64,000 bases of DNA from Patescibacteria group bacterium (GTDB taxonomy: Bacteria > Patescibacteriota > Microgenomatia > UBA8517), in contig DAITMO010000001.1 of NCBI GenBank assembly GCA_036835125.1, positions 127,508 through 191,507 on the forward strand, read 5' to 3'. Shown here one piece after another: positions 1 through 64,000 of the stretch. The position numbers and the translations under genes are program-made. How positions within the stretch are numbered: the stretch's first letter is position 1; every line of letters starts with the position of its first letter. Under the pieces are notes generated by a model. That model was not told where the DNA came from and ran no database searches. It saw only the letters and a list, made by a program, of their open reading frames with translations.

Positions 1-1763
1 TACCCCTGTACCCCTTAAATAAACAGCGGCCCAAGGTTTGTAGTTGCTTATAAATGTTTTATTAATAATTTCCTTCCCGTTTTTTGTTACAACATATTTG
101 AAAGTGACCTTTGCTCCCCATGCTTTGTAATCAATTTGTTTAATGGTTCCGATAGGCATTGTTGGATCGTCTTGATAAACGTCTGGGGGTGGGGAGGAAA
201 CATTGGTTATTACAGGTTTTGAAACAGATGAAACCCTACCGTCTTTTGTTCCGTATAGCTCAAAAACAAGAGAATAGTTTTTTGTATCAGCAGTAGCAGC
301 AATCAAAATATAGTTGTCTGTATCGTTAGTAAACTTAAAATCAGGAGAAGGACTGTATACTGTTGCATCAAAACCAGGGGAAGATCCTTGTTCATAGTAG
401 CCAACACGATAAGCATGTGCTTGTCTTTCATTTATAGGTAATCCTGAATTTAAAACTGCTCTAAAAAGAGTAGAAGAAACTTGGCAAACTCCACCACCGT
501 CTCCCAGAATAGTTTTACCCTCGTTTATAATATATGCTTGTTGATATCCAGTGAAGGAGGATACATCTCCCAAAGTTGTATTAAACGAAAACGTTTCGCC
601 TGGTTTGATTAAAGTTCCATTTATTCTACTCGTTGCTAAAGCAACATTGTGAACACGACCAGGAATGGAATGATAATAAGTTGAAGTACCTCTTCCAATT
701 AGTTCTTTAATTCCAAAATTATTGACTTCACCAGTCTCAATTTCAGAAGGAGTTTTCACTACAGGAATGTCAAAACCGACACTGGTATCAGAAGACGTTT
801 CTAATTTATTTATGTTTTCTTTAATTGTTACTTTAAATTTGTCTTTATCAACTTTAATTCCATCAAGAGCAGGTTGAAACTCTGATACTTTTCCATTTTC
901 AAAAACAAATTTTGGATTTTGAGCAGGTCTTTCTATTTTTTTTGCAACCTTTTCAAAAGTGTTTTCAAGAATATCCTCTTTAAAGTCTCCCTTAGGATCA
1001 AGAATTTCAAAAAGGTCACTCTCTTTTAGAGTAATTGTGGTGTATTCAAATTTCATAGAGATTAATTTACCCAAAAGATTTTCTGCTCTTTTTAGATATT
1101 CGTAAGATTCTTCTTCGGTTAGGGAGTTATCAATTGCATCGATTGGAATATGTATCTCTTCAGTGTTATTAAATGATAATCTATTAATTATTTCTTCTTT
1201 TAATTTTTGTTGATTAACTTCTAGTCCCGGGGAACCATTTTTGATAGAGACATATCCATCAAATTTTTCAATACTTGGTTCAACTGGACTTACTGATATT
1301 GATCCAGAAACAATAGAGGTCCAACTATTGAGCTTTTCCTCATCGATCGTGATTGCAAGGCCAAAATTTTTAGAATTAAAAAGCAAACTAACTCTATTTC
1401 CAAAATCGGTAAACACATTACCAGAACGTGTGTATTTATATGCCTGAATTGCAGATTCTGTAAAATCTATACTAAAATCGACCTCGCTTAATTTTAAAGT
1501 AAAAGTTTGATCTTGATATTTAAATGTTAGTTTTTCAGGAACAGAGATTTTCTGAGAAATATTTTCTATGGCTTTAGATAAAACAAGACCAGAAACATTT
1601 ATGTTGGAAACGAAAGTGTTTGGGTATATTTTTTCGCGAAAGGCGACAATATAAGAAGAAAAAAGAAGAATACTAATTAGTATTAAAGAAAAAACAATAA
1701 CAGAGACTCTTGCTATAGTTTTTTTTATTGCTTTTACTCTTTTTTTGTCAAAAAACCTTGTCA
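1..1763 (-). CDS. VanW family protein, partial (runs off window start); N-terminal TM anchor
   Basis: Reverse-strand translation is continuous from an ATG at about 1763 to position 1. It contains YYHSIPGRVHNVALATSRINGTLIKPGETFSFNTTLGDV and GDGGGVCQVSSTLFRAV, typical of the VanW domain. The ORF is absent from the track only because it is truncated at the window edge. Confidence 0.75.
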
Positions 1764-1812
1764 TATTCCAGGCTTATGATACCATTTATTTATAACCTAA
1801 TTCTAATTTACC

Positions 1813-3285
1813 ATGCCACCATCTAATGTTTTTCAAAACAACAATCAAAATAATCCTGTTGTTAATCCCGTTTTGGGGAATTCCCAGCAGTTGCAAAATC
1901 AACCTGAAATTAACTCGAATTCACAAATACCAGCATCACCCCCTTCCACACCTAAATATCCAAAGCTAAAAATTAAATTTTCGAAACCATTAATGATGAT
2001 AGCTGGAATTGTGTTTGCTTTAGTTGTTTTAATAATTTTGATTGTCAAAATATTTTTTGGAGGGTCTACTAAAAAATCGGGTGAGATAGTTTGGTGGGGT
2101 TTATGGGAGGACCAATCAGTAGTAACTCCTTTAATAAACTCGTATGAATCAACTCATCCAGGTGTAAAAATTACATATCTTAATCAATCAAAAGAGGATT
2201 ATAGAGAAAGACTAAAAAGTGCTTTGGCCAAAGGTGAAGGACCTGATATTTTTACAATTCATAACTCTTGGATACCAATGTTTAAAAACGAACTTGATGC
2301 ACTTCCTTCGTCATTAATTACTGCGGCAGATTATTCAAAAGACTTTTATCCTGTTATAACCTCAGATTTGTCATATGGGAATTCAATTGTTGGAATACCA
2401 CTTGGATATGATGCCTTGACTTTATATATCAATGAAGAAATATTTGAAAAGTCAGGAAAAAGCCCACCTTCTACCTGGGATGATTTAAGAAAAATGGCTA
2501 AAGAACTTACAATTAAAGATGAAAAGGGAATAATTGTGCAATCTGGAGTGGCATTAGGAAGAACTGAAAATGTAGATCATTGGCAGGAAATACTTGCCCT
2601 AATGATGATTCAAAATGGAGTAAATTTAGCAAATCCAGTTGGTGAAAACGCTGAAGATGCTTTGAAATTCTTTACACTTTTTTCATCAACAGATGGTGTT
2701 TGGGACGCAACACTTCCTACTTCAACACAGGCTTTTGAGGCAGGAAAACTTGCAATGTATTTTGCTCCTAGTTGGAGATCATTTGAAATTCAAGCAAAAA
2801 ATCCTCAGTTAAGATTTAAAACTGTAGCGCTTCCACAACTACCCGATGAGGGAACCGGTGAATCAATTAACATTAGTTATGCTACCTATTGGGCACAAAG
2901 TGTTTGGAATAAAAGTACACATAAATTAGAAGCGTGGAATTTTTTGAAGTATCTAAGCTCTAGCGATTCACTACAAACTCTTTACAAAAATGAAGCTGGT
3001 ACTAGAAGTTTTGGAGAACCGTACCCGAGGATTGATATGGCAGGTCTTTTAAAAGATCATCCACTTATTGGATCAATTGTGAACATGGCTCCATATGCTA
3101 GAAGTTGGTATTTGGCTAGCCGTACTTTTGATGGAGCAACAGGAATTAATACTCTAATGTCAAACTATTTTGGGGATGCTGTAAATGCTGTAACTACAGG
3201 CAAGAAGTCTCCTGAGGATGCATTAGAAACAGTTGCATTGGGTGTATCCCAAGTTCTTGCACAGTATGGAATTTTGCAAAAATAA
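1813..3285 (+). CDS. extracellular solute-binding protein (ABC transporter family 1, sugar-type) with N-terminal Q/N/P-rich region and TM anchor
   Basis: 490 aa. There is a TM segment after a low-complexity N-terminus. SBP_bac_1-like motifs are present (IVWWGLWEDQ, GPDIFTIHNSWIPMF, GIPLGYDALTLYINEE). Confidence 0.6.
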   Translation: MPPSNVFQNNNQNNPVVNPVLGNSQQLQNQPEINSNSQIPASPPSTPKYPKLKIKFSKPLMMIAGIVFALVVLIILIVKIFFGGSTKKSGEIVWWGLWEDQSVVTPLINSYESTHPGVKITYLNQSKEDYRERLKSALAKGEGPDIFTIHNSWIPMFKNELDALPSSLITAADYSKDFYPVITSDLSYGNSIVGIPLGYDALTLYINEEIFEKSGKSPPSTWDDLRKMAKELTIKDEKGIIVQSGVALGRTENVDHWQEILALMMIQNGVNLANPVGENAEDALKFFTLFSSTDGVWDATLPTSTQAFEAGKLAMYFAPSWRSFEIQAKNPQLRFKTVALPQLPDEGTGESINISYATYWAQSVWNKSTHKLEAWNFLKYLSSSDSLQTLYKNEAGTRSFGEPYPRIDMAGLLKDHPLIGSIVNMAPYARSWYLASRTFDGATGINTLMSNYFGDAVNAVTTGKKSPEDALETVALGVSQVLAQYGILQK

Positions 3286-4148
3286 TGTCCTATTTGCATG
3301 GTTTTGACTCCAAAAATATACCCTCGGAAGCTGAATTAACAAAGGGCGAAAAATTTTCAATTCTATATCACAGCATTTTTGACTATCCATTAAGTTTTTC
3401 TGAACTTATAAAATGGAAATTTGAAGGTTCTTTTAAGTTTAATAAAGTAAGTGAGATAGACATAGATTATAAAAATGGATTTTATTTTATTAAAGGGAAA
3501 GAGTGCCTTTTGTATAAAAGAAAGACACGGGAAAGGATTTCAAAAAAAAAGATTGAGTATGCTAAAAAGGCTACAAAATTAATTTCCTTTATACCTTCAG
3601 TTAAATTTGTAGGACTAACAGGATCTTTAGCAATGAATAATGCAGAAGAGGGCAGCGATATTGATCTAATTATCATTACAAAGAAAGGGCACCTCTGGTC
3701 TTCAAGAATGTTCACATACTTTTTGCTAAAAACAATGGGGTATGAGGTTAGAAAACCAAAACAAATGTTTCAAAAAGACAAGCTGTGTTTAAATATGTGG
3801 CTAGACGAAAGTGATTTGGTCTGGCCATCCAAAAATAGAAATATATATACTGCTCATGAAATTTTACAAATTGTGCCACTACTAACAAAAGAAAACATTT
3901 TTGAGAAATTATTAAAAGTAAACAAGTGGGTATTAAAATATTGGCCAAATGTAGTTAAAATACCAAACACTAGTAACAAATTCAAAGATATGAAATTAAA
4001 CAGTCTAAGCTTAATTGAGAATCTACTATTCAAAATTCAGCATTTTTATATGAAAAAAAAGATTACTAAAGAACAAATTAGCCAAACAAAAGCAATTTTT
4101 CACCCTAGGAACTTGAGTAAACAAATATTAGCTAAGATTAGACCTTGA
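3285..4148 (+). CDS. Pol-beta superfamily nucleotidyltransferase domain protein, function unknown
   Basis: It carries the GS...DxD NTase motif (VGLTGSLAMNNAEEGSDIDLIIIT). Its start overlaps the SBP stop (ATGA). An A9 homopolymer lies at about 3542-3550. Confidence 0.5.
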   Translation: MSYLHGFDSKNIPSEAELTKGEKFSILYHSIFDYPLSFSELIKWKFEGSFKFNKVSEIDIDYKNGFYFIKGKECLLYKRKTRERISKKKIEYAKKATKLISFIPSVKFVGLTGSLAMNNAEEGSDIDLIIITKKGHLWSSRMFTYFLLKTMGYEVRKPKQMFQKDKLCLNMWLDESDLVWPSKNRNIYTAHEILQIVPLLTKENIFEKLLKVNKWVLKYWPNVVKIPNTSNKFKDMKLNSLSLIENLLFKIQHFYMKKKITKEQISQTKAIFHPRNLSKQILAKIRP

Positions 4149-4198
4149 CAAGGCTAGAAAGACTTTCTAAAATAGCACTCATTGGGTTAGAATGCTAA
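4145..4198 (+). promoter_or_regulatory. sigma70-like promoter (TTGACA, 17 nt spacer, TAAAAT) overlapping a CIRCE operator upstream of groES
   Basis: TTGACA is at 4145-4150, followed by a 17-nt spacer and TAAAAT at 4168-4173. The element TAGCACTC-N9-GAATGCTAA lies at 4173-4198. It matches the CIRCE consensus TTAGCACTC-N9-GAGTGCTAA with two mismatches. Confidence 0.8.
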
Positions 4199-4208
4199 CT
4201 AAGTAATT

Positions 4209-4502
4209 ATGACAAAATTAAACATCAAACCAACCGCAGGATATGTATTAATTGAACCTGTTGAGGCAGAAACCAAAACTGCATCAGGAATATATCTACC
4301 CGATTCAAACACCGAAAAACCTCAAAAAGGAAAAGTAATTGCAATTGGTGGAAGCATTTTTCAGGAAGGCCAAAAAGTTGAAACTCCAGTAAAATTAAAT
4401 GAAATTGTTTTCTATAAAAAATGGGGTGGAAATGAAGTTAAAATTGAAGGAAAAGAATATTTGTTTGTAAAGTTTGAGGATATTTTAGCAGTTGAAGGAT
4501 AA
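4209..4502 (+). CDS. groES: co-chaperonin GroES
   Basis: 97 aa. The sequence IKPTAGYVLIEPVEAETKTASGIYLPD is typical of Cpn10. It lies immediately upstream of groEL. Confidence 0.95.
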   Translation: MTKLNIKPTAGYVLIEPVEAETKTASGIYLPDSNTEKPQKGKVIAIGGSIFQEGQKVETPVKLNEIVFYKKWGGNEVKIEGKEYLFVKFEDILAVEG

Positions 4503-4526
4503 ACACAGAATAGACATATATTAAAT

Positions 4527-6152
4527 ATGGCAAAACAACTTAAATTTTCAAAAGAAGCAAGAGAGTCGCTCCTTAAAGGAATTGACACTGTTGCTAAGGC
4601 AGTAGTTACAACTCTTGGACCAAAAGGGAGAAACATTGCAATAGATAAAAAGTGGGGAGCACCAAATATAGTTCACGATGGCGTAACTGTTGCAAAAGAA
4701 ATTGATCTTCCAGATCCATTTGAAAACATGGGTGCTCAGCTTGTAAAAGAAGCTGCAAGTAAAACCAACGATAATGCGGGTGATGGAACCACAACATCGA
4801 CTTTATTAGCTCAGGTTATGACTCAAAAAGGAATGGAAGAGGTAGATAAAGGGGCAAACCCAATGATTATTAAAAAGGGCATGGAGAAAGCAGTAGAGGC
4901 TGTCACAGAAGAACTTAAAAAGATGGCCAAGCCCATCAAAGGACATGAGGAAATTTCTCAAGTTGCTAAAATTTCTGCAGGTGATGAGACAATTGGTGAG
5001 AAGATAGCAGAAGCCCTTGATAAGGTGGGACGTGATGGAGTTGTCACTGTTGAAGAGGGGAAAGGTTTAACAATTGATATTGAGTATAAAGAAGGAATGG
5101 AATTTGATCGCGGTTATGCTTCAGCTTATTTTGTAACAAATCCTGATAAAATGGAGGCAGAAATAGAATCTCCTTATATTCTTTTGACAGATAAAAAAGT
5201 GACTTCAATCCAGGAACTTCTACCTTTCTTAGAAAAATTTGTAAAAGTAAGTAAAAGCTTAGTAATTATTGCTGATGAAATTGAAGGAGAAGCCTTGGCA
5301 ACACTTGTAGTTAATAGACTTAAGGGAACTTTCAATATTCTTGCAATTAAAGCTCCAGGGTTTGGTGATAGAAGAAAAGAGAGTTTGGAAGATATCGCAA
5401 TACTCACAGGAGGAACTGTTATAAGTGAGGATACAGGTAGAACATTTGAATCTATTGAAGTTTCAGATCTTGGACAAGCCGATAAAGTTTGGGCTGACAA
5501 AGATAATGCAAGAATCATTGGAGGAAAAGGTGATAAAGCTATGATTGATGCTAGAGTCGAGTCAATCAAAAAGCAGATCAAATCAAGTGACTCAGATTTT
5601 GATAAGGAAAAACTTGAAGAACGCTTAGCAAAGCTCTCTGGGGGAGTTGCCCAAATAAACGTTGGAGCAGCCACCGAAGTTGAATTAAATGACAAAAAAG
5701 AAAGAGTAAAAGATGCTGTTGGAGCAACAAAGGCAGCAATTGAAGAAGGAATTGTTCCAGGTGGAGAGACTTCACTTTTAAGAGTAAGAGAAGTTATTAA
5801 GAAAATTAAAGTAGAAAAAGGTGATGAACAAATAGGGCTTGATATTGTCTATTCTTCTTTGGAAGAGCCACTCAAGTGGCTTGCAAAAAATGCAGGTGAA
5901 GATGGTGAAGAAGTGTTAACTAAAATTCTTGGACAGAAAGAAATTGATTTTGGTTTTAATGCGTTAACAGGAGAATTTGGAAGCATGACCAAAATGGGAG
6001 TAATTGACCCTGTAAAAGTAACCAGAAGTGCCCTTCAAAATGCAGCAAGTGTTGCCATGATGGTTCTCACTACAGAAGGTTTGATTACAGATTTGCCAGA
6101 GGAAAAGAAAGAACCAATGATGCCTCCAGGTGGAATGGGAATGGACTATTAA
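4527..6152 (+). CDS. groEL: chaperonin GroEL
   Basis: 541 aa. It has AKQLKFSKEARE, TTLGPKGRNIAIDKKWGAP and a C-terminal GGM repeat (PGGMGMDY). Confidence 0.97.
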   Translation: MAKQLKFSKEARESLLKGIDTVAKAVVTTLGPKGRNIAIDKKWGAPNIVHDGVTVAKEIDLPDPFENMGAQLVKEAASKTNDNAGDGTTTSTLLAQVMTQKGMEEVDKGANPMIIKKGMEKAVEAVTEELKKMAKPIKGHEEISQVAKISAGDETIGEKIAEALDKVGRDGVVTVEEGKGLTIDIEYKEGMEFDRGYASAYFVTNPDKMEAEIESPYILLTDKKVTSIQELLPFLEKFVKVSKSLVIIADEIEGEALATLVVNRLKGTFNILAIKAPGFGDRRKESLEDIAILTGGTVISEDTGRTFESIEVSDLGQADKVWADKDNARIIGGKGDKAMIDARVESIKKQIKSSDSDFDKEKLEERLAKLSGGVAQINVGAATEVELNDKKERVKDAVGATKAAIEEGIVPGGETSLLRVREVIKKIKVEKGDEQIGLDIVYSSLEEPLKWLAKNAGEDGEEVLTKILGQKEIDFGFNALTGEFGSMTKMGVIDPVKVTRSALQNAASVAMMVLTTEGLITDLPEEKKEPMMPPGGMGMDY

Positions 6153-6204
6153 TACTTACCTAATTACCAGTTATTATCTATCAATTTTCAGTTAAAATGC
6201 TGTT

Positions 6205-6801
6205 ATGTGGAAAGATGCTGAGAAGTTTTTAAGTGAGGATAAGTACATAGGACCTTTGATTAAAAAATGGGGAAATGTTCAAATAAAAAAGACTCCAAGA
6301 ACTAAGTATTTTGAAAATCTTTTTGAATCCATCGTGAATCAACAGTTATCAGGAAAAGCAGCCTCAACCATTTTTGGAAGAGTTAAAAAACTTTGTAAAG
6401 GAAAAATCTCTCCAGGTGTGATTCTGAAAATATCTGATGAAAAATTAAGATCAGCAGGTTTGTCCCATCAAAAAATTAGTTATGTTAAGGATTTAGCGTA
6501 TAAAGTTAAAAGACGAGAGATAAATATTGAAAATAATGATAGTCTGTCAGATGAAGAAATAATAGAAGAATTAATAAAAGTAAAAGGAATAGGGCGTTGG
6601 ACTGCAGAAATGTTTTTAATGTTCAGTCTTGCACGGCCAGACATATTTCCAATTGATGATTTGGGAATAAAAAAAGGATTTGAGAAAGTAACAGGAAAAA
6701 GTTGGGATAAAGAAAAATCTGCTAAGTTGGCTAAAAAACATTGGTCTCCTTATCGTACCGTAGCCTCCTGGTATTTGTGGAGAAGCCTTGAAAATAGATA
6801 A
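6205..6801 (+). CDS. HhH-GPD family DNA glycosylase (DNA-3-methyladenine glycosylase II/AlkA-like)
   Basis: HhH-GPD motif: VKGIGRWTAEMFLMFSLARPDIFPIDDLGIKKG. Confidence 0.7.
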   Translation: MWKDAEKFLSEDKYIGPLIKKWGNVQIKKTPRTKYFENLFESIVNQQLSGKAASTIFGRVKKLCKGKISPGVILKISDEKLRSAGLSHQKISYVKDLAYKVKRREINIENNDSLSDEEIIEELIKVKGIGRWTAEMFLMFSLARPDIFPIDDLGIKKGFEKVTGKSWDKEKSAKLAKKHWSPYRTVASWYLWRSLENR

Positions 6802-6822
6802 TAATTATGTAATTATTGCGGC

Positions 6823-7245
6823 ATGTCTCCTGAAAGAGTTGAAACCACTGGGAAAAAAGGAATAATTTTTATTTTATTAGATCATAATGTAATTCAACTC
6901 GAAGAGAGAACAAAATTGGGTGATAAATTTTTTGGCTACACAATAATTCCGGGCGGAGGAATTAAACAGAATGAAACTCCAGAGACAGCTCTTTGTAGAG
7001 AAGTAATTGAGGAATATGGCGTTTTACCATTAAAGTTTAAGAAACTGGGAGAAATCAGCTCTTATGAGGAAAATGATCGTTTAAATACGAGATATGTTTA
7101 TTTAGTAACTAAATGGTTGGGAGTGCTTGGTAATCCAGAGAAAAAGAGTCAGCATATTGAAGTTGATCTAGATATTGCTAAGAATATTTGTAAACACCCC
7201 ATTTCACAACAGGTGTTAACTTTGTTAAAGAAAGACTTATTTTGA
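6823..7245 (+). CDS. NUDIX hydrolase
   Basis: Nudix box GGGIKQNETPETALCREVIEEYGV (G-x5-E-x7-REVxEExG). Confidence 0.75.
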   Translation: MSPERVETTGKKGIIFILLDHNVIQLEERTKLGDKFFGYTIIPGGGIKQNETPETALCREVIEEYGVLPLKFKKLGEISSYEENDRLNTRYVYLVTKWLGVLGNPEKKSQHIEVDLDIAKNICKHPISQQVLTLLKKDLF

Positions 7246-7920
7246 CAAAACAGTCAAAGGGTTTAATGAAAGCCCGTTTTGGTGAATCTCTAAATGAAGA
7301 TGAATTCCTGTTGCTCTTCCTGTTGCACCCATTTTTCCAATTATTGTATCAGTGGTTACAATATCTCCTGTTTTTACATAAATCTTTGAAAGATGTGCAT
7401 AATATGACTCAATTCCATTTCTGTGAAGTAAAACAATTAGGTTTCCATATCCAGATCTGTCCCAACCTGCATAGGCAACTACTCCATTCATAACAGGTTT
7501 AATTGGAGTGTCTAAAGTTCCACCAAAATCTAAGGCTTTATGGAATATGCTGTAGCCTTGGTTAATAACTACTTTTCCAACAGGATAGATCATTGATTTT
7601 TCTGTTGCCAAATTAGTTTCTGCTTCCAAAATCACATTTTCAGAAGCTTCAGCCTGTATGTTTTGTGGATGAGGAACTAAAATCATAGCAGCAACAAATG
7701 TTGCAAAAGCTGATGCAAATATCTTTCTTATATTTTTGTGCCCTGTGAAGTACCTAACAAGTTTTCCAGGTAGGGTTCCTGTACGATATCTTTTATCAAT
7801 CTTGGATGGCCTAATAATAATTGGCTCATCAAGCTGCAGCAAAGGCTTTCGCCTCTTAATGACTTTTACGTGCATTTGAAGGCGATACTTAGGTAACTCT
7901 ATGTTTATTTTTCTTCTCAT
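7237..7920 (-). CDS. M23 family metallopeptidase (LytM-like) with N-terminal membrane anchor
   Basis: Peptidase_M23 motifs: HKALDFGGTLDTPIKPVMNGVVAYAG, YGNLIVLLHRNGIESYYAHL, GATGRATGIHLHLEI. Confidence 0.8.
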   Translation of the reverse strand: MRRKINIELPKYRLQMHVKVIKRRKPLLQLDEPIIIRPSKIDKRYRTGTLPGKLVRYFTGHKNIRKIFASAFATFVAAMILVPHPQNIQAEASENVILEAETNLATEKSMIYPVGKVVINQGYSIFHKALDFGGTLDTPIKPVMNGVVAYAGWDRSGYGNLIVLLHRNGIESYYAHLSKIYVKTGDIVTTDTIIGKMGATGRATGIHLHLEIHQNGLSLNPLTVLSK

Positions 7921-7980
7921 ATAGCACCGAATTCCTCGGTGCCACAGACAGAATTTAGCTTTAAAACAAATCTAAATTCC

Positions 7981-8005
7981 AATAAAAAATCCCGCTTTGT
8001 GCGGG
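7981..8005 (-). terminator. rho-independent terminator (minus strand) downstream of tRNA-Cys
   Basis: Hairpin cccgc-tttgt-gcggg at 7991-8005. Read on the minus strand it is followed by ATTTTTTATT (7981-7990). Confidence 0.55.
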
Positions 8006-8079
8006 ACAAGTCGCTATTTTATCTTATGAAAAGCCTCAAAGTCAAGTTTGGGAAGCTTACAATTTAGGTTGGTAAATAG

Positions 8080-8154
8080 TGGAGGCCGGAGCGGGAATCG
8101 AACCCGCGCATAAGAGTTTTGCAGACTCCTGTGTTTCCTCTTCACCATCCGGCC
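8080..8154 (-). tRNA. tRNA-Cys (anticodon GCA), CCA encoded
   Basis: The reverse complement of 8080-8154 reads GGCCGGA TG GTGAAGAGGAAACAC A GGAGT CTGCAAA ACTCT TATGC GCGGGTTCGATTCCCGC TCCGGCC T CCA. The acceptor stem is 7 bp. The T-arm is GGTTCGATTCC. The anticodon loop is CTGCAAA, giving anticodon GCA. Confidence 0.85.
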
Positions 8155-8217
8155 TTACTTTATAAGGACAATGGTATTTTAACATGAACCCAGCTTGTGT
8201 TACACTCGAACACGGTA

Positions 8218-9063
8218 ATGAAAAAGTTAAAGATAATTTTGATCGTTATTATATCAATCTTTGCTGTTGGAGTTGTGGGACTTTTTTTGATGGGATATTT
8301 TGCTCCTAAGCCTGGTGGTTTGAGAATAGAAACAAGTCCTAAGGCTTCAGTGTTTGTAAACGGTGAACTTAATGGAACAACTCCTTTTGAAGGTTCATTT
8401 CCTGCAGGCAAAATTTTATTAAGGTTAGTTCCAGAAGGATCTAGTGAAAATCTTATTTCTTATGAAACGTCTGTAAACCTTGAAGAAGGTACAGAAACAG
8501 TAATAGGAAGAAATTTTAGAACGTCAGAGGATGAATCATCAGGCTATGTTGTTTCTTTTGAGAAGAGTGCTGCTAAAACTGCAAGCCTTACTGCCATTTC
8601 ATTACCAGATGCATCACAAGTTGTAATAGATGGAGTTTCTAGAGGTTTCTCACCATACAATATATCTGCAATATCTCCTGGTATGCACACAGTTACTATT
8701 AAATCTCCAGGATATACAGATTTTACAATGACAGTAAAAACAGTTGTTGGGTTTCGTCTTACTTTCTATGTAAAACTTGGTCTTGCATCACAAAATTCGT
8801 TTATAAAAAATGATTCAGTAAATCAGAAAACAGTAACCATACTAGATACTCCTGAAGGATACGTAAAAGTGAAAGCGGCTCCAGGGGATAATAATGAATA
8901 TATAGCTCAGGTAAAAAGTGGGGAAACATATCCATATGTAGATACTGATGTAGAAACAGGAGAAGTTGAGATACAATATCAAGCACCAAAATCTGGAATG
9001 CCCTCTGGTTTAACAGGTTGGATCCCAGGAAACCTTGCTTCAGTTAGTGCCTTAATTAAATAA
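8218..9063 (+). CDS. PEGA domain-containing membrane-anchored protein
   Basis: N-terminal TM (MKKLKIILIVIISIFAVGVVGLFL). PEGA-like segments: GTTPFEGSFPAGKILLRLVPEG and IDGVSRGFSPYNISAISPGMHTVTIKSPGYTDFTMTV. The ORF track starts at 8197, but MKKLK at 8218 fits a signal anchor. Confidence 0.6.
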   Translation: MKKLKIILIVIISIFAVGVVGLFLMGYFAPKPGGLRIETSPKASVFVNGELNGTTPFEGSFPAGKILLRLVPEGSSENLISYETSVNLEEGTETVIGRNFRTSEDESSGYVVSFEKSAAKTASLTAISLPDASQVVIDGVSRGFSPYNISAISPGMHTVTIKSPGYTDFTMTVKTVVGFRLTFYVKLGLASQNSFIKNDSVNQKTVTILDTPEGYVKVKAAPGDNNEYIAQVKSGETYPYVDTDVETGEVEIQYQAPKSGMPSGLTGWIPGNLASVSALIK

Positions 9064-10027
9064 CAGTAATACCACTATAGAGAACCCAGAAGATTAGAAG
9101 AATCCATGTAATTACAGCAGCAATCAAAGATTTATCTTTTAGTATCAATTTTTCAGGTCTTTCGCTTCTATCTTGAAAAATTAAAGATTCATATCTCATT
9201 ATTCCAAAAATTGCCACAGGAATTGTTAACATTAGAAGTTTTCCTACAGTTGTAGTTTTGGATAACTCTGCTAGTACGAGCCAAACAGGAAGAGAAGCTC
9301 TTGGGCTTTCAAAAAATGTAAAAAGGGACCATGAAAGCCAGGAAGCTGCTCCAAACATAGTGACATATGAATTAAGAAGCCCTTTTTTATATGCAATTAA
9401 GCTTTTCCTTGTTGTGTCAACTGCACCAACAGTATTAAGTTCAGCCCTTCTTTTTCCTGAAGCTAAAAATAGAGCAACTGAAATCACACAAAGAAGAAAC
9501 CATACTGAGATGTGAGAATTAATAACAATGGCACCTGCATATACTCTTAAAACAAACCCTGCAGCAATTAACATAATGTCTAGTATTGCAACATTTTTCA
9601 AAAACAAACTATAAAGAAACTGCATTACTAAATAGAAAAGTATTATTGATGTAAAGAAATGATCAAGACCTCCTATGCTTGCTGCAATAAAAGCTCCAGC
9701 AAGTAGGACGATAGCCTCAGTGATGGCTAAAGAAACAGGTATTAAACCACAGGCGATTGGTCGAAATCTTTTTGTAGGATGCATGAGATCTACCTTTCGA
9801 TCAAAAACATCATTAATAATGTAGGTTGCGGAGGTTACAAAACAAAAGACTATAAAAGCCCAAAATGTTTTGGTAAATAGTTCTATGTCAAAAAAGTTTC
9901 CAGATAAAAATAGAGGAGCAAAGATTGCTAAATTTTTAATCCAATGAACAGGCCGAGCTGCAACCGCCGCAGCATAAATCAGATGGAATCCTTTTGCTTG
10001 TCTTTTTTGAGTTTGAGTGTCAACCAT
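9056..10027 (-). CDS. UbiA family prenyltransferase, decaprenyl-phosphate phosphoribosyltransferase (DPPR synthase)-like
   Basis: Polytopic membrane protein with a UbiA Asp-rich motif (YIINDVFDRKVDLMHPTKRFRPIACG). Its 5' end overlaps the 3' end of the upstream GT4 gene by about 49 nt. Confidence 0.65.
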   Translation of the reverse strand: MVDTQTQKRQAKGFHLIYAAAVAARPVHWIKNLAIFAPLFLSGNFFDIELFTKTFWAFIVFCFVTSATYIINDVFDRKVDLMHPTKRFRPIACGLIPVSLAITEAIVLLAGAFIAASIGGLDHFFTSIILFYLVMQFLYSLFLKNVAILDIMLIAAGFVLRVYAGAIVINSHISVWFLLCVISVALFLASGKRRAELNTVGAVDTTRKSLIAYKKGLLNSYVTMFGAASWLSWSLFTFFESPRASLPVWLVLAELSKTTTVGKLLMLTIPVAIFGIMRYESLIFQDRSERPEKLILKDKSLIAAVITWILLIFWVLYSGITVI

Positions 10028-11070
10028 ATTAAAAATCCTCCTAAAAATAGGGCTACGCCTATCATTGTATATATCTTACTGGCAGTATTCAAATTAAGAG
10101 CCAAAAAACCCAGAAATGCTGTTATTGTCCAGTAAAAAATCGCAACTTGTGCTTTGGTTAATCCAATATCTAAAAGCTTATGGTGAAGATGTCCTCGGTC
10201 TCCCCATACAGGAGATTTGTGATTCAAAATTCTTCTAATTATTGTATATCCCGTATCAATCAAAGGAATTCCAAGAACAACAATTAAAGCTCCAACTTTT
10301 GCTGTTGCTAAAATTGAAAGAACAGCAAGTAAATATCCTGCCAGTGTACTTCCGGAATATCCCGGCATTATCTTTTGAGGAAATATATGCCAAGGAAGAA
10401 ATCCTAGGTATGCTCCTGCTGTAATTGCGGCCAATATTATTACTGGCCACTGAGTAATATCTGCAGAAAATCTGATTGAGAGGAATGCAATGGTTAAGGC
10501 AGCAATTACAGTTACTCCACTAAGTTGTCCATCAACACCTTTGGCACCCATGTTAACAATATTCATTAAGAATGTTATCCAGATAATTGCAAGAATGTCT
10601 GAAATGATCCACACACTGTGGGTTTTTCCAAATAAATCAAAACTGAATTGTAAATGGCTTAAATCTATTACTCCTCCAAATGGGTTGGTAATAAAGGAAA
10701 TACCAATCCCTGAAATAATCGGAGCTGCTGCAGCCAAAAGTCCGATTCCAAGCCTCAAGTATGGGTTTATATTGTATTTATCATCCAATACACCCATAAT
10801 AACCAGAATTGTAGCCCCAACCAGTATTCCTATTAAATGTTTGTCTAATGGTAAAAAAATAAGGCTCGCTATCAAAAGGGCTACAAAGATTGATATTCCT
10901 CCTCCTCGAGGAATTGGATAGGTGTGTATTACCTTTGGATGCTTATTTTTTTTAGGATCATCAATTATTCCAATTTTTTCAGCAAGTTTTATAACAAAAG
11001 GAGTAGCAACAAAAGCTATAACTGCCGAGACAATCCAAGGTATTAAAAAAATGTTTCTCAATTCATTCAT
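9979..11070 (-). CDS. glycosyltransferase family 4 (MraY/WecA-like polyprenyl-phosphate N-acetylhexosamine-1-phosphate transferase)
   Basis: Polytopic membrane protein with MraY/WecA motifs (LDDKYNINPYLRLG, NIVNMGAKGVDGQLSGV, NHKSPVWGDRGHLHHKLLDIG). Confidence 0.75.
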   Translation of the reverse strand: MNELRNIFLIPWIVSAVIAFVATPFVIKLAEKIGIIDDPKKNKHPKVIHTYPIPRGGGISIFVALLIASLIFLPLDKHLIGILVGATILVIMGVLDDKYNINPYLRLGIGLLAAAAPIISGIGISFITNPFGGVIDLSHLQFSFDLFGKTHSVWIISDILAIIWITFLMNIVNMGAKGVDGQLSGVTVIAALTIAFLSIRFSADITQWPVIILAAITAGAYLGFLPWHIFPQKIMPGYSGSTLAGYLLAVLSILATAKVGALIVVLGIPLIDTGYTIIRRILNHKSPVWGDRGHLHHKLLDIGLTKAQVAIFYWTITAFLGFLALNLNTASKIYTMIGVALFLGGFLIWLTLKLKKDKQKDSI

Positions 11071-11072
11071 TA

Positions 11073-11408
11073 TTAGAAAAAACCAACAAGCAAAATTATT
11101 TTAATCACAGTGATAACTGCCATGAATGATACAACAAAAGATGATATAGAAAGTATTTTTTTGATGAATTCATCTGTTAATTTATTGCTTATGATAAAGT
11201 TAAGAATTGAGATAAGAAAAGAAATAATGGGTACTATAAGAAGAAAAAGATTTGATGCGAGCTGATCATTACCTACAGGTTTGCCATAGAACAAAGGTAC
11301 GACTGGTGGCAAAAAAACTTTTGTACCCAAAATTGAAATAACCGTTATAAGATTTAATACAAAGGCTGCTATATAATATCCTCGAAGTACAGTGTTTTTT
11401 AAGATCAT
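11073..11408 (-). CDS. small integral membrane protein (3-4 TM), unknown
   Basis: 111 aa, hydrophobic throughout. Its stop abuts the GT4 start, suggesting an operon. Confidence 0.4.
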   Translation of the reverse strand: MILKNTVLRGYYIAAFVLNLITVISILGTKVFLPPVVPLFYGKPVGNDQLASNLFLLIVPIISFLISILNFIISNKLTDEFIKKILSISSFVVSFMAVITVIKIILLVGFF

Positions 11409-11438
11409 TTTTTAGTTAAGGCTTATATTGTACGATAT

Positions 11439-12947
11439 CTACTTTTTGAGGGCAAAGTCAATTCTGGAATATATATAAGTATTACCAATCTGATTAATTA
11501 ATAAATATCTATTTTTAACCAAAGAACTAAGCTCAGGATATGGATAAGAGTTGTTTAGTATTATAAATTTTGGTGGGTTACTTTCAATATTTTTTGCTTC
11601 AATTTCTCTAGTTGAGTAGTCAAAAACATGATAGGGAACGGTGTATCTAATAGGGGGCATGCGTTTGGAAAGGGAATATACTGCTGCTGAATCAGGATCC
11701 CACATAAAAACACGGTCATCCGGCATACTGGATTTTGTTAGAAAGTCAGCAATTTGATAATTTCTGTCTGTAGTGGAAGAAAATCCATTTAAATATACAG
11801 GTTTTGAGTCCATCCCTACCACAAACCTGACAAATCTAGTGTAGTAGGGAATTGTTGGATAAAGCCAGAATTTATAATAAAAAGGAACAAAGAAAGTAAG
11901 AGTAAGTGGTAAAACCACTAAAGGCTGTTCAAAACTTTTTTCTGTTAACAAAATTGTTACTAGAATAGATAGAGGAGGGACAATCTGAATAAGATAATGA
12001 GGATATGGACGTTCAGACAAGGTAATTGCAAAAAGAGAGAAAAGAGTCCAGAGAGATAAAAGAATAAATTTCTTTGACAGTCTTTTTCTGAATATAAAGA
12101 GAATTGTGGATCCAATAAAGACAATACCGGCTCTAATTAGGAGTGGTGTATTTCTAACTAAGAATGACTTTTGAACATCTCCTGGTCGGTAACTACTTAT
12201 ATACCCCACATTTTCAAGGAAAGCAGCCTTAATATATTCAGGAAGAGCACCACGAATGAAATACCAAATAAAAGTTATAATTATTGGAGAAGCAAATCCA
12301 AGTCCTAATATTAATGTGTTTTTGATTATTTCCCTCCAACTTTTAAATCCAAGAGTGATTATCCAGTAGATTACGATAATCGGAGCGTCAAACGCGGCAG
12401 GAATTTTAAAAAGAGCACCAATTCCAAGAAGTACTCCTGCTAAATATATATTTTTACCCTTCAAACCATCTCTAAGAAGTATGAGAAGGGCTCCAATTGT
12501 AAAGACAATCATAAATAGTTCAGAATTTACTGTTAGCCCTTCAAGCAGTGGAAGGGTTGTAAGAAGGGCAAAAATTGTAGTTGAAATGACTTGTCCCTTT
12601 TTGTTTTTATCAAGAATTTTGATCGTAAGTTTATAAAAAAGAAATATTGTAACAATACTTGCAAATGCAAGAATAACCTTAAACCAAAAAAGACTTCCTG
12701 CTACCATTGCAGTTATGTAGAGAAGTGGAGGCTTGTTGTCGTGAATATCTTTATATAAAGTTAATCCTTGACGTGCACCTTCTCCTAAAGTCATATATAT
12801 CATTTCATCTCCGTAATAATATGGTTCAAAAAAAGAGGGGACTCTCAAAAGAAAAACCAATGACATAACTATCAAAAGCCAAGTGGGAATATCTGGAAGA
12901 TGAAGAAAATCTCCAATCCTATGAAGTCGATTCCAAAAGGATTTCAT
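11439..12947 (-). CDS. GT-C fold glycosyltransferase (ArnT/PMT/GT39-83-like, polyprenyl-phosphate-sugar dependent)
   Basis: 502 aa with about 11 TM segments. An N-terminal loop carries YYYGDEMIYMTLGEGARQGLTLYKDIHDNKPPLLY, a DE-type motif in the first periplasmic loop as in ArnT/PMT. Confidence 0.6.
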   Translation of the reverse strand: MKSFWNRLHRIGDFLHLPDIPTWLLIVMSLVFLLRVPSFFEPYYYGDEMIYMTLGEGARQGLTLYKDIHDNKPPLLYITAMVAGSLFWFKVILAFASIVTIFLFYKLTIKILDKNKKGQVISTTIFALLTTLPLLEGLTVNSELFMIVFTIGALLILLRDGLKGKNIYLAGVLLGIGALFKIPAAFDAPIIVIYWIITLGFKSWREIIKNTLILGLGFASPIIITFIWYFIRGALPEYIKAAFLENVGYISSYRPGDVQKSFLVRNTPLLIRAGIVFIGSTILFIFRKRLSKKFILLSLWTLFSLFAITLSERPYPHYLIQIVPPLSILVTILLTEKSFEQPLVVLPLTLTFFVPFYYKFWLYPTIPYYTRFVRFVVGMDSKPVYLNGFSSTTDRNYQIADFLTKSSMPDDRVFMWDPDSAAVYSLSKRMPPIRYTVPYHVFDYSTREIEAKNIESNPPKFIILNNSYPYPELSSLVKNRYLLINQIGNTYIYSRIDFALKK

Positions 12948-12979
12948 ATTACATTCAGTTTAAAGTATAATCAACCTAT

Positions 12980-13927
12980 ATGCAAAACGTTTTGGTGACA
13001 GGGGGAGCGGGTTTTATTGGAAGTCATTTATGTGATCGTCTAATAGAAGACGGCTACAAAGTAATTTGTCTAGATAATCTTTTAACGGGAAGTAGGGATA
13101 ATATAAAACAGCTATTAGATAACCCAAATTTCAGGTTTATTGAAGCAGATACAACTAATTCATTAGAAGATAGGGAAGAACTTTTAGAGCTTGATTACAT
13201 ATTTCATCTTGCTTCTCCCGCTTCTCCTGTTGATTTTAAAAATTACTCAGAAGAAATACTTCTTACCAATTCTTTGGGGACTTTAAATATACTCAGACTT
13301 GCAAAGAAAACTGGAGCAAGACTTTTAGACGCTTCTACATCTGAAGCTTATGGGGATCCATTAGAACATCCTCAAAAAGAAACATATTTTGGTAATGTAA
13401 ACACCTTTGGTCCAAGAAGTTGTTATGACGAAAGTAAAAGATTTGGAGAAACAGCAACTTATGTTTATCTGAAAAAATATAACATTGATGCTAGAGTAAT
13501 TAGAATTTTTAATACTTATGGTCCAAGGATGCAGAAAGATGACGGAAGGGTTGTTTCAAACTTTATATTGGCTGCCTTAAAAAGGGAACCTTTTAAAATT
13601 GATGGGGACGGATCTCAGACTCGATCCTTTTGTTATGTAGATGATCTTGTAGATGGAATTATGAAAGTAATGTTTAGTGAGAATACGCGGGGAGAGATAT
13701 ATAACCTTGGAAATCCTGGAGAGTTTACAATAAAAGAATTAGCAGAACTTGTTAATAAACTAACTGGTGCAAATTCTGAAATGGAATTTTCAGGAACTTT
13801 TCGCGAAAACGATCCTATGAAAAGACGTCCCGATATTTCAAAAGTGAAAGAGGTAACGGGCTGGGAACCAAAAGTTAGTTTAGAGGAAGGGCTTCAAAAG
13901 ACGATTGAGTTCTACAAAAATAACTAA
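12980..13927 (+). CDS. UDP-glucuronate decarboxylase (UDP-xylose synthase)/NAD-dependent epimerase-dehydratase
   Basis: Rossmann motif VLVTGGAGFIGSHL and catalytic YxxxK (RSCYDESKRFGE). Overall similarity to the UXS/ArnA decarboxylase family. Confidence 0.75.
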   Translation: MQNVLVTGGAGFIGSHLCDRLIEDGYKVICLDNLLTGSRDNIKQLLDNPNFRFIEADTTNSLEDREELLELDYIFHLASPASPVDFKNYSEEILLTNSLGTLNILRLAKKTGARLLDASTSEAYGDPLEHPQKETYFGNVNTFGPRSCYDESKRFGETATYVYLKKYNIDARVIRIFNTYGPRMQKDDGRVVSNFILAALKREPFKIDGDGSQTRSFCYVDDLVDGIMKVMFSENTRGEIYNLGNPGEFTIKELAELVNKLTGANSEMEFSGTFRENDPMKRRPDISKVKEVTGWEPKVSLEEGLQKTIEFYKNN

Positions 13928-15414
13928 ACCTTTTCAGTAACTTTATACTCCATATATTTTCCAAGCATAAGCCTTGTGTGGGCGTCTAACCCAGGAACTG
14001 CAGAAAGAAAGAATCCAACTACTGGCATTAATATAAATTCAAATGGGGTAAGAATAAATCTAAAGAAAGAAAAATGTTTTGGTCTTTTTGGTTTTTGAAT
14101 GTTATCAATCACTATTGTGACCAAAAGAAATGCAAGTGAGATTGTGAGAATGAAAGATGAAAGCTTGGGAACAGTATAACCAAGTGCGGTTCTTGCAAAA
14201 ACGGGGTTAAGAAGAGAGGGGATGGAAAGCCCGATTGTAATAGTAAACCAGTTAACAGGCCAAAGAAAATGAGACCATATAGCCTGAATAAGCCTCATTG
14301 TTTTATCCCAAAAAGGAATATCTCGTGTCAAAAAGTAGCTTTTTATAATCCATGGATCATCACTCACGCCCCACGCCCAGCGTTTAATTTGTTGATATTG
14401 ATTTCCTAGTGTTTTCCAGAATGTTGTTGATTGAGCAGCGTCTGCCCAAAGAGGTAGGAATATCGGTTCAACTTCGACATTTCCTCCTGATTTATAAAAA
14501 GACTTAAAAAATATTCCCCAATCTTCAGGAATTTTGTCTGCATCCCAATAGCCAACAGAATCAAGAAGTTTAAAGGAAAGTGAATAGTTTTGGGCATTAA
14601 TAAGTCTATCTCTTCTTGGGAGTTGGGAAAGATTATAAATACTCATAAGAGTATTAAGAACACGGGTTATTGCTGGTATCTCCCAAATGTTGTTATAAAA
14701 CATGACTGATGCCTGCCAGAACTTCTTGTAGCGATTTGGATCATCCAAAAATTTGTAGGTAAGACATGCATAGTGGTTTGGGTGGAATTTATGATCTGCA
14801 TCACAAGAAGTGACTGTAAAATAATCAATATTTAACTTATTTTTTTCAATGTAATTTTCTTTTACCCAGATAGCTGCATATTTTTCATTTGATGATTTCC
14901 CAACTGCTTCACCGGGTTGTAATTCGTGGACCGTCACAAAAAACTTTCCAAATTTTCTTTTATACTTTTCTTCCAAGACTTTAACCTTAGCAAGACGATC
15001 GGTCTCAGGTTCATTTTTTTCCATTGCAAGAACAGGAATTATCTGTTTGGTTGGAAGGGTTTGAGAAGCCAAAGAATCAAATGTTCGTTCAAGAATATAG
15101 AGAGGTTCTTTGTAAGTTGGGATAATTACAACATGTCTAACTTCTTGGTAGTCTGGAAATCCTTTAACATCTCCCATCCAATCATATATCTTTGCAGCCT
15201 GGATTCTTGTATGGGATATTATTGAAGAGACAGCAATCTGCATAGATTGGATTAACCAGTAAACATTGAATGCCAAAATCATATATGCAATAAATTCTGG
15301 AAAAACAAAAATTCCCCAATAGGGAAGAAGTATAAAGTTCCATGACATAAAGCCAGGAAGAATCTCAAGAATTCTCTGAACCTGTTTATCATGTTTTTCT
15401 ATAAATTTACGCAT
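13924..15414 (-). CDS. membrane-bound family 2 glycosyltransferase
   Basis: GT2 motifs (VVIIPTYKEP, TSCDADHKF, QIKRWAWGVSD) plus N- and C-terminal TM segments. Confidence 0.65.
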   Translation of the reverse strand: MRKFIEKHDKQVQRILEILPGFMSWNFILLPYWGIFVFPEFIAYMILAFNVYWLIQSMQIAVSSIISHTRIQAAKIYDWMGDVKGFPDYQEVRHVVIIPTYKEPLYILERTFDSLASQTLPTKQIIPVLAMEKNEPETDRLAKVKVLEEKYKRKFGKFFVTVHELQPGEAVGKSSNEKYAAIWVKENYIEKNKLNIDYFTVTSCDADHKFHPNHYACLTYKFLDDPNRYKKFWQASVMFYNNIWEIPAITRVLNTLMSIYNLSQLPRRDRLINAQNYSLSFKLLDSVGYWDADKIPEDWGIFFKSFYKSGGNVEVEPIFLPLWADAAQSTTFWKTLGNQYQQIKRWAWGVSDDPWIIKSYFLTRDIPFWDKTMRLIQAIWSHFLWPVNWFTITIGLSIPSLLNPVFARTALGYTVPKLSSFILTISLAFLLVTIVIDNIQKPKRPKHFSFFRFILTPFEFILMPVVGFFLSAVPGLDAHTRLMLGKYMEYKVTEKV

Positions 15415-15416
15415 AT

Positions 15417-16850
15417 TTAGCTAAGACGAGGAAATAAGGGATCACTAGATTTAATTTCAGGACCAGTAAATTGTTTTTCAATTTTCTCGGCAGTCTTTGG
15501 AAGGAATGGTTTAACAATATCAGCAATACCCAAAATTCTTTTGACATATTTGTTAAGATATCCAGACCTTTCTTCTTTTGTCTTATTCCAAGGTTCGTAA
15601 GTGGTTATATCCTGGTCAAGTTTTTTAATTTCTCTCCAAATTTCCTCTAGGGCAATCGAAAACTCATATTTTTCAATATTTATAAAGTAAGCTCCCAGTA
15701 GCTGTTTCAAATTTTCTAAATCAGATGAATAATTTTTGATTCCTTCTATACTATCCATCTCGCAGAGTTTTGCGACTCTTGCCACTAGGTTTCCGATCCC
15801 ATTAGCGAGATCTGCGTTATATTTTGTATCAAAATCTTTGAGAGAGATATCTCCATCTGAGCCAAAAGATACAGCTGAAATAAGTAAATATCTTGCTCCG
15901 TCAACTCCATATCTATCAACAAGTTGTTTTGGAGTAATTACATTGCCCAAAGATTTTGACATCTTCTGTCCATCAATTGTAAAGAAACCATGTGCATATA
16001 TAGTTTTAGGTAAAGGTAAATCTGCAGCAAATAAAAGTGCCTGCCAAATAACAGCATGAAACCATAAAATATCTTTAGCCATTAGGTGTAAATCAGCTGG
16101 CCAAAAATCTTTTTTACCTTCTAGAAATTGTGTCGCAGAGTAATAGTTCATTAAAGCTTCTACCCAGACATAGATAGTTTGACTTTTATCCCAAGGTACA
16201 GGAATTCCCCAGGAAACACCTTCTCGAGAAACTGAAACATCCTCAATTCCTTGTTCAATGCGAGAAAGAATCTCATTTTTCCTGAACTCTGGCAATATTT
16301 GATACTCCCCAGATTTTATTGCTGGCAACACTTTTTCTTCAACCAGCTCTTTAAGTTTTAAGAAATAATTTTTTTCTTTTTGATGGGATATTTCTTTATT
16401 GGGGTGCAGAGGACAGCGATTGTCTACTAATTCTGACTCTTTGTAAAATCTCTCACAACCTATACAGTATGGACCTTCATAAGTTCCTTCATAAATATAA
16501 CCGTTATCATAAATTTTTTGTAAAAGATCACTAGCCACTTTTTCGTGTTTAAGGTCTGTGGTTCTAATGAAATAGTCATAATTTATATTCAAAAGTTTCC
16601 ATGCTTCTTTGAATTTTGGAACAATAGAGTCCGCGAATTCTATTGGTGTTAGATTATTTTCTTTTGCGGATTGGGCAATTTTTTGACCATGCTCATCTGT
16701 CCCGGTTAAAAAAAATACATTTTTATCTCCGAGTTTTAATCGATAGTAACGACTAATAATATCTGCAGCCAAAGTAGTATAAGCACTACCTACATGTGGC
16801 GCATCATTAACATAATAAATTGGTGTGGTCACATAAAATTTCTTGTCCAT
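15417..16850 (-). CDS. metG: methionine--tRNA ligase (short form)
   Basis: HIGH-like motif (PIYYVNDAPHVGSAYTT), KMSKS (KMSKSLGNVI) and a CxxC Zn knuckle (CIGCERF...CPLH). Confidence 0.92.
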   Translation of the reverse strand: MDKKFYVTTPIYYVNDAPHVGSAYTTLAADIISRYYRLKLGDKNVFFLTGTDEHGQKIAQSAKENNLTPIEFADSIVPKFKEAWKLLNINYDYFIRTTDLKHEKVASDLLQKIYDNGYIYEGTYEGPYCIGCERFYKESELVDNRCPLHPNKEISHQKEKNYFLKLKELVEEKVLPAIKSGEYQILPEFRKNEILSRIEQGIEDVSVSREGVSWGIPVPWDKSQTIYVWVEALMNYYSATQFLEGKKDFWPADLHLMAKDILWFHAVIWQALLFAADLPLPKTIYAHGFFTIDGQKMSKSLGNVITPKQLVDRYGVDGARYLLISAVSFGSDGDISLKDFDTKYNADLANGIGNLVARVAKLCEMDSIEGIKNYSSDLENLKQLLGAYFINIEKYEFSIALEEIWREIKKLDQDITTYEPWNKTKEERSGYLNKYVKRILGIADIVKPFLPKTAEKIEKQFTGPEIKSSDPLFPRLS

Positions 16851-16883
16851 ACACGTATTGTACAGCGTGATGGGGGTTTGAAG

Positions 16884-17342
16884 CTACTCGATAACAAAAT
16901 CCGAATAATCATGAATGATTATTTTTTCTTGAGATGCAATTCTGTTTTCATGACTCGCTCCCATAGATTTTTCCCAACGAGGGGTTCTTATAAGATCGGT
17001 TATTAAACCACTTTTAAGAATATCTTCCCAAAAATTTAAGTAATCTTGATTAACGGCACCATTTGAATCAAATCTTTTAAATAATTTTTGGTTAAAAATG
17101 TCTGCTGCCGAAAAAACTATTCCGTCAATCACCTCTCCAGCTTTTTGCGACCTCTGTTTTAATAACTGAAGATTTTTATCAACATGTTCAGGTCCATCTG
17201 ATGTAACTGTTCCAATTAAATAGTAAATCTTTAAATTTGGAGCTTTTTCCTTTGTATATTTAAGTGCTCTTAGAAAGTTTAATTCAGCTTCCATTAAACT
17301 GTTTGATTCAGAAATACTTGTAGTAAGAAATTCTTTATTCAT
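16884..17342 (-). CDS. hypothetical protein
   Basis: 152-aa ORF with a 4-nt overlap to the next gene. No family recognised. Confidence 0.35.
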   Translation of the reverse strand: MNKEFLTTSISESNSLMEAELNFLRALKYTKEKAPNLKIYYLIGTVTSDGPEHVDKNLQLLKQRSQKAGEVIDGIVFSAADIFNQKLFKRFDSNGAVNQDYLNFWEDILKSGLITDLIRTPRWEKSMGASHENRIASQEKIIIHDYSDFVIE

Positions 17343-17674
17343 TTTGATACTCTAAACTTTTTTATCTTTTCAACCCACTTATTTGCCCATTCTTCTGCCT
17401 CAATCTTCTTGATTGCAAGTCTAGTTCCTTCTTTTTTTAATATCTCATGAGCCATCTTTATTTCTTTTTCAGAAGCAAGAAGGTTTCTTTTAATATTTTC
17501 TTCATCTCTACCTTTCTTTATCCAGTAGACGATAGAAATTCTTTTAATATATTTCTCTAGCTCTTCATCGTCAAAGAAATCTTTCAAAAATAGTTCAATT
17601 TCTTTTTTGTCTTTCAAATCCTCAACCATTTGAACAAAAGTATGAAGAAGACCTCTTTTAAGTGATGGATTCAT
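17339..17674 (-). CDS. hypothetical small basic protein (possibly TrpR/YerC-like HTH)
   Basis: 111 aa, Lys/Glu-rich. Weak resemblance to the YerC/YecD family. Confidence 0.3.
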   Translation of the reverse strand: MNPSLKRGLLHTFVQMVEDLKDKKEIELFLKDFFDDEELEKYIKRISIVYWIKKGRDEENIKRNLLASEKEIKMAHEILKKEGTRLAIKKIEAEEWANKWVEKIKKFRVSK

Positions 17675-18012
17675 TTCAAGGTGAAATATAGCTCTATACA
17701 GGAGGCAATTGCAAGTACTAGAACAAGATTAAGCCAATTTCCAACTCCAAGATACATTAGGGTCAGAAAAATAGATAAAGCTAAAGAGGCGAGAAGACCC
17801 CTTCTGGAGCTTGCAAAAATAAGCGAAAAAGTAAAAAGGAGTGCAACAAATACTGTAATAAAAAAAAGTGGAATAACACCAAAAGTCCCAGGATCAACAA
17901 AATAGATTAGAGCTCCCAAAAGAATCCAAAAAAGAATGGTTAAAAGAAGAGTTGGTAAAAAATTCTTTCTCTTTAAAACCTGCTGTTTTCTTATGGTAGA
18001 ATGACTTGTCAT
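17671..18012 (-). CDS. small membrane protein (3 TM)
   Basis: Hydrophobic 113 aa. Confidence 0.4.
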   Translation of the reverse strand: MTSHSTIRKQQVLKRKNFLPTLLLTILFWILLGALIYFVDPGTFGVIPLFFITVFVALLFTFSLIFASSRRGLLASLALSIFLTLMYLGVGNWLNLVLVLAIASCIELYFTLK

Positions 18013-19006
18013 GGACCCAATAGTAATTCTAATTATAGTATTAGCGGCATTAGTAGTCTTGGCTATTTTTATAAATAGAAAATTATCTGATTTAAAAGAT
18101 TCTCAAAAACCTTCAGAAGAGCTTTTAGAAGTAATTAAAATGCTTCAAACAGGAAGCAAGGAAGATAGACGAGTACTTTTGAACTCTCTTCAACAAAATA
18201 CCCAGGCAATGAATGAAAGGCTTGATAGTGCAGCCCGTGTTATTTCCCAAGTACAAAAGAACATTGGAGAATTTTCCGAAATTGGGAGAGGAATGAAAGA
18301 TTTGCAAGACTTTTTAAGAAGTCCCAAAGTTCGCGGAAACATCGGTGAACAAGTTTTAAAAGAAATGCTTGGGCAGTTTCTACCAAAAGAGTCATTTAAT
18401 CTTCAATACACATTTAAAAGTGGCGAGAAGGTGGATGCCGCAATTAAAACTGCAGGAGGTATTATTCCGGTTGATTCCAAGTTCCCAATGGAAAACTTTA
18501 GAAAGATGACAAATGCAGGAACTGACGCAGAAAAGAAAATTTTTGAAAGGGAGTTTGTTAAAGATGTTAAAAAACACATTGATGATATAGGGAAAAAATA
18601 TATTTTGACAGAGGAAGGAACCATCGATTATGCCTTAATGTATATTCCATCAGAAGGTGTCTATTATGAGGTTGTAAACAACCAGGATCTTTTTGATTAT
18701 TCACAAGGTAAAAGGGTTCTCCCTGTCTCCCCAACAACTTTCTATGCATACCTAAGAGCAATACTCATGAGTTTTGAAGGACAAAAAATAGAAAGTAGAG
18801 CCAAAGAAATCCTGGCATCTCTTCGTGCAATCCAAAAAGATTATGAAAAAACAGAAGAGAACTTAGGAATACTTCAAAAACATTTAACAAACGCATTCAA
18901 CATGATGAGCAATGTGTTTACAAGTTTTGGAACATTAGGACAAAAAATAACAGGAGCGGGAAAGTTGGGGAGTGGTATGAAAAAAGAAGCAAAGGAGTTG
19001 GAATAA
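18011..19006 (+). CDS. rmuC: DNA recombination protein RmuC
   Basis: N-terminal TM followed by a coiled coil. RmuC core: FNLQYTFKSGEKVDAAIKTAGGIIPVDSKFPMENF and YALMYIPSEGVYYE. Confidence 0.75.
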   Translation: MDPIVILIIVLAALVVLAIFINRKLSDLKDSQKPSEELLEVIKMLQTGSKEDRRVLLNSLQQNTQAMNERLDSAARVISQVQKNIGEFSEIGRGMKDLQDFLRSPKVRGNIGEQVLKEMLGQFLPKESFNLQYTFKSGEKVDAAIKTAGGIIPVDSKFPMENFRKMTNAGTDAEKKIFEREFVKDVKKHIDDIGKKYILTEEGTIDYALMYIPSEGVYYEVVNNQDLFDYSQGKRVLPVSPTTFYAYLRAILMSFEGQKIESRAKEILASLRAIQKDYEKTEENLGILQKHLTNAFNMMSNVFTSFGTLGQKITGAGKLGSGMKKEAKELE

Positions 19007-19027
19007 TTTTCGTGATACAATCCACTT

Positions 19028-21922
19028 GTGAACAAATCTTCAAACTTAAAACTAAATAAAGAACAGATTGATGCCATTAAACACGGTAAAGGACCACTTC
19101 TTATTATTGCTGGGGCAGGAACAGGAAAAACTACAGTTGTTACTGAGAGAATAAAATACTTAATCCTTGGTAAATACGCAAAACCTTCTGAAATTTTAGG
19201 ACTTACTTTTACAGAGAAAGCAGCAAGAGAAATGGAAGAAAGGGTAGATATTGGTCTTCCATATGGTTATACACAAATGTGGATAATGACTTTTCATTCT
19301 TTTTGTGACCGAATATTAAGACGTGAGGCTCTTCACATAGGACTTGATCCAAAATATAAGCTCATGACAGAAGCAGAAAGTATTCAGCTTTTAAGAAATA
19401 ATCTATTTAAGCTTGAGCTAAATTATTTTAGACCTCTTGGAAATCCAACAAAATTCATAAGTGGAATGTTGCAACATTTTAGTCGTTTACAGGATGAAGA
19501 TATTTCTCCAACAGAATATTCAGATTGGGTTAAAAAACAAAAGACGACAAAAGAAGAAGAAAAAATTGAAATAGAAAAATGGCAAGAGTTGGCAAAAGTC
19601 TATAAATCGTATGATGAACTAAAAGTAAAAGAAGGATTAATGGATTTTGGAGACCTTATAACTAAAACATTAAAACTATTTCGAGATAGGCCGAACATTC
19701 TCTCGGAGTACAAAAAACAATTTAAGTATATTTTGGTTGATGAGTTCCAAGATACAAACTATGCCCAAAATGAATTGGTTAATCTTCTGGCGGGCAAGAC
19801 TGGAAACATTACAGTAGTGGGGGATGACGATCAAAGTATTTATAGATTTAGAGGTGCGGCAGTTAGCAACATCATCCAATTCAGGAAAACCTATCCAAAA
19901 GCAAAAGTTGTAGTTTTAACAAAAAATTATAGAAGTACTCAGGAAATTTTGGATAGAAGTCATGAGTTAGTTCGTTTCAATGACCCAGACCGTCTTGAGG
20001 TTGTTGCGAAGATAGACAAAAGGTTGAAGTCACAAGTTGCTAAAGATGGAGATGAAATAAAGTTCATCCACGCAGACAGAGTTGAAAATGAGGCAGATCT
20101 CATTGCAAAAGAAATTCAAAGATTAAGTATCCAGGAAAAATACAAATGGGGGGACTTTGCGGTACTGGTTCGTGCCAATAATCATTCTGAAACAATTATT
20201 AGAGCACTTTCTCGTAATGGAATTCCATATCAGTTCTTGGGTCCAGGCAGACTTTTTAAACAACCAGAAATAATTGATTTAATTTCATATCTGAAAGTTC
20301 TTAACAATTTTGAAGACTCCATAGCTTTCTTTCGAATTCTTTCAAATGATTACTTTAATATAAACTCCCGCGATATTGCTGCCATTGGGAATTATTCAAA
20401 GAAATACAATCTTTCACTTTTTGAAGCTTCTGAAAGAATTAAAGACATTTTTGTAAGTAATGATACAAAAGAAAAAATAGATAAGCTTTCAACAATAATT
20501 AAAAAACACCTCGGACTTATAAAGAAAGAAACTGCAGGTCAAATTCTTTATTATTATCTTGAAGATACTGGTTTAATCCAAAAACTTCTTTCTCCAACAT
20601 CAGTTGATGCAGAGAAAAAAGCAAAAAACATTTCTAAATTTTTTGACAAATTAAAAACATATGAAGTTGATAATGAAGACGCCACAGTTCCCGCAGTTGT
20701 TGATTATCTAGACCTTTGTTTGGAACTTGGAGAAAGTCCGCTGGCCGCAAACGAAGATTGGACTGAAGAGAATAAAGTAAATATCCTGACAATTCACAGT
20801 GCAAAGGGTTTGGAATTCCCAGTAGTCTTTTTGGTTAATCTTGTGTCCCAGAGATTTCCAACAATTGAGAGGCGTGAGCAAATTCCAATTCCGGAAGCTC
20901 TAATAAAAGAAGTATTACCAATAGGGGATTTCCATTTAGAAGAAGAAAGAAGACTTTTCTATGTTGGAATGACTAGAGCAAAAGAAAGAATTTATTTAAC
21001 AGCGGCTGATTATTATGGAGAAGGAAAGCGTGAGAAAAAACTATCTCCATTTATTTTTGAAGCATTAGGGAAAGATCTTGATATAAAAGTTAATGATACA
21101 AAAATAAAACAACTATCTTTCTTAGATTATAAAAATTCAGAAGTTCAGAACATCGAAACTGATATATCTAAGATTAAGGTTGATTACCTGAGTTATTCTC
21201 AGATAGAAACTTTCAAAACCTGTCCTTTGCATTACAAACTAAAATATATTTTAAAAGTTCCAACTCCACCTAACGCCTCAGCAAGCTTTGGTACATCAAT
21301 GCATGGAACCTTAAAGGGTTTTTATGAAGAAGTGTCAAGAGGGGTAAAACCGACAGATAGACTTTTATATGATCTATTAGAAAGTAATTGGGTAAAAGAG
21401 GGATTCAAAAGTAAGAAACAGGAAAAAGACTTTTTTGAAAAAGGGAAATTATACTTATCAGGTTTTTTGAAAACTGGTTTTAATCCAAAGACCCCAATAC
21501 TATCTTTGGAACAACCATTTACAATACCTTTAGGAAAAGACTTGAAAATAGGTGGTAGGGTAGATAGAGTGGATGATTTAGGCGGGGGAGAAATTGAAAT
21601 TATTGATTATAAAACAGGAGCAACAATCCCAAGCCAGCGTGAAGTAGATAAAAACTTGCAGCTATCTTTTTATGCACTTGCAGCAACAAAAATCCCAACA
21701 GAACCGTTTAATAAGACTCCAGATAAAATAAAACTATCTTTGTACTATCTTGATGAGCAGGAAAAGATTTCAACAACAAGAACTGCAAAACAACTAGAAG
21801 ATGCGGAAAAAGAAATCCATAAGATAAAAGAAGAGATAGAGAAAAGTGACTTTAAATGTAGTAATCACATCTTTTGTCAGACAGGATGTGATTACTCACT
21901 GTTTTGTAAATCGGAGGAATAG
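19028..21922 (+). CDS. UvrD/PcrA-family helicase fused to C-terminal PD-(D/E)XK (Cas4/AddB-like) nuclease domain
   Basis: Walker A LIIAGAGTGKTT, motif II YILVDEFQDTN, and helicase motifs V/VI (LTIHSAKGLEFPVVF, VGMTRAKERIYL). The C-terminal nuclease motifs are YSQIETFKTCPLHYKLKYIL, EIEIIDYKTG and a Cys cluster (CSNHIFCQTGCDYSLFC). Confidence 0.8.
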   Translation: MNKSSNLKLNKEQIDAIKHGKGPLLIIAGAGTGKTTVVTERIKYLILGKYAKPSEILGLTFTEKAAREMEERVDIGLPYGYTQMWIMTFHSFCDRILRREALHIGLDPKYKLMTEAESIQLLRNNLFKLELNYFRPLGNPTKFISGMLQHFSRLQDEDISPTEYSDWVKKQKTTKEEEKIEIEKWQELAKVYKSYDELKVKEGLMDFGDLITKTLKLFRDRPNILSEYKKQFKYILVDEFQDTNYAQNELVNLLAGKTGNITVVGDDDQSIYRFRGAAVSNIIQFRKTYPKAKVVVLTKNYRSTQEILDRSHELVRFNDPDRLEVVAKIDKRLKSQVAKDGDEIKFIHADRVENEADLIAKEIQRLSIQEKYKWGDFAVLVRANNHSETIIRALSRNGIPYQFLGPGRLFKQPEIIDLISYLKVLNNFEDSIAFFRILSNDYFNINSRDIAAIGNYSKKYNLSLFEASERIKDIFVSNDTKEKIDKLSTIIKKHLGLIKKETAGQILYYYLEDTGLIQKLLSPTSVDAEKKAKNISKFFDKLKTYEVDNEDATVPAVVDYLDLCLELGESPLAANEDWTEENKVNILTIHSAKGLEFPVVFLVNLVSQRFPTIERREQIPIPEALIKEVLPIGDFHLEEERRLFYVGMTRAKERIYLTAADYYGEGKREKKLSPFIFEALGKDLDIKVNDTKIKQLSFLDYKNSEVQNIETDISKIKVDYLSYSQIETFKTCPLHYKLKYILKVPTPPNASASFGTSMHGTLKGFYEEVSRGVKPTDRLLYDLLESNWVKEGFKSKKQEKDFFEKGKLYLSGFLKTGFNPKTPILSLEQPFTIPLGKDLKIGGRVDRVDDLGGGEIEIIDYKTGATIPSQREVDKNLQLSFYALAATKIPTEPFNKTPDKIKLSLYYLDEQEKISTTRTAKQLEDAEKEIHKIKEEIEKSDFKCSNHIFCQTGCDYSLFCKSEE

Positions 21923-22288
21923 TTGACACAGACTCTTTGTTTATATAAACTCGCAGCAATGACGCTAGAATCGAATCAGTTACAGAACTCTCCAGATATT
22001 GAAAACGCATTAAATTTCAGCAAGATCTTCTGGGATTCAATTAGCAATATTAGCGAAGACGGACAACTTGGTGCCACTCCAGACGAGATTGTCGATAAAG
22101 TGCAAGAAGCAATTAAAAATGGCCAGTTGAGGTCTTTACCGTCTCAAATTTTGGCTGGGGCGTTAATTCGCGGTTTGTCAACTGTTATTAGAGAAAATAT
22201 TGAGGATATAATGCAATCTAGCGGTACGAGATCCATTATTCGTGATGGTGATAGATTTTATTGTAAAAAATCACCCAAATCTGTTTAA
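21923..22288 (+). CDS. hypothetical protein
   Basis: 121-aa ORF with no recognised domain. Confidence 0.3.
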   Translation: MTQTLCLYKLAAMTLESNQLQNSPDIENALNFSKIFWDSISNISEDGQLGATPDEIVDKVQEAIKNGQLRSLPSQILAGALIRGLSTVIRENIEDIMQSSGTRSIIRDGDRFYCKKSPKSV

Positions 22289-22545
22289 CGAAAAGCCATT
22301 ATCATGATTCCATCTTTTTTAATATCACTTTGACTCCAGAATTTTTGTTCTTTGGTATTCAATATAAAAGTAATTTCTTTTTCTATTTTCCTGCCTGTGT
22401 ATTTTTTAAGTTTAGGATTATATTCCTCAAGAACTAATATATCTCCAATTTTACATTCAAAATTTGCAAGTCTTGCATCAAATGTCTTTTCACCGGAAAG
22501 AACTTTTTCAAAAGCATCGGTCCAAGTTTTCTTTCTTATTTTCAT
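22285..22545 (-). CDS. small ASCH/DUF3850-like protein
   Basis: 86 aa. FDARLANFECKIGDILVLEEYN resembles DUF3850/ASCH-fold proteins. Confidence 0.4.
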   Translation of the reverse strand: MKIRKKTWTDAFEKVLSGEKTFDARLANFECKIGDILVLEEYNPKLKKYTGRKIEKEITFILNTKEQKFWSQSDIKKDGIMIMAFR

Positions 22546-23130
22546 CTAGTCAATTTTATCTATTGGAAGCCAGTCATTAATCAAATCAAGGTTTTTAGCA
22601 TTAAAAACAAAATAATATCCTCCACCTTTTCCTAACTCATATCCAGATTTTGGAATATTCATTTTTTTGATATACCAATTAAGTAGAACTCCAACTCCGC
22701 CATGACTTGCTATAAAAATATTCTTGTTAGGATTTTGTCTTATGATGTTTTCAATGGTTGTAACAATTCTATTTTGTACATCAGTAGCTTTCTCCCAACC
22801 CCGAACACTTTCATCTGGATACTCAAAAAACTCTTTAACAACCTTCCAAAATTCATTCTGACCCAAATACCCAGTAGAAGATCTATCAATTTCTCCAAGC
22901 TCTTCAATTGTCTGTGGTTTTATTTGTAAATTGTCTGAAACAATATTAGCTAAATCGATTGCTTTTTGTTCATTAGAAGAAAATATTTCCTGAATATTTT
23001 CAATCCATGGTTGTCTTAACATCTTTTTTGCTCTGTCAAACCCAAGTGCTGATAAGTGCCACTTTGGGACAGGAATATCAGCGTCTTGTTGTACTTCAGG
23101 GTGAGTAACAAAATAAATACTATTTGACAT
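22546..23130 (-). CDS. histidine phosphatase (phosphoglycerate mutase) family protein
   Basis: The internal start MSNSIYFVTHPEVQ at 23130 avoids a 214-nt overlap with the upstream gene. FIASHGGV is the C-terminal His motif. The track ORF extends to 23334. Confidence 0.55.
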   Translation of the reverse strand: MSNSIYFVTHPEVQQDADIPVPKWHLSALGFDRAKKMLRQPWIENIQEIFSSNEQKAIDLANIVSDNLQIKPQTIEELGEIDRSSTGYLGQNEFWKVVKEFFEYPDESVRGWEKATDVQNRIVTTIENIIRQNPNKNIFIASHGGVGVLLNWYIKKMNIPKSGYELGKGGGYYFVFNAKNLDLINDWLPIDKID

Positions 23131-23974
23131 ATTTTGAAAACTTGAGCTTAGTATAGCATCCAGGATAGGAAACTTCGAAGCCTCCAAAAGATTGTTTGAA
23201 ATGAGTAAACCCAAGCCAATCTTTATTTGGGAACCTGGGATCAAATACGCCTTCGAAATCAAAAATCTTAAAACCATTCTTTTTAGCCCATAGTATGCCT
23301 TGATAGAGGAGAGAGTATTGGGAGAGTAGGGCACGTCCTTCTTTATTTGTAAATGCTTGCCAATAGTAAGTGATATAGTTTGATCTTTCGTGTGAAGAAG
23401 TCGTGAAAATCACTCCACCTATAATTCTGCCAGAAATATTGTGCGACGCAAGGAATAGAGACTTGCTTTGTGGAAAACTTTTCTTAAGTTTAATTAATTG
23501 TTCAGCTGACGGCACATATCGTGAGATTTTTACTGATTTTTTCCACCCCTTTCGGAACTTTTTGATTTCATCGGGAGTTGAGTATTCGACGATTTTAACC
23601 CCTCCCCCCTTTCGAATCGCGTATCTTGCATCTTTTTTAAAATGTTTGATTATCTCCTCTCGACTCTTGGTCAGGTCAATTTGCAGAGTTTTGCTTGGCA
23701 AATATGTGTTTTTTGCATGTTTAAAACCAATGGAGGCTAAGTATTTGGCATCCAACTCGTTCTTTGGTTCAATAATAAATTGAAATACCCCATATTTACG
23801 GCATAATTTCTTGATTGTATCAATTCTGATTTCTTCTGGTCTTTGCACTTTCAGAATTGATCCAAAGAGTGGAACCTTTTTAATGAAGTAGTTTATCTCA
23901 GCAATTCTTTCAACTGTCCAGCCAATACTTTTAAGATATTTTGCGTAAGATTCACTTTGTCTTATATCAATCAT
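23120..23974 (-). CDS. FemAB-family peptidoglycan peptide-bridge aminoacyltransferase
   Basis: 284 aa. KDARYAIRKGGGVKIVEY matches the FemAB TRYxIRKAxKxGV motif. It is paralogous to the adjacent gene. Confidence 0.6.
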   Translation of the reverse strand: MIDIRQSESYAKYLKSIGWTVERIAEINYFIKKVPLFGSILKVQRPEEIRIDTIKKLCRKYGVFQFIIEPKNELDAKYLASIGFKHAKNTYLPSKTLQIDLTKSREEIIKHFKKDARYAIRKGGGVKIVEYSTPDEIKKFRKGWKKSVKISRYVPSAEQLIKLKKSFPQSKSLFLASHNISGRIIGGVIFTTSSHERSNYITYYWQAFTNKEGRALLSQYSLLYQGILWAKKNGFKIFDFEGVFDPRFPNKDWLGFTHFKQSFGGFEVSYPGCYTKLKFSKYVK

Positions 23975-23975
23975 T

Positions 23976-24920
23976 TCAAAATCTATTTTTGGAGAGTTTT
24001 ACGGCAATTGGGTTTTTAAGTATTTTCCAACGAATACTTTCTACAATTCTATAAATGAGGTAAACAGGTTTATTTACTACCAGATCCCAAGTTCCCAAAA
24101 ACTCAATGACTTTTGGATTATAACCTTCTTTAAATTTAGTAAATCCTTTCCCTTCCTCTCTCCCCCAAAGGTCAAATGTTGTTAATTTCAATTTTTTTCC
24201 AAGTTTGATGGCCTCCCACATCATGAGATTATTTGCCATTACTTCTTTATGTGCTTCAGTGGAAGCCCCATATGGATAATATAAAAAGTCTTTCCATGTA
24301 AAAAGAATCCATGTAGTAATAATTTTTCCTTTATATGTAGCCGTAAGAAGATGGGCAATCCCTGCCTCCTTAAGCGTATTCCACATAAGCTTGTGATACT
24401 TTTCTGTGTGAGCATAGAAGCCCTGCCTTTGAGTAGTTTCGCGGGTTAATTCTAGATACTTTTTAAAAGCTTTGTCTGAATTATCCTCTATCACTTTTAC
24501 TCCTTTCCTCTCAGCAAGCCTGATGTTGTAGCGGGTTTTACTGGTGAAACTTTTTAAGAGATCCTCCTCCGACTTTGTTAAATCTATCCAAAAGGTAGTT
24601 GGTGTAAAAAACCTTTTGCCAGGAACTGCCCCAGAAGATTCCATAAGGCTAATTAGTTTTTCATCCTTTTGACAGTTTGGCTCGAGTTTTACAAAAATAA
24701 TGTTATTTTTCTTTGCAATTTCTTTAAGCCCATCAAGCATTTTGGTAGTTGGGGTTGGTCCCTTTTCAAAGATTGCTAGTTTATAATGAATACCTGGAAT
24801 CTTGTGAATCGTGAGAATTCCCCAGGCAGTTTCTAAAACTTCATTTCCCCAGGCTTTTCGGAAACTTTCCCAATAAGTTGTTTGCAGAGGGTGGGTGGCA
24901 ATATCGTTAATTTTATTCAT
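23976..24920 (-). CDS. FemAB-family peptidoglycan peptide-bridge aminoacyltransferase
   Basis: 314 aa. Signatures: TTYWESFRKAWGNE, TSKTRYNIRLAERKGVKV, LLTATYKGKIIT. Confidence 0.65.
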   Translation of the reverse strand: MNKINDIATHPLQTTYWESFRKAWGNEVLETAWGILTIHKIPGIHYKLAIFEKGPTPTTKMLDGLKEIAKKNNIIFVKLEPNCQKDEKLISLMESSGAVPGKRFFTPTTFWIDLTKSEEDLLKSFTSKTRYNIRLAERKGVKVIEDNSDKAFKKYLELTRETTQRQGFYAHTEKYHKLMWNTLKEAGIAHLLTATYKGKIITTWILFTWKDFLYYPYGASTEAHKEVMANNLMMWEAIKLGKKLKLTTFDLWGREEGKGFTKFKEGYNPKVIEFLGTWDLVVNKPVYLIYRIVESIRWKILKNPIAVKLSKNRF

Positions 24921-26847
24921 TGTCTAAATATTTATTAATTATATCGTCAAATGTTCCTTTGATGTCGTCAATGTCTGTGGAAACGTCAGACATTATATCT
25001 TTTACTCCTCCCAAAACTCCACCAACACTATCTAGTAAATTTTCAGGTATATCCATAATAAATCTACTTGGAGGGTTACTTATTCTCTCTCCAAAATAAA
25101 GTCGGGAATTGGCATAAATTAGATATAGCTGATTCATTGCACGAGTTATTCCAACATATGCAAGGCGACGTTCTTCTTCCATCTGGGAACTATCCATAAG
25201 ACTTCTGCTATGAGGGAAAAGCCCTTCTTCCATTCCAACTATAAAAACAATTGGAAACTCCAATCCCTTTGCAGCATGTAGCGTCATTAGAGTTACTGAA
25301 TTCTTTTCCTGAAGATTCCCTGACACGTGTTTACTGGAGTCCTGAGAGGTTTCAACCAATGTTACATTTTCCAAAAACTCGATAACATTTGGAAACTCTG
25401 TTGCAACACTTCTTAGTTCCTTTAAGTTCTCAAGTCTGGCAATGTTTTCCTCTGTTTCTTTTTGGAAAAGAGCAAGATAGTCTGTTTTTTGAATAACAGC
25501 ATCAAGAATATCTAAGGTTGTTAGTTCAGAGAAGTCTGGATTTTCCACTCTAAAAGTTTCAAGTTTTTCAAACCGTCTAATCCCAATTTTTTCAATTCTT
25601 TTTTTTGATACTTTGTCTTTTGGATTTGTTAAGTATCTGATGAACGCCAGAACATCTTTAATTTCTTTTCTGTCATAGAACTTAACTCCCCCAACAAGCA
25701 TGTATGGAATTCCACCATGAAGAAAGGCCTCTTCTAAAACACGGGACTGGGCATTTGTTCTATAAAGAATAGCAATGTCTTTGTAATTCAGTTTATCTTT
25801 TGAATATTTAACCAAAGTCTTAATTTCATCAACTACAAAATCTGCTTCATCAAAACCATTTTTAGCAGAATAGAGTTTAATCTTGTTCCCATTTTCTTTT
25901 TCTGTCCAAAGTTTTAATACGGGGTGGCTTGTGTTTTTAGAGATTACCAAATTTGCCGCACTAAGGATGTTTCCTGTCGATCTGTAGTTTTGTTCAAGAT
26001 TAATTATTTTTATGTTTGGATAATCCCTCATTAGATAATTGATGTTTCGGTAGTCAGCCCCGCGCCATGAGTAAATTGATTGGGAAGCGTCCCCTACAGC
26101 TGTAATATTTTTTCCTTTTCCAACCAAAAGTCTGGTTAGAGCATACTGGATTTTATTTGTATCTTGCCACTCATCTACAAAGATATGAGTTAACCTTTTG
26201 TTCCACTTTTCTAAAACTTCGGGGACTTCTTTAAAAAGAACAACAGTCTTGATAAGAAGGTCATCAAAGTCGAGTGCCCCTGCCTCTTTTAATCTTTTCT
26301 CATACTCAACATAAACTTTAGCAGCCATTTCCTGCCACTCACTTCTAACAAAGTTTACGTATTCGGCGGGGCTTAACATCATGTTTTTTGCTTCACTTAT
26401 CCCATTCAAAATTGAGTTGGGGTTAAATTGATCAGTTGAAATATTTAGCTCTTCCATAATCTCTTTAACAGTTTCTTTTTGGTCAGAGTCATCATAGATA
26501 ACAAAATTTTTGGGGATACCTATATACTCTCCATCAATCCTTAAGACCTTTGCACAAAATGAATGAAAAGTGGAAGCCATAATTTGAAGTTTGGAGTCAA
26601 GGAGCTTTAGGATTCTTTCTTTCATTTCGGAAGCAGCTTTGTTTGTGAATGTTAAAAGAAGTGCGTTCTCAGGTTTTATTAAGCCTTTCTCTATAAAATA
26701 GGCAACGCGGTGGGTCAAAACTTTTGTCTTTCCGCTGCCGGCCCCTGCTAATACCAAAAGAGGACCTTTCGTATAAGTGACTGCCTCTTTTTGTTCTTTG
26801 TTTAAACCAGTTATACTTATCTCAGACATGTCTGACCATTCTAACAT
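24913..26847 (-). CDS. pcrA: ATP-dependent DNA helicase PcrA/UvrD
   Basis: Walker A LLVLAGAGSGKT, HIFVDEWQDTN, LMTLHAAKGLEFPIVF, VGITRAMNQLYL. An alternative start, MSEISI, at 26829 is plausible. Confidence 0.88.
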   Translation of the reverse strand: MLEWSDMSEISITGLNKEQKEAVTYTKGPLLVLAGAGSGKTKVLTHRVAYFIEKGLIKPENALLLTFTNKAASEMKERILKLLDSKLQIMASTFHSFCAKVLRIDGEYIGIPKNFVIYDDSDQKETVKEIMEELNISTDQFNPNSILNGISEAKNMMLSPAEYVNFVRSEWQEMAAKVYVEYEKRLKEAGALDFDDLLIKTVVLFKEVPEVLEKWNKRLTHIFVDEWQDTNKIQYALTRLLVGKGKNITAVGDASQSIYSWRGADYRNINYLMRDYPNIKIINLEQNYRSTGNILSAANLVISKNTSHPVLKLWTEKENGNKIKLYSAKNGFDEADFVVDEIKTLVKYSKDKLNYKDIAILYRTNAQSRVLEEAFLHGGIPYMLVGGVKFYDRKEIKDVLAFIRYLTNPKDKVSKKRIEKIGIRRFEKLETFRVENPDFSELTTLDILDAVIQKTDYLALFQKETEENIARLENLKELRSVATEFPNVIEFLENVTLVETSQDSSKHVSGNLQEKNSVTLMTLHAAKGLEFPIVFIVGMEEGLFPHSRSLMDSSQMEEERRLAYVGITRAMNQLYLIYANSRLYFGERISNPPSRFIMDIPENLLDSVGGVLGGVKDIMSDVSTDIDDIKGTFDDIINKYLDNE

Positions 26848-27904
26848 TCCAAAGGTAGAAGAAGTACCTCCAAAAAAGAAAAAAAATAATGTTGAAAAGA
26901 TAATTTTTCTAGTAATTTTATCTATTCTTCTTCTGTTAACATTAAGTATTGGTGCATTTTTATTTAGATATCCTGAAATCTCAAAGGCAACTTACAACTT
27001 CATAAAAGCACCAGTTTCTCAAGTTTCCTCAAACAATAACAAAATAAACATTCTTCTTATGGGTAAATCTGGGGAGAATCATGATGGAGCAGATTTGACA
27101 GATACAATGATGCTCGTCTCAATTCCCTTAAAAGATGGAGAAATAAAAACAGTGTCAATTCCAAGAGATGTTTGGGTACCAGAGTTAATGGCAAAAATTA
27201 ATTCTGCATATTATTGGGGTAAATATGGAAGCGCATATTTTTCTCTTCAAGACACAGGGGGAGGAATTTCTTTTGCAAAAAGAATTGTAGGCAAAATTAT
27301 TGGACAGCCTATTCAATATGGTGTCGTAATTGATTTCTCAGCGTTCAAAGATATTGTAGATGCGGTAGGAGGAATCAGTGTTGATGTTGAGCATCCTTTT
27401 GTAGATAACTTCTATCCAATAGAAGGTAGGGAAAATGATCTTTGTGGTGGTGACAAAAGTTTTTCCTGTCGTTATGAAACTGTGATCTTTGATTCAGGAG
27501 TCCAAACAATGGATGGAGCAACGGCTCTAAAGTTTGTTAGGTCTCGTCATGCAGAAGGAGATGAAGGTACAGATATTGCAAGAGAATCCAGACAACAGAA
27601 AGTAATTGCGGCAATCAAAGACAAAATTGTTGAACCAAAAACTTACCTATCCACTAAAAGAATTTCGGCACTTTTGACAATAGCAAACAAATATATAGAA
27701 ACTGACATTAATCTTCCAACTGTTGGAATAATTGTCAGAAAAGGATTGGAGAATATGAATAATATTTCTCAGAAAAGATTTCCTGAAAACTTGGTTGTTG
27801 TTCCAAAAACCAACCCAATATATGACAACCTATATGTTTTTATTCCAAAAGCAGGGAATGGGAATTGGGAAGAAATTCAGAAGTGGTTTACCGAAAACTT
27901 TTAA
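26828..27904 (+). CDS. LytR-CpsA-Psr (LCP) family cell-envelope polymer transferase
   Basis: TM anchor followed by the LCP core (ILLMGKSGENHDGADLTDTMMLVSI, VSIPRDVWV, ALKFVRSRH). The start MSDHSN at 26828 is used. The track start at 26777 would overlap pcrA. Confidence 0.75.
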   Translation: MSDHSNIPKVEEVPPKKKKNNVEKIIFLVILSILLLLTLSIGAFLFRYPEISKATYNFIKAPVSQVSSNNNKINILLMGKSGENHDGADLTDTMMLVSIPLKDGEIKTVSIPRDVWVPELMAKINSAYYWGKYGSAYFSLQDTGGGISFAKRIVGKIIGQPIQYGVVIDFSAFKDIVDAVGGISVDVEHPFVDNFYPIEGRENDLCGGDKSFSCRYETVIFDSGVQTMDGATALKFVRSRHAEGDEGTDIARESRQQKVIAAIKDKIVEPKTYLSTKRISALLTIANKYIETDINLPTVGIIVRKGLENMNNISQKRFPENLVVVPKTNPIYDNLYVFIPKAGNGNWEEIQKWFTENF

Positions 27905-29154
27905 AAACTTACCCATCCAAACTTGTTGATCCAAAGCACTCCCCAAAGATTGACCATTATTGATAAGAAGAGTAAAAACCAATGGTACCACCTAAGTCCA
28001 GTTTTGGTAGCTCCCTTGATCGTTAAGAACAATAGAAAAGGATAAAAATCCACAGCATATCTATAGCCAAATTGGGAGAACCCTGTTGAACCATACGAAA
28101 AGTTTATTAGTGCAATCAACAAGATTACAACCCACAATTGCTTAACAATTTTTTCTTTTATGTTTGCACAAAAAGCAAAAACAAAGGCTGGAGTTGTAAT
28201 CCAAATTGACATTCCGGCCCACGAAGGAAAAATATAAGGTACATGGTTTGTAAATATAGGTAAACCAAGTAGAAATATTTTTAGATGTTTTGGAATATAA
28301 GAAAAACTAAACTGACCATATTTGAACCACGGTTCATCAAGAATACCAGGAATTAGAGTATATCCGGTTTCCCATGGTCTTCCGAAGCGGAAATAATTAT
28401 AAAGACTATAAAGAATTACAAAAAATGATAAAGCAATCATTATTTTTAGAACACCTTTTTTATCGAATTTTGGTTTTAATAAATATGTAAACAAAATAAG
28501 ACTTGGGAGAAGTTGTAATCTTGAAAGTAAAGCGGCAGACAGTAAAAATCCAATTACAAGTGGTCGTTTTTTATCAATATACTCGAGTAACATAGCTGCA
28601 ATGAAGAAGGTGGCGGTAATTTGACCTAAATACCAAACAGATCCAGTTGAAGATAAAAACCAAATTATGTTTCCAAAAGCAGTTAGTAAACCAGTCCAAA
28701 TTGTAATTTTTTTATTTTTGCTAACTTTCCAAGAAATTAACATCATAAGAACAGTTATTCCAGCACCAACAATGTGAGCCATATATTGCTGTTCAAAATT
28801 TGAGCCAAAGAAAAATCTAAATGGGGCAATAATAACTGCCGGCATTGGTGGATTGACAAATGTGAACTTATTATTTCTAATGGTTATTAATTCACTTAGC
28901 CAGGAAGGATTTTCTTCTAAATATATTTTTCCATGGAGAAATGAATCCGAAAGTCGAGTAAAATAGTCGTACGGAGTTTTTCCTCCTGAGGTAAGTAGAT
29001 AAACAATGAAGACAAAAATAAAAGAAAAAGCAAGAAATTTCTTCATACCTAATATTGTATATGTTTTAATATTTGGGTTCTTGACTAGATTATTTCTATC
29101 TTTTTTTGGAACTCTACATTTGGACCAAGGAACTTTCGTTGCATGGAGTAACAA
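27901..29154 (-). CDS. polytopic membrane protein, GT-C-like glycosyltransferase candidate
   Basis: At least 10 TM segments. The start may be the internal MKKFLAF at 29046. It is divergent from, and overlapping, the next gene's predicted start. Confidence 0.4.
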   Translation of the reverse strand: MLLHATKVPWSKCRVPKKDRNNLVKNPNIKTYTILGMKKFLAFSFIFVFIVYLLTSGGKTPYDYFTRLSDSFLHGKIYLEENPSWLSELITIRNNKFTFVNPPMPAVIIAPFRFFFGSNFEQQYMAHIVGAGITVLMMLISWKVSKNKKITIWTGLLTAFGNIIWFLSSTGSVWYLGQITATFFIAAMLLEYIDKKRPLVIGFLLSAALLSRLQLLPSLILFTYLLKPKFDKKGVLKIMIALSFFVILYSLYNYFRFGRPWETGYTLIPGILDEPWFKYGQFSFSYIPKHLKIFLLGLPIFTNHVPYIFPSWAGMSIWITTPAFVFAFCANIKEKIVKQLWVVILLIALINFSYGSTGFSQFGYRYAVDFYPFLLFLTIKGATKTGLRWYHWFLLFLSIMVNLWGVLWINKFGWVSF

Positions 29155-31480
29155 TCTGGTGGTAGATGGATTTAAGAATTTTTACAATGGATGGAGTGAT
29201 TATTTACCAGGATATTTATATATATTGTGGTTTTTGGGGAAAATAAATCTTTTGGGTTTTATTCCACAAGTGGTGCTTTATAAACTACCCGCAATATTTT
29301 CAGATCTTTTAACTGGATTTTTGATCTATAAAATTATTAAGAAAAATCTTTCATTAAAATTAAAAAAAATATCTAATAAAAATGAATGTTTGGGACTTCT
29401 CGGAGCACTTATTTATATTTTTAACCCAGCAATTTTGGCAAATTCTTCACTTTGGGGGCAAGTTGATTCATTGACTGCTTTATCAGTAATTTCATCAATA
29501 TATTTGTTTGATAAAAAATATATTCTTTCTGCAATAGCTTTAGCAATCGGAACTTTAATAAAACCACAAGCTGCATTTGTTTTGCCAATAATCTTATATT
29601 TGTTTGTAGTAAATAAAAGAAAACTTAGTGAACTATTTTTCTATTGTTATACTGGTTTATTAGTATTCATTTTAGGTTTTATTCCTTTTTCAAATGGTAA
29701 CTTTTTTGAATTTATTATTAATAGACTTTCTTTGTCTGCTAATCAATATCAATATACTTCAGTAAACGCTTTTAACTTCTGGGGGCTTTTTGGGATGTGG
29801 AAACCAGACAATGTGGTATTTCAGTTTGGAAGTTATTTACTTGTAATTTTATTGTTTACTGTTTTACTAATTAAATTTAGAAAGAAAAAAATATCTCCTT
29901 ATACACTTGCTGTATTTATTTTCACTGCAAGCTTTATGCTCTTTACCAGAATGCATGAAAGGCATCTTTTGCCAGCGTTTGCTCCGATGGCAATTATCTT
30001 GATTGAAAACTCACTTTTTATTTTTCCATACTTAGGACTTTCAATAATATATATTTTGAATTTGCTTTATTCCTACAAGTGGATTACAGAAAATTTTATT
30101 AAAGTATATCCTGATATATTTACAAAATTTCTAGAAATATTTGGCATATTTTTCTTGGTTTTTGTCTTTTTAATAATATTAAAAAACTTTCAAATTACTT
30201 GGAAGAAATTAATATCATTTGCAAAAAATCTTGTTAATAAAATAAGTACATCAAAAACAGAAATGTCTCCAATGCCTCAAATTAAATTGTCCAATAAAAA
30301 ATCAAAAATTATTCTTCTTTTGATTCTAATATTTGCTTTTACTTCTCGAGTTTATAAATTAGGATCTCCAACAACAATGTATTTTGATGAGGTTTATCAC
30401 GCCTTCACTGCAAAAGTGATGATGGGGGAAGATAGAGCAAAAGCTTGGGAATGGTGGAACACTCCACCTGAAGGATTTGCGTATGAGTGGACTCACCCGC
30501 CTTTGGCAAAACTTGGAATGGTTATGGGAATGAGTATTTTTGGACAAAATTCATTTGGTTGGAGGATTCCAGGGGTATTACTAGGGGTAGGATCGGTATT
30601 TTTGATATATCTTTTGGCAAAAGAAATTTTTAAAGATGAAACCATAGGACTAATCTCTGCTGGGGTATTTTCACTTGATGGTTTGTCTTTGATTTTAAGC
30701 AGAATTGGTATGAATGATAGCTATCTATTATTCTTTTCACTTCTTTCAATATATTTGTTTTTAAAACAAAAAGATGCATTTTCTGCGTTATCTTTTGGTC
30801 TTGCACTTTCTTCTAAATGGTCTGCCTTGTGGGTTGTTCCAGTTCTTTTTATTCTTTGGCTGAAGCGCAGGAATAAATTTACTCCAGTTACGTTTTTGTC
30901 ATTTTTATTTTTACCAATTGCTATATATTTTTTAACCTACTTACCGATGTTTATAACAGGGCACACTATAGAGACTTGGTGGGGAATGCAAAAACAAATG
31001 TGGTGGTATCATACAAGACTTGATGCAACTCATTCTTATTCATCTCCTGCCTGGACCTGGCCATTTTTGGTTAGACCAGTATATCTTTATACAAGTGATG
31101 AAATAGGAGGATTTGTTTCAAGAATATATTTAATGGGTAATCCATTTGTTTTTTTCTCTGGATTTGCTTCAGTTTTAATGTGTGCAATATATTCAATAAT
31201 AGAGAGAAACAAAAATCTCGGGATAATTGTTTTTTCGTACCTTGTTTTCTTTGTCCCCTGGATTGCATCTCCAAGAGTTATGTTTTTATATCATTATCTT
31301 CCCTCAGTTCCATTCTTATCAATCGCAATAGCGTATGTTTTACGTAGAAATAGACGAATACTTCTTTTGTATATTGCTATTGCGGTTATATTGTTTATAT
31401 ATTTTTATCCTCATTGGACAGATATACAGATCCCTCTTTGGTTGGACAAAAGTTACTATTGGATAACAAGCTGGAGATAG
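29006..31480 (+). CDS. two-module GT-C membrane glycosyltransferase; C-terminal module is a PMT (protein O-mannosyltransferase, GT39)-like domain
   Basis: 824 aa with two TM-rich halves. The second half begins with the PMT loop-1 DE motif (MYFDEVYHAFTAKVMM ... YEWTHPPLAKL). The start at 29006 overlaps the divergent upstream gene, so the true start may be downstream. Confidence 0.6.
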   Translation: MKTKIKEKARNFFIPNIVYVLIFGFLTRLFLSFFGTLHLDQGTFVAWSNNLVVDGFKNFYNGWSDYLPGYLYILWFLGKINLLGFIPQVVLYKLPAIFSDLLTGFLIYKIIKKNLSLKLKKISNKNECLGLLGALIYIFNPAILANSSLWGQVDSLTALSVISSIYLFDKKYILSAIALAIGTLIKPQAAFVLPIILYLFVVNKRKLSELFFYCYTGLLVFILGFIPFSNGNFFEFIINRLSLSANQYQYTSVNAFNFWGLFGMWKPDNVVFQFGSYLLVILLFTVLLIKFRKKKISPYTLAVFIFTASFMLFTRMHERHLLPAFAPMAIILIENSLFIFPYLGLSIIYILNLLYSYKWITENFIKVYPDIFTKFLEIFGIFFLVFVFLIILKNFQITWKKLISFAKNLVNKISTSKTEMSPMPQIKLSNKKSKIILLLILIFAFTSRVYKLGSPTTMYFDEVYHAFTAKVMMGEDRAKAWEWWNTPPEGFAYEWTHPPLAKLGMVMGMSIFGQNSFGWRIPGVLLGVGSVFLIYLLAKEIFKDETIGLISAGVFSLDGLSLILSRIGMNDSYLLFFSLLSIYLFLKQKDAFSALSFGLALSSKWSALWVVPVLFILWLKRRNKFTPVTFLSFLFLPIAIYFLTYLPMFITGHTIETWWGMQKQMWWYHTRLDATHSYSSPAWTWPFLVRPVYLYTSDEIGGFVSRIYLMGNPFVFFSGFASVLMCAIYSIIERNKNLGIIVFSYLVFFVPWIASPRVMFLYHYLPSVPFLSIAIAYVLRRNRRILLLYIAIAVILFIYFYPHWTDIQIPLWLDKSYYWITSWR

Positions 31481-31482
31481 TT

Positions 31483-31770
31483 TCAGGCTGGTCCGAAACG
31501 GAAGTTTCCCTTCAGAATTAAGAATACCAATATTCCTAAAATAAAAATTGTGACAAGGAAGTAGGTTACAGACCATTTTCCAGATTTTGGAAAAAATTTA
31601 TCAAAAGGATAATATGAAAAATTTTCAGATTTCAACTTACCTAATGTATAAAAAGTCAGCTTGTATCCTAAATAAATTACTAGAATAAGAACTAGTACCA
31701 ATATAATTATAGAAAAATTGGAATTAACAAAATTGGTAATGTGTTTTGATAACTCAATTAGTTTATTCAC
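31483..31770 (-). CDS. small membrane protein
   Basis: 95 aa with two TM segments. It is the last gene of the minus-strand surface-protein operon. Confidence 0.35.
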   Translation of the reverse strand: MNKLIELSKHITNFVNSNFSIIILVLVLILVIYLGYKLTFYTLGKLKSENFSYYPFDKFFPKSGKWSVTYFLVTIFILGILVFLILKGNFRFGPA

Positions 31771-31777
31771 AGAATAT

Positions 31778-32305
31778 TTAGATTACTAATAAAATTGATC
31801 CGAAGAGAATGATTATTCCCAAACCAATTCCTGTAAGAGTTGGCCAACTAATCCCCGACTGAGGTAAAGCTGCAGCTGTTGCTGTTGGAGTGGCAGTTCC
31901 ACATGTGCAATCTGTATCCTCCGGACAATTTGGATTTCTGCAGTAGCCATTGTAACAGTAATATCCTGATCCACAATTAGAATTGCTTCCACAAGTACCA
32001 CCACAAGAATTTGGTTCTCCGGAGGAAGTTGGAGTTGGTGTTGGTGACGGAGTTGAAGAACCAGTTGCTGTTGGAGTAGCAGAAGGTGTGCTGGTTGGAG
32101 ATGGTGTAATAGTTGAAATTGTAAAAGACAGAGAACAACCAACTAGAGGAGTTAGAGCTTTAGGATTACTACTTGGTGCATTTGGTGCAACAGTAGTCTC
32201 TCTTAATTGATAAAGTCTGAAAGCTGTAAAAATAGCAACACCTGCCAATATAACTGTAGCAATTATTATTAAAGTTGTTCCAACTTTTCCAATAGGTTTT
32301 TTCAT
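31778..32305 (-). CDS. secreted/anchored Thr-Pro-rich protein with Cys-rich module and C-terminal LPQSG + hydrophobic tail
   Basis: N-terminal signal anchor and a TPSPTSTPSATPTATGSSTPSPTPTPTS linker. Cys module: GEPNSCGGTCGSNSNCGSGYYCYNGYCRNPNCPEDTDCTCG. It ends AAALPQSGISWPTLTGIGLGIIILFGSILLVI. Confidence 0.6.
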   Translation of the reverse strand: MKKPIGKVGTTLIIIATVILAGVAIFTAFRLYQLRETTVAPNAPSSNPKALTPLVGCSLSFTISTITPSPTSTPSATPTATGSSTPSPTPTPTSSGEPNSCGGTCGSNSNCGSGYYCYNGYCRNPNCPEDTDCTCGTATPTATAAALPQSGISWPTLTGIGLGIIILFGSILLVI

Positions 32306-32312
32306 ATTATTT

Positions 32313-33476
32313 TTAAAACCACCCTAATGTTGGATGGTGGACTTGACCTGAAATATTAAATGTAGTTGTATCACTTGGAATGGTATAGCTCTGACAGAAA
32401 TCATTTGATTCCGCCCTTTGCAATGTGGTCTCTTCATTCAGTATTCCGTTTATAGTAAATCTTGCTTTATCAAAAATTCCAGACGAAGAATAACCAGAAA
32501 CACACAAATAAATGACGTCCCCTTCTTTCAAGAGCGATCTGTCGCTTGCACTAATTAGCTCCCAACTTGAAGAATAGGTAGATATAGATGAACAATATGT
32601 TGATATAGGGGGACTTGTTGGTGGTGAAGTTGGGGGACTTGTTGGTGGTGAGGTGGGTAAAGTTGGGTCACAAAGCTCATTTGTACATCTAGTTCCATTT
32701 CCTTGATAAGTACACGCATTGGGTGTGAGACAGTAGTTTCCGGGTGCTGGATTCCTTCCAGAAGGACATATACAATTAGCGTTTCCTATGATGGGTTGTC
32801 CATATTCGGCCTTGACGTTGTAGCATTTATAAATCTTTTCGGCACCATAACCGCCACAAAAACTTCCACCTATATCATGATCATAAACACAATCCATATC
32901 GCCTAGTTGACATGTAGGTTTTGAAGCACACACACCTCCGTTACACAATCCACTACAACATTCTGCATTACTTGAGCATGATTTACTATTTGTTTTACAG
33001 CAAATACCACCGTTACAAGTACCATAACAACATTCACTTGAGTTGCTGCAGGCACCACCAATTAATACATTACAATTTCCAGCAACACAAAGTCCATCAC
33101 TACATACTCCTGAAGTACATTCTGAATTTTTTCCACATCTGCTTCCATTGGAATATGCTGCCTCTTGTTTAAACAGTTGTTTTTGCCCAATCAAATATGT
33201 ACCTGCACCCAACCCTCCCACTAATACTAAAATTCCCAAGATTGTTGCAATAATTCTTTTTGTTCCAAATTTTTTCTTTGGATTTGAAGCAATGTTGTTT
33301 GTATTAGGAACAGGAGAAGCTGTTCCAGAATCTTTGACTGGTTTATTCTCTATCTGTTCTGTTTTTTCCACATTCTGAAAATCTGCAGGCATTGGTGGCA
33401 GATCTGTTTGAGAAGCAAATGATATTCCCGGATTAGGATTATTTTGTTGTTGGTTATTTGAGTCTTGGTTGGGCAT
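32313..33476 (-). CDS. membrane-anchored Cys-rich repeat protein with (TSPP)n linker
   Basis: Q/N/P-rich N-terminus, then a TM anchor. Three knottin-like Cys repeats follow (CGKNSECTSGVCSDGLCV; CSNSSECCYGTCNGGICC; CSSNAECCSGLCNGGVC). Then TSPPTSPPTSPPTSPP and a C-terminal domain. Confidence 0.55.
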   Translation of the reverse strand: MPNQDSNNQQQNNPNPGISFASQTDLPPMPADFQNVEKTEQIENKPVKDSGTASPVPNTNNIASNPKKKFGTKRIIATILGILVLVGGLGAGTYLIGQKQLFKQEAAYSNGSRCGKNSECTSGVCSDGLCVAGNCNVLIGGACSNSSECCYGTCNGGICCKTNSKSCSSNAECCSGLCNGGVCASKPTCQLGDMDCVYDHDIGGSFCGGYGAEKIYKCYNVKAEYGQPIIGNANCICPSGRNPAPGNYCLTPNACTYQGNGTRCTNELCDPTLPTSPPTSPPTSPPTSPPISTYCSSISTYSSSWELISASDRSLLKEGDVIYLCVSGYSSSGIFDKARFTINGILNEETTLQRAESNDFCQSYTIPSDTTTFNISGQVHHPTLGWF

Positions 33477-33533
33477 GTTAATAAATATATCTATTCACTC
33501 CATTGTAGAATATGTGTCTTATTTGGTCAAAGT

Positions 33534-34331
33534 TTATATCGCCAAAAGGAGCAGAGACCCAATTATCACAATTGTTCCAATTCCCATTCCAAGGAAACTG
33601 GGCCAATTAACTCCTGACTGTGGTAATGCAGCCTGCGTTGGCGTTGGTGTTGGAGATGAACAATTACAATCTTGATTTGCAGGACAACTTGGGTTTCTGC
33701 AGTAGCCATTATAACAATAAAAATCTGTTCCACAATTAGAATTGCTTCCACAAGTACCACCACAAGAATTTGGTTCCCCTGATGATATTGGAGTTGGTGT
33801 GGCTGTTGTAGTCGCAGTTGGAGTTGATGATGGAGTGGCGGTTGGGGTAGGCTCTAGTGTTGGAGTTGGTGTTGGTTCTATAGTTGGTGTGGGTGTCGAA
33901 ACAATTTCAACCGCTGCTGGGGCATGATAACAACATATTGGCAATACAGCATCTCCCGCACTACACGTTACTCCTGACTCCTCTCCGGCTCCCATCTGGT
34001 CATCTCTTGCTGGTGTAGTCTGGCATTTTGGTGTACAGTCACAAGCTTCCTCTTCTAGTATTTGAGGTTGTTGTGTGAGAATAATACCAGCACCAATACC
34101 TCCCACAATAACAATAACTCCCAAAATAGCAGCGATGATTTTCTTCTTTTTCCCAAATTTTCCTCGTGGTTTAGCAATGATTGTGTTTGGAGAAGCAACT
34201 ACACTACTTACATTTCCACCATTTTGTAATTCTGTTGGCATTGGTGGTAAGTCTGTTTGAGAAGCAAAAGACCCTGCAGTAAGATCACTCTGTGATGTTT
34301 GTTGTTGATTTGGATTATCTTGATTGGGCAT
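33534..34331 (-). CDS. secreted/anchored Thr-Pro-rich protein with Cys-rich module and C-terminal LPQSG + hydrophobic tail (paralog of 31778..32305)
   Basis: It shares the N-terminus (MPNQD..NQQQ..SFASQTDLPPMP plus TM) with 32313..33476. It shares the Cys module (GEPNSCGGTCGSNSNCG..YCYNGYCRNP.CP) and the LPQSG tail with 31778..32305. Confidence 0.6.
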   Translation of the reverse strand: MPNQDNPNQQQTSQSDLTAGSFASQTDLPPMPTELQNGGNVSSVVASPNTIIAKPRGKFGKKKKIIAAILGVIVIVGGIGAGIILTQQPQILEEEACDCTPKCQTTPARDDQMGAGEESGVTCSAGDAVLPICCYHAPAAVEIVSTPTPTIEPTPTPTLEPTPTATPSSTPTATTTATPTPISSGEPNSCGGTCGSNSNCGTDFYCYNGYCRNPSCPANQDCNCSSPTPTPTQAALPQSGVNWPSFLGMGIGTIVIIGSLLLLAI

Positions 34332-34333
34332 AT

Positions 34334-35698
34334 TTAATTTTCAGCTTCTCTCCAGACGTAAAAACCAAAGGATACTACCCCCAATCCCACTATTAACATT
34401 AACACAGTTGGAAGCAAACTCCCAGATTTTGGAAGTGAGGATGGTGTAGCTATGAGAGTTGGAGAAGGTTTAACTGTTGGCGTTGAAGTTGCCTTTGGTG
34501 TTGCTGTCGGACTACCTGTTTTTACAGGAGTCGGAGTTGGTGTTGCTGTCTGTTTTGGTGTTGCTGTTGGAGTCGATTCAAAAGCAGGCAATTCTCCAGC
34601 TTGTACTACAAAGTTTCTGGTTATTGTGCGTGTTATTCCTGAAAGATCTATCCATGAAATAGTAATAGTGTGTTCACCTGGACTCAAATTTGAAGGAGGT
34701 GACCAACTCCAAGAACCAGTTGAAGCGACTTTTGTACTGCCTGTAATCTCCTCATCTGAGTGAACGGTAATGGTTATGTTTGTACCTTTTGGTCCATCTC
34801 CAAAAAATTCAGGAGTATCGCTAGTAATTACTTCTCCCTCAGTTATGCTCTCAAGAGTTACTTTTGAGGAGTCTGAACTAACAGAATCTGAATCAACATT
34901 AAATTTTGATTCAGAAGTGGCACTTGTTGGAAGTTCTAAATTTGCATTGGGGTTGTTCCCATCAGCAATTGGTTCAAGACTTCTAAAATCTTGATCTTTT
35001 CCAATGATTAGAGCTGGTATTGGATTTGCAGACCTTGGATAAACCTTAGCTGTTGCAATTTCTCCCGTTTCAGAAATAGCAGAGATTTCAAGAAGAGTTT
35101 TGTTTAAGTCAATTTGGGCATATGATTTCAAGTCTGTAGTGCGCACTGAACCAAGTTGTATTACAAATACCCCACTGTCAGATGTAATTGACGATATTGT
35201 ATAGCCATTAACCATAATATGAATAAGTGCTCTTTTTGATGGTTCACCCGAAGCTGTCAATATTGATCCTGATATGGGGATAGAAGGTTGACTTGTATTT
35301 ATTTTTTTACCAGTTGAAAATTGCCAAGTTGTGCCGTTATTATCAAACATTTTTCCTTCAGAGTTAATTTTGAAATAGTAGATAGTCTCCGGCTCTAATC
35401 CGGTAAGAGTAATACTATGAGTGTTATAGCCTTCCTCGTCTTCACTTTCATTTGCGACTGTTCCGACGTTTTGAGAAGTACCATATGAAACAAAACCTGT
35501 TGTTGCGTCTTCGGTAAACCAAGATACAGTAGCGGAAGAATCAGAAATTGAACCAATACGAATATTATTAGGTGTTATTGTAGGACTGGCGCCAATTCTA
35601 AATACTTGATTGTTTCTTAATAGAATAACTCCAGCAAAAACACCAAAGAAAAGAACAATGATCCCTAGTATTGTTGGTATTTTATTTCTTTTAATCAT
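34334..35698 (-). CDS. cell-surface protein with FN3-like and Ig-like domains, TP-rich stalk and LPKSG sorting-signal-like C-terminus
   Basis: Signal anchor, then an FN3/PAP-N-like domain (SATVSWFTEDATTGFVSYGTS...ETIYYFKINS). An Ig-like domain follows (GTNITITVHSDEEITGSTKV...HTITISW). Then a TPTATPKQTATPTPTP stalk. It ends LPKSGSLLPTVLMLIVGLGVVSFGFYVWREAEN, i.e. motif, TM, then a charged tail. Confidence 0.6.
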   Translation of the reverse strand: MIKRNKIPTILGIIVLFFGVFAGVILLRNNQVFRIGASPTITPNNIRIGSISDSSATVSWFTEDATTGFVSYGTSQNVGTVANESEDEEGYNTHSITLTGLEPETIYYFKINSEGKMFDNNGTTWQFSTGKKINTSQPSIPISGSILTASGEPSKRALIHIMVNGYTISSITSDSGVFVIQLGSVRTTDLKSYAQIDLNKTLLEISAISETGEIATAKVYPRSANPIPALIIGKDQDFRSLEPIADGNNPNANLELPTSATSESKFNVDSDSVSSDSSKVTLESITEGEVITSDTPEFFGDGPKGTNITITVHSDEEITGSTKVASTGSWSWSPPSNLSPGEHTITISWIDLSGITRTITRNFVVQAGELPAFESTPTATPKQTATPTPTPVKTGSPTATPKATSTPTVKPSPTLIATPSSLPKSGSLLPTVLMLIVGLGVVSFGFYVWREAEN

Positions 35699-36066
35699 AT
35701 TTGTGCACTAGGTGAGGCACTTTGAGTGGCCTCTACATTTATTGGTTCAGGTGTAATTGTTGGAATTGGAACAACCATAGTATTTGATTCTATATTAAGT
35801 GGCGGAATTTCAGAATCAGGAATAAAAATTGCAGACTCAATCAATTGAATAGATTCCAAATTAATATTTGGATCTATTGGTTTTGTAATGTTTGTAGGCA
35901 CAATTGTAGGTGGTTTAATTGTGAATGTTCTGTAAACAGACAAACTTACCCACAATAACGTAGTTAGAAGGGTGAGTATAAGTATGGAAATTGGTTTAGG
36001 GATTTTTCCCTTATTTTGATTATCTGTTTTCATATAAGTATGGGATTCTTCCCGAAATGACAGCAA
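35695..36066 (-). CDS. membrane-anchored Pro-rich protein (possible PilP-like pilus assembly component)
   Basis: 123 aa with one TM and a Pro/Ile-rich periplasmic tail. It lies immediately downstream of pilO-like. The true start may be MKTDNQ at 36033. Confidence 0.3.
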   Translation of the reverse strand: MLSFREESHTYMKTDNQNKGKIPKPISILILTLLTTLLWVSLSVYRTFTIKPPTIVPTNITKPIDPNINLESIQLIESAIFIPDSEIPPLNIESNTMVVPIPTITPEPINVEATQSASPSAQI

Positions 36067-36679
36067 TTAGTGTTTTCCCTTCGTTGGTTGTAGATGAGCT
36101 GATGGATACGTTATCAATTATCGATATTACTCTCATTCTACCCATATTTGTAATAAAATTGTTTATATTATTGTAAAATCCCCTAACATTTAATACATAA
36201 CTTACTCCCTTTGTTTCATTAGGTAAATCTATTAGTACATCTTCGTTAATGGTGGATTTTAATTGACCTTTTACAACAATTTCTTTCATTGATATTCCGA
36301 CCAAATCAACTTCATTTCTAACAGCCAATCCTTCTACCTGTTTTGCAAATAAATCTGGATTTGGTGAAGATGGAATAGCAGTATTAATTATCTCTAATAT
36401 AGGTTGGTATTGATTAACAATATTGTTAGCTTTTTTTAAATCATTTAACTTCTTATCAAGAATACTTATTACTTTCTTTTCTTCATTGATTTGTTGAACC
36501 AGGCTGATTATGGTTAAAGCTGTTGGTTTAATAGCAAACACTAAAAAGACCAATACAGCAATTATCGAAAGTACGATTTCCAAAAATGCCCTCAAGTCTG
36601 CCCTTTTTTTGTATAGCTCAGTAACATTTAAAAAAACCTCTTTATATCTTAGATAAGCTGATTTCCAATTAGATGCCAT
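36020..36679 (-). CDS. type IV pilus assembly protein PilO-like
   Basis: 219 aa. Single N-terminal TM after a short cytoplasmic segment, then a coiled coil and a ferredoxin-like C-terminal domain. It sits directly after pilN-like. Confidence 0.45.
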   Translation of the reverse strand: MASNWKSAYLRYKEVFLNVTELYKKRADLRAFLEIVLSIIAVLVFLVFAIKPTALTIISLVQQINEEKKVISILDKKLNDLKKANNIVNQYQPILEIINTAIPSSPNPDLFAKQVEGLAVRNEVDLVGISMKEIVVKGQLKSTINEDVLIDLPNETKGVSYVLNVRGFYNNINNFITNMGRMRVISIIDNVSISSSTTNEGKTLIAVISGRIPYLYENR

Positions 36680-36680
36680 G

Positions 36681-37211
36681 TTAGTATTCTATGTCTATAA
36701 CAAAATTTGTTCCTCCAAAATTACTTTCAGATGAACTCAGTTGTTTTAATTCAACTTTTTTGAAAAGATCACCTTCAAGATTATTAATATAACCACTAAT
36801 ATCAAAATCTGATAAGGAATAACCTCTGATATTAATAGATTTGTTTTCAATTACTATTCTGGATAACGTTATTGTTGTGGGTATGCTTCCAGTGATTTTG
36901 TCTAATATCTGAGTAGTATTTTGAATTTTTGCTATTTTTCCATAGGTATCGACTTTTGTTTGCATACTTCGAAATTGTTTTTCTAACTCTCCTTGAGCCA
37001 AAATTTGTCCGGTTTTGACTTTTATTATTTTGTTCAAATTTGAATTCTGAGTGTCAAGCCAAAATCTTGAGAGAAATGCAGCCATTACAACTATTTCTGT
37101 CACAATGACGATGATACGAAATGTACCCGTTGCCCATTTTAAAACACGACCAATGGTGGAAGAATTAAATTCTTCTTGAGGAAGTAAATTTATTGACTTA
37201 TTTTTGGGCAT
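36681..37211 (-). CDS. type IV pilus assembly protein PilN-like
   Basis: N-terminal INLLP motif (MPKNKSINLLPQEEF), which is the PilM-binding signature of PilN. It is followed by a single TM and a periplasmic domain. Confidence 0.55.
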   Translation of the reverse strand: MPKNKSINLLPQEEFNSSTIGRVLKWATGTFRIIVIVTEIVVMAAFLSRFWLDTQNSNLNKIIKVKTGQILAQGELEKQFRSMQTKVDTYGKIAKIQNTTQILDKITGSIPTTITLSRIVIENKSINIRGYSLSDFDISGYINNLEGDLFKKVELKQLSSSESNFGGTNFVIDIEY

Positions 37212-37276
37212 AATCTAGGCAGGCCATAGGCCTTAAATCAATATAGCACATGTAAATGCGTGAAAGAAGCGAATTG

Positions 37277-37567
37277 TTACTTTTTGGAAGAAGACTTTTT
37301 GGCCTTTTTTGATGTAGATTTTACAGCAGGCTTTGAAACGATCATTTTTGCAAGTTGAGACTTAATTCTTGCAGCTTTATTTTTATGAATAATTCTCTTT
37401 TTTGCTGCACGATCAGCGAGGGAAGATGCTCTAATAATCTCCTCGTTTTTCTTAGATTTTTTGGCAACACGAATTGCAATTTCCAAATTTTTAATTGCTA
37501 TTTTGTTGACCTCTGCTTTGTTTTTTGATCCTCTAAGGGCTCTTTTTGCTGTTTTAGTTACTGGCAT
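37277..37567 (-). CDS. rpsT: 30S ribosomal protein S20
   Basis: 96-aa basic protein, MPVTKTAKRALRGSKNKAEVNK..., typical of bS20. Confidence 0.85.
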   Translation of the reverse strand: MPVTKTAKRALRGSKNKAEVNKIAIKNLEIAIRVAKKSKKNEEIIRASSLADRAAKKRIIHKNKAARIKSQLAKMIVSKPAVKSTSKKAKKSSSKK

Positions 37568-37639
37568 ATTTTTGATTTATGGTTGTTAGTATATGACAAA
37601 GAAGCTAGAATATCAATCAGAACTACCCTAAAAAGAAAT

Positions 37640-39367
37640 ATGGAAGATATAATCTCTCGAGGAAAGAAAATAATTAATTCCCAACAAAATACAGTTCTTT
37701 CTGCAGCAACTCTCATAATGTTTATGATTGGAGTCTCCATGGTTTTAGGGCTTGTTAGGCAAAGAGTCTTGGCCAGTTTTTTTGATCCGGAGTCACTTTC
37801 ACTTTTTTTTGCAGCTTTTAGACTTCCCGATGCAATATTTCAAGTTTTAGTTTTTGGAACTTTTTCTTCTGCTTTTATTCCAGTTTTTACAAAAACATTA
37901 AAGGAAGGAGAAGATAAAGCCTGGAAATTGGCAGGAAAAGTTGTTTCAATTGGTCTTGCAATTTTCCTTTTTGCAGTAGCAGTTATTGGGATATTTGCAC
38001 CACAAATTTATTCATTCATTTCTCCGGGTTATGGAATAGAAGGAAATTCTCAAATTGCATATTTGGCAAGAATTCTTTTTGCAGCCCAAGGGTTTTTTGT
38101 TGTTAGTTATGTTTTAACAGGAGTCTTGGAGTCTTTAAGACGCTTTTTAGTTCCTGCTCTTGCCCCAATTTTTTATAATTTAGGAATAATACTAGGAACA
38201 GTTCTTTTAACACCAAAACTTGGTTTATTGGCACCCGCAGTTGGTGTGGTAATTGGAGCTTTTGCTCATTTCATTATTCAATATCCTATGTCAAGGAAAC
38301 TTGGCTTTAGATTTACTTGGGATTTCAAGGTTGATTCTGAAGTTAAAAAAATTGGAAAATTAGCCCTTCCCAGAGTAATAGATTTAGCGCTAGATCAGGT
38401 AGGGAAAAGTACAGAGCTATTTCTTTCGTCAATTATTTCTCAGGCTAGTTATACTTACTACACTTTTGCAAATTCCCTTCAGATGCTCCCTGTAAGTCTT
38501 TTTGGAACTTCTCTTGCTAAAGCAGTTCTTCCTATGCTTTCAAGCGCAGATGGAAATAAAAAGGAGTTTAGAAGAATACTTTTGACAGCAATTTCTCAAG
38601 CAATGTTTTTTACCCTTCCTTTATCAGCCGCACTAATTGCTTTGAGAATTCCTATTGTCAGACTTGTATATGGTACAAAAATCTTTGATTGGAGCTCAAC
38701 GGTACAAACAGGCACCGTTCTTTCAGTTTTTGCTATATCTGTAGTTTTTCAAACATTAATGTCAATTCTTTCAAGATCATTTTTTGCACTTCATGATACA
38801 AAAACTCCAGTGAAAATATCGTTTATTGGTTTGGTACTTTTTATTGCAGGAAATTTCATATTAGTCAAAGGTTTTCATTTTGGAGTTTGGGCTTTAGCAG
38901 CATCTTTTGCTTTTAGTACATTAGTTGAGGCAGTGATACTGATTTCTCTCATAAACAAAAGAATCGGGGAGATATTGAATCTAAAATTTATTGCTCATAC
39001 TCTAAAAATGTTTTTTACAGCAATTGTGTCTGGGAGTGCCATGTTTTTCATGCTTAAAATTTTTGACAAAGCAGTATGGGTAAAAAGACTTTCATTTTTA
39101 GGAGGAATGGATGCAACAACCACTTTTCCTTTTGAAAAATTTGTTTTAGATACACGCTATACAGGCAATGTTATTATTCTAACTTTGGTAACATTTTTAG
39201 TTGGAATAATAATATATGTTTTACTTTCTTTACTCCTGCGTGTAGATGAAACTAAATATTTTCTTAATCTTGCCAAAAGAATTGTTCTCAAAAAGTCCAA
39301 ACTCTCAATACCAGCCAAAGAAGAAGAACCCATTACTCCCACAACACAGGATATGCAAGTGCAATAA
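37640..39367 (+). CDS. murJ: lipid II flippase MurJ (MviN)
   Basis: About 14 TM segments. MurJ/MviN signature regions: AATLIMFMIGVSMVLGLVRQRVLASFF, RLPDAIFQ, ALPRVIDLALDQV. The start at MEDII (37640) is preferred over 37583, which lies 16 nt from the divergent rpsT start. Confidence 0.8.
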   Translation: MEDIISRGKKIINSQQNTVLSAATLIMFMIGVSMVLGLVRQRVLASFFDPESLSLFFAAFRLPDAIFQVLVFGTFSSAFIPVFTKTLKEGEDKAWKLAGKVVSIGLAIFLFAVAVIGIFAPQIYSFISPGYGIEGNSQIAYLARILFAAQGFFVVSYVLTGVLESLRRFLVPALAPIFYNLGIILGTVLLTPKLGLLAPAVGVVIGAFAHFIIQYPMSRKLGFRFTWDFKVDSEVKKIGKLALPRVIDLALDQVGKSTELFLSSIISQASYTYYTFANSLQMLPVSLFGTSLAKAVLPMLSSADGNKKEFRRILLTAISQAMFFTLPLSAALIALRIPIVRLVYGTKIFDWSSTVQTGTVLSVFAISVVFQTLMSILSRSFFALHDTKTPVKISFIGLVLFIAGNFILVKGFHFGVWALAASFAFSTLVEAVILISLINKRIGEILNLKFIAHTLKMFFTAIVSGSAMFFMLKIFDKAVWVKRLSFLGGMDATTTFPFEKFVLDTRYTGNVIILTLVTFLVGIIIYVLLSLLLRVDETKYFLNLAKRIVLKKSKLSIPAKEEEPITPTTQDMQVQ

Positions 39368-39371
39368 TTTT

Positions 39372-39953
39372 TTATTTTTCAAGCCTACCGATAATTTCTT
39401 TAGCTTTTTCCAAGTGTTCTTGTGGATAGATATTGAATCCAATTCTAATTGGAGTATATTTATTTTCCTTCATAGTACCCCCCCAATCTTTGCTAGCTGG
39501 TTTACCGATTATATAAAAACGAGCAATGTTTAATTCATTGATTAGGTCCCAATCTTTTTCCTCTTTTGCCCTTTCTTCAGTAAGGTGTTTCCGAACAATT
39601 TTCTGAAGGTCTCTTATTTGATTGTGTGTCCAATTGTGATTTTTCAGTCCAACATTTGGTGTGATCAGACAAGAATTTTCATAATCATCGCTATGATGAA
39701 AAGTTAGACTTAAATCACCATTCTGTAATTGCGTAACAGTGCTCCAGAGGGAATGATCACGGGTAAATTTGGTGGTGACAACCCCCGTATCAGGATCAAT
39801 AATGGTTTCTTCTTTTAGTAGACTATCGTTTTGAGAATATTCATCTCTTATATCTTGGAGGAAATCTTGAAATTGATGATTTCTTTCTGCAGGACTCGAA
39901 AATATTTCACCCCAACCTTGAAAAGTTTGAAATTCTTGCTTTTTGGCTTCCAT
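39372..39953 (-). CDS. hypothetical protein
   Basis: 193-aa soluble protein with no recognised family. Confidence 0.3.
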   Translation of the reverse strand: MEAKKQEFQTFQGWGEIFSSPAERNHQFQDFLQDIRDEYSQNDSLLKEETIIDPDTGVVTTKFTRDHSLWSTVTQLQNGDLSLTFHHSDDYENSCLITPNVGLKNHNWTHNQIRDLQKIVRKHLTEERAKEEKDWDLINELNIARFYIIGKPASKDWGGTMKENKYTPIRIGFNIYPQEHLEKAKEIIGRLEK

Positions 39954-40017
39954 AGGCTGAGATTCTACTACTTATAGGATGTAAAGTCAATTGCTCGTCA
40001 TTTATTTAAAAATCCTC

Positions 40018-40054
40018 TTGACAACAATTAGCACTCGAGGTATGATACTGCTAA
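40018..40054 (+). promoter_or_regulatory. sigma70-like promoter (TTGACA, 17 nt spacer, TATGAT) with embedded CIRCE-like operator upstream of hrcA
   Basis: TTGACA at 40018-40023. TATGAT at 40041-40046. TTAGCACTC-N9-TACTGCTAA at 40028-40054. The left half-site is perfect. The right half-site is degenerate (6 of 9). Confidence 0.7.
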
Positions 40055-40063
40055 TTGACTAAT

Positions 40064-40798
40064 ATGACAGAAGGATTAACAACCAGACAAACCCAGGTTT
40101 TAAAGACAATTATTGATGAATATATAGCAACAGCTGAGCCTGTTGGAAGTGAAGCGTTGGATAAAAAATATAATCTTGGAGTTTCCCCTGCGACAATAAG
40201 AAATGAGATGGTGACTTTAACAAAGTTGAACTTTTTAAAGCAACCTCATGCCTCAGCGGGAAGAATTCCCACCCCACAAGCAATGAAATTTTATATAAAC
40301 CAGCTTATGGAGGAAAAACAAATGAGTTTGGTTGATGAAGTCAAAGCTAAAGAGGAAGTTTGGGATTCACGCGACGATATTGATGAATTGATGGATGAAG
40401 CTACACACGCACTTGCGTCTCGTACAAGATCTCTTGCTGTAGCTGCCTTAAAAGACAAAAAGAACAGATTTTGGCAAGCAGGACACTCATATATTTTTGG
40501 TAACCCTGAATTTGCAGATGTAATGACGTGTCAAAACCTATTTTCAATTTTTGAAGAATTTGATAAGTTAGACAGGTTATTTTTTGGATTTGAATCAACG
40601 TCTCCTTTGGAAGTGCTTTTTGGAGAGGAACTTGGGATTCCAGAACTTTCTCCAACAGGGATTGTTTCAACTCATTTTACGATAAACGGTAAAAGGGGAG
40701 CTTTGGGAATAATTGGACCTGCAAGAGCAGATTATGGAACAGTTATCCCAATATTAAGGTATTTTGGAAACATGATTGAAGAGGTTGCTAATAAATAA
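40064..40798 (+). CDS. hrcA: heat-inducible transcription repressor HrcA
   Basis: LTTRQTQVLKTIIDEYIATAEPVGSEAL...ATIRNEM is a winged-helix HrcA N-terminus. ATG at 40064 is preferred over the in-frame TTG at 40055. The gene is followed by grpE, dnaK and dnaJ. Confidence 0.85.
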   Translation: MTEGLTTRQTQVLKTIIDEYIATAEPVGSEALDKKYNLGVSPATIRNEMVTLTKLNFLKQPHASAGRIPTPQAMKFYINQLMEEKQMSLVDEVKAKEEVWDSRDDIDELMDEATHALASRTRSLAVAALKDKKNRFWQAGHSYIFGNPEFADVMTCQNLFSIFEEFDKLDRLFFGFESTSPLEVLFGEELGIPELSPTGIVSTHFTINGKRGALGIIGPARADYGTVIPILRYFGNMIEEVANK

Positions 40799-40809
40799 AA
40801 GTTAATAAT

Positions 40810-41289
40810 TTGAATGAAAATAAAGAAATGAAAAACAAAAATCAAAAAGTAAAAACAAAAACTGAAGAAAGTGTAAATGAAGAAGCTGAACTCTTAAAAT
40901 CTCAGCTTTTAAGAACATTGGCAGATTATGACAACTTGGTAAAAAGGGTAGAAAAAGAGCGTGAAGTATTAAGTAAAGTTGCGTCTCTTGGAGTGATAAC
41001 AAAACTTTTACCAGTTTTGGATAATATAGAAAATGCACAAATTCATTTACAAGATGCAGGTCTAGCTATTTGTATTGGTGAATTTAAAAAAGTTTTTAAT
41101 GAAGAGGGTTTAATTGAAATCAGTCCAAAAGTTGGAGAAAATTTTAATGAAAACACTATGGAAGTAGTTGAAGTTGTAGATGGAAAAGAAGATAATATTA
41201 TCTCAGAAGTAGTTTTAGGAGGCTGGAAATTTAGCGACGGACAGGTTGTTAGACACGCAAAAGTAAAAGTATCTAAAATAGAGAATTAA
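40810..41289 (+). CDS. grpE: nucleotide exchange factor GrpE
   Basis: [20 protein letters not shown] with a GrpE C-terminal beta domain. Operon context. Confidence 0.88.
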
Positions 41290-41296
41290 TAAAAAT

Positions 41297-43216
41297 ATGG
41301 GAAAAATAATTGGAATTGATTTAGGAACAACAAATTCATGCGTAGCAGTAATGGAGGGAGGCCGTCCCAAAGTCATTGCTGCAGCAGACACAGGTAAAAA
41401 TACAACTCCTTCAGTTGTAGAACCAGTTAAAAACTTAGTGGGAGACGTAGCCAAGCGTCAAATGATTCTTAACTCCAAAAATACTGTTTCTTCCGCAAAA
41501 AGACTCATGGGAAGGCGTTTTGAGGATAAAGAGGTCAAAAGAACAATTGACATGGTTCCTTTCAAGATTGTTTCCGGAAAAGGTGGAATGGCTGATATTG
41601 AGGTAGATGGCAAAAACTATACTCCTCAGGAAATTGGAGCAAGGGTCCTCATGAAGCTTAAAAAAGACGCAGAAAAGTATCTTGGTGAAAAAGTAGACTC
41701 TGCTGTCATCACAGTCCCTGCATATTTTGATGATGCACAGCGCCAAGCAACAAAACAAGCTGGGGAAATTGCAGGACTTAAGGTTGAGCGCATTATAAAC
41801 GAACCTACAGCAGCAGCCTTGGCATATGGAATGGATAAAAAGAATTCCGAGAAAATTGCAGTTTATGACCTTGGTGGAGGAACTTTTGATATCTCAATTC
41901 TTGAAATTGGAGATGGAGTAATTGAAGTTAAAGCTACAAATGGTGATACTCACCTTGGAGGAGATGACTTTGACGCCGTAATAGTTGACCATATTGTCTC
42001 TGAATTCAAAAAAGATAACGGAGTTGACCTTAAAGCAGATACGCAAGCCTATCAAAGAGTCAGAGACGCTGCAGAAAAAGCAAAAATTGAGCTTTCAGCA
42101 GCAGATGAGGTAGAAATTAACCAGCCATACATTACTCAGAAAGACGGACAACCTCTTCACTTAACAATGAAGCTAACTCGTTCCAAGATGGAAGGTCTGG
42201 TTGATGAATTAATTCAAAAAACCCTTAAGCCAGTTGAACTTTGTTTGAAAGATGCAAAGCTTGATGCCCACGACATAAACGAGGTAGTTATGGTTGGTGG
42301 AATGACTAGAATGCCAAAGGTTGCACAAGTTGTTAAAGAATTCTTTGGCAAAGATCCAAATCAGTCAGTTAACCCTGATGAAGTTGTTGCAGTTGGAGCT
42401 GCAATTCAAGGTGGAGTCTTAGGAGGAGAGGTTAAAGATATTCTTCTATTGGACGTTACCCCACTTACCTTAGCAATTGAAACCCTTGGAGGAGTTGCAA
42501 CACCAATGATTCCAAGGAATACCACAGTTCCAACAAGCAAAACTGAGGTATTCTCTACCGCTGCAGATAACCAAACACAGGTTCAAGTTGTTGTAACCCA
42601 GGGAGAGAGACCAATGAGTGCAGATAATAAAACCCTAGGAACATTTATCTTAGATGGAATTCCTCCTGCACCCCGTGGTGTTCCTCAAGTTGAAGTTACT
42701 TTTGACATGGATGCGAGTGGAATCCTAACAGTGACTGCAAAAGATAAAGCAACAGGGAAAACTCAAAACATAAAAATAACAGGAGCTGTTGGACTATCTG
42801 ACGATGAAATCAAAAGAATGCAGGAAGAGGCAGAAAAGCATAAAGAAGAGGATGAAAAGAAAGCTGAAGTAATAAAGACAAAAAACAATGCTGACGCAAT
42901 GGTAGCAACTGCAGAAAAAGCTCTTAAAGACGCAGGAGATAAAGTGGACGCAAAAGTAAAAGAACAAGTTGAAGAAAAAGTTGCAAAATTGAAAGAAGTT
43001 TCAGGAAAAGAAGATTCAAGTAAAGATGACATAGAAGCAGCAACAAAAGATCTTTCAGATACTCTTTCCCAGATTGGACAAGCTATGTATGGGAACCAAG
43101 GCGCCCCCCAAGAACAGCCTCAAGGTGAGGAACAGAAAGAAGAAGATAAAGAGGATGCTGACGCTCATTCTGATAAAAAAGACGAAAAAGTTGAAGAAGG
43201 CGAAGTGGTAGAATAA
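41297..43216 (+). CDS. dnaK: molecular chaperone DnaK (Hsp70)
   Basis: [27 protein letters not shown], and an acidic C-terminal tail. Confidence 0.97.
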
Positions 43217-43223
43217 GCTCCAA

Positions 43224-44099
43224 ATGGCCACAAAATCTGATTACTACGATATCCTAGGGGTAGGTAAAAGTGCTTCTGCTGATGAAATTAAAAAAGCCTA
43301 CAGAAAGGCTGCTTTAGAGTGGCATCCTGATAGACACAAAAATGATAAGGAAACTGCAGAGAAAAAATTTAAAGAAATAAACGAAGCATATCAAGTTCTT
43401 TCTGATCCCCAGAAAAAATCTGCATATGATCAGTATGGTCATGCAGCATTTAACCCTGGAGGAATGGGTGGAGGGAATCCATTTGCTGGTGGATTTGGGG
43501 GCCAAGGTGGACCATTTACCTATACATATACTAGTGGTGGACAAAACCCATTTGGACAAGGTGGATTTGGTGATCCATTTGATATTTTTGAAGCATTTTT
43601 TGGTGGTGGAAATCCATTTGGAGGAAGAGCAAGACAGTCAAAACCTAGGTATTCAATTGAAATAGACTTCATGGATGCAATTAAGGGTATAAGTAAAGAA
43701 GTAAATATCGGAGGAAAGAAAAGAAAAATTAAAATTCCTGCTGGAATATATGAAGGAGCAACTATTGATTTTGGAGACTTTAGACTTTCTGTAAATATAC
43801 GTCCAGATAAAACATTTGAACGCCAGGATGATGATATTTATGTAGCAGTTGGCATTCCATTTTCTTTGGCTGTAATGGGTGGAGAAATTAAAGTACCAAC
43901 AGTTGACGGAGAACTAAAACTTAAGATTCGTCCTGGAACCCAAAGTGGAACAATGATGAGACTTCGTGAACGTGGTGTGGCTCACCTTCATTCTCGAGGA
44001 AAGGGAGATGAATATGTAAGAATAAGTGTGATTGTTCCCGAGAAACTAGACCGTGAACAAAAAGAAATGGTTGAGGAAATGCGGAACAGAGGAATGTAA
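43224..44099 (+). CDS. dnaJ: J-domain co-chaperone (DnaJ/CbpA-like; Gly/Phe-rich, no CxxCxGxG zinc-finger repeats)
   Basis: J domain with HPD ([16 protein letters not shown]), a G/F region and a C-terminal substrate-binding domain. The four Cys repeats of type I DnaJ are absent. Confidence 0.85.
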
Positions 44100-44202
44100 T
44101 TGTTTGACTTCACAGGCTTCATAAGCTAAAATTGCATTTGAATTGAGTATTAGATTTGGTGGGACTGGTCCCACCATTTTTTTTACACAATTAAAAAAGC
44201 AT

Positions 44203-45438
44203 ATGCAACAAACAGCAAGAACAGAGTTTAGCCAAGCATTAAAAGCTATAGCCGCAGAACGCGGACTTGATGCTAATGTGATTTTGGAGACCATAAAACA
44301 GGCAATAATTGCAGCATATAAAAGAGATGCTCATGAGATGGGTGTTGAAGTTGAAAACTTTGACTATGACGCAGTTATTGATCCAGTAAATGGTGAGACT
44401 AGAGTGTTTGCATGGGATCTTCCAGCAGAAGATGCAACTGCCGAGCAAATTAAAGAAGCTAAAAAGGGAAAACATGATGTCACCCCTCCTGGATTTGGAA
44501 GAATTGCAGCCCAAACTGCAAAACAAGTAATTCATCAAAAAATCCGTGAAGCTGAAAAAGGGGTAATCATGGATGAATTTGAAGAGAAAATTGGATCTTT
44601 AGTTTCAGGTCTTGTTCTTCGTTTTGATGGACCAAATGTTAGGGTTGACCTTGGAAGAACTGAGGCCATAATGCTTGCAGAGGACAGAATTCCAAATGAA
44701 AGATTAAACCTTAATCAAAGACTTACATTCCTCATTAAAAACATTGAAGAAACACCTCACGGAAAAGAAATTTTCCTTTCCAGGTCCAGTGCAGAATTTG
44801 TAGCCAAACTTTTTGCAAGGGAAGTACCTGAAATTGGTTCAGGATCAGTTGAAATTAAAGCAATTGCAAGAGAAGCTGGAACAAGAACGAAAGCAGCTGT
44901 ATTTTCAGCCCAAACTGGTGTTGACCCAGTTGGCTCCTGTGTTGGACAAAAAGGAGTTCGTGTTCAGGCTGTTACAAATGAAATCGGTGGAGAAAGGGTG
45001 GACGTCATCGCTTGGAGTGAGGACCTAGGGGAACTAATTAAAGCTTCTCTTTCACCAGCTGAAGATCTATCTGTAACAATTAACGAAGAAACAAAAATTG
45101 CAAAAGTAATAGCGCCTGAAGACATGCTTTCAGTTGCAATTGGAAAAGATGGTCAAAATGTAAGGCTCACTGCAAAGTTGACGGGTTACAGAATTGAAGT
45201 TGAAGGAGATGGAAAAGTAGTCGAAGAACCAAAAGAGGAAGAAAAAACAGAAGAAGTAGTTGAAGAAAAAGTTGAAGAAACCGTTAGCGAACCAGTTGAA
45301 GAACCAAAAACAGTAGAGGAAAAGATTGAACAAAATGAAGTTGTTACTGAAGACACACAATCTGATCAGAATAGTGAATCCGAAGCTGAAGCTAAGGATG
45401 AGGAAATAAAAGAAGAAATTACACCTGAAGAGAAATGA
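44203..45438 (+). CDS. nusA: transcription termination/antitermination factor NusA with acidic C-terminal tail
   Basis: NusA N-terminal domain, S1 and two KH domains (GVRVQAVTNEIGGERVDVI; VAIGKDGQNVRLTAKLTG). The track start at 44143 is probably too early. MQQTARTEF at 44203 is preferred. Confidence 0.85.
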   Translation: MQQTARTEFSQALKAIAAERGLDANVILETIKQAIIAAYKRDAHEMGVEVENFDYDAVIDPVNGETRVFAWDLPAEDATAEQIKEAKKGKHDVTPPGFGRIAAQTAKQVIHQKIREAEKGVIMDEFEEKIGSLVSGLVLRFDGPNVRVDLGRTEAIMLAEDRIPNERLNLNQRLTFLIKNIEETPHGKEIFLSRSSAEFVAKLFAREVPEIGSGSVEIKAIAREAGTRTKAAVFSAQTGVDPVGSCVGQKGVRVQAVTNEIGGERVDVIAWSEDLGELIKASLSPAEDLSVTINEETKIAKVIAPEDMLSVAIGKDGQNVRLTAKLTGYRIEVEGDGKVVEEPKEEEKTEEVVEEKVEETVSEPVEEPKTVEEKIEQNEVVTEDTQSDQNSESEAEAKDEEIKEEITPEEK

Positions 45439-45496
45439 AAAAAGTAATTTAGAGGTCTGCTACAAATCTTCTTAAAGTTCTCTCTCCTTTTAGTTT

Positions 45497-46933
45497 TTGC
45501 TTCACAAATCTAAAAATAAAATGGATAAAAATAATACAAATCAAACGCGTCCACCCATTGTAGTTGTACTTGGGCATGTTGATCATGGAAAAACAACACT
45601 CCTTGACGCAATAAGAAAAACCAATGTAACAGCAAAGGAAGCTGGTGGAATTACTCAAAAAATTGGGGCCTCTGTAGTTGAAACAAAAGAAGGCAAAAAA
45701 ATAACATTCATTGATACTCCAGGACACGCTGCTTTTACCAAGATGAGAGGAAGAGGGGCCCAAGTTGCAGATATTGCAGTTTTGGTTGTAGCCCAAGACG
45801 ATGGAGTCAAACCTCAAACAAAAGAAGCTTTGGAAATAATTAAAGAAACAGGTATTCCCTTCATTGTTGCAGGAACAAAATCTGATGTAGCAGGAGTCAG
45901 TGCCGAGAAGCTTCAAGGGGAACTTGAAAAAGAAGAAGTCTATTTTGAAGGAAGAGGAGGAAACATTCCTTTTGTCTCAGTCTCAGCAAGAAATAGTACT
46001 GGAATAACAGAACTTTTAGAAATGCTCACCCTAATGGCAGACGTTGCAGAACTTAAAGGAGATCCTAACGCCCCAGTTGAAGCAGTAGTTATTGAATCAG
46101 GAAAAGATAAAATGGGATCTACCGCCACAGTTGTTGTAAGACAGGGAAGCATAAAAGTGGGAGAGGCAGTGTTTGCAGAGGAGCTACCTTGTAAAGTTAG
46201 AGCCCTATTTGATGATAAAGGAAAGGGAATTAAGGAAGTCACTCCCGGCCTCCCTGCAGGAGTTTTTGGTTTTACTGATGTTCCAACAGTTGGGGCTACA
46301 GTTCTTTCTATGCCCCATAAAGGTGAAGAAGTTGAAAAAAAGGTAAGAGGAACATTTGATTTAAGACGTTTAAAAGACGATGAAATTCCTGTAATTATAA
46401 AAGCTGATAATGCAGGTTCCCTTGAAGCTATTATTGCTTCCCTTCCACCAAGAATTGTTGTTGTTGGTCAGGGGGTGGGAGACGTGACAGCAAGTGACAT
46501 AATTGATGCAAAAACAGGAAATGCCTATGTATTTGTATTTGAAGCAAAAATACCAAATGACATAGTTAAGCTTGCAGAAGCGGAAAAGATAAAGGTTGAA
46601 AGATTCCAAATTATTTATGAGCTCTTGCAAAAGTTGGATGAAATCCTCAAAAAAGGACAGGTTATAGAGCTTGGACACGCAGAAGTTTTAGCAAGCTTCC
46701 CATTTGATCACAAGAAGGTTGCAGGATGTAAAGTAATTGATGGAAGGTTGTCAAAAGGCGACGCACTTATTATTAAAAGAGAAGATAAAGAAATAGGCAA
46801 AGGTAAAGCAACTTCTCTTAGAAAACAAAAAACTGAAGTAGCAAGTGTAGGTCAATCAGAAGAATTTGGTGTGATAATAGATCCCCAACTTGATTTTCAG
46901 GTAGGAGATATAATAACTTCAATCTCCAAATAA
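45497..46933 (+). CDS. infB: translation initiation factor IF-2 (short form lacking N-terminal domains)
   Basis: G domain [34 protein letters not shown]-like GTKSD. The last 8 codons lie inside a duplicated segment (see findings). Confidence 0.92.
46887..46933 (+). repeat. direct repeat copy A (22-bp perfect core aacttgattttcaggtaggaga + divergent in-frame infB tail)
   Basis: The 22-bp core is identical to 49860-49881. The continuation encodes DIITSISK* for copy A and DVIVSVAR* for copy B. Confidence 0.8.
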
Positions 46934-46962
46934 TTGACTTCAAAGCCTTCCTGGCGTACACT
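46934..46962 (+). promoter_or_regulatory. candidate sigma70 promoter for DGR target gene (TTGACT, 17 nt spacer, TACACT)
   Basis: TTGACT at 46934-46939 and TACACT at 46957-46962. A short hairpin ccgcaaaagcgg at 47033-47044 and a GAAAGGAAG RBS precede the ATG at 47062. Confidence 0.45.
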
Positions 46963-47061
46963 ATGGGTCTGTACATTGAAATTTAAAGTGCGAGGGGGCC
47001 TAATACTCCAAGGTTTGGAGTAATTTTTATATCCGCAAAAGCGGAAGAAAGGAAGTGTGCG

Positions 47062-47973
47062 ATGACAACTAATAAGTTGATCACGCAAGGTCAGGTAAGG
47101 CAGATCACAGGTTTTGGGGCTGACGTAATTGAGAAGGTTCTCGATGATCTTGGGCTTGATAAAAAAGGCGCCCAGGCTGTCATCGGCCGTGGTGGTGAGT
47201 TTGGAAGTTTAATTATGCCTTCCATACTCTCTGCGCTACAGAGCCTTTCAGTTTCTGAACGGTTCAAAGATGAAGAAGTTGATTCCAGATATGGATATCT
47301 CTCCGGTTATAAACCGAAGGGTTTGAATGAACAAATGAACCAACTTCGAATCCTGTTTCCAGGCATAGGATTTTGCAATCAAGATCTGTTCACACAGATC
47401 GAGAGAGATGACGTCAAATTGCCAAAACATGCCGAAGGTTGGTTTGCCATCCCCAACTGGATGAGAAACCCGCAGATTTTTGGTACGACCTACAGTGATG
47501 CCCTTCTCAAAGTGCTTAATATGATCAAAAAAGCCAGAAACGGCAAGTTTTACAACTACCGTGAAGGTCAGATAAACGAGAAGAACATTCACCAGTCGGA
47601 CCGAACCAGGGAGTTTTGGAAAAAACTCTCAAATGATCAGGGAAATCCTGATATTTTGATTGTTCCTGCACAGTTTGGCATCCGTCACCGTGGTCGATCT
47701 GTTCGACGCGCTTGCGAAATTTTTGTCGGGAACGAATTCGGTCTTGGCGCATTTGCTGTTGGTGTTATGATCCTGACGCACCCTGAACGTCTTCAGAATT
47801 TTGACGATCTTTGGATCGACTGCGCGGGTGATGAATTTGCAGCAAATGCCGATGGCGACTGTTCGAGGGCTCCATATTTCGGGTTCGGCGATAGTGATAT
47901 CAAGGTTGGCACGGGATGGGTTGACGATGCGGATTCGGATTATGGTTCGGCATCGGGGTTCCTTCCGCAGTAA
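47062..47973 (+). CDS. DGR target (variable) protein; C-terminal variable region
   Basis: 303-aa ORF with noticeably higher GC than its surroundings. Its last about 41 codons (47847-47970) are duplicated downstream as the template repeat, with differences at TR adenines. Confidence 0.75.
   Translation: MTTNKLITQGQVRQITGFGADVIEKVLDDLGLDKKGAQAVIGRGGEFGSLIMPSILSALQSLSVSERFKDEEVDSRYGYLSGYKPKGLNEQMNQLRILFPGIGFCNQDLFTQIERDDVKLPKHAEGWFAIPNWMRNPQIFGTTYSDALLKVLNMIKKARNGKFYNYREGQINEKNIHQSDRTREFWKKLSNDQGNPDILIVPAQFGIRHRGRSVRRACEIFVGNEFGLGAFAVGVMILTHPERLQNFDDLWIDCAGDEFAANADGDCSRAPYFGFGDSDIKVGTGWVDDADSDYGSASGFLPQ
47847..47970 (+). repeat. DGR variable repeat (VR)
   Basis: 124-bp near-copy of 48358-48481. 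There are 12 mismatches, and 10 of them are A in TR to G/C in VR. Template Asn codons AAC/AAT correspond to GGC/GAT in the VR. Confidence 0.85.
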
Positions 47974-48033
47974 ATTTTGGTATTTGGATACTTGAGTCTT
48001 TTTGATTTTTTGATATCTTGTGTCCGCCAATTT

Positions 48034-48069
48034 GGGGGTTATTCGCAATGTGCAATATGAATAACCCCC
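48034..48069 (+). terminator. GC-rich hairpin (10-bp perfect stem gggggttatt/aataaccccc, 16-nt loop) followed by T-tract; terminator and/or DGR cruciform element
   Basis: The stem is at 48034-48043 and 48060-48069, followed by gttttatttctt. It lies 60 nt downstream of the target gene stop. Confidence 0.6.
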
Positions 48070-48357
48070 GTTTTATTTCTTCAAAATAATTTTGATATAC
48101 TAATATGGGTTTTGGCTAGTGAACAACAGTTTAAGAATTGTTGTCGCCAAATTCTCCTTATAAACAACCAGAATTTTAGTGATTACCGGTTTCTAAAAGT
48201 GTGTTGTACTGAGGGGAGATACTGCTTATTTCTATCTAGTGCAGATTTCTACTTTGTTAGGATGCTGCCAAATAAAATACAAGATAAAGAAGATATAAAT
48301 TTATTACAGTAAACTTCAATATCTGGTGAGAAAAGATGGATGGAAATAATATTTTGT

Positions 48358-48481
48358 TGCCGATGGCGACTTTTCGAAGGCTCCATATTTCAGGTTCAAC
48401 GATAGTGATATCAAATTTGACACGGAATGGGTTGACAATGCGAATTCGAATTATGGTTCGGCATCGGGGTTCCTTCCGAAG
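48358..48481 (+). repeat. DGR template repeat (TR)
   Basis: Noncoding copy of the VR that carries adenines at all but two mismatch positions. It lies between the target gene and the avd/RT genes. Confidence 0.85.
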
Positions 48482-48499
48482 TTTCTCCCCTGAGTGACT

Positions 48500-48868
48500 T
48501 TAGATAGTTGAACGCAACCACCCCCCTAACATACGTCCAATTTCGTCAAGTTTTTCTTGAAGATAAATATATTTATTAATATTAATTATTTTTGTGTCTT
48601 TTGCCAATCTAACCAAAATTTTTAGCATATTAAGTTTGTGACTAGTATTCTCCAATATTTCCAATTTTTTGATTTTGGAAGAAGAAGTTGTTGTCAAAAT
48701 TCCCTCTAAAATTTCTAAAGTTGTATTTTCTACCCTTTGCCAAATGGTACAACGGTCTTGTTTTGGAATCGAATTTCTAAGTTTGTGAATTTCTTTATAC
48801 ACTTCATATGTTTGTATAAAAATGGGTGTGTCAAAAAATTCCGACATAATATGAAAATTTATCTTCAA
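48500..48868 (-). CDS. avd: four-helix-bundle protein (Avd-like accessory variability determinant, TIGR02436 / 23S rRNA IVS protein family)
   Basis: 122 aa. FIQTYEVYKEIHKLRNSIPKQDRCTIWQRVENTTLEILEGI fits the four-helix-bundle family that accompanies DGR RTs. It sits between the TR and the RT on the opposite strand. Confidence 0.65.
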   Translation of the reverse strand: MKINFHIMSEFFDTPIFIQTYEVYKEIHKLRNSIPKQDRCTIWQRVENTTLEILEGILTTTSSSKIKKLEILENTSHKLNMLKILVRLAKDTKIININKYIYLQEKLDEIGRMLGGWLRSTI

Positions 48869-48891
48869 AAAGAAAATTTTCTGACAAATTC

Positions 48892-49860
48892 ATGAAAATT
48901 TATAGAAATGTCTTTGAGAAAATAGTTACTTTGGAAAACCTACTTAATGCTTGGAAAGACTTCAGTCATGATAAACGAAAGAAAAAAGATGTTCAAGGGT
49001 TTGAAATTAAACTTGAAGAAAATATTTTTGAGCTTTATAGAGAATTGAAGGCTGGAAATTATAAACATAGCTCATATAAACCTTTTTATATTCAAGACCC
49101 AAAACAGAGACTGATTCATAAAGCAAGTGTTCGAGATAGAATCGTTCATCATGCGATTTATTCAATTCTAAATCCCATTTTTGAATCTATGTTTATTGCA
49201 AATTCTTTTTCCTGCAGAGTTGGAAAAGGAACACATAAAGGAGTTGAAACTTTAAGAAATATGTTAAGAAAGGTTAGCAAAAACGATACTAGAAAATGTT
49301 TTGCTTTAAAGTGTGATATCAAGAAGTTTTTTGATAGCATTGACCACAAAATTTTAATGGAAATTTTATGTAAAAAAATTAAAGACAATAATGTTAGTGG
49401 GCTGCTATCCGAAATTGTTGAAAGTTACCACCCAAAAGGAATGGGAATTCCTATTGGCAATTTAACTTCACAGATTTTTGCAAACATTTATCTAAATGAA
49501 TTTGACCAGTTTATAAAACATAAGCTAAAAGTAAAAAATTATATTCGTTATACAGATGACTTTATTATAGTTAGCAATAACAAAAATTATTTAGAGAGTT
49601 TGATTTATCCGATAGATAATTTTTTAAAATTGAATCTTAAATTATTTCTCCATCCTCAGAAAACTTTGGTTAGAAAATATTCTCAAGGGATAGATTTTTT
49701 GGGATATGTAATTTTCCCACATTATTTAGTATTAAGAACAAAAACAAAGAAAAGGGTTTTCCAAAGGATAAATAACAAAAATCTTCCCTCATATTTAGGT
49801 GTTTTATCGCATGCGAATAGCTATGAGTTGACGAAAAGACTAATTTTCTTGGTAACTTAA
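48892..49860 (+). CDS. DGR-type reverse transcriptase
   Basis: RT motifs 1-7 are present: PKQRLIHKASVRDRIVHHA, SFSCRVGKGTHKG, KCDIKKFFDSIDH, the DGR-specific GIPIGNLTSQIFANIYLNEFD (I/LGxxxSQ), RYTDDFII (YxDD) and LHPQKT. Confidence 0.9.
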   Translation: MKIYRNVFEKIVTLENLLNAWKDFSHDKRKKKDVQGFEIKLEENIFELYRELKAGNYKHSSYKPFYIQDPKQRLIHKASVRDRIVHHAIYSILNPIFESMFIANSFSCRVGKGTHKGVETLRNMLRKVSKNDTRKCFALKCDIKKFFDSIDHKILMEILCKKIKDNNVSGLLSEIVESYHPKGMGIPIGNLTSQIFANIYLNEFDQFIKHKLKVKNYIRYTDDFIIVSNNKNYLESLIYPIDNFLKLNLKLFLHPQKTLVRKYSQGIDFLGYVIFPHYLVLRTKTKKRVFQRINNKNLPSYLGVLSHANSYELTKRLIFLVT

Positions 49861-49906
49861 ACTTGATTTTCAGGTAGGAGACGTGATAGTATCGGTCGCT
49901 AGGTAA
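49860..49906 (+). repeat. direct repeat copy B (22-bp core + alternative in-frame infB 3' end, DVIVSVAR*)
   Basis: Identical to 46887-46908 over 22 bp. The next 25 nt are about 50% identical to copy A, yet they keep the IF-2 reading frame and a stop codon. Confidence 0.8.
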
Positions 49907-49941
49907 TTAGGTTTGTAATCTGCCTCATTTTTAATATATAA

Positions 49942-50904
49942 ATGGAAAATTCTCTTTTATCTTTAATAGATTCTGCGTCTTCAGTTCTTGTTGTTTTGCC
50001 AAATAAACCCTATTTTGATCAAGTTGCAGCTGGTCTTTCCCTTTATCTCTCGATCCATGACAGGAAAGACGTAAATATCTATTGTCCAGCCCCAATGATG
50101 GTTGGATTCAATAGACTCATAGGAATAGACAAGATCTCAGAGGAAATGGGAAAGAAAAACTTAACCATAAAATTTGCAGGATTTGATGCAGCCAACATCG
50201 ATAAAGTGGGATACGATATTGAAAATGGAGAATTCAAACTCACAGTAACTCCAAAATCAGGCTTTACCTCCCCAACAAAAGAACAAATAGTAACAGATTA
50301 TTCAGGAGTTTCAGCAGACTTAGTGATCCTTATTGGTGGAGCAAATGACAGTCACTTCCCGATTTTAGAAAATGCAGATTTGGCAAACTCAAAAATTGCA
50401 CACATTGGAACAAGAGTACTGGAAGCAAAGCGAGAAATCCTTTCCTTTGCAAAACCAGGTTCAACAACAAGTGAGTTAGTAGCAAGTATTATTAAAGACA
50501 ATAATCTTCCAGTAGATCCAGACGTTGCAACAAACTTAGTAATGGGAATTGAAGATGGAAGTAGTAACTTTAGTGGGAGCGAAGTAACTCCTGAGACTTT
50601 TGAAACATTTGCATACTTACTTAGAAATGGTGGTCAAAGAATTCCAAAAGTTAAGCTTTCCCCCGCAAGCTTCCCAGCAGGAGCAATTCCAGCCAAGCCA
50701 TACAATCAACCAGTAAGACAAGAGACTCCAAAGGTTCAACCAATAGCACAGGTAGAAGATCAAAGAGAGTCGGTAACTCCTGTTGCCCAAGTAGAAACAC
50801 AACCAAATAGACCATCGGGTGAGATGGGAATTGAAACCCCAGAAATCAATCCACCAGACGATTGGCTTCAACCAAAGATTTTTAAGGGAACTAACGTAAG
50901 CTAA
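49942..50904 (+). CDS. hypothetical protein, possibly degenerate DHH/NrnA-like, with Pro/Gln-rich C-terminal tail
   Basis: Its position after infB matches conserved infB-rbfA-DHH synteny. There is weak similarity to the DHH family N-terminus, and the canonical DHH residues are not evident. Confidence 0.3.
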   Translation: MENSLLSLIDSASSVLVVLPNKPYFDQVAAGLSLYLSIHDRKDVNIYCPAPMMVGFNRLIGIDKISEEMGKKNLTIKFAGFDAANIDKVGYDIENGEFKLTVTPKSGFTSPTKEQIVTDYSGVSADLVILIGGANDSHFPILENADLANSKIAHIGTRVLEAKREILSFAKPGSTTSELVASIIKDNNLPVDPDVATNLVMGIEDGSSNFSGSEVTPETFETFAYLLRNGGQRIPKVKLSPASFPAGAIPAKPYNQPVRQETPKVQPIAQVEDQRESVTPVAQVETQPNRPSGEMGIETPEINPPDDWLQPKIFKGTNVS

Positions 50905-51033
50905 CTTCAATAAACTTGCAAATTATCCTGTAGTTGTCCTATACTTCCCCCAGTTCTTTAAAATGTTAAGGGACCCCTCAGCTTGCGGGAAGCAAGAAAT
51001 TTCTGAGCTATAAGCTCAAGAAAGGTTTGGTGT

Positions 51034-51609
51034 GTGATGAAGTACGGTAATTTTACATTGGGTCAGATCGAAGCTGGAATCAATAAAATTGGAGGGGAAG
51101 ACAATTGGATGAAATTGCTCAAGGGAGAACTGAAAGTTGTTCCTGTTGACAAAGAATCAACTGGTAAAACTGCCAAGATATTTTATCCAAAAAGAGTTTT
51201 TCGATCTAAAAAGGGTTTGTATGTTAGTTCGAACTTCATTAACAAGATCGTAGAAGTTGCTAAGCCAACAGAGGCTGGAAGGATATTTCTAGAAGTATCT
51301 TATGTGAAACTGACAAAATCTGTTACTGGTAAAGAACTCTTGCTAGATAACATGGATCAAGTTTGGGACTCAACCATCTTTTGCTTATGGTTAAATACCA
51401 AATTGAAACAACAATCAAATGGTCAAAATGGATCTTTCCTTACCAATGGTTGTGGAAATCTTTTTCTAGTTGGAAGAATTGACATAAAGGTCTTTGTTGT
51501 CAGCGTCAGCTGGAATTCGATCCCTCGGAAGTGGTACGTCAGCGCTTGGGATCTAGGCTACGGATGGAATGCTGGTAATCGCTTCTTCTCGAAACCGATT
51601 GTTTTTTGA
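51034..51609 (+). CDS. hypothetical protein
   Basis: 191 aa with no recognised family. Its 3' end is compositionally GC-richer. Confidence 0.3.
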   Translation: MMKYGNFTLGQIEAGINKIGGEDNWMKLLKGELKVVPVDKESTGKTAKIFYPKRVFRSKKGLYVSSNFINKIVEVAKPTEAGRIFLEVSYVKLTKSVTGKELLLDNMDQVWDSTIFCLWLNTKLKQQSNGQNGSFLTNGCGNLFLVGRIDIKVFVVSVSWNSIPRKWYVSAWDLGYGWNAGNRFFSKPIVF

Positions 51610-51645
51610 GCCTTTGGCCTTTTGAAAAATTGGTGGTACAAATAA

Positions 51646-51693
51646 CCCCTGATTTGTTGTCATTATGACATTAAGATCAGGGGTTTTCTTTTG
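51646..51693 (+). terminator. rho-independent terminator
   Basis: Stem cccctgat at 51646-51653 pairs with atcagggg at 51676-51683. An inner gtcat/atgac stem is present. It is followed by TTTTCTTTT. Confidence 0.6.
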
Positions 51694-51800
51694 GTTGAAA
51701 ATTTTAACCTTTGTGTTTTAGCTTTGAATGTGGTAATATACCAAAGATGAAATCAAAGTTTATCTTGAAATAGCTTTACATTGATTCTCATGACACAAAT

Positions 51801-52070
51801 ATGGCATTAGCAAAAGACGAAAAAGTAGACGTAATTAAAAAGTTTGCCAGAGAAAAAGGCGACACAGGTTCTCCTGAAGTTCAAGTTGCTCTTCTTTCAA
51901 TGCAGATAGACAAGCTTGTTGGTCATTTAAAAGACCACAAAAAAGATGTTCACAGCCGACGCGGTCTTCTTTCTATGGTTGCAAAAAGGAGAAGACTTCT
52001 TTCATACTTAAGAAGAAGAGATGAAGAACGCTACAAGAAACTCCTCACAGAGTTGAAGATGGAGAAGTAA
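51801..52070 (+). CDS. rpsO: 30S ribosomal protein S15
   Basis: 89 aa; [38 protein letters not shown]. Confidence 0.95.
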
Positions 52071-52100
52071 TTTTTTAAATAATATAAAAAAATATAGATA

Positions 52101-54464
52101 ATGAGTAAGAAAATAGTTGAGAAATCAATAGAATTGGGTGGTCGTACCCTCAGTTTGACCACAGGTGAATTAGCCGAACAAGCAGCTGGTGCTGTTATGG
52201 CCAGAATGGGTGACACTGTAGTTTTGGCAACAGTCGCTTCAGCTCCTCTTAAAATGGAAATGGATTATTTTCCTCTTTCTGTAGAGTATCAAGAAAAACT
52301 ATATGCAGGGGGTTTGATCAAGGGTAGTCGCTGGGTAAAGCGTGAAGGCAGGCCAACCGATGAAGAGATTCTTTGTGCAAGACTTATTGATAGGTCAATT
52401 CGTCCTCTGTTTCCAAAGACATATAAAAAAGAAGTTCAGTTGATAGTCATGGTCATGTCAGTTGACCGTGAGAATGATCCCAAAATTCTTGGAGCTTTGG
52501 CTGGAGCTGCCGCAATCCACATTTCAGGCCTTCCTTGGAAAGGACCAGTTGCTCCTCTAACAGTTGGGCTTAAGGATGGTAAATACATGATTAACCCAGT
52601 TGCAGCTGATCTCGAAGCTTCAAGTATGGATTTGACAGTTTCTGCAACAAAAGAAGCAGTACTCATGGTTGAGGCAGGAGCAAAAGAAGTAACAGAGGAT
52701 GAAATTGCAAAAGGAATTGAGTTTGCACAAAAAGAAAGTAAAGCAGTTCTTAAATTCATGGAAGAGTTTGCAGAGGAAGTTGGAACAGAACGTGAGACTT
52801 ATAAAGAAGAAAAACCAAGTGCAGAGCTTGAAAGGGAAGTAAAGAAATTGGTTGGAGATAAAATGGCAAGTCTTGTTAAAAATATGGCCAACCATGAAGG
52901 TCCTAGCGGTGAATATTCAGAGTTTATTGAAGCTATTAAAGCTCAGTTTGAGAAAGATGAAGACAAAAAATTTGTTCTTGAGATAGTTGATCATATGAAG
53001 AAGGATTTCATAAGAGAACAGATTTTGAAGAAAGGTATAAGGCCTGATGGAAGGAAACTTACTGAACTTAGGAAACTTACTGCAAAGGTAGGAATTTTAC
53101 CAAGGACTCATGGAAGTGGATTATTCTCTCGTGGACAGACCCAGGTCCTTTCTATAGCCACTCTTGGGGCAGGTTCTTTAGGACAGCTTTTAGAAACTGC
53201 AGAAGGAGAAGAAGAAAAGCGCTACATGCATCACTATTCTATGCCTCCTTATTCAACAGGAGAGACTGGGAGAGTTGGATCTCCCAATAGACGCGAAATA
53301 GGTCATGGTGCACTTGCAGAGCGTGCTCTTCTTCCAGTTATTCCTTCTCAGGAAGATTTCCCATATGCAATTCGCATAGTATCTGAAGTAATGAGTAGTA
53401 ACGGCTCAACATCTCAAGCTTCAGTTGTTGGTTCTACACTTGCTTTGATGGATGCAGGTGTTCCAATAAAAGCGCCTGTTGCAGGAATTGCCATGGGACT
53501 CATTATTGAAGACGAGAAAAACTTTGCAGTCTTAAGCGACATCATGGGAATTGAAGACTTTAATGGGGACATGGACTTTAAGGTTGCAGGAACAGATAAA
53601 GGAATTACAGCTCTTCAGCTTGATGTTAAAACTCTTAATTTAACCTCAGAAATCTTAGCTAAAGCTCTTGCTCAGGCAAAAGATGCCAGAAACGAAATAA
53701 TGAAGTCGATCCTTTCTGCAATCAAAGAACCAAGAAAAGAAGTTTCTGCATTTGCCCCAAAAATCAAAGTTGTAAAAATTCCGGTTGATAAAATTGGAGA
53801 ATTTATAGGTCCAAGCGGAAAGAATATCAAAAAGCTCATGGCAGATACTGACACACAGATTGATGTGAACGATGATGGGATGGTTAGTGTTTCAGGAATT
53901 GAGCCTGAGAAAATGGAGAAAGCAATTGCCTGGGTTGAAGGATTTTCAAAAGTAGTTGCCGCAGGTGAAATATATGAAGGAGAAGTAGTTCGCCTAATGT
54001 CTTTTGGAGCATTTGTAAATATCCTACCTGGAAAAGACGGAATGGTTCATGTAACAGACATGGGGCAAGAAGGTTTTGTTAAAGATGCAGGAGATGTTGT
54101 TCAAATAGGTCAAAAAGTACAAGTTAGAGTTAAAGAGGTTGATGACCAAGGAAGAATCAACCTTTCAATGAACATGGATCCTTCAAAAGATAAACCAAGA
54201 GAAGAAAGGCCACGTAGCGGCGGATTTGGAAGAGGTGGAGATAGAAATGGACACGGAAGTTTTGGTGGAGATAGACGTGGAGGATTCAGTAGAGGAGGAA
54301 GAACAGGTGGATACCAAAGAGGTGCAGATAGAGGATTTGCAGGAAGTCGTGGTGGAAGTTTTTCAGGTGGAAATCGTAATGGTTTTGATAAACCTGATCG
54401 TGGGACTTCTGGTGGACCCCATTTTCCAACCAGTAGACTTATGGGTGACAAGAAAGATTACTAA
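52101..54464 (+). CDS. pnp: polyribonucleotide nucleotidyltransferase (PNPase) with C-terminal RGG/Gly-Arg-rich extension
   Basis: Two RNase PH domains plus KH and S1 domains. An about 90-aa tail is rich in GGFGRGG/RGG repeats. Confidence 0.95.
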   Translation: MSKKIVEKSIELGGRTLSLTTGELAEQAAGAVMARMGDTVVLATVASAPLKMEMDYFPLSVEYQEKLYAGGLIKGSRWVKREGRPTDEEILCARLIDRSIRPLFPKTYKKEVQLIVMVMSVDRENDPKILGALAGAAAIHISGLPWKGPVAPLTVGLKDGKYMINPVAADLEASSMDLTVSATKEAVLMVEAGAKEVTEDEIAKGIEFAQKESKAVLKFMEEFAEEVGTERETYKEEKPSAELEREVKKLVGDKMASLVKNMANHEGPSGEYSEFIEAIKAQFEKDEDKKFVLEIVDHMKKDFIREQILKKGIRPDGRKLTELRKLTAKVGILPRTHGSGLFSRGQTQVLSIATLGAGSLGQLLETAEGEEEKRYMHHYSMPPYSTGETGRVGSPNRREIGHGALAERALLPVIPSQEDFPYAIRIVSEVMSSNGSTSQASVVGSTLALMDAGVPIKAPVAGIAMGLIIEDEKNFAVLSDIMGIEDFNGDMDFKVAGTDKGITALQLDVKTLNLTSEILAKALAQAKDARNEIMKSILSAIKEPRKEVSAFAPKIKVVKIPVDKIGEFIGPSGKNIKKLMADTDTQIDVNDDGMVSVSGIEPEKMEKAIAWVEGFSKVVAAGEIYEGEVVRLMSFGAFVNILPGKDGMVHVTDMGQEGFVKDAGDVVQIGQKVQVRVKEVDDQGRINLSMNMDPSKDKPREERPRSGGFGRGGDRNGHGSFGGDRRGGFSRGGRTGGYQRGADRGFAGSRGGSFSGGNRNGFDKPDRGTSGGPHFPTSRLMGDKKDY

Positions 54465-54488
54465 GTTTTTGGTTTATAATTCATTAGC

Positions 54489-55118
54489 ATGAAAAGTAAA
54501 GGTATTCTTCTGTTTGATATTGATAGAACAATTCTTGATACAACTAAACTCTCTAGCTATTTTGAATCTGGTCTCAAAGAAGTTTTTAAGAATTCTTCAT
54601 TAGAAGAAATAAAGGCAGCAAAAAACGATTATACATTTTCACTGTCTGATAAAATAGAATTTGACCCTGAAAATTTTGCAACATTTTTATGTAAAAGTTT
54701 AGATTTTAACGATAAAAATAAAATCTTGGAGATATATTATGGTCAAAAATTTAGGAATTGGTATAAAAACTCAGTTTTTAATGAGACATACGAGGTTATA
54801 GAAAAATTAAAGGACAAATATAGATTAGGTATTTATTCTGAAGGAACAAAAAGATTCCAAAACTATAAATTTGATTCAATGGGAATATCTGACCTTTTGG
54901 ATAAAAACCTGATCTTTATTTTTGACCATAAAACAAACCCTAAGTCTATTTCTAAAATTCCAAAAGAGGCAATTGTCGTTGATGATAAAGAAAGTGTATG
55001 TGAGTATTTGGTTGGTAATAAATTTAAGGTTATTTGGCTAAATAAATTAGATATAAGAAAAAGTACGAAGTTCAAAACAATTCATAGCCTCTTAGAACTT
55101 CCAGGAATACTGCTATAA
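54489..55118 (+). CDS. HAD superfamily hydrolase
   Basis: Motif I is LLFDIDRTILDT (DxDxT). Overall size and pattern fit HAD phosphatases. Confidence 0.55.
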   Translation: MKSKGILLFDIDRTILDTTKLSSYFESGLKEVFKNSSLEEIKAAKNDYTFSLSDKIEFDPENFATFLCKSLDFNDKNKILEIYYGQKFRNWYKNSVFNETYEVIEKLKDKYRLGIYSEGTKRFQNYKFDSMGISDLLDKNLIFIFDHKTNPKSISKIPKEAIVVDDKESVCEYLVGNKFKVIWLNKLDIRKSTKFKTIHSLLELPGILL

Positions 55119-55125
55119 TTAACTT

Positions 55126-56172
55126 ATGGATTCAGCTGCTCAAGAGATAACTGCCTTAATTGAAAAAGTAAAAGCTGTAAGTTTACCAGACAAACTTAGA
55201 GATCTTGTATTGGTTCGTTTAAATCAGCTTGCAAAACTAACTAATTCCCCTTCATTTTTGCCAGAATTTGACAGGATGGAGAAATATATTGATTGGATTA
55301 CAACTCTTCCTTGGAATAAAAGAACGCAGGACACACTAGACTTAAATAACGCAAAAGCAATTTTGGAAAAACACCATTATGGTTTAACTGACATCAAAAC
55401 TCGTGTTTTGGAATACATGAGTGTGATGAAATTAAAACAAGAAAAAGGAGAAGCTGCAGATGTCTATCGTGCTCCAATTCTTTGTTTTGTAGGTTTGGTA
55501 GGTACAGGAAAAACCACAATTGCATATTCTATAGCTGAAGCTTTGGGTCGCCCCATCGCCCGTGTTCCTTTTGGTGGAATGGGAGATCCATTGGACCTTA
55601 GGGGTCAAAGCAGAATGCATGCAGAGGCAGAACCAGGGAAAATTATTAAAGCCTTAAGAGATGTTCAAAGTAAAAATCCAGTTATACTTCTTGATGAAAT
55701 TGATAGGGTAACAGACCAGGGAAGGGCTTCCATAATGGGAGTTTTGGTTGAGCTTTTGGATCCCAAACAAAATTATGCATTTATAGATCACTATATAGAT
55801 TTTCCGTTTGATCTTTCAGAAACTTTATTTATTGCAACAGCGAATAACACAACAAACATAGCAACAGCTGTTATGGATAGACTTGAACCAATTTCAATGC
55901 CAAGCTATACCGATCAAGAAAAAATTGCTATTGCACAAAAATATGTTATTCCAGGAGCTATTAAAGCAGCAGGTCTTCCACAAGGGGCGTTAACAGTTGA
56001 TGAAGACGTTTGGGCCAACATTGTACGTCCTCTTGGATATGATGCAGGAATCCGTACACTGGAAAGGAACATTGAAGGAATTGTAAGAAAAGTAGCGAGA
56101 CTTATTGTCGAAGGACAAGCACAAAATGTGCATATAACCTCTACTAATATAAAAGAATTTCTGCCTCAATAA
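55126..56172 (+). CDS. Lon-like AAA+ ATPase module (no LAN and no S16 protease domain)
   Basis: Collinear with the Lon linker helix plus AAA+ domain: YIDWITTLPWNKRT, HYGLTDIKTRVLEYM, Walker A CFVGLVGTGKTT, Walker B VILLDEIDRV, sensor-1 FIATAN, Arg finger GIRTLER. The ORF ends exactly at the Lon AAA/protease boundary. Confidence 0.7.
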   Translation: MDSAAQEITALIEKVKAVSLPDKLRDLVLVRLNQLAKLTNSPSFLPEFDRMEKYIDWITTLPWNKRTQDTLDLNNAKAILEKHHYGLTDIKTRVLEYMSVMKLKQEKGEAADVYRAPILCFVGLVGTGKTTIAYSIAEALGRPIARVPFGGMGDPLDLRGQSRMHAEAEPGKIIKALRDVQSKNPVILLDEIDRVTDQGRASIMGVLVELLDPKQNYAFIDHYIDFPFDLSETLFIATANNTTNIATAVMDRLEPISMPSYTDQEKIAIAQKYVIPGAIKAAGLPQGALTVDEDVWANIVRPLGYDAGIRTLERNIEGIVRKVARLIVEGQAQNVHITSTNIKEFLPQ

Positions 56173-56199
56173 TGTAGAATAGGTTAATCTCTAAGTTTT

Positions 56200-56679
56200 A
56201 TGAAAATTCTAATAATAGGTGACTCTCACGGACACATTGCCAATTTAAAGCATGTTGTTGGTTTTGCAAACAAATTTAAAATTGATGCAATAATCCACGC
56301 AGGAGATTGGGACACGTCGACTTCCATTGAGGTTGTAAGACTTTCAAAAATTCCCCTTTATACAGTCTTGGGAAATGCGGATGTAGATAGTGAGCTTATT
56401 AAAGACATGAGAAAAAAAGCTAAAAAATTTGGAGAAGAATATTTAGTTATCAATATTGGTGGGAGAAATATTGGAATAACCCACAAACCGTCAGATAACA
56501 GAAAATACTTTGGAGAGATGAAATTGGATCTTATTGTGAATGGTCATTATCATTCCCCTTATGAAAGTGTCGAAACACCAATTAAAATGATTCGCCCAGG
56601 TGCTCTCATTAAAGGAATTTATTTTGCAGTATATGATACGATCAAAAACAAAGTAGAATTCATTGGAGAAAATGAGTAA
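56200..56679 (+). CDS. metallophosphoesterase (YfcE/MJ0936-like)
   Basis: MKILIIGDSHGH ... IIHAGDW ... GNAD ... GHYH are calcineurin-like phosphoesterase motifs. Confidence 0.7.
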   Translation: MKILIIGDSHGHIANLKHVVGFANKFKIDAIIHAGDWDTSTSIEVVRLSKIPLYTVLGNADVDSELIKDMRKKAKKFGEEYLVINIGGRNIGITHKPSDNRKYFGEMKLDLIVNGHYHSPYESVETPIKMIRPGALIKGIYFAVYDTIKNKVEFIGENE

Positions 56680-57289
56680 ATTTGAAGAATTGCATAAATT
56701 GAAAGATGGGATGGAGAATGATGATACGCTTCCCTTAAAAAAAGGTGCTACCAAATTAGTTTTTGGTTCAGGGAATACTGAAGCAAAAGTTCTTGCGATC
56801 GGAGAGGCGCCAGGAGCAACAGAAAATTCAACAGGCTTGCCATTTGTAGGACAGGCGGGTAAGCTTTTAGATAAACTTTTTCCTTTGGCGGGACTCGTGC
56901 GGAAAGATGTTTTCATAACAAACATTGTTCATCATAGGCCTCCAGGAAATCGTGATCCTGAACCCAATGAAATTGAAGCATATGGGGTTTATTTAGATAA
57001 AATCATTGAAATAATTGACCCTGAAGTAATAATCACACTAGGTCGCTATTCAATGGCAAAGTTTTTACCAAATGTTTTTATAAGTAGTGTCCATGGTAAA
57101 AAGTATGAAATTAATTGGAAAGGGAAAAATATAGTTGTTATTCCTATGTATCACCCTGCAGCTTCCCTTCGAAATGGAAACATTTTGGAGGCAGAAAAAA
57201 ACGACTTCTATCAATTAAGAGAAATATTGCGTAAAATAAAAGAGGAAAAAAAAGAAGTTCCAAAAGTTGAACAAATAGAGTTGGTTTAA
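56663..57289 (+). CDS. uracil-DNA glycosylase, family 4
   Basis: LVFGSGNTEAKVLAIGEAPGATE and GLPFVGQAGKLLD are UDG family 4 motifs. Confidence 0.8.
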   Translation: MEKMSKFEELHKLKDGMENDDTLPLKKGATKLVFGSGNTEAKVLAIGEAPGATENSTGLPFVGQAGKLLDKLFPLAGLVRKDVFITNIVHHRPPGNRDPEPNEIEAYGVYLDKIIEIIDPEVIITLGRYSMAKFLPNVFISSVHGKKYEINWKGKNIVVIPMYHPAASLRNGNILEAEKNDFYQLREILRKIKEEKKEVPKVEQIELV

Positions 57290-57308
57290 CTACCCATTTA
57301 GTAAATGT

Positions 57309-58973
57309 ATGAAAAATAATTCAAACAAATTGAAATTCATTGCGTTATCCGGAACCACTGGAGTTACCGAGAATTTATATGTATATGAGTATGGAAACGA
57401 TATGATAATTGTTGACTGTGGCGTGGGTTTTCCAGATAGTGATATGTTTGGGGTAGATCTTGTAATTCCTGATTTCTCATACATTATTCAAAATAAAAAT
57501 AAATTAAGGGGAATTCTAATTTCTCATGGTCACGAAGATCACCTTGGAGCTCTTCCATTTTTACTAAAAGAGATAAATGTACCAATTTATTCTTCAAAAT
57601 TGGTCGCAGGTTTTATTCAAGATAAATTTGACGATTATGAAATGAAAACTCCAGACTTGAAAGTATTTGACCCAGAGCGTGATGTTTTGACACTTGGAGT
57701 TTTCAAAGTAACTCCATTTAGGGTAGCCCACTCAGTTCCTGATGGGGTTGGATTTTGTATTGACACCCCTGAGGGAAAGGTATTCCATGTACCAGATTAT
57801 AAATTTGACTGGACTCCGGTGGACGGCAAACCATTTGATGCAGTGAAAGCTGCAACATTAGCATCAGGTGGAGTATTAGCACTTGCCTCAGACGCTCTTG
57901 GTTCAACATCCCCTGGATATACAGAAAGTGAAAAAGAACTAGAAGACAGGATTGAAACAGTTGCTAGAAAAGTTAAAGGCAAAATTTACTTAACTACAAT
58001 TTCATCAAATATAAGTCGTATGCAACAAACAATAAATGTTGCCCAAAGACTTGGAAGAAAGGTTGTTCTTATTGGTCGCTCTATTGAAAGAAAAGCTCAA
58101 ATCGCAAAAGACCTAGGTTACCTTTTCTATCCAGAGGGTGTGGTTGTTAAGCCCAAGCAAGTAGGAAGGATTCAACCAAACCAAGTCCTTTACATAATTT
58201 CTGGTTGTTATGGGCAGTCAGGGAGTGCACTTTATAGACTTATCACAGGAGAACATGATTTTCTAACAATTGGAAAAGGAGATGCTGTGATATTTTCAGC
58301 TGACCCTGCTCCTCCTGGAAGCAAAGCAAATGTTGATTATTTAGTAGATAAACTAATTGAAGACAACATTGACGTTCATTATTATGATACCCAGGAAGAT
58401 CTTCATGTATCAGGTCATGGTTGTCAAAAAGATATTGAAATGCTTTTTGCGCTTGTTAAACCAAAATATTTCATCCCAATTGGTGGAACTGTAAGACACA
58501 TGAGGTCCTATGGACTCATTGCTCGAAGTATGGGAGCGAAGGAAGAAGAAGTTTTGGAGTTGGAACCAGGAGATATTGTTGAGTTTTCAGGTGGTTATGC
58601 AAAAGAAGCGGGAAGAATACCTGTAAAAGAAATATTGGTAGATGGACTTGGAATTGGGGATGTTGGAAATGTTGTGTTAAGGGATCGTCATATTCTTTCC
58701 AAAGAAGGAATAGTAATTGCACTAATACATTTTGATAGAAATGAGAATATTCTTACAGAAACTCCAGAAATATTGAGTCGTGGTTTTGTTTTTGAACAAA
58801 AATATGGAAGAGTTTTAGAAGACGCAGGCCGTGAACTTGTAAAAGCCCTAACTAAAAAGAAAAAAATCAATTCAAATATTGTTAAAAACATTGCAATAGA
58901 TTTCCTGGAAAGATATTTCTTCCAAAAAACAGGCAGACGTCCCATGATTCTTCCAGTTGTTGTTGAGGTTTAA
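57309..58973 (+). CDS. rnj: ribonuclease J
   Basis: Metallo-beta-lactamase motif ILISHGHEDHLGALP and a beta-CASP domain (HVSGHGCQKDIEMLF). The length and C-terminal domain are typical of RNase J. Confidence 0.88.
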   Translation: MKNNSNKLKFIALSGTTGVTENLYVYEYGNDMIIVDCGVGFPDSDMFGVDLVIPDFSYIIQNKNKLRGILISHGHEDHLGALPFLLKEINVPIYSSKLVAGFIQDKFDDYEMKTPDLKVFDPERDVLTLGVFKVTPFRVAHSVPDGVGFCIDTPEGKVFHVPDYKFDWTPVDGKPFDAVKAATLASGGVLALASDALGSTSPGYTESEKELEDRIETVARKVKGKIYLTTISSNISRMQQTINVAQRLGRKVVLIGRSIERKAQIAKDLGYLFYPEGVVVKPKQVGRIQPNQVLYIISGCYGQSGSALYRLITGEHDFLTIGKGDAVIFSADPAPPGSKANVDYLVDKLIEDNIDVHYYDTQEDLHVSGHGCQKDIEMLFALVKPKYFIPIGGTVRHMRSYGLIARSMGAKEEEVLELEPGDIVEFSGGYAKEAGRIPVKEILVDGLGIGDVGNVVLRDRHILSKEGIVIALIHFDRNENILTETPEILSRGFVFEQKYGRVLEDAGRELVKALTKKKKINSNIVKNIAIDFLERYFFQKTGRRPMILPVVVEV

Positions 58974-59001
58974 GCCTACTTCGATATACAATTACTTACG
59001 T

Positions 59002-61110
59002 ATGGCCAAAAGAAAAAGATTTACCAAAAGAGCTTTTAAGTTAAAACTTAAAAAGGAATCTGTTTTTTCTATTTCTCAAATAATATTTTTTACTTTAGCA
59101 GGTCTTATTCTTGTTTCTTTTTCTCGTCAGGGAATGATCCTTTTAGGTTTTAATGATTTTCTTTTGAAATATTTTGCTTGGTCATCTATTCTTTTGCCAT
59201 TTATTTTTCTTTCTTTTGCATTTCTTCTTTCAAAAACAAAATTTATTTTAGGTCAACCTAATGTAATTGTAGGAGGGCTCCTTTTCTTTATCTCAGTAAT
59301 GTCGTTGGGACAGGCTGGGATAGTAGGAAAAACATTTTGGGAAGCAATTGCTACTCTTGTAATGGGGGTTGGGGCAGGAATCATATTTGCAGGAGTCGGA
59401 TTTATTGGGCTAATTATTCTTTTTAATACTTCAATTGATGCAGTTTATAAAATTTTCAAAGAATTCTTAAGGAAAGCAGGAATTTATATTCATGGAGATA
59501 AAACACAAATCAAAATTGGTGGTGTTGGTATGACCAAAGGACAACTTAAAGTTAGTGGAGGAAATTTTAATACAAACGATGCAAATAAAGGAACAGCTCC
59601 AGTAGCAACTTTGTCTAAGGAACCCCTTGAGCAGAAACTTGTGAGTAACATTCCAGGAGAAGAGACGGTTTGGAAATATCCGTCAATTGACATTTTGGGT
59701 GGAACTGACGGTGGACATGCTGATCGTGGTGACATTAAAGGAAATGCTGCAACAATTGAAAAAACTCTTGAATCTTTTGGAATTACTGCAAATGTTGTTG
59801 AGGTAAACCTTGGGCCCGCGGTCACCCAGTATGCAATTGAGGTGGCTCTTGGCACAAAACTTTCAAAAATTACTTCGCTGGAACGTGACTTGGCATTAGC
59901 TCTTTCTGCTCCAACTGGAACCATCAGAATTGAGGCTCCAATTCCAGGCCGCAACCTTGTCGGAATTGAGCTTCCCAATAGATCCCCTGAATTTGTTCCT
60001 CTTAGGAAGATTATGGAAGCAGAAGAAATGCAGGGAGCAAAATCCAAGCTCATGGTTTCTTTGGGGTTGGATGTTTCCGGAAAACCAATTGTTGCCAATA
60101 TTGGAAAAATGCCACATGTTCTTATAGCAGGACAAACTGGTAGTGGTAAATCTGTTTGTATTAATGCATTTTTAGCATCTCTTCTTTTTAGAGCAGCTCC
60201 CACAGAAGTGAAGTTCATTCTTGTTGATCCTAAGCGAGTTGAATTAACTCCATATAACGGTTTGCCGCATTTATTATCTCCTGTTATCGTAGAACCTGAA
60301 AAAGTTATTTCAGCCCTTCGTTGGCTTATGGCTGAGATGGATAGACGCTATAAACTATTTGCTCAAGCAGGAGCAAGAAACATTGAAAGCTATAATGAGA
60401 TGTCTGGTTTTCAGGCACTTCCCTATATCGTTCTTTTCATTGATGAGCTTGCAGATATCATGCTTTTCTCTCCGGTTGAAGTTGAAGACGCAATTACTCG
60501 TATTGCACAAATGTCTAGGGCAACTGGAATACACATGGTACTAGCTACACAGCGACCTTCAGTTGATGTTATTACAGGTTTAATTAAAGCCAATGTTCCT
60601 TCTCGTATTGCATTTGCAGTTTCTTCTCAAATTGACTCAAGAGTAATTTTAGACACTCAGGGAGCAGAGAAACTTCTTGGAAAGGGAGACATGCTTTACC
60701 TTCCTCCAGAACAAGCAAAACCTTTAAGAATTCAAGGAGCATTCATTGGGGATAAAGAAATAGGGAGTTTAATATCCTTCCTTAAAAATCAGGGAATTGA
60801 AACTCAATATACTGAAGAAGTTACAACAATGGCAAAAGCAGGAAGTGTTTCAGTTGCAGGAGTTGGTGGGGAAGTTGATGATTTCTTCAAAGAAGCGGTT
60901 AAAGTAGTTTGCCAGTATGATAGAGCTTCTGCCTCCCTTCTTCAAAGAAGGCTTTCAATAGGTTATGCAAGGGCAGCAAGAATTGTTGACCAACTTGAAG
61001 CAGCGGGAGTAATTGCTCCAAGTGATGGAACTAGTAAACCTCGTGAAGTTTTAGTTCAAAACGCTGAAGAATTTTTAGCTTCTTCAGGAAATCCTCCTGC
61101 TCAGGAATAA
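59002..61110 (+). CDS. ftsK: DNA translocase FtsK/SpoIIIE
   Basis: Four N-terminal TM segments. Motor domain with Walker A IAGQTGSGKS, Walker B LFIDELADIM and MVLATQRPSVDVI. C-terminal gamma winged helix (LLQRRLSIGYARAARIVDQLEAAGVI). The start MAKRKRF at 59002 is preferred over 58957. Confidence 0.9.
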   Translation: MAKRKRFTKRAFKLKLKKESVFSISQIIFFTLAGLILVSFSRQGMILLGFNDFLLKYFAWSSILLPFIFLSFAFLLSKTKFILGQPNVIVGGLLFFISVMSLGQAGIVGKTFWEAIATLVMGVGAGIIFAGVGFIGLIILFNTSIDAVYKIFKEFLRKAGIYIHGDKTQIKIGGVGMTKGQLKVSGGNFNTNDANKGTAPVATLSKEPLEQKLVSNIPGEETVWKYPSIDILGGTDGGHADRGDIKGNAATIEKTLESFGITANVVEVNLGPAVTQYAIEVALGTKLSKITSLERDLALALSAPTGTIRIEAPIPGRNLVGIELPNRSPEFVPLRKIMEAEEMQGAKSKLMVSLGLDVSGKPIVANIGKMPHVLIAGQTGSGKSVCINAFLASLLFRAAPTEVKFILVDPKRVELTPYNGLPHLLSPVIVEPEKVISALRWLMAEMDRRYKLFAQAGARNIESYNEMSGFQALPYIVLFIDELADIMLFSPVEVEDAITRIAQMSRATGIHMVLATQRPSVDVITGLIKANVPSRIAFAVSSQIDSRVILDTQGAEKLLGKGDMLYLPPEQAKPLRIQGAFIGDKEIGSLISFLKNQGIETQYTEEVTTMAKAGSVSVAGVGGEVDDFFKEAVKVVCQYDRASASLLQRRLSIGYARAARIVDQLEAAGVIAPSDGTSKPREVLVQNAEEFLASSGNPPAQE

Positions 61111-61157
61111 ATATAAATCAAAAAACAATAAAGAAACAAAATTATTGTAAGTAGGAT

Positions 61158-61781
61158 ATGAAAAACATTAATCAAATTCTTAAAGATGCCAGAGTTGAAA
61201 AAAAGCTCTCGTTAGAAGAGCTTGGAGAAATTACAAAGATAAAAACATCATTTTTAAAATTATTGGAAGAAGGTAAATGGGAAGCACTTCCTCCCTTTGC
61301 AACAGTACTTGGCTTTGTAAAAAGTTTATCTTCTGTTTTAGGAATTGATGAAAAAATGGCAATTGCAGTATTTAAAAGAGACTATCTACCTAAAGAAGAA
61401 AATATTGTTCCAAAGCCTGATGTGTCTTCCAAAAAAACACTTGGACCAAAATTAGCTTTTGGTTTAGGGATTGGGGCAGTTTCTCTTCTAATTATTGGGT
61501 ATCTTATATTTCAATATATTAAGTTTGTTTCTCCCCCAAAGTTAGATATTGTAAGTCCTAAAGAAGATCAAAAAATTGCAGGTGCTACGGCTTTAGTATT
61601 TGGTTCAACAGATAAAGATGCTAAAGTAACCATAAATAATGAGCCTGTATTGATTGATGACGATGGAAAATTCTCAGTTGATATAAAAATAACAGACGAC
61701 ACAAAAGAAATTGTAATTACCTCCCAATCTAGGAGTGGTAAAACAACGACAATTTCGCGTAAAATACAGACAGTGCAGTAG
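61158..61781 (+). CDS. RodZ-like HTH membrane protein
   Basis: N-terminal XRE-type HTH (LSLEELGEITKIKTSFLKLLEEGKW), a single TM, and a C-terminal beta domain. Confidence 0.55.
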   Translation: MKNINQILKDARVEKKLSLEELGEITKIKTSFLKLLEEGKWEALPPFATVLGFVKSLSSVLGIDEKMAIAVFKRDYLPKEENIVPKPDVSSKKTLGPKLAFGLGIGAVSLLIIGYLIFQYIKFVSPPKLDIVSPKEDQKIAGATALVFGSTDKDAKVTINNEPVLIDDDGKFSVDIKITDDTKEIVITSQSRSGKTTTISRKIQTVQ

Positions 61782-61810
61782 CTCTGATAAAATAGAAATA
61801 TAAAATTAAC

Positions 61811-62044
61811 ATGGATTCAGTTCAAACACTTTTGATAGTTGTAGTAATAAGTCTAACCTTTCTTCTTGTTGTTGTTGGAATTCAGGTAATGATGATAATT
61901 ATTGATTTAAGGCGAGCTGTGAAAAGACTAAATAGTATATTAGAAGATTCAATTTTAGGAGGTGGATTAATCAGACCAGACAAGCTGACTTCAGTTATGG
62001 AGATTCTTCATAAAGGCAAGAAGCTCGAAACACATGGAGGGTAG
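61811..62044 (+). CDS. small membrane protein
   Basis: 77 aa with one TM (LLIVVVISLTFLLVVVGIQVMMIII). Confidence 0.35.
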   Translation: MDSVQTLLIVVVISLTFLLVVVGIQVMMIIIDLRRAVKRLNSILEDSILGGGLIRPDKLTSVMEILHKGKKLETHGG

Positions 62045-62047
62045 AGT

Positions 62048-62560
62048 TTAGACAAGTAATTGACTTAAAAATTTTTTAATAATGTTCTCCAGTTCACCCA
62101 TTTTCTCGTATTCTACGAGTTCAAAATTAGGCAGTTCCTCTTTCCCAACCCCCTTTACCATCGTAGAAAGACCGGACGGCCAGATATTTTTTTGATTGAG
62201 AGCCAGGATTTGTACGGCAGTTAATCCCCGTTGCTGTCTTGTACAAGCATAACCAATTTCAATGCCAGTACCAGTACTTGGTATTGTTGTCTCAAATATA
62301 ATTCCGGCAAGTTCGGGTCTATCTATAAAACCCAATAATGCTTGTCTGATAGCAATACTCCTGTTTGTTTCTGGAGAAATTTTACCAATCGCATTTTCCA
62401 AAAGAAGAGCTGTTTCTTCTTTTGTTTTTCCTGAAGTGTGTTCTGAGAGAACAGCAAAACCCTCTCTCTTAATTATATCTATGGCATGTTTATGTATAGG
62501 TGCCCTTTCTGCTCTGTCGATATTCCCCTGAATTGCTGCCCCATAAAATATTTCACGCAT
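62048..62560 (-). CDS. nucleoside 2-deoxyribosyltransferase-like / 2'-deoxynucleoside 5'-phosphate N-hydrolase-like protein
   Basis: DRPELAGIIFETTIPSTGTGIEIGYA matches the NDT catalytic Glu region. It is 170 aa. Confidence 0.55.
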   Translation of the reverse strand: MREIFYGAAIQGNIDRAERAPIHKHAIDIIKREGFAVLSEHTSGKTKEETALLLENAIGKISPETNRSIAIRQALLGFIDRPELAGIIFETTIPSTGTGIEIGYACTRQQRGLTAVQILALNQKNIWPSGLSTMVKGVGKEELPNFELVEYEKMGELENIIKKFLSQLLV

Positions 62561-62652
62561 AATATTCGGACCATTATACCAAACTTTTTTGTAGGGGATA
62601 CGAAAATATAATTTGAATCATTAGTAGTGGCTAAAAATGCTATACTTTAGCC

Positions 62653-64000
62653 ATGACAACCTCTGATATTAGAAAAAAGTATTTGGACTTTTTCAAAAAG
62701 AATGGACATACTGAAATAGCTCCATCCCCACTTGTTATTGATGGTGACCCAACAACCCTTTTTACATCATCTGGTATGCAGCAATTAGTTCCATACTTGA
62801 AAGGAGAAAAACATCCCGATGGGCAAAGATTGGTGGATATTCAACCATCACTTCGGTTGCAGGACTTGGATGAAGTAGCTGACAATAGACACTTTTCTTT
62901 TTTTGAGATGCTTGGAAATTGGAGCCTTGGTGAATACTTTAAAAAAGAACAACTTGCTTTTGTTTGGGAGTTTTTTACCAAAGAGCTAAATCTTTCTTCC
63001 GAAAGGCTCCATGTATCTGTTTTTGAAGGAACCGATGACATTCCAAAAGATACAGAATCTTTCGATATTTGGAAAAGCTTGGGAGTAGAAGAAAGTCACA
63101 TACATTTCTATGGATCAGAAAAAAATTGGTGGAGCAGGGCCGGAGCCCCTTCAAAAATGCCAGCAGGAGAAGTTGGCGGACCAGATAGTGAAATATTCTA
63201 TGAATTCACGGATGTTCCTCATGATCCAAAGTTTGGCTCTTTTTGCCATCCAAATTGTGATTGTGGAAAGTTTTTGGAAATAGGCAACTCTGTTTTTATG
63301 CAGTATCAAAAAATGGAAGATGGATCTTTAAAGGAACTTCCTCAAAAAAACGTAGACTTTGGTGGAGGTTTAGAAAGGGTTGCCGCAGCAGTCTTAAATG
63401 ATTCTGATGTTTTTCATATAGATATTTTTTCAGGAGTAATCAAAAAAGTAAGCGAAGAAGTTGGTGTGGAATACAATACTGATTCCAAAAAAGATAGAAG
63501 TTTTAGGATTATAGCAGACCATTTAAGGGCTAGTGTAAATTTGCTTGCAGAAGGTATCGTTCCAGGAAATAAACTTCAGGGTTATGCTCTAAGGCGTTTG
63601 ATAAGACGCGCCATGTTTCATTTTCACCTTTTGGGATCTGGAATTTCTGGAAATGCAATTGCTTATATCGCAGAAGACTACAAAAAGCATTACGAAAATG
63701 TAAATAAAAATTGGCAGTTTATTGAAGAGAACTTAACTACAGAGGCAGTACGTTTTGAAGCGGCACTAAAAAGAGGATTGTCAAGATTAACAAAAGCTGT
63801 GACAGACGGAAAAGTAATAAATGGTGAATTTGCTTTTGATTTGTACCAGACTGAAGGATTTCCTTTAGAACTTACAATGGAAATTTTGGGTCAAAATGGA
63901 ATTAATTTTTCAACTGAAGAAAAAAATGCTTTTGAAACGGAATTTGAAAAACACAAAGAAGCTTCTCGCTCTGCTTCTTCTGGAATGTTTAAGGGTGGAC
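62653..64000 (+). CDS. alaS: alanine--tRNA ligase, N-terminal part (runs off window end)
   Basis: MTTSDIRKKYLDFFKKNGHTEIAPSPLVIDGDPTTLFTSSGMQQ, FEMLGNWSLGEYFK, HPNCDCGKFLEIGNSVFMQY. There is no stop before the window end. Confidence 0.92.
   Translation, partial: MTTSDIRKKYLDFFKKNGHTEIAPSPLVIDGDPTTLFTSSGMQQLVPYLKGEKHPDGQRLVDIQPSLRLQDLDEVADNRHFSFFEMLGNWSLGEYFKKEQLAFVWEFFTKELNLSSERLHVSVFEGTDDIPKDTESFDIWKSLGVEESHIHFYGSEKNWWSRAGAPSKMPAGEVGGPDSEIFYEFTDVPHDPKFGSFCHPNCDCGKFLEIGNSVFMQYQKMEDGSLKELPQKNVDFGGGLERVAAAVLNDSDVFHIDIFSGVIKKVSEEVGVEYNTDSKKDRSFRIIADHLRASVNLLAEGIVPGNKLQGYALRRLIRRAMFHFHLLGSGISGNAIAYIAEDYKKHYENVNKNWQFIEENLTTEAVRFEAALKRGLSRLTKAVTDGKVINGEFAFDLYQTEGFPLELTMEILGQNGINFSTEEKNAFETEFEKHKEASRSASSGMFKGG

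Follow-up and report, generated by a model that had tools for sequence, protein, structure and literature searches.

Genes and repeats behind infB

The window analysed here is a 64,000-nucleotide stretch of DNA, one strand, from an ultrasmall Patescibacteria bacterium. As an earlier note on this DNA had placed it, a diversity-generating retroelement (DGR) follows infB directly. Its cassette holds its own promoter and leader, a target gene with a variable repeat (VR), a non-coding template repeat (TR), an antisense avd gene and a reverse transcriptase (RT). The features are given below with their positions in the window.

45497..46933, + strand: infB (IF-2), with Pfam GTP_EFTU, IF-2 and EF-G_D2
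46887..46935, no strand: left direct-repeat copy (attL-like), a 22-nt exact core, AACTTGATTTTCAGGTAGGAGA, then a diverged element-borne infB tail
46934..46962, + strand: promoter-like TTGACT-17-TACACT for the target gene, abutting the infB stop codon
46963..47061, + strand: conserved 5' leader with two hairpins and an SD-like GAAAGGAAG
47062..47973, + strand: DGR target gene, 303 aa, an N-terminal helical region followed by a predicted C-type-lectin-like (CLec-like) C-terminal domain
47847..47971, + strand: VR, target residues 263-303, the last three beta-strands of the model
48034..48079, + strand: terminator-like GC-rich hairpin and T-tract, arms 48034-48044 and 48059-48069
48358..48482, + strand: TR, non-coding, 31 A
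48500..48868, - strand: avd accessory gene; the gene callers' start is the ATG at 48847, giving 115 aa
48892..49860, + strand: DGR RT, 322 aa, with IGNLTSQ, YTDD and an RVT_1 match
49860..49908, no strand: right direct-repeat copy (attR-like), the displaced native infB 3' end
49942..50904, + strand: native downstream gene just beyond the insertion, encoding 320 aa without a known domain; in relatives the homologue directly follows infB

The best PDB match of the RT was the brt product of Bordetella phage BPP-1 (8ub7, E 1.5e-53 over 294 residues, RT residues 2-295), whereas group II RTs reached about 1e-20 and worse in the same search. The DGR-specific IGNLTSQ motif (as IPIGNLTSQ) and YTDD were both present, as had been reported. 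Grouping with group II or retron RTs had been named beforehand as evidence against a DGR; all such models stayed below their cut-offs, with 160 bits vs 300 for the group II model TIGR04416, and 58 vs 235 and 72 vs 200-390 for the NCBIfam retron and Drt models. Rfam detected neither a group II intron RNA nor a retron RNA, whether in 46800-50000 or across the entire window. A group II intron RT was rejected on the sub-threshold TIGR04416 score, the lack of an intron RNA and the far closer bRT. Assignment as a retron, DRT or UG RT was rejected because all model cut-offs were missed and there is no effector partner; the neighbours of the RT are Avd and the VR-bearing target, not effectors.

The Avd-like gene that had been proposed was recovered by Pfam bAvd (68 bits, cut-off 40) and PHROG 3206 'Avd protein of DGR' (E 3.6e-20), and NCBIfam DivGenRetAVD scored 78.3 bits, just below its cut-off of 80. 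Its orientation opposite to the RT had been called atypical, but in 35/35 related GTDB loci with an avd and an RT, avd is antisense and sits between the TR and the RT, and the TR shares the strand of the RT; one viral contig has the same divergent arrangement. According to Wu et al. 2018, architecture B3 makes up 90% of CPR DGRs (PMC5758913).

VR and TR form a gap-free alignment of 125 nt with 89.6% identity. The repeat pair described in the earlier note is thus real, with ends at 47971 and 48482 and not the 124 bp given there. Eleven of the 13 mismatches (85%) fall at TR adenines, 10 being A>G and one A>C, and the remaining two are T>G; the previous tally had the A>C and both T>G right and was one short in the total (12), in those at A (10) and in A>G (nine). 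With 31 A in the 125-nt TR, the hypergeometric probability of at least 11 of 13 mismatches at A is 2.5e-6, in keeping with the adenine-specific differences already claimed and above the DGR threshold used here (>=75% of TR/VR mismatches at TR adenines). Tabulation by TR base over the 125 nt likewise confirmed that no C/T or G>A changes separate TR from VR, and codon comparison reproduced the reported asparagine changes, AAC>GGC and three AAT>GAT. The TR holds four AAY codons in the VR frame. All codon changes are non-synonymous with the sole exception of AAA>AAG, and TR adenines are distributed 11/16/4 over codon positions 1/2/3 of the VR frame (27/31 at positions 1 and 2).

The VR forms the 3' end of the protein-coding target and is hypervariable in the target family alignment. 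The TR lies next to the RT, 410 nt upstream of its start and in no target-like ORF, and a third copy of the repeat is absent from the 64-kb window. The final 29 nt at the 3' end are GC-rich and the same in VR as in TR, and the homology stops at the stop codon; neither an IMH/IMH* distinction nor a conserved spacer RNA was definable. The sole Rfam match was RT-6 (20.9 bits), which did not recur in relatives. The only hairpin near the VR is the terminator-like one, 63 nt downstream (fold -19.1 kcal/mol, z -2.9), with a homologue in the related locus L005.

The target profile gave zero PDB hits at E<=10, and the protein shows no Mtd or FGE sequence signature, lipoprotein signal, FGE-sulfatase Pfam match or recognisable TM/Pfam domain. 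Its modelled C-terminal domain is predicted to be a divergent C-type-lectin-like scaffold displaying the variable residues. This predicted fold places a large 'domain-less' Patescibacteria protein family, with thousands of members, in the C-type-lectin variable-protein class, and supports the view that all DGR targets are built on a C-type-lectin scaffold. The target fold of CPR DGRs had earlier been predicted as a new CLec variant. Adenine is depleted at synonymous sites along the whole length of the target gene, a property without description in PMC5758913 and PMC8144416.

Upstream of the target, the leader contains two hairpins, one at 47004-47022 with a T-tract behind it and a second at 47032-47045, as well as the SD-like element at 47047-47055. 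It is ~80% identical to the leaders of the related loci L086 and L005, although the downstream proteins are 41% and 73% identical, respectively. The promoter-like site is kept in L086; in L005 the -10 hexamer and downstream sequence are kept.

The infB insertion and its flanking repeat

The most informative feature of the locus is the flanking direct repeat of 49 nt from the infB 3' end. The inserted cassette is 2973 bp long and enters infB 15 codons ahead of the gene's end; the DGR proper spans 46909-49859. Left and right copies agree throughout their first 22 nt and differ at 12 of the following 27 (P=1.9e-4 under random placement). The last 8 codons and stop of infB (46909-46933, ..DIITSISK) are supplied by the cassette; the I(I/T)SISK tail is shared by only 2/120 infB relatives and the remnant-type tail is found in 118/120. 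The right copy encodes LDFQVGDVIVSVAR with a stop codon at 49904-49906, and its first base doubles as the final base of the RT stop codon. The limits given in the earlier note, 46887-49906, match this repeat, which was left undescribed there.

Empty sites occur in the closest infB relatives, L088 and L090: infB is directly followed by the homologue of the 49942-50904 gene in L088/L089 and L090/L091, and the reconstructed junction matches. The spacing from the remnant to the next gene is 35 nt, compared with 37 nt at the empty site of L090 and 3 nt in L088. In L086 the same substitute tail, leader and remnant are found at the same nucleotide, with only a target-like gene kept. Independently assembled sequences of this organism, from ENA (ERZ724083, ERZ724081) and Logan (SRR3330211, SRR3330207), contain both junctions as well as the repeat, so the locus is not an assembly artefact.

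The sole ORFs of the repeat-bounded segment are the target, avd and the RT. Because no recombinase lies among them, we infer the mechanism of insertion, which from the repeat sequence was most likely recombination of an element-borne infB 3' fragment with the chromosome at the 22-nt identical core. Such an event would have left the native infB tail as the remnant and supplied the substitute tail.

Other cassettes have flanking repeats too, both where they sit at the 3' ends of tRNA-Ser and tRNA-Thr and where they sit in intergenic DNA; 6/31 cassettes were repeat-flanked vs 1/93 controls (P=9e-4). When species are compared, identity is 93-97% for cassettes and 66-81% for flanks, with sharp ends. 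Neither these repeats nor the infB insertion with its substitute tail and remnant is described in the CPR DGR surveys PMC5758913 and PMC8144416. We tentatively suggest that the whole Patescibacteria DGR (~2.9-3.4 kb) may be a self-contained, recombinase-free mobile cassette that enters conserved-gene 3' ends and passes between species as a unit with sharp limits. Insertion would proceed by recombination with an element-borne copy of the gene 3' end (infB; tRNA-Ser, tRNA-Thr). If true, the cassette would be a CIME-like 'hypermutation islet' whose movement is driven in trans or by an undescribed mechanism.

The infB repeat might instead be the scar of one ancient illegitimate insertion, in which the infB end was tandemly duplicated and DNA became trapped between its two copies; the scar would then have been vertically inherited and lost in some lineages. 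We regard this explanation as possible but doubtful. The insertion nucleotide, substitute tail and leader common to L086 and the window speak for it, as do a cassette that lacks an integrase and an 18-mer junction scan of metagenomes that gave no additional copies. However, the two occupied lineages are not mutual closest relatives: infB of the window is 83%/81% identical to that of the empty-site P0124/P0125 and 78% to that of P0143, while P0143 and P0125 share 83%. Vertical inheritance therefore needs at least two precise losses. Furthermore, the step from 0/22 to 12/27 differences within the repeat fits crossover between already diverged sequences and not divergence after duplication, and both the excess of repeat-flanked cassettes over controls and the sharp-ended identity of cassettes between species argue against a single scar.

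Adenine mutagenesis and activity of the element

Related cassettes with ~130-nt TR/VR pairs numbered 37, and in these 642/653 mismatches (98.3%) were at A; 62% of those at A were A>G, and A>T and A>C changes were seen as well. The A>G excess at the locus is thus a trait of the clade. Every test run agreed with the earlier claim that VR, TR, Avd and RT form a complete DGR, and we are highly confident that the locus holds an intact Patescibacteria (CPR) DGR on a compact cassette inserted in infB.

By homology to BPP-1, the TR-containing RNA would probably belong to the same transcript as the RT and cross avd in antisense. An RT-Avd complex would then copy the TR RNA, misincorporating opposite template adenines, and the cDNA would replace the VR, which comprises the last 41 of the 303 target codons, leaving the TR unchanged. 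Homing of this kind would re-randomise 24 codons in the C-terminal strands of the CLec-like domain, giving a repertoire of about 1e16 peptides. The transcription pattern, priming, present-day activity and ligand we infer by analogy.

The element had been described as likely functional and recently active. All of its ORFs are intact and the catalytic motifs are present. Four of the five assemblies share one VR sequence, and the fifth differs at one VR position, a TR-adenine site. Contig L004 differs from the window at 2/3683 nt, one of them VR position 47968 (TR adenine). This C/A difference is the single VR variant in the five assemblies, alongside two other SNPs in the ~22 kb compared. On these sequences, recent or current DGR activity is no more than weakly supported. 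The two T mismatches (non-A mismatches 2/13, vs 1.7% expected in the clade, P=0.02) suggest that some ordinary mutations have arisen since homing last took place.

It is unlikely, in our assessment, that the DGR is structurally intact yet silent, its VR a frozen product of past homing that drifts by ordinary mutation. The invariance of the VR in most assemblies and the excess of T>G mismatches would agree with silence, as would the modest share of TR adenines that differ in the VR, 11/31 (35%) against an average of 57% in relatives. Roughly half of the family members lack an RT or TR in the surrounding 8 kb, which indicates that loss of the DGR module is common, and L086 retains only its target-like gene at the same infB site. 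Against silence stand the intact ORFs and catalytic motifs, the AAY design kept in the TR, and the position of one of the two L004-vs-window SNPs at a TR adenine within the VR.

That VR and TR arose by ordinary segmental duplication, with a non-coding copy decaying under AT bias beside an unrelated RT, is extremely improbable: 13/13 differences are G/C in the VR vs A/T in the TR, as AT pressure gives, and the RT has sub-threshold matches to group II, retron and DRT models, but 12/13 changes affect the G of one strand only with C>T absent, the RT is far nearer to BPP-1 bRT than to any group II RT and stays under all curated group II, retron and Drt cut-offs, no group II intron or retron RNA is found by Rfam, an Avd gene is adjacent, and AT pressure cannot yield A>T and A>C changes in cassettes with such adenine specificity. 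This reading is effectively refuted.

Relation to known DGRs and genomic islets

CPR bacteria are rich in DGRs, and those of CPR and DPANN organisms are reportedly the subject of Paul et al. 2017. As a DGR the element adds little, given this known richness and a target family of thousands. It shares with the prototype DGR of BPP-1 (mtd-avd-TR-brt) an RT that aligns end-to-end with bRT, including I/LGxxxSQ and YxDD, a four-helix Avd, a ~125-nt adenine-specific TR/VR pair at the target 3' end and a variable domain predicted to be of CLec type. The BPP-1 DGR is phage-borne, whereas the present one is chromosomal in a CPR bacterium; avd is antisense between TR and RT, the target lacks the Mtd/FGE signature, the spectrum is dominated by A>G, and neither an IMH/IMH* pair nor a neighbouring cruciform was identified. 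Unlike the Treponema denticola TvpA/FGE-type CLec proteins, with which the PDB profile search detected no sequence similarity, the target has a helical region as its N-terminal half.

The closest likeness is to CPR DGRs (PMC5758913; Roux et al. 2021, DGR clade 2, PMC8144416), with which the element shares the host group, the compact cassette, the inverted avd and a target without a recognisable TM/Pfam domain (PMC5758913, PMC8144416). The related loci found here belong to the same clade as those surveyed. Nothing essential differs, and the element is therefore a further member.

The locus is an exceptionally clean example: every part is present in intact form in 3 kb, the site is empty in the nearest relatives, the native infB tail persists as a remnant, and a second lineage (L086) carries a degenerate version at the same nucleotide. 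Such clean insertion scars show how DGR cassettes move and, together with the repeat-flanked, near-identical cassettes elsewhere, make it testable how these spread without obvious phages or integrases.

The cassette resembles integrase-less islets (CIME-like) and tRNA-3'-end islands, which likewise have imperfect direct repeats of a conserved gene 3' end and empty sites in relatives, and which carry a replacement 3' end, so that the host gene stays intact. The sister DGR cassettes at tRNA-Ser and tRNA-Thr 3' ends extend the likeness. In contrast to CIME-like islets, the present cassette is without recombinase or transfer genes, measures only 3 kb and is inserted in an essential protein-coding gene, infB.

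Components of the window retroelement

The element in the window is a genuine and complete diversity-generating retroelement (DGR) of a well-populated CPR clade, and the main interpretation of the earlier note stands. The locus is moderately interesting through its insertion scars and a group of side observations, namely synonymous adenine depletion in the target family, (GA)n tracts in related reverse transcriptase (RT) genes, a covarying leader hairpin and the adjacency of LOOT RNA. The following features were distinguished:

46887-46935, left copy of a 49-nt direct repeat, at the end of functional infB
47004-47045, two-hairpin leader of the target gene
47062-47973, target gene, 303 aa
47847-47971, variable repeat (VR), at the 3' end of the target gene
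48358-48482, template repeat (TR), non-coding
48500-48868, minus strand, accessory gene avd
48892-49860, RT gene, 322 aa
49860-49908, right copy of the 49-nt repeat, overlapping the RT stop codon by one base (its last) and encoding LDFQVGDVIVSVAR followed by a stop

VR and TR form a 125-nt ungapped direct repeat with 89.6% identity, and no third copy was found in the 64-kb window. Read from TR to VR they differ at 13 positions, one more than the 12 counted previously: 10 A>G, one A>C and two T>G. The repeat and its adenine bias, as first described, are upheld (11/13 mismatches at A); the TR contains 31 adenines in 125 nt, and a set of 13 mismatches would include 11 or more at A with a probability of 2.5e-6. 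Over codon positions 1:2:3 of the VR frame, the adenines of the TR are distributed 11:16:4 and include four AAY codons, and the VR has 24 mutable codons, corresponding to about 1e16 peptides. Both cassette junctions and the same DNA were recovered in independent ENA and Logan assemblies.

In 37 related cassettes, 642 of 653 TR/VR mismatches (98.3%) were at adenines, with a spectrum of 62% A>G, 23% A>T and 15% A>C. The A>G excess in the window (10/11; P=0.04 given the clade rate) is therefore a lineage trait, the clade spectrum being itself 62% A>G, and does not point to ordinary transitions. The two non-A mismatches of 13 exceed the clade-rate prediction (P=0.02); T>G was also the commonest non-A class in the related cassettes (4/11). 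The T>G changes in the window lie at 47861 and 47905; one is TTT>TGT (F267C, replacing an almost invariant Phe) and the other TTT>GTT.

The RT matched RVT_1. Its residues 2-295 aligned to PDB 8ub7, the sequence of the Bordetella phage BPP-1 brt gene product, with E 1.5e-53, as against about 1e-20 for group II intron RTs. Scores against curated group II, retron and Drt models were far below the cut-offs, and Rfam returned no intron or retron RNA. The assignment of the RT to the DGR type is thereby borne out. The proposed Avd-like gene was likewise confirmed by Pfam bAvd (68 bits, cut-off 40) and by the PHROG family 'Avd protein of DGR'; against NCBIfam DivGenRetAVD it scored 78.3, slightly under the cut-off of 80. 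An Rfam match to RT-6 RNA (20.9 bits, E 0.2), antisense to avd, raised the possibility of a TR-spacer RNA. This reading was rejected, as the match is absent from eight related cassettes.

We fetched 80 related loci from GTDB species genomes, 38 of which had an RT within 8 kb. The earlier note had regarded an Avd gene on the strand opposite the RT as atypical. This arrangement is in fact the clade norm, since in all 35 loci with both genes avd and RT were divergent, with avd antisense between TR and RT and the TR on the RT strand. The target gene could lie on either side of the TR-avd-RT module. Wu et al. assign 90% of CPR DGRs to a single architecture subtype, B3 (PMC5758913). In the window, the divergent start codons of avd and RT are just 24-45 nt apart (48847-48892), so that each promoter must sit within the coding region of the other gene and the TR transcript must cross avd antisense. 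Candidate promoter-like sites occur at 48996-48968 (minus strand) and 48601-48628 (plus strand), at a frequency no higher than chance.

All cassette ORFs are intact. Only three SNPs were found among five assemblies of the window organism, and one of these, at 47968 (C or A; Q303K), coincides with a TR adenine. The assemblies are thus suggestive, if weakly so, of present-day homing. The recent activity that the earlier note held likely draws weak support from the SNP at 47968.

The target protein and its family

The target had no match in Pfam, NCBIfam, PADLOC or PHROGs, and sequence and profile searches of PDB returned nothing even at E<=10. The target lacks a signal peptide, which suggests that it is intracellular or leaves the cell by an unconventional route. 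A threshold of E<=1e-3 gave 2038 homologues of about 300 aa, every one labelled 'hypothetical'; where the source names the organism, it always belongs to the Patescibacteria. In an alignment of 67 homologues residues 1-260 were well conserved, and in the last 45 residues an invariant scaffold (F, AP, F, F, YGSASG, PQ) was interleaved with hypervariable positions. Foldseek gave nothing significant against PDB and BFVD; FGE and TvpA nevertheless headed the list. Fold likenesses were to many C-type lectin domains, the Legionella Lcl C-terminal domain, FGE-type domains, Treponema TvpA and a Bdellovibrio fibre-tip domain. These fold matches place the VR on what is predicted to be a divergent CLec-like scaffold, which the window target would have in common with other DGR targets. 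The suggestion that the diversified domain has an unusual fold is not supported. A CLec-type fold has also been predicted for CPR targets without recognisable domains (Roux et al., PMC8144416).

Target-family genes were anomalous in GC content, with a mean of 58% vs 42% in the flanks (75/75 loci; the window and L006-L085 were examined). Their GC3 and A3 were 72.5% and 9.9%, as against 41.9% and 26.7% in flank ORFs, and their synonymous sites were adenine-poor along the whole gene, beyond the VR. Within the same 3-kb cassettes RT and avd were AT-rich (RT GC3 39%). The window values were 46.5% for the target, 28% for the RT and 38% for the flanks.

About half of the family members lacked RT, Avd and TR alike within 8 kb (L007, L015, L021, L022, L042-L044, L053, L054, L067-L069, L073, L078, L080, L081 and others). 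Many of them have full 8-kb flanks on both sides, and they keep the variable pattern at the C terminus. Possible explanations are orphan targets, targets diversified in trans and loss of the DGR module.

The infB insertion site and probable cassette mobility

The limits given to the element by the earlier note correspond to the two copies of the 49-nt repeat. These copies agree at each of the first 22 nt and differ at 12 of the remaining 27 (P=1.9e-4 for random placement), as expected of a crossover between sequences that had already diverged. The displaced native infB tail in the right copy ends 35 nt before the next gene. Its type of ending, V[IL][VL]SV.., was present in 118 of 120 infB relatives, and the I(I/T)SISK ending was found only in the window and in P0143, an infB relative from a second Microgenomates lineage. 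In the nearest infB relatives, P0124 (83%) and P0125 (81%), a homologue of 49942-50904 directly follows infB, so these sites are empty.

The P0143 contig (L086:1600-2720; Logan SRR15035648) carries an insert at the same infB nucleotide as the window. Compared with window 46860-47075 and 49860-49908, it has the same substitute tail (..ISISK and stop) and promoter (TTGACT-17-TACACT), a two-hairpin leader about 80% identical to that of the window, a 233-aa target-like gene (41% identity, without the N-terminal helices), a terminator and then the remnant infB tail. No TR, avd or RT was found in this insert. The two occupied lineages are not mutual nearest relatives. This calls for two separate hits on the site, or for at least two precise losses of the insert. 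The closest homologue of the target (73% aa), in L005, sits in a context other than infB and has the promoter -10, the leader, the gene and the terminator in common with the window. Scanning metagenome contigs for the 18-mer of the element-borne junction returned 116 chance matches, with infB or a target gene close to none of them.

An extra 190-aa ORF (51034-51609) stands between the 320-aa gene and rpsO (window 50905-51700). It has no known domain, has its own promoter-like site and terminator hairpin, and is missing from the relatives L088 and L090. The SD/start context of this ORF, AAGAAAGGTTTGGTGTGTGATG, is near-identical to that of the L086 cassette gene. We rejected it as a second target-like cassette gene, its protein being unrelated to the target family.

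Flanking direct repeats were found at 6 of 31 loci vs 1 of 93 shuffled-partner controls (P=9e-4). At four loci the repeats are imperfect and enclose only target, TR, avd and RT:

L008:2995-3096/6283-6383, 102 nt, ending in a tRNA-Thr 3' end
L072:7707-7732/10975-11000, 26 nt, tRNA-Ser 3' end
L075:5682-5776/9103-9197, 95 nt
L041:7530-7554/10909-10933, 25 nt

A 31-nt repeat at L016 was rejected as a clean boundary, as its copies enclose 4.8 kb that includes unrelated genes. L008 also has a sub-threshold group I intron match (1555-1755; 46.3 bits, cut-off 50), some 1.4 kb upstream of the cassette.

Cassettes were 93-97% identical between GTDB species with flanks at 66-81% (L056, L059, L047, L062, L064). 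Between L056:7901-10832 and L059:6565-9495 identity was 96.9% over 2932 bp, beginning sharply at the promoter -10 and ending as sharply in the terminator loop, with flanks at 66-73%. The L019 and L031 cassettes were 83% identical with no flank homology. Such alignments indicate that the cassette has probably been exchanged recently and horizontally as a unit. A phage vehicle is unsupported, since just one target-family locus occurred among 2.9 M viral contigs. No recombinase was found within any repeat-bounded cassette segment. A discrete, integrase-less cassette that moves horizontally is the best-supported reading; it may integrate through a trans-acting recombinase or by homology-driven recombination with an element-borne host-gene fragment.

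Further sequence features of related loci

A (GA)6-15 tract was found in six of 38 related RT genes, always at one position just upstream of IGNLTSQ (L012:10314-10343, L016:9349-9362, L024:9798-9815, L029:6148-6159, L041:10376-10405 and L079:2692-2715), and in five of the six the reading frame is split there. The tract is absent from the window RT. It looks like a slipped-strand switch that would turn the hypermutator ON and OFF; among the 12 top-ranked literature matches we found no published link between DGRs and repeat-mediated phase variation.

A conserved 5' leader occurs about 150 nt upstream of Parcubacteria target genes at 23 loci (e.g. L017:7848-8008 and L023:7848-8008), both with and without a DGR. 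It consists of a 22-bp hairpin, in which 18 pairs show compensatory changes, followed by a second hairpin and then GGAGATAACG-ATG, and had no match in Rfam. The window leader is analogous in having two hairpins and differs in sequence.

LOOT RNA (Rfam RF03000) was not found in the window. It lies within 450 nt of the target gene at nine related Parcubacteria loci, one of them without an RT: upstream on the minus strand in L009:7566-7704, L010:7547-7694, L022:7545-7688, L025:1614-1761 and L036:2338-2480, and downstream in L027:9028-9176, L033:9038-9177, L039:9028-9170 and L058:3608-3748. Across 1.1 Mb there were 15 hits in all, nine of them at these loci (P about 4e-5).

Follow-up and report, generated by a model that had tools for sequence, protein, structure and literature searches.

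Prophage e14 lies in the icd gene of Escherichia coli, and its excision recombines icd and icdC, leaving a chimeric gene that still functions and has conservative substitutions (PMC13626634, citing Hill et al. 1989). CIMEs are elements that keep attL and attR without integration or transfer genes (PMC5704250). DGRs are described as having "fixed mobility" or as riding phages, plasmids, or conjugative elements (PMC8867640, PMC8144416). The DGR targets reported from CPR bacteria include a ∼300-aa protein without recognisable domains (PMC8144416), to which the target described here is similar. In the accessible literature, we came across no account of a DGR cassette on its own that has defined insertion junctions, a copied end of the host gene, and unoccupied sites. 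Such an arrangement is present in the 64,000-nt stretch of DNA analysed here (the window), where a DGR is bracketed by two copies of a 22-bp sequence. On balance, these copies are probably scars left at the two junctions when a DGR cassette of 2,973 bp was inserted within the final 16 infB codons.

The sequence AACTTGATTTTCAGGTAGGAGA occurs exactly twice in the window, at positions 2,973 bp apart. A third match is absent from the window even with up to three mismatches, and two matches were never obtained in 100 dinucleotide shuffles. We estimate a probability of ∼1e-4 that any 22-mer recurs by chance in 64 kb. Without gaps, the two copies align over 49 nt (46887-46935 versus 49860-49908; 76% identity), a segment that spans both stop codons plus TT. 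Copy A is read in the infB frame (ORF 45497/45521..46933) and leads into the tail DIITSISK-stop. Copy B codes for (K)LDFQVGD-VIVSVAR-stop, with its stop codon at 49904-49906, but it has no start codon and lies in frame +1 relative to the RT frame. The final base of the RT stop codon TAA (49858-49860) is the first base of copy B. An assembly artefact is excluded because three independent public assemblies (L001, L009, and L010) show the identical structure. A first-pass annotation of this DNA had reported a perfect direct repeat around the DGR that continues into two alternative in-frame IF-2 C-termini, and both observations hold at the positions originally given.

Related genomes reveal which end is native. 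The assignment of infB rests on homologues that carry GTP_EFTU and IF-2 Pfam domains. Only one repeat copy is found in L002/L003, L004/L005, and L006-L008, where the site is uninterrupted and infB abuts the homologue of the gene at 49942..50904. The infB ends of L002 and L004 match copy B almost base for base (gacgtgTtagtatcggtcgct... versus gacgtgAtagtatcggtcgct). Furthermore, a B-type tail (GDV[IL][VL]SV..) is present in 118 of 120 IF-2 homologue clusters, and among these 120 the A-type tail is confined to P0001/P0241 and P0021. Because both the DNA of relatives and the protein clusters match copy B, this copy is the displaced native end, and therefore tail A (DIITSISK) arrived with the insert. 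The final eight codons and the stop codon of infB in the window are thus supplied by the insert. Tail A and the native tail are homeologous, with 13 of 25 nt in common and only conservative amino acid substitutions between them. Tail B is now a non-coding relic, untranslated and ∼3 kb downstream of its original place.

These comparisons bear out the earlier proposals that the insertion entered the infB 3′ end and brought a replacement, and that one of the two IF-2 tails is foreign; tail A is the one brought in. The expectation that infB in DGR-free relatives ends like copy B, followed by the same downstream gene, proved correct as well. A further concern was that the repeat might be a dispersed REP- or terminator-like element. 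In public metagenome and genome collections, from which the source species is absent, the core AACTTGATTTTCAGGTAGGAGA was found at infB ends only.

From left to right, the insert consists of a promoter and a conserved leader, then the target gene, which contains VR, and lastly TR, bAvd, and RT (Table 1). The promoter is kept at the left end of the cassettes in L011, L013, L017, L018, L125, L129, and L132. The leader is 90% identical in nucleotide sequence to that of L011, and its hairpins were derived from an alignment and consensus fold of five cassettes. A hairpin equivalent to the one downstream of VR is located 3′ of the target gene in L018 and L132. TR and VR differ at 13 positions, 11 of them at TR adenines. 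Across four assemblies VR shows a single difference (47968, C versus A), which also falls at a TR-adenine site. The bAvd product matches Pfam bAvd (E=1.2e-18, 68 bits versus a cut-off of 40) and scores 78.3 bits against NCBIfam DivGenRetAVD, just below the cut-off of 80. For the RT, the nearest NCBIfam model is a group II RT, with a score below that model's cut-off, and thousands of RT homologues with a like gene layout are found in CPR bacteria.

Table 1. Features of the infB locus and of two empty cassette sites in the window
Feature	Coordinates	Strand	Remarks
Empty site for L013/L017/L127/L132 cassettes	12948..12979	.	32-nt intergenic, 502-aa gene (-) / epimerase gene
infB (IF-2)	45521..46933	+	470 aa from ATG 45521; listed ORF starts TTG 45497
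Repeat copy A, attL-like core	46887..46908	+	codes (Q)LDFQVG(D) of IF-2
Replacement tail A, (D)IITSISK + TAA	46909..46933	+	cassette-borne
Cassette promoter TTGACT-N17-TACACT	46934..46962	+	begins on base after infB stop
Conserved leader (5′ UTR)	46963..47061	+	three hairpins; ends GAAAGGAAGTGTGCG before ATG
DGR target gene	47062..47973	+	303 aa, no Pfam domain
VR	47847-47971		3′ end of target gene; ends 2 nt before target-gene stop codon
GC-stem hairpin, then T-rich run	48034..48069	+	downstream of VR; read from sequence
TR	48358..48482	+	125-nt pair with VR
bAvd accessory gene	48500..48868	-	115 aa (ATG 48847) or 122 aa (TTG 48868)
DGR reverse transcriptase	48892..49860	+	322 aa; Pfam RVT_1 E=2.2e-24
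Repeat copy B, attR-like core	49860..49881	+	
Displaced native infB tail B, (D)VIVSVAR + TAA	49882..49906	+	near-identical to L002, L004 infB ends
Conserved 320-aa gene	49942..50904	+	directly 3′ of infB in insert-free genomes
Empty site for L011 cassette, rnj 3′ end TGTTGAGGTTT + stop	58961..58973	+	single copy

Pfam and NCBIfam searches matched only bAvd and RVT_1 between the repeats and identified no recombinase, integrase, or transposase gene. This agrees with the initial description of the bracketed 2.97 kb as holding only DGR parts (target gene, bAvd, and RT) and no integrase. A repeat-family search of the window revealed no terminal inverted repeats linking the cassette ends. No group II intron or ribozyme RNA family was detected in Rfam gathering and E-value searches, the sole hit being a sub-threshold match to RT-6. 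No phage or plasmid carrier of the cassette was found.

A second occupied infB site is present in L018, a non-sister lineage, which carries a decayed cassette with an A-type tail plus a B-type relic. Its infB ends in ...DTIISISK-stop, followed by TTGACT, the same leader, and a homologue of the target gene. L018 shares TCAATCTCCAAATAATT with tail A of the window, and this sequence is followed by the promoter of the window cassette; tail A thus travels with the cassette. The promoter, leader, and target gene are kept between the copies, and TR, avd, and RT have been lost. At first sight, L018 is a DGR-free genome that keeps both repeat copies, which the first-pass annotation had regarded as speaking against insertion. 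However, the resemblance is in appearance only: L018 indeed lacks the TR, avd, and RT of the DGR, but it retains a cassette remnant.

The two occupied loci are 74% identical in the leader (nt), 41% in the target protein, and 78% in IF-2 (aa). The L018 repeat is perfect over 11 nt within 49 nt of homeology, compared with 22 nt within 49 in the window, and the crossover position lies within the first 11 nt in L018 and anywhere in the 22 nt in the window. The L018 relic AACTTGATTTTCAAGTGGGGGACGTGATAGTATCTGTCTCTAAGTAA has the same left boundary as copy B. These two relics are identical at 43 of 49 nt (88%), and four of the six differences are synonymous. Counting against a recent insertion, this good conservation may instead stem from a promoter located within the native end of infB. 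The intergenic DNA that follows the relic is only 58% identical between the two genomes, and the nucleotide identity of infB stays flat near the core at 72-73%, with no rise. Therefore, exchange appears to have occurred at the repeat itself and not in long flanks. In the smallest NJ clade that contains both occupied lineages, 15 of 17 clusters have B-type tails, and each of the two lineages has closer relatives with B-type tails.

Related cassettes are located at three other chromosomal sites (the rnj and secA 3′ ends and one intergenic site), and the window provides the empty site for two of them. At the rnj site of L011, the cassette is in the 3′ end of the gene and is flanked by an 11-bp repeat. 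The left junction reads ...TGTTGAGGTTT-GA(cttttt), with the TGA stop inside the -35 box, and the right junction reads ...aaaggg-TGTTGAGGTTT-AAgcctac. The rnj flanks of the window and L011 are 93-97% identical, and the window has a single native copy. The probability that two 60-nt windows share an 11-mer by chance is ∼8e-4. At the secA site of L129, AAACACTGTCACTACCCCAAG and AAACATTGTCATTACCCCAAG bracket the cassette as a 21-nt repeat with two mismatches, and the RT ORF runs into the secA relic (...KHCHYPKMPN-stop). A decayed relic is retained at the secA site of L125. The cassette right ends differ within the RT 3′ end, and the RT C-termini, which are created at the junction, vary. Repeat lengths likewise depend on the site (11 nt at rnj, 11-22 nt at infB, and 21 nt at secA), and the target cores of infB, rnj, and secA are unequal in length and share no common motif. 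No recombinase gene was found next to any of ∼10 cassettes examined, and none accompanies the cassette at the occupied loci (window, L011, L013-L018, L125-L132), a small sample. Because related cassettes sit likewise in the rnj and secA ends, these cassettes have been gained or lost as units of their own. The second infB site in L018 and the cassettes at three other sites also sustain the proposal that the DGR is, or was, carried on a mobile cassette.

The most likely mechanism, we infer, is single-crossover insertion at short homology by host or trans-acting recombination. In such a Campbell-type insertion, the cassette, in circular (or tandem) form and bearing a ∼49-nt infB-like segment, would undergo one reciprocal crossover with the chromosomal infB. 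This exchange would yield the observed arrangement, in which the host gene is followed by a repeat and the new tail, then by the cassette, the second repeat, and the old tail. Recombination between copies A and B would release the cassette and regenerate the native infB; the predicted empty junction is ...GATCCCCAACTTGATTTTCAGGTAGGAGACGTGATAGTATCGG... and the predicted circle junction is ...CTTGGTAACTTAAACTTGATTTTCAGGTAGGAGATATAATAACTTC.... An imprecise deletion would truncate essential infB, which would tend to anchor the cassette. Host short-homology exchange is likelier than a sequence-specific integrase because there are three unrelated targets, the repeats are variable, and the crossover points differ. 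Counting against a crossover at such short homology, RecA is inefficient with 11-22 nt of homology.

Several other scenarios could explain the pattern. It is possible, but unlikely, that each site received one ancient insertion followed by vertical inheritance and repeated precise deletions, and that the cassette is currently immobile. Each site does have its own RT lineage (site-3 RTs end in ...KD[IV] and secA-site RTs in ...SG.SG.FD), the window and L018 cassettes have diverged as much as their hosts or more by the identities given above, and the left boundary of copy B is the same in both. However, this history requires many independent exact losses given the native tails that prevail in the smallest shared clade. 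It also leaves a non-coding relic far better conserved than the adjoining intergenic DNA, with mostly synonymous differences, and the window and L011, with flanks ∼95% identical, are occupied at different sites. Distinctly less probable is a non-autonomous, CIME- or satellite-like integrative element with att-like repeats that serve as substrates for a tyrosine or serine recombinase, encoded at another place in the genome or on a helper element. The layout is exactly what an integrase would leave on inserting an element into the 3′ end of a gene and replacing that end, as seen for e14 in icd/icdC (PMC13626634). In addition, the cassette lineage has retained the infB-like tail across at least two occupied lineages, and copy B keeps a constant left boundary. 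Against a recombinase in trans stand the lack of an adjoining recombinase gene at the cassettes examined, the motifless and unequal target cores, the shifted crossover point in L018, and the varied right ends.

Passive spread by transformation and ordinary homologous recombination in long flanks, from donors occupied at the same site, would need the repeat to be made only once by an illegitimate event. DNA-uptake genes are common in CPR bacteria, no element-encoded function is required, and the site-specific RT lineages are consistent with this route. Nevertheless, we consider it very unlikely, since infB similarity does not rise toward the insert and the downstream intergenic DNA is equally devoid of a donor tract, and the duplicated-gene-end layout at three different sites is left unexplained. 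Mobility driven by the RT, in which cDNA copied from a cassette transcript would be attached to highly expressed genes at their 3′ ends by target priming or template switching, is extremely improbable. Variable repeat lengths without a target motif are as in target-primed insertion, the right junction is always within the RT 3′ end, and the genes hit at their 3′ ends are co-oriented and highly expressed. In contrast, the promoter (-35 and -10) is at the far left end and would be missing from the transcript that it drives, avd lies in antisense orientation, Rfam searches show no RNA features of introns or ribozymes, there is no poly-A or 3′-end signature, and the A-type tail needs homology-guided joining anyway.

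Single-crossover insertion remains our preferred reading. A bolder extension, to which we give only a slim chance, is that compact DGR cassettes form an integrase-free, self-contained mobile class in which a mimic of an essential-gene tail (infB, secA) guides homing into the 3′ end of that gene, possibly aided by the RT/Avd machinery of the cassette working on a nucleic acid of cassette length. If this is true, then cellular DGRs, usually called immobile "domesticated" retroelements, would still move unaided.

Compared with known systems, the infB cassette resembles transposons and insertion sequences in the direct repeats of host sequence around the insert. This class was rejected because there is no transposase, there are no terminal inverted repeats, and the repeat length is not constant. 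A target-site duplication cannot yield the diverged homologous tail after the left copy (infB, secA), and a group II intron or ribozyme retroelement was rejected because Rfam identifies no intron RNA domains around the RT. As a DGR, the cassette corresponds to the cellular DGRs of CPR/Patescibacteria (RT clade 2, Roux et al. 2021), which have RT, bAvd, TR, VR, and adenine-biased mismatches as here. CIMEs and IMEs of Firmicutes target gene 3′ ends, and the infB cassette likewise has attL/attR-like repeats and no integrase. However, CIMEs are decayed ICEs or IMEs with integrase-bearing relatives at the same site, and none were found at the four DGR-cassette sites. Unlike in CIMEs, the cargo of the infB cassette is a complete compact DGR, and its ends coincide with the promoter and the RT stop codon.

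Like e14 and phage 21 in E. coli icd, the cassette occupies the 3′ end of a housekeeping gene. In e14 the working end of icd extends into the element and the icdC pseudogene is at the far junction, and the infB locus has the same arrangement. Whereas prophage e14 measures 15 kb, encodes an integrase, and is excised upon SOS induction, the infB cassette is 2.97 kb, holds only a DGR, has a 22-nt identical core, and carries no integrase gene next to an att-like site. With target-derived repeats at both junctions, a substitute end, a displaced native end, and empty sites, the cassette is nonetheless of the e14/icd type in layout, and it comes closest, among known systems, to prophage e14 in icd/icdC.

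Within the 64-kb window the 22-mer AACTTGATTTTCAGGTAGGAGA has exactly two occurrences, 46887-46908 (copy A) and 49860-49881 (copy B), both on the + strand, and no further window match was found with up to three mismatches. None of 100 dinucleotide-preserving shuffles of the window contained two matches, which rules out a chance repeat. Copy A is read in frame with infB (ORF 45497..46933, which public gene calls start at 45521) and continues into an in-frame tail, DIITSISK (tail A), and a stop codon. Copy B encodes LDFQVGD-VIVSVAR-stop (49862-49906; tail B), has no start codon and is not in the frame of the reverse transcriptase (RT) gene, whose TAA stop codon (49858-49860) shares its last base with this copy. 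The likeness between the two copies extends ungapped over 49 nt (76% identity), past both stop codons and the TT that follows, with 12 differences in the 27 nt after the 22 identical ones. Both tails are IF-2 ends, since they differ at seven amino acids and each of these changes is conservative. The first-pass annotation had described a perfect 22-bp direct repeat that brackets the DGR and runs into two in-frame IF-2 tails, and this description stands as written. An assembly artefact is ruled out: in three further public assemblies of this organism (L001, L009 and L010) the region is identical except for one position in the variable repeat (VR). DGR-type A-to-N mutagenesis between the tails is likewise ruled out, as at five of the 12 differences neither copy has an adenine.

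To judge from the source names of its IF-2 homologues, the organism belongs to the Microgenomates group of CPR bacteria. Relatives with an unoccupied infB reveal which tail is native. In L002/L003 (IF-2 83% identical) and L004/L005 (80%), the closest relatives among those whose gene context was examined, infB directly abuts the homologue of the window's 49942..50904 gene, after which come rpsO and pnp. The native infB ends are aacttgatttccaggtgggtgacgtgttagtatcggtcgct... in L002/L003 and aacttgattttgctcccggtgatgtgttagtatcggtcgca... in L004/L005; those of L002 and L004 follow copy B nearly base for base (...gacgtgatagtatcggtcgctaggtaa) and are unlike copy A past the core. Of the 120 best-matching IF-2 homologue clusters, 118 share the copy-B type of ending, GDV[IL][VL]SV[AST][KR] or something close to it, and the A-type ...SISK tail is found only in the window's own P0001/P0241 and in P0021. 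These comparisons show that the locus is an insertion and that tail B is native. As the annotation had anticipated, related genomes without the DGR have a copy-B-like infB end followed directly by the next gene, and one tail is foreign, namely tail A, given the predominance of the B type in the clusters and in the relatives' DNA. The working IF-2 C-terminus in this organism is thus not the ancestral one. A search via the protein cluster found no empty allele in the same species; the sole other member of P0001 also has tail A.

Searches of metagenome and genome collections, which do not include this species, found the exact 22-mer only as a single copy, at the infB end of another unoccupied Patescibacteria lineage (L006-L008), and viral contigs contained none. 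Since the 22-mer is confined to infB ends, the repeat is infB coding sequence and not a dispersed element. A generic terminator or REP-like repeat, the possibility that the annotation had set against its own reading, is ruled out by this confinement, with one core per locus. A diverged simple tandem or target-site duplication is also ruled out, because all the change is in the copy under selection and the relic (copy B with tail B) matches the relatives.

The insert is a complete DGR and nothing else (see table), and its cargo has the defining features of these elements. No integrase or transposase was found in the 2,973 bp between the repeat copies, nor any inverted repeat linking both insert ends; the earlier claim that only the DGR lies there, with no integrase, is borne out. 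The four assemblies differ in the VR only at 47968, an adenine site of the template repeat (TR), where L001 has A and the window, L009 and L010 have C; at the remaining adenine-site mismatches the VR base is G in all. The leader is the best-conserved part of the cassette, with 90% nt identity to the leader of L011 (6280-6381), where the cassette lies beside rnj, versus 72% nt for the RT gene. Its three hairpins are kept in five cassettes (including the window, L011, L017, L018 and L132) with few compensatory changes, and it has no match to an Rfam family. A sub-threshold match to the Rfam RT-6 RNA (48657-48732, + strand; 20.9 bits versus a gathering score of 46.7, E=0.2) lies antisense to avd and upstream of the RT gene, and a 28-nt inverted repeat (79% complementary; 48551-48578 and 48847-48874) brackets most of avd.

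Features of the infB cassette, with the junctions expected for its empty and closed forms
Feature	Position	Strand	Remark
Sigma-70-type promoter TTGACT-N17-TACACT (predicted)	46934-46962	+	first base directly after infB stop codon
Leader, roughly 100 nt, three hairpins	46963-47061	+	fold
Target gene, 303 aa, no known domain	47062..47973	+	final 125 nt = VR
GC-rich hairpin	between target gene and TR	+	
TR	48358-48482	+	11/13 VR mismatches at TR adenines
bAvd	48500..48868	-	domain search
RVT_1 reverse transcriptase	48892..49860	+	domain search
Expected attB-like (empty) junction			GATCCCCAACTTGATTTTCAGGTAGGAGACGTGATAGTATCGGTCGC
Expected attP-like (circle) junction			TTTCTTGGTAACTTAAACTTGATTTTCAGGTAGGAGATATAATAACTTC

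A second small insertion is present at window 50905-51700 and is absent from L002, L004 and L018. Its 191-aa ORF (51034..51609) has its own promoter-like TTGCAA-N17-TATACT and is followed by a hairpin and T-run; it has no Pfam or NCBIfam match. The ORF's leader ends in GAAAGGTTTGGTGTGTGATG, the same motif as in the DGR target leader (two window matches, zero expected). This ORF is ruled out as a second target of the TR, as it lacks any TR-like repeat and does not resemble DGR target proteins.

The infB site is also occupied in L018/L019, the P0021 contig, whose IF-2 is 78% identical to the window's. There infB ends aacttgatttt gta gtt ggt gac acg atc att tca atc tcc aaa taa (DTIISISK), and TTGACT-N17-TACACT follows directly after the stop codon, then the same leader as in the window. 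The cassette has a 233-aa target homologue (41% identity to the window's target protein) and is without TR, avd and RT. After a hairpin comes a B-type relic at 2615-2661 (aacttgattttcaagtgggggacgtgatagtatctgtctctaagtaa, encoding LDFQVGDVIVSVSK-stop), and then the conserved downstream gene. The left boundary of the relic is the same base in L018 and the window. The two L018 copies are identical over the first 11 nt only, which places the change from host-like to cassette-like sequence at a different point than in the window. The non-coding relic is identical at 43 of 49 positions between the two lineages, with four of the six differences synonymous, and the intergenic DNA past it is 58% identical. 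Neither occupied lineage is the closest relative of the other: P0002 is nearest to P0001 and P0003 to P0021, and the smallest neighbour-joining clade with both P0001 and P0021 has 15 native-tail clusters inside. The 320-aa protein and PNPase likewise put L018 outside the group of the window, L002 and L004.

Conservation of the relic could reflect function in place of recency. A weak promoter-like site, TTGATT-N18-TAGTAT (49863-49892; 8 of 12 consensus positions), lies inside the native infB end that copy B and its tail represent, ahead of the 320-aa gene, and both AACTTGATTT and TAGTAT show synonymous-position conservation across lineages. This putative promoter could explain why the relic was retained.

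RT homologues 65-74% identical to the window's mark cassettes of this same compact build (promoter, leader, target, TR, minus-strand avd, RT) elsewhere in the chromosomes of related genomes, in what is a small sample of loci. In L011 the cassette separates rnj (RNase J) from ftsK. In the window, rnj (57309..58973) adjoins ftsK (58957..61110) with flanks 93-97% DNA-identical to L011, and the window therefore has the empty rnj site (58961-58973), gttgttgttgaggttTAAgcctac. The L011 left junction is gttgttgttgaggttTGActttttgatc, with a new stop TGA inside the cassette -35 box TTGACT, and the right junction is aaagggtgttgaggttTAAgcctac. The 11-nt host segment TGTTGAGGTTT stands on both sides (the chance of a shared 11-mer between two 60-nt windows is about 8e-4); the native rnj stop has moved rightward and terminates the RT ORF (...GVEV-stop). 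At the secA end, the L129 cassette has a left copy, AAACACTGTCACTACCCCAAG, a new tail VHQGD-stop and TTGACT 12 nt on; the RT ORF reads into the right copy, AAACATTGTCATTACCCCAAG-atgccgaatTAA (...FKHCHYPKMPN-stop). In L125, where a cassette is located downstream of secA, this secA relic is present in decayed form. L013, L014-L017, L127 and L132 have a cassette in the intergenic space that separates a 502-aa gene from an epimerase gene, with the RT stop inside the host TATAAT box; this site is empty in the window (12948-12979). Across the subfamily, RT C-termini vary past ...SYLGVLSHANS.x.L, as expected if each right junction arose inside the RT 3' end. The cassettes are modular: for RT and leader the window's nearest match is L011 (74% aa and 90% nt), and its target belongs to the family of L018 and L132, not that of L011 and L013. 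L013 (12971-13933) and L017 (14584 onward) carry a LAGLIDADG-domain ORF beside a tRNA synthetase gene and an intein (Hint) within a UvrD/AddB-like helicase, further selfish elements of these small genomes.

The order of host gene, repeat, new tail, cassette, repeat and old tail is that which results when a closed cassette form, with a short copy of the target gene's end, undergoes one reciprocal exchange with the chromosome. The closed form would be circular or tandem, and insertion would be of the Campbell type. A circle could come from the reverse reaction or from imprecise excision that captures a neighbouring gene end. A recombinase acting in trans, as in a CIME-like reading (PMC5704250), is a rival for the exchange agent. 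No recombinase gene was found in any cassette examined, the infB, rnj and secA cores have no motif in common, and both the repeat lengths (11, 11-22 and 21 nt across sites) and the switch point vary; we therefore favor host functions acting on short homology. Recombination between copies A and B would restore native infB, and any other deletion would truncate an essential gene, a risk that may stabilize the cassette.

Purely vertical descent with losses, passive spread via long flanking homology and RT-dependent insertion are further rivals, with support falling in that order. From the sequence comparisons, the infB site was either occupied at least two times by related A-tail cassettes or occupied by one old insertion that was precisely removed many times, and in both cases the exchange is located at the repeats. 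Passive spread via long flanking homology is opposed by the flat similarity of infB between the window and L018 (72-73% nt, no rise towards the insert), and no donor tract was found in infB upstream of the core. RT-dependent insertion is disfavored, given a promoter at the extreme left edge of the unit and no detectable ribozyme RNA. Carriage by a phage or plasmid found no support: the best viral-contig RT is 49-54% identical, plasmid and phage BLAST searches gave short RT-motif matches only, and 16-17-mer motif matches in viral contigs are due to chance.

DGRs are very abundant in CPR/Patescibacteria and 'frequently transferred between genomes', and a CPR DGR with a domain-less target is a known type (PMC8144416). 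In reviews, DGRs are either 'fixed' or travel as passengers on phages, plasmids and conjugative elements (PMC8867640). In the accessible literature we found neither the vehicle or junction structure of chromosomal CPR DGRs nor a bare DGR as a whole insert with defined junctions, a substitute essential-gene end and matched empty sites. At the infB locus and its relatives, the occupied and empty sites of a ~3-kb unit with only a DGR are resolved to the base pair; this unit is found repeatedly within essential-gene 3' ends with the genes kept intact. DGR transfer in these uncultivated bacteria is now directly testable, and supplying an essential gene's end might be a route to resisting cassette loss. 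The layout resembles that of e14 in icd/icdC (PMC13626634). This manner of insertion is already known for integrase-bearing prophages and islands, whereas the infB cassette, in which an integrase was sought and none found, falls outside that integrase-type family.
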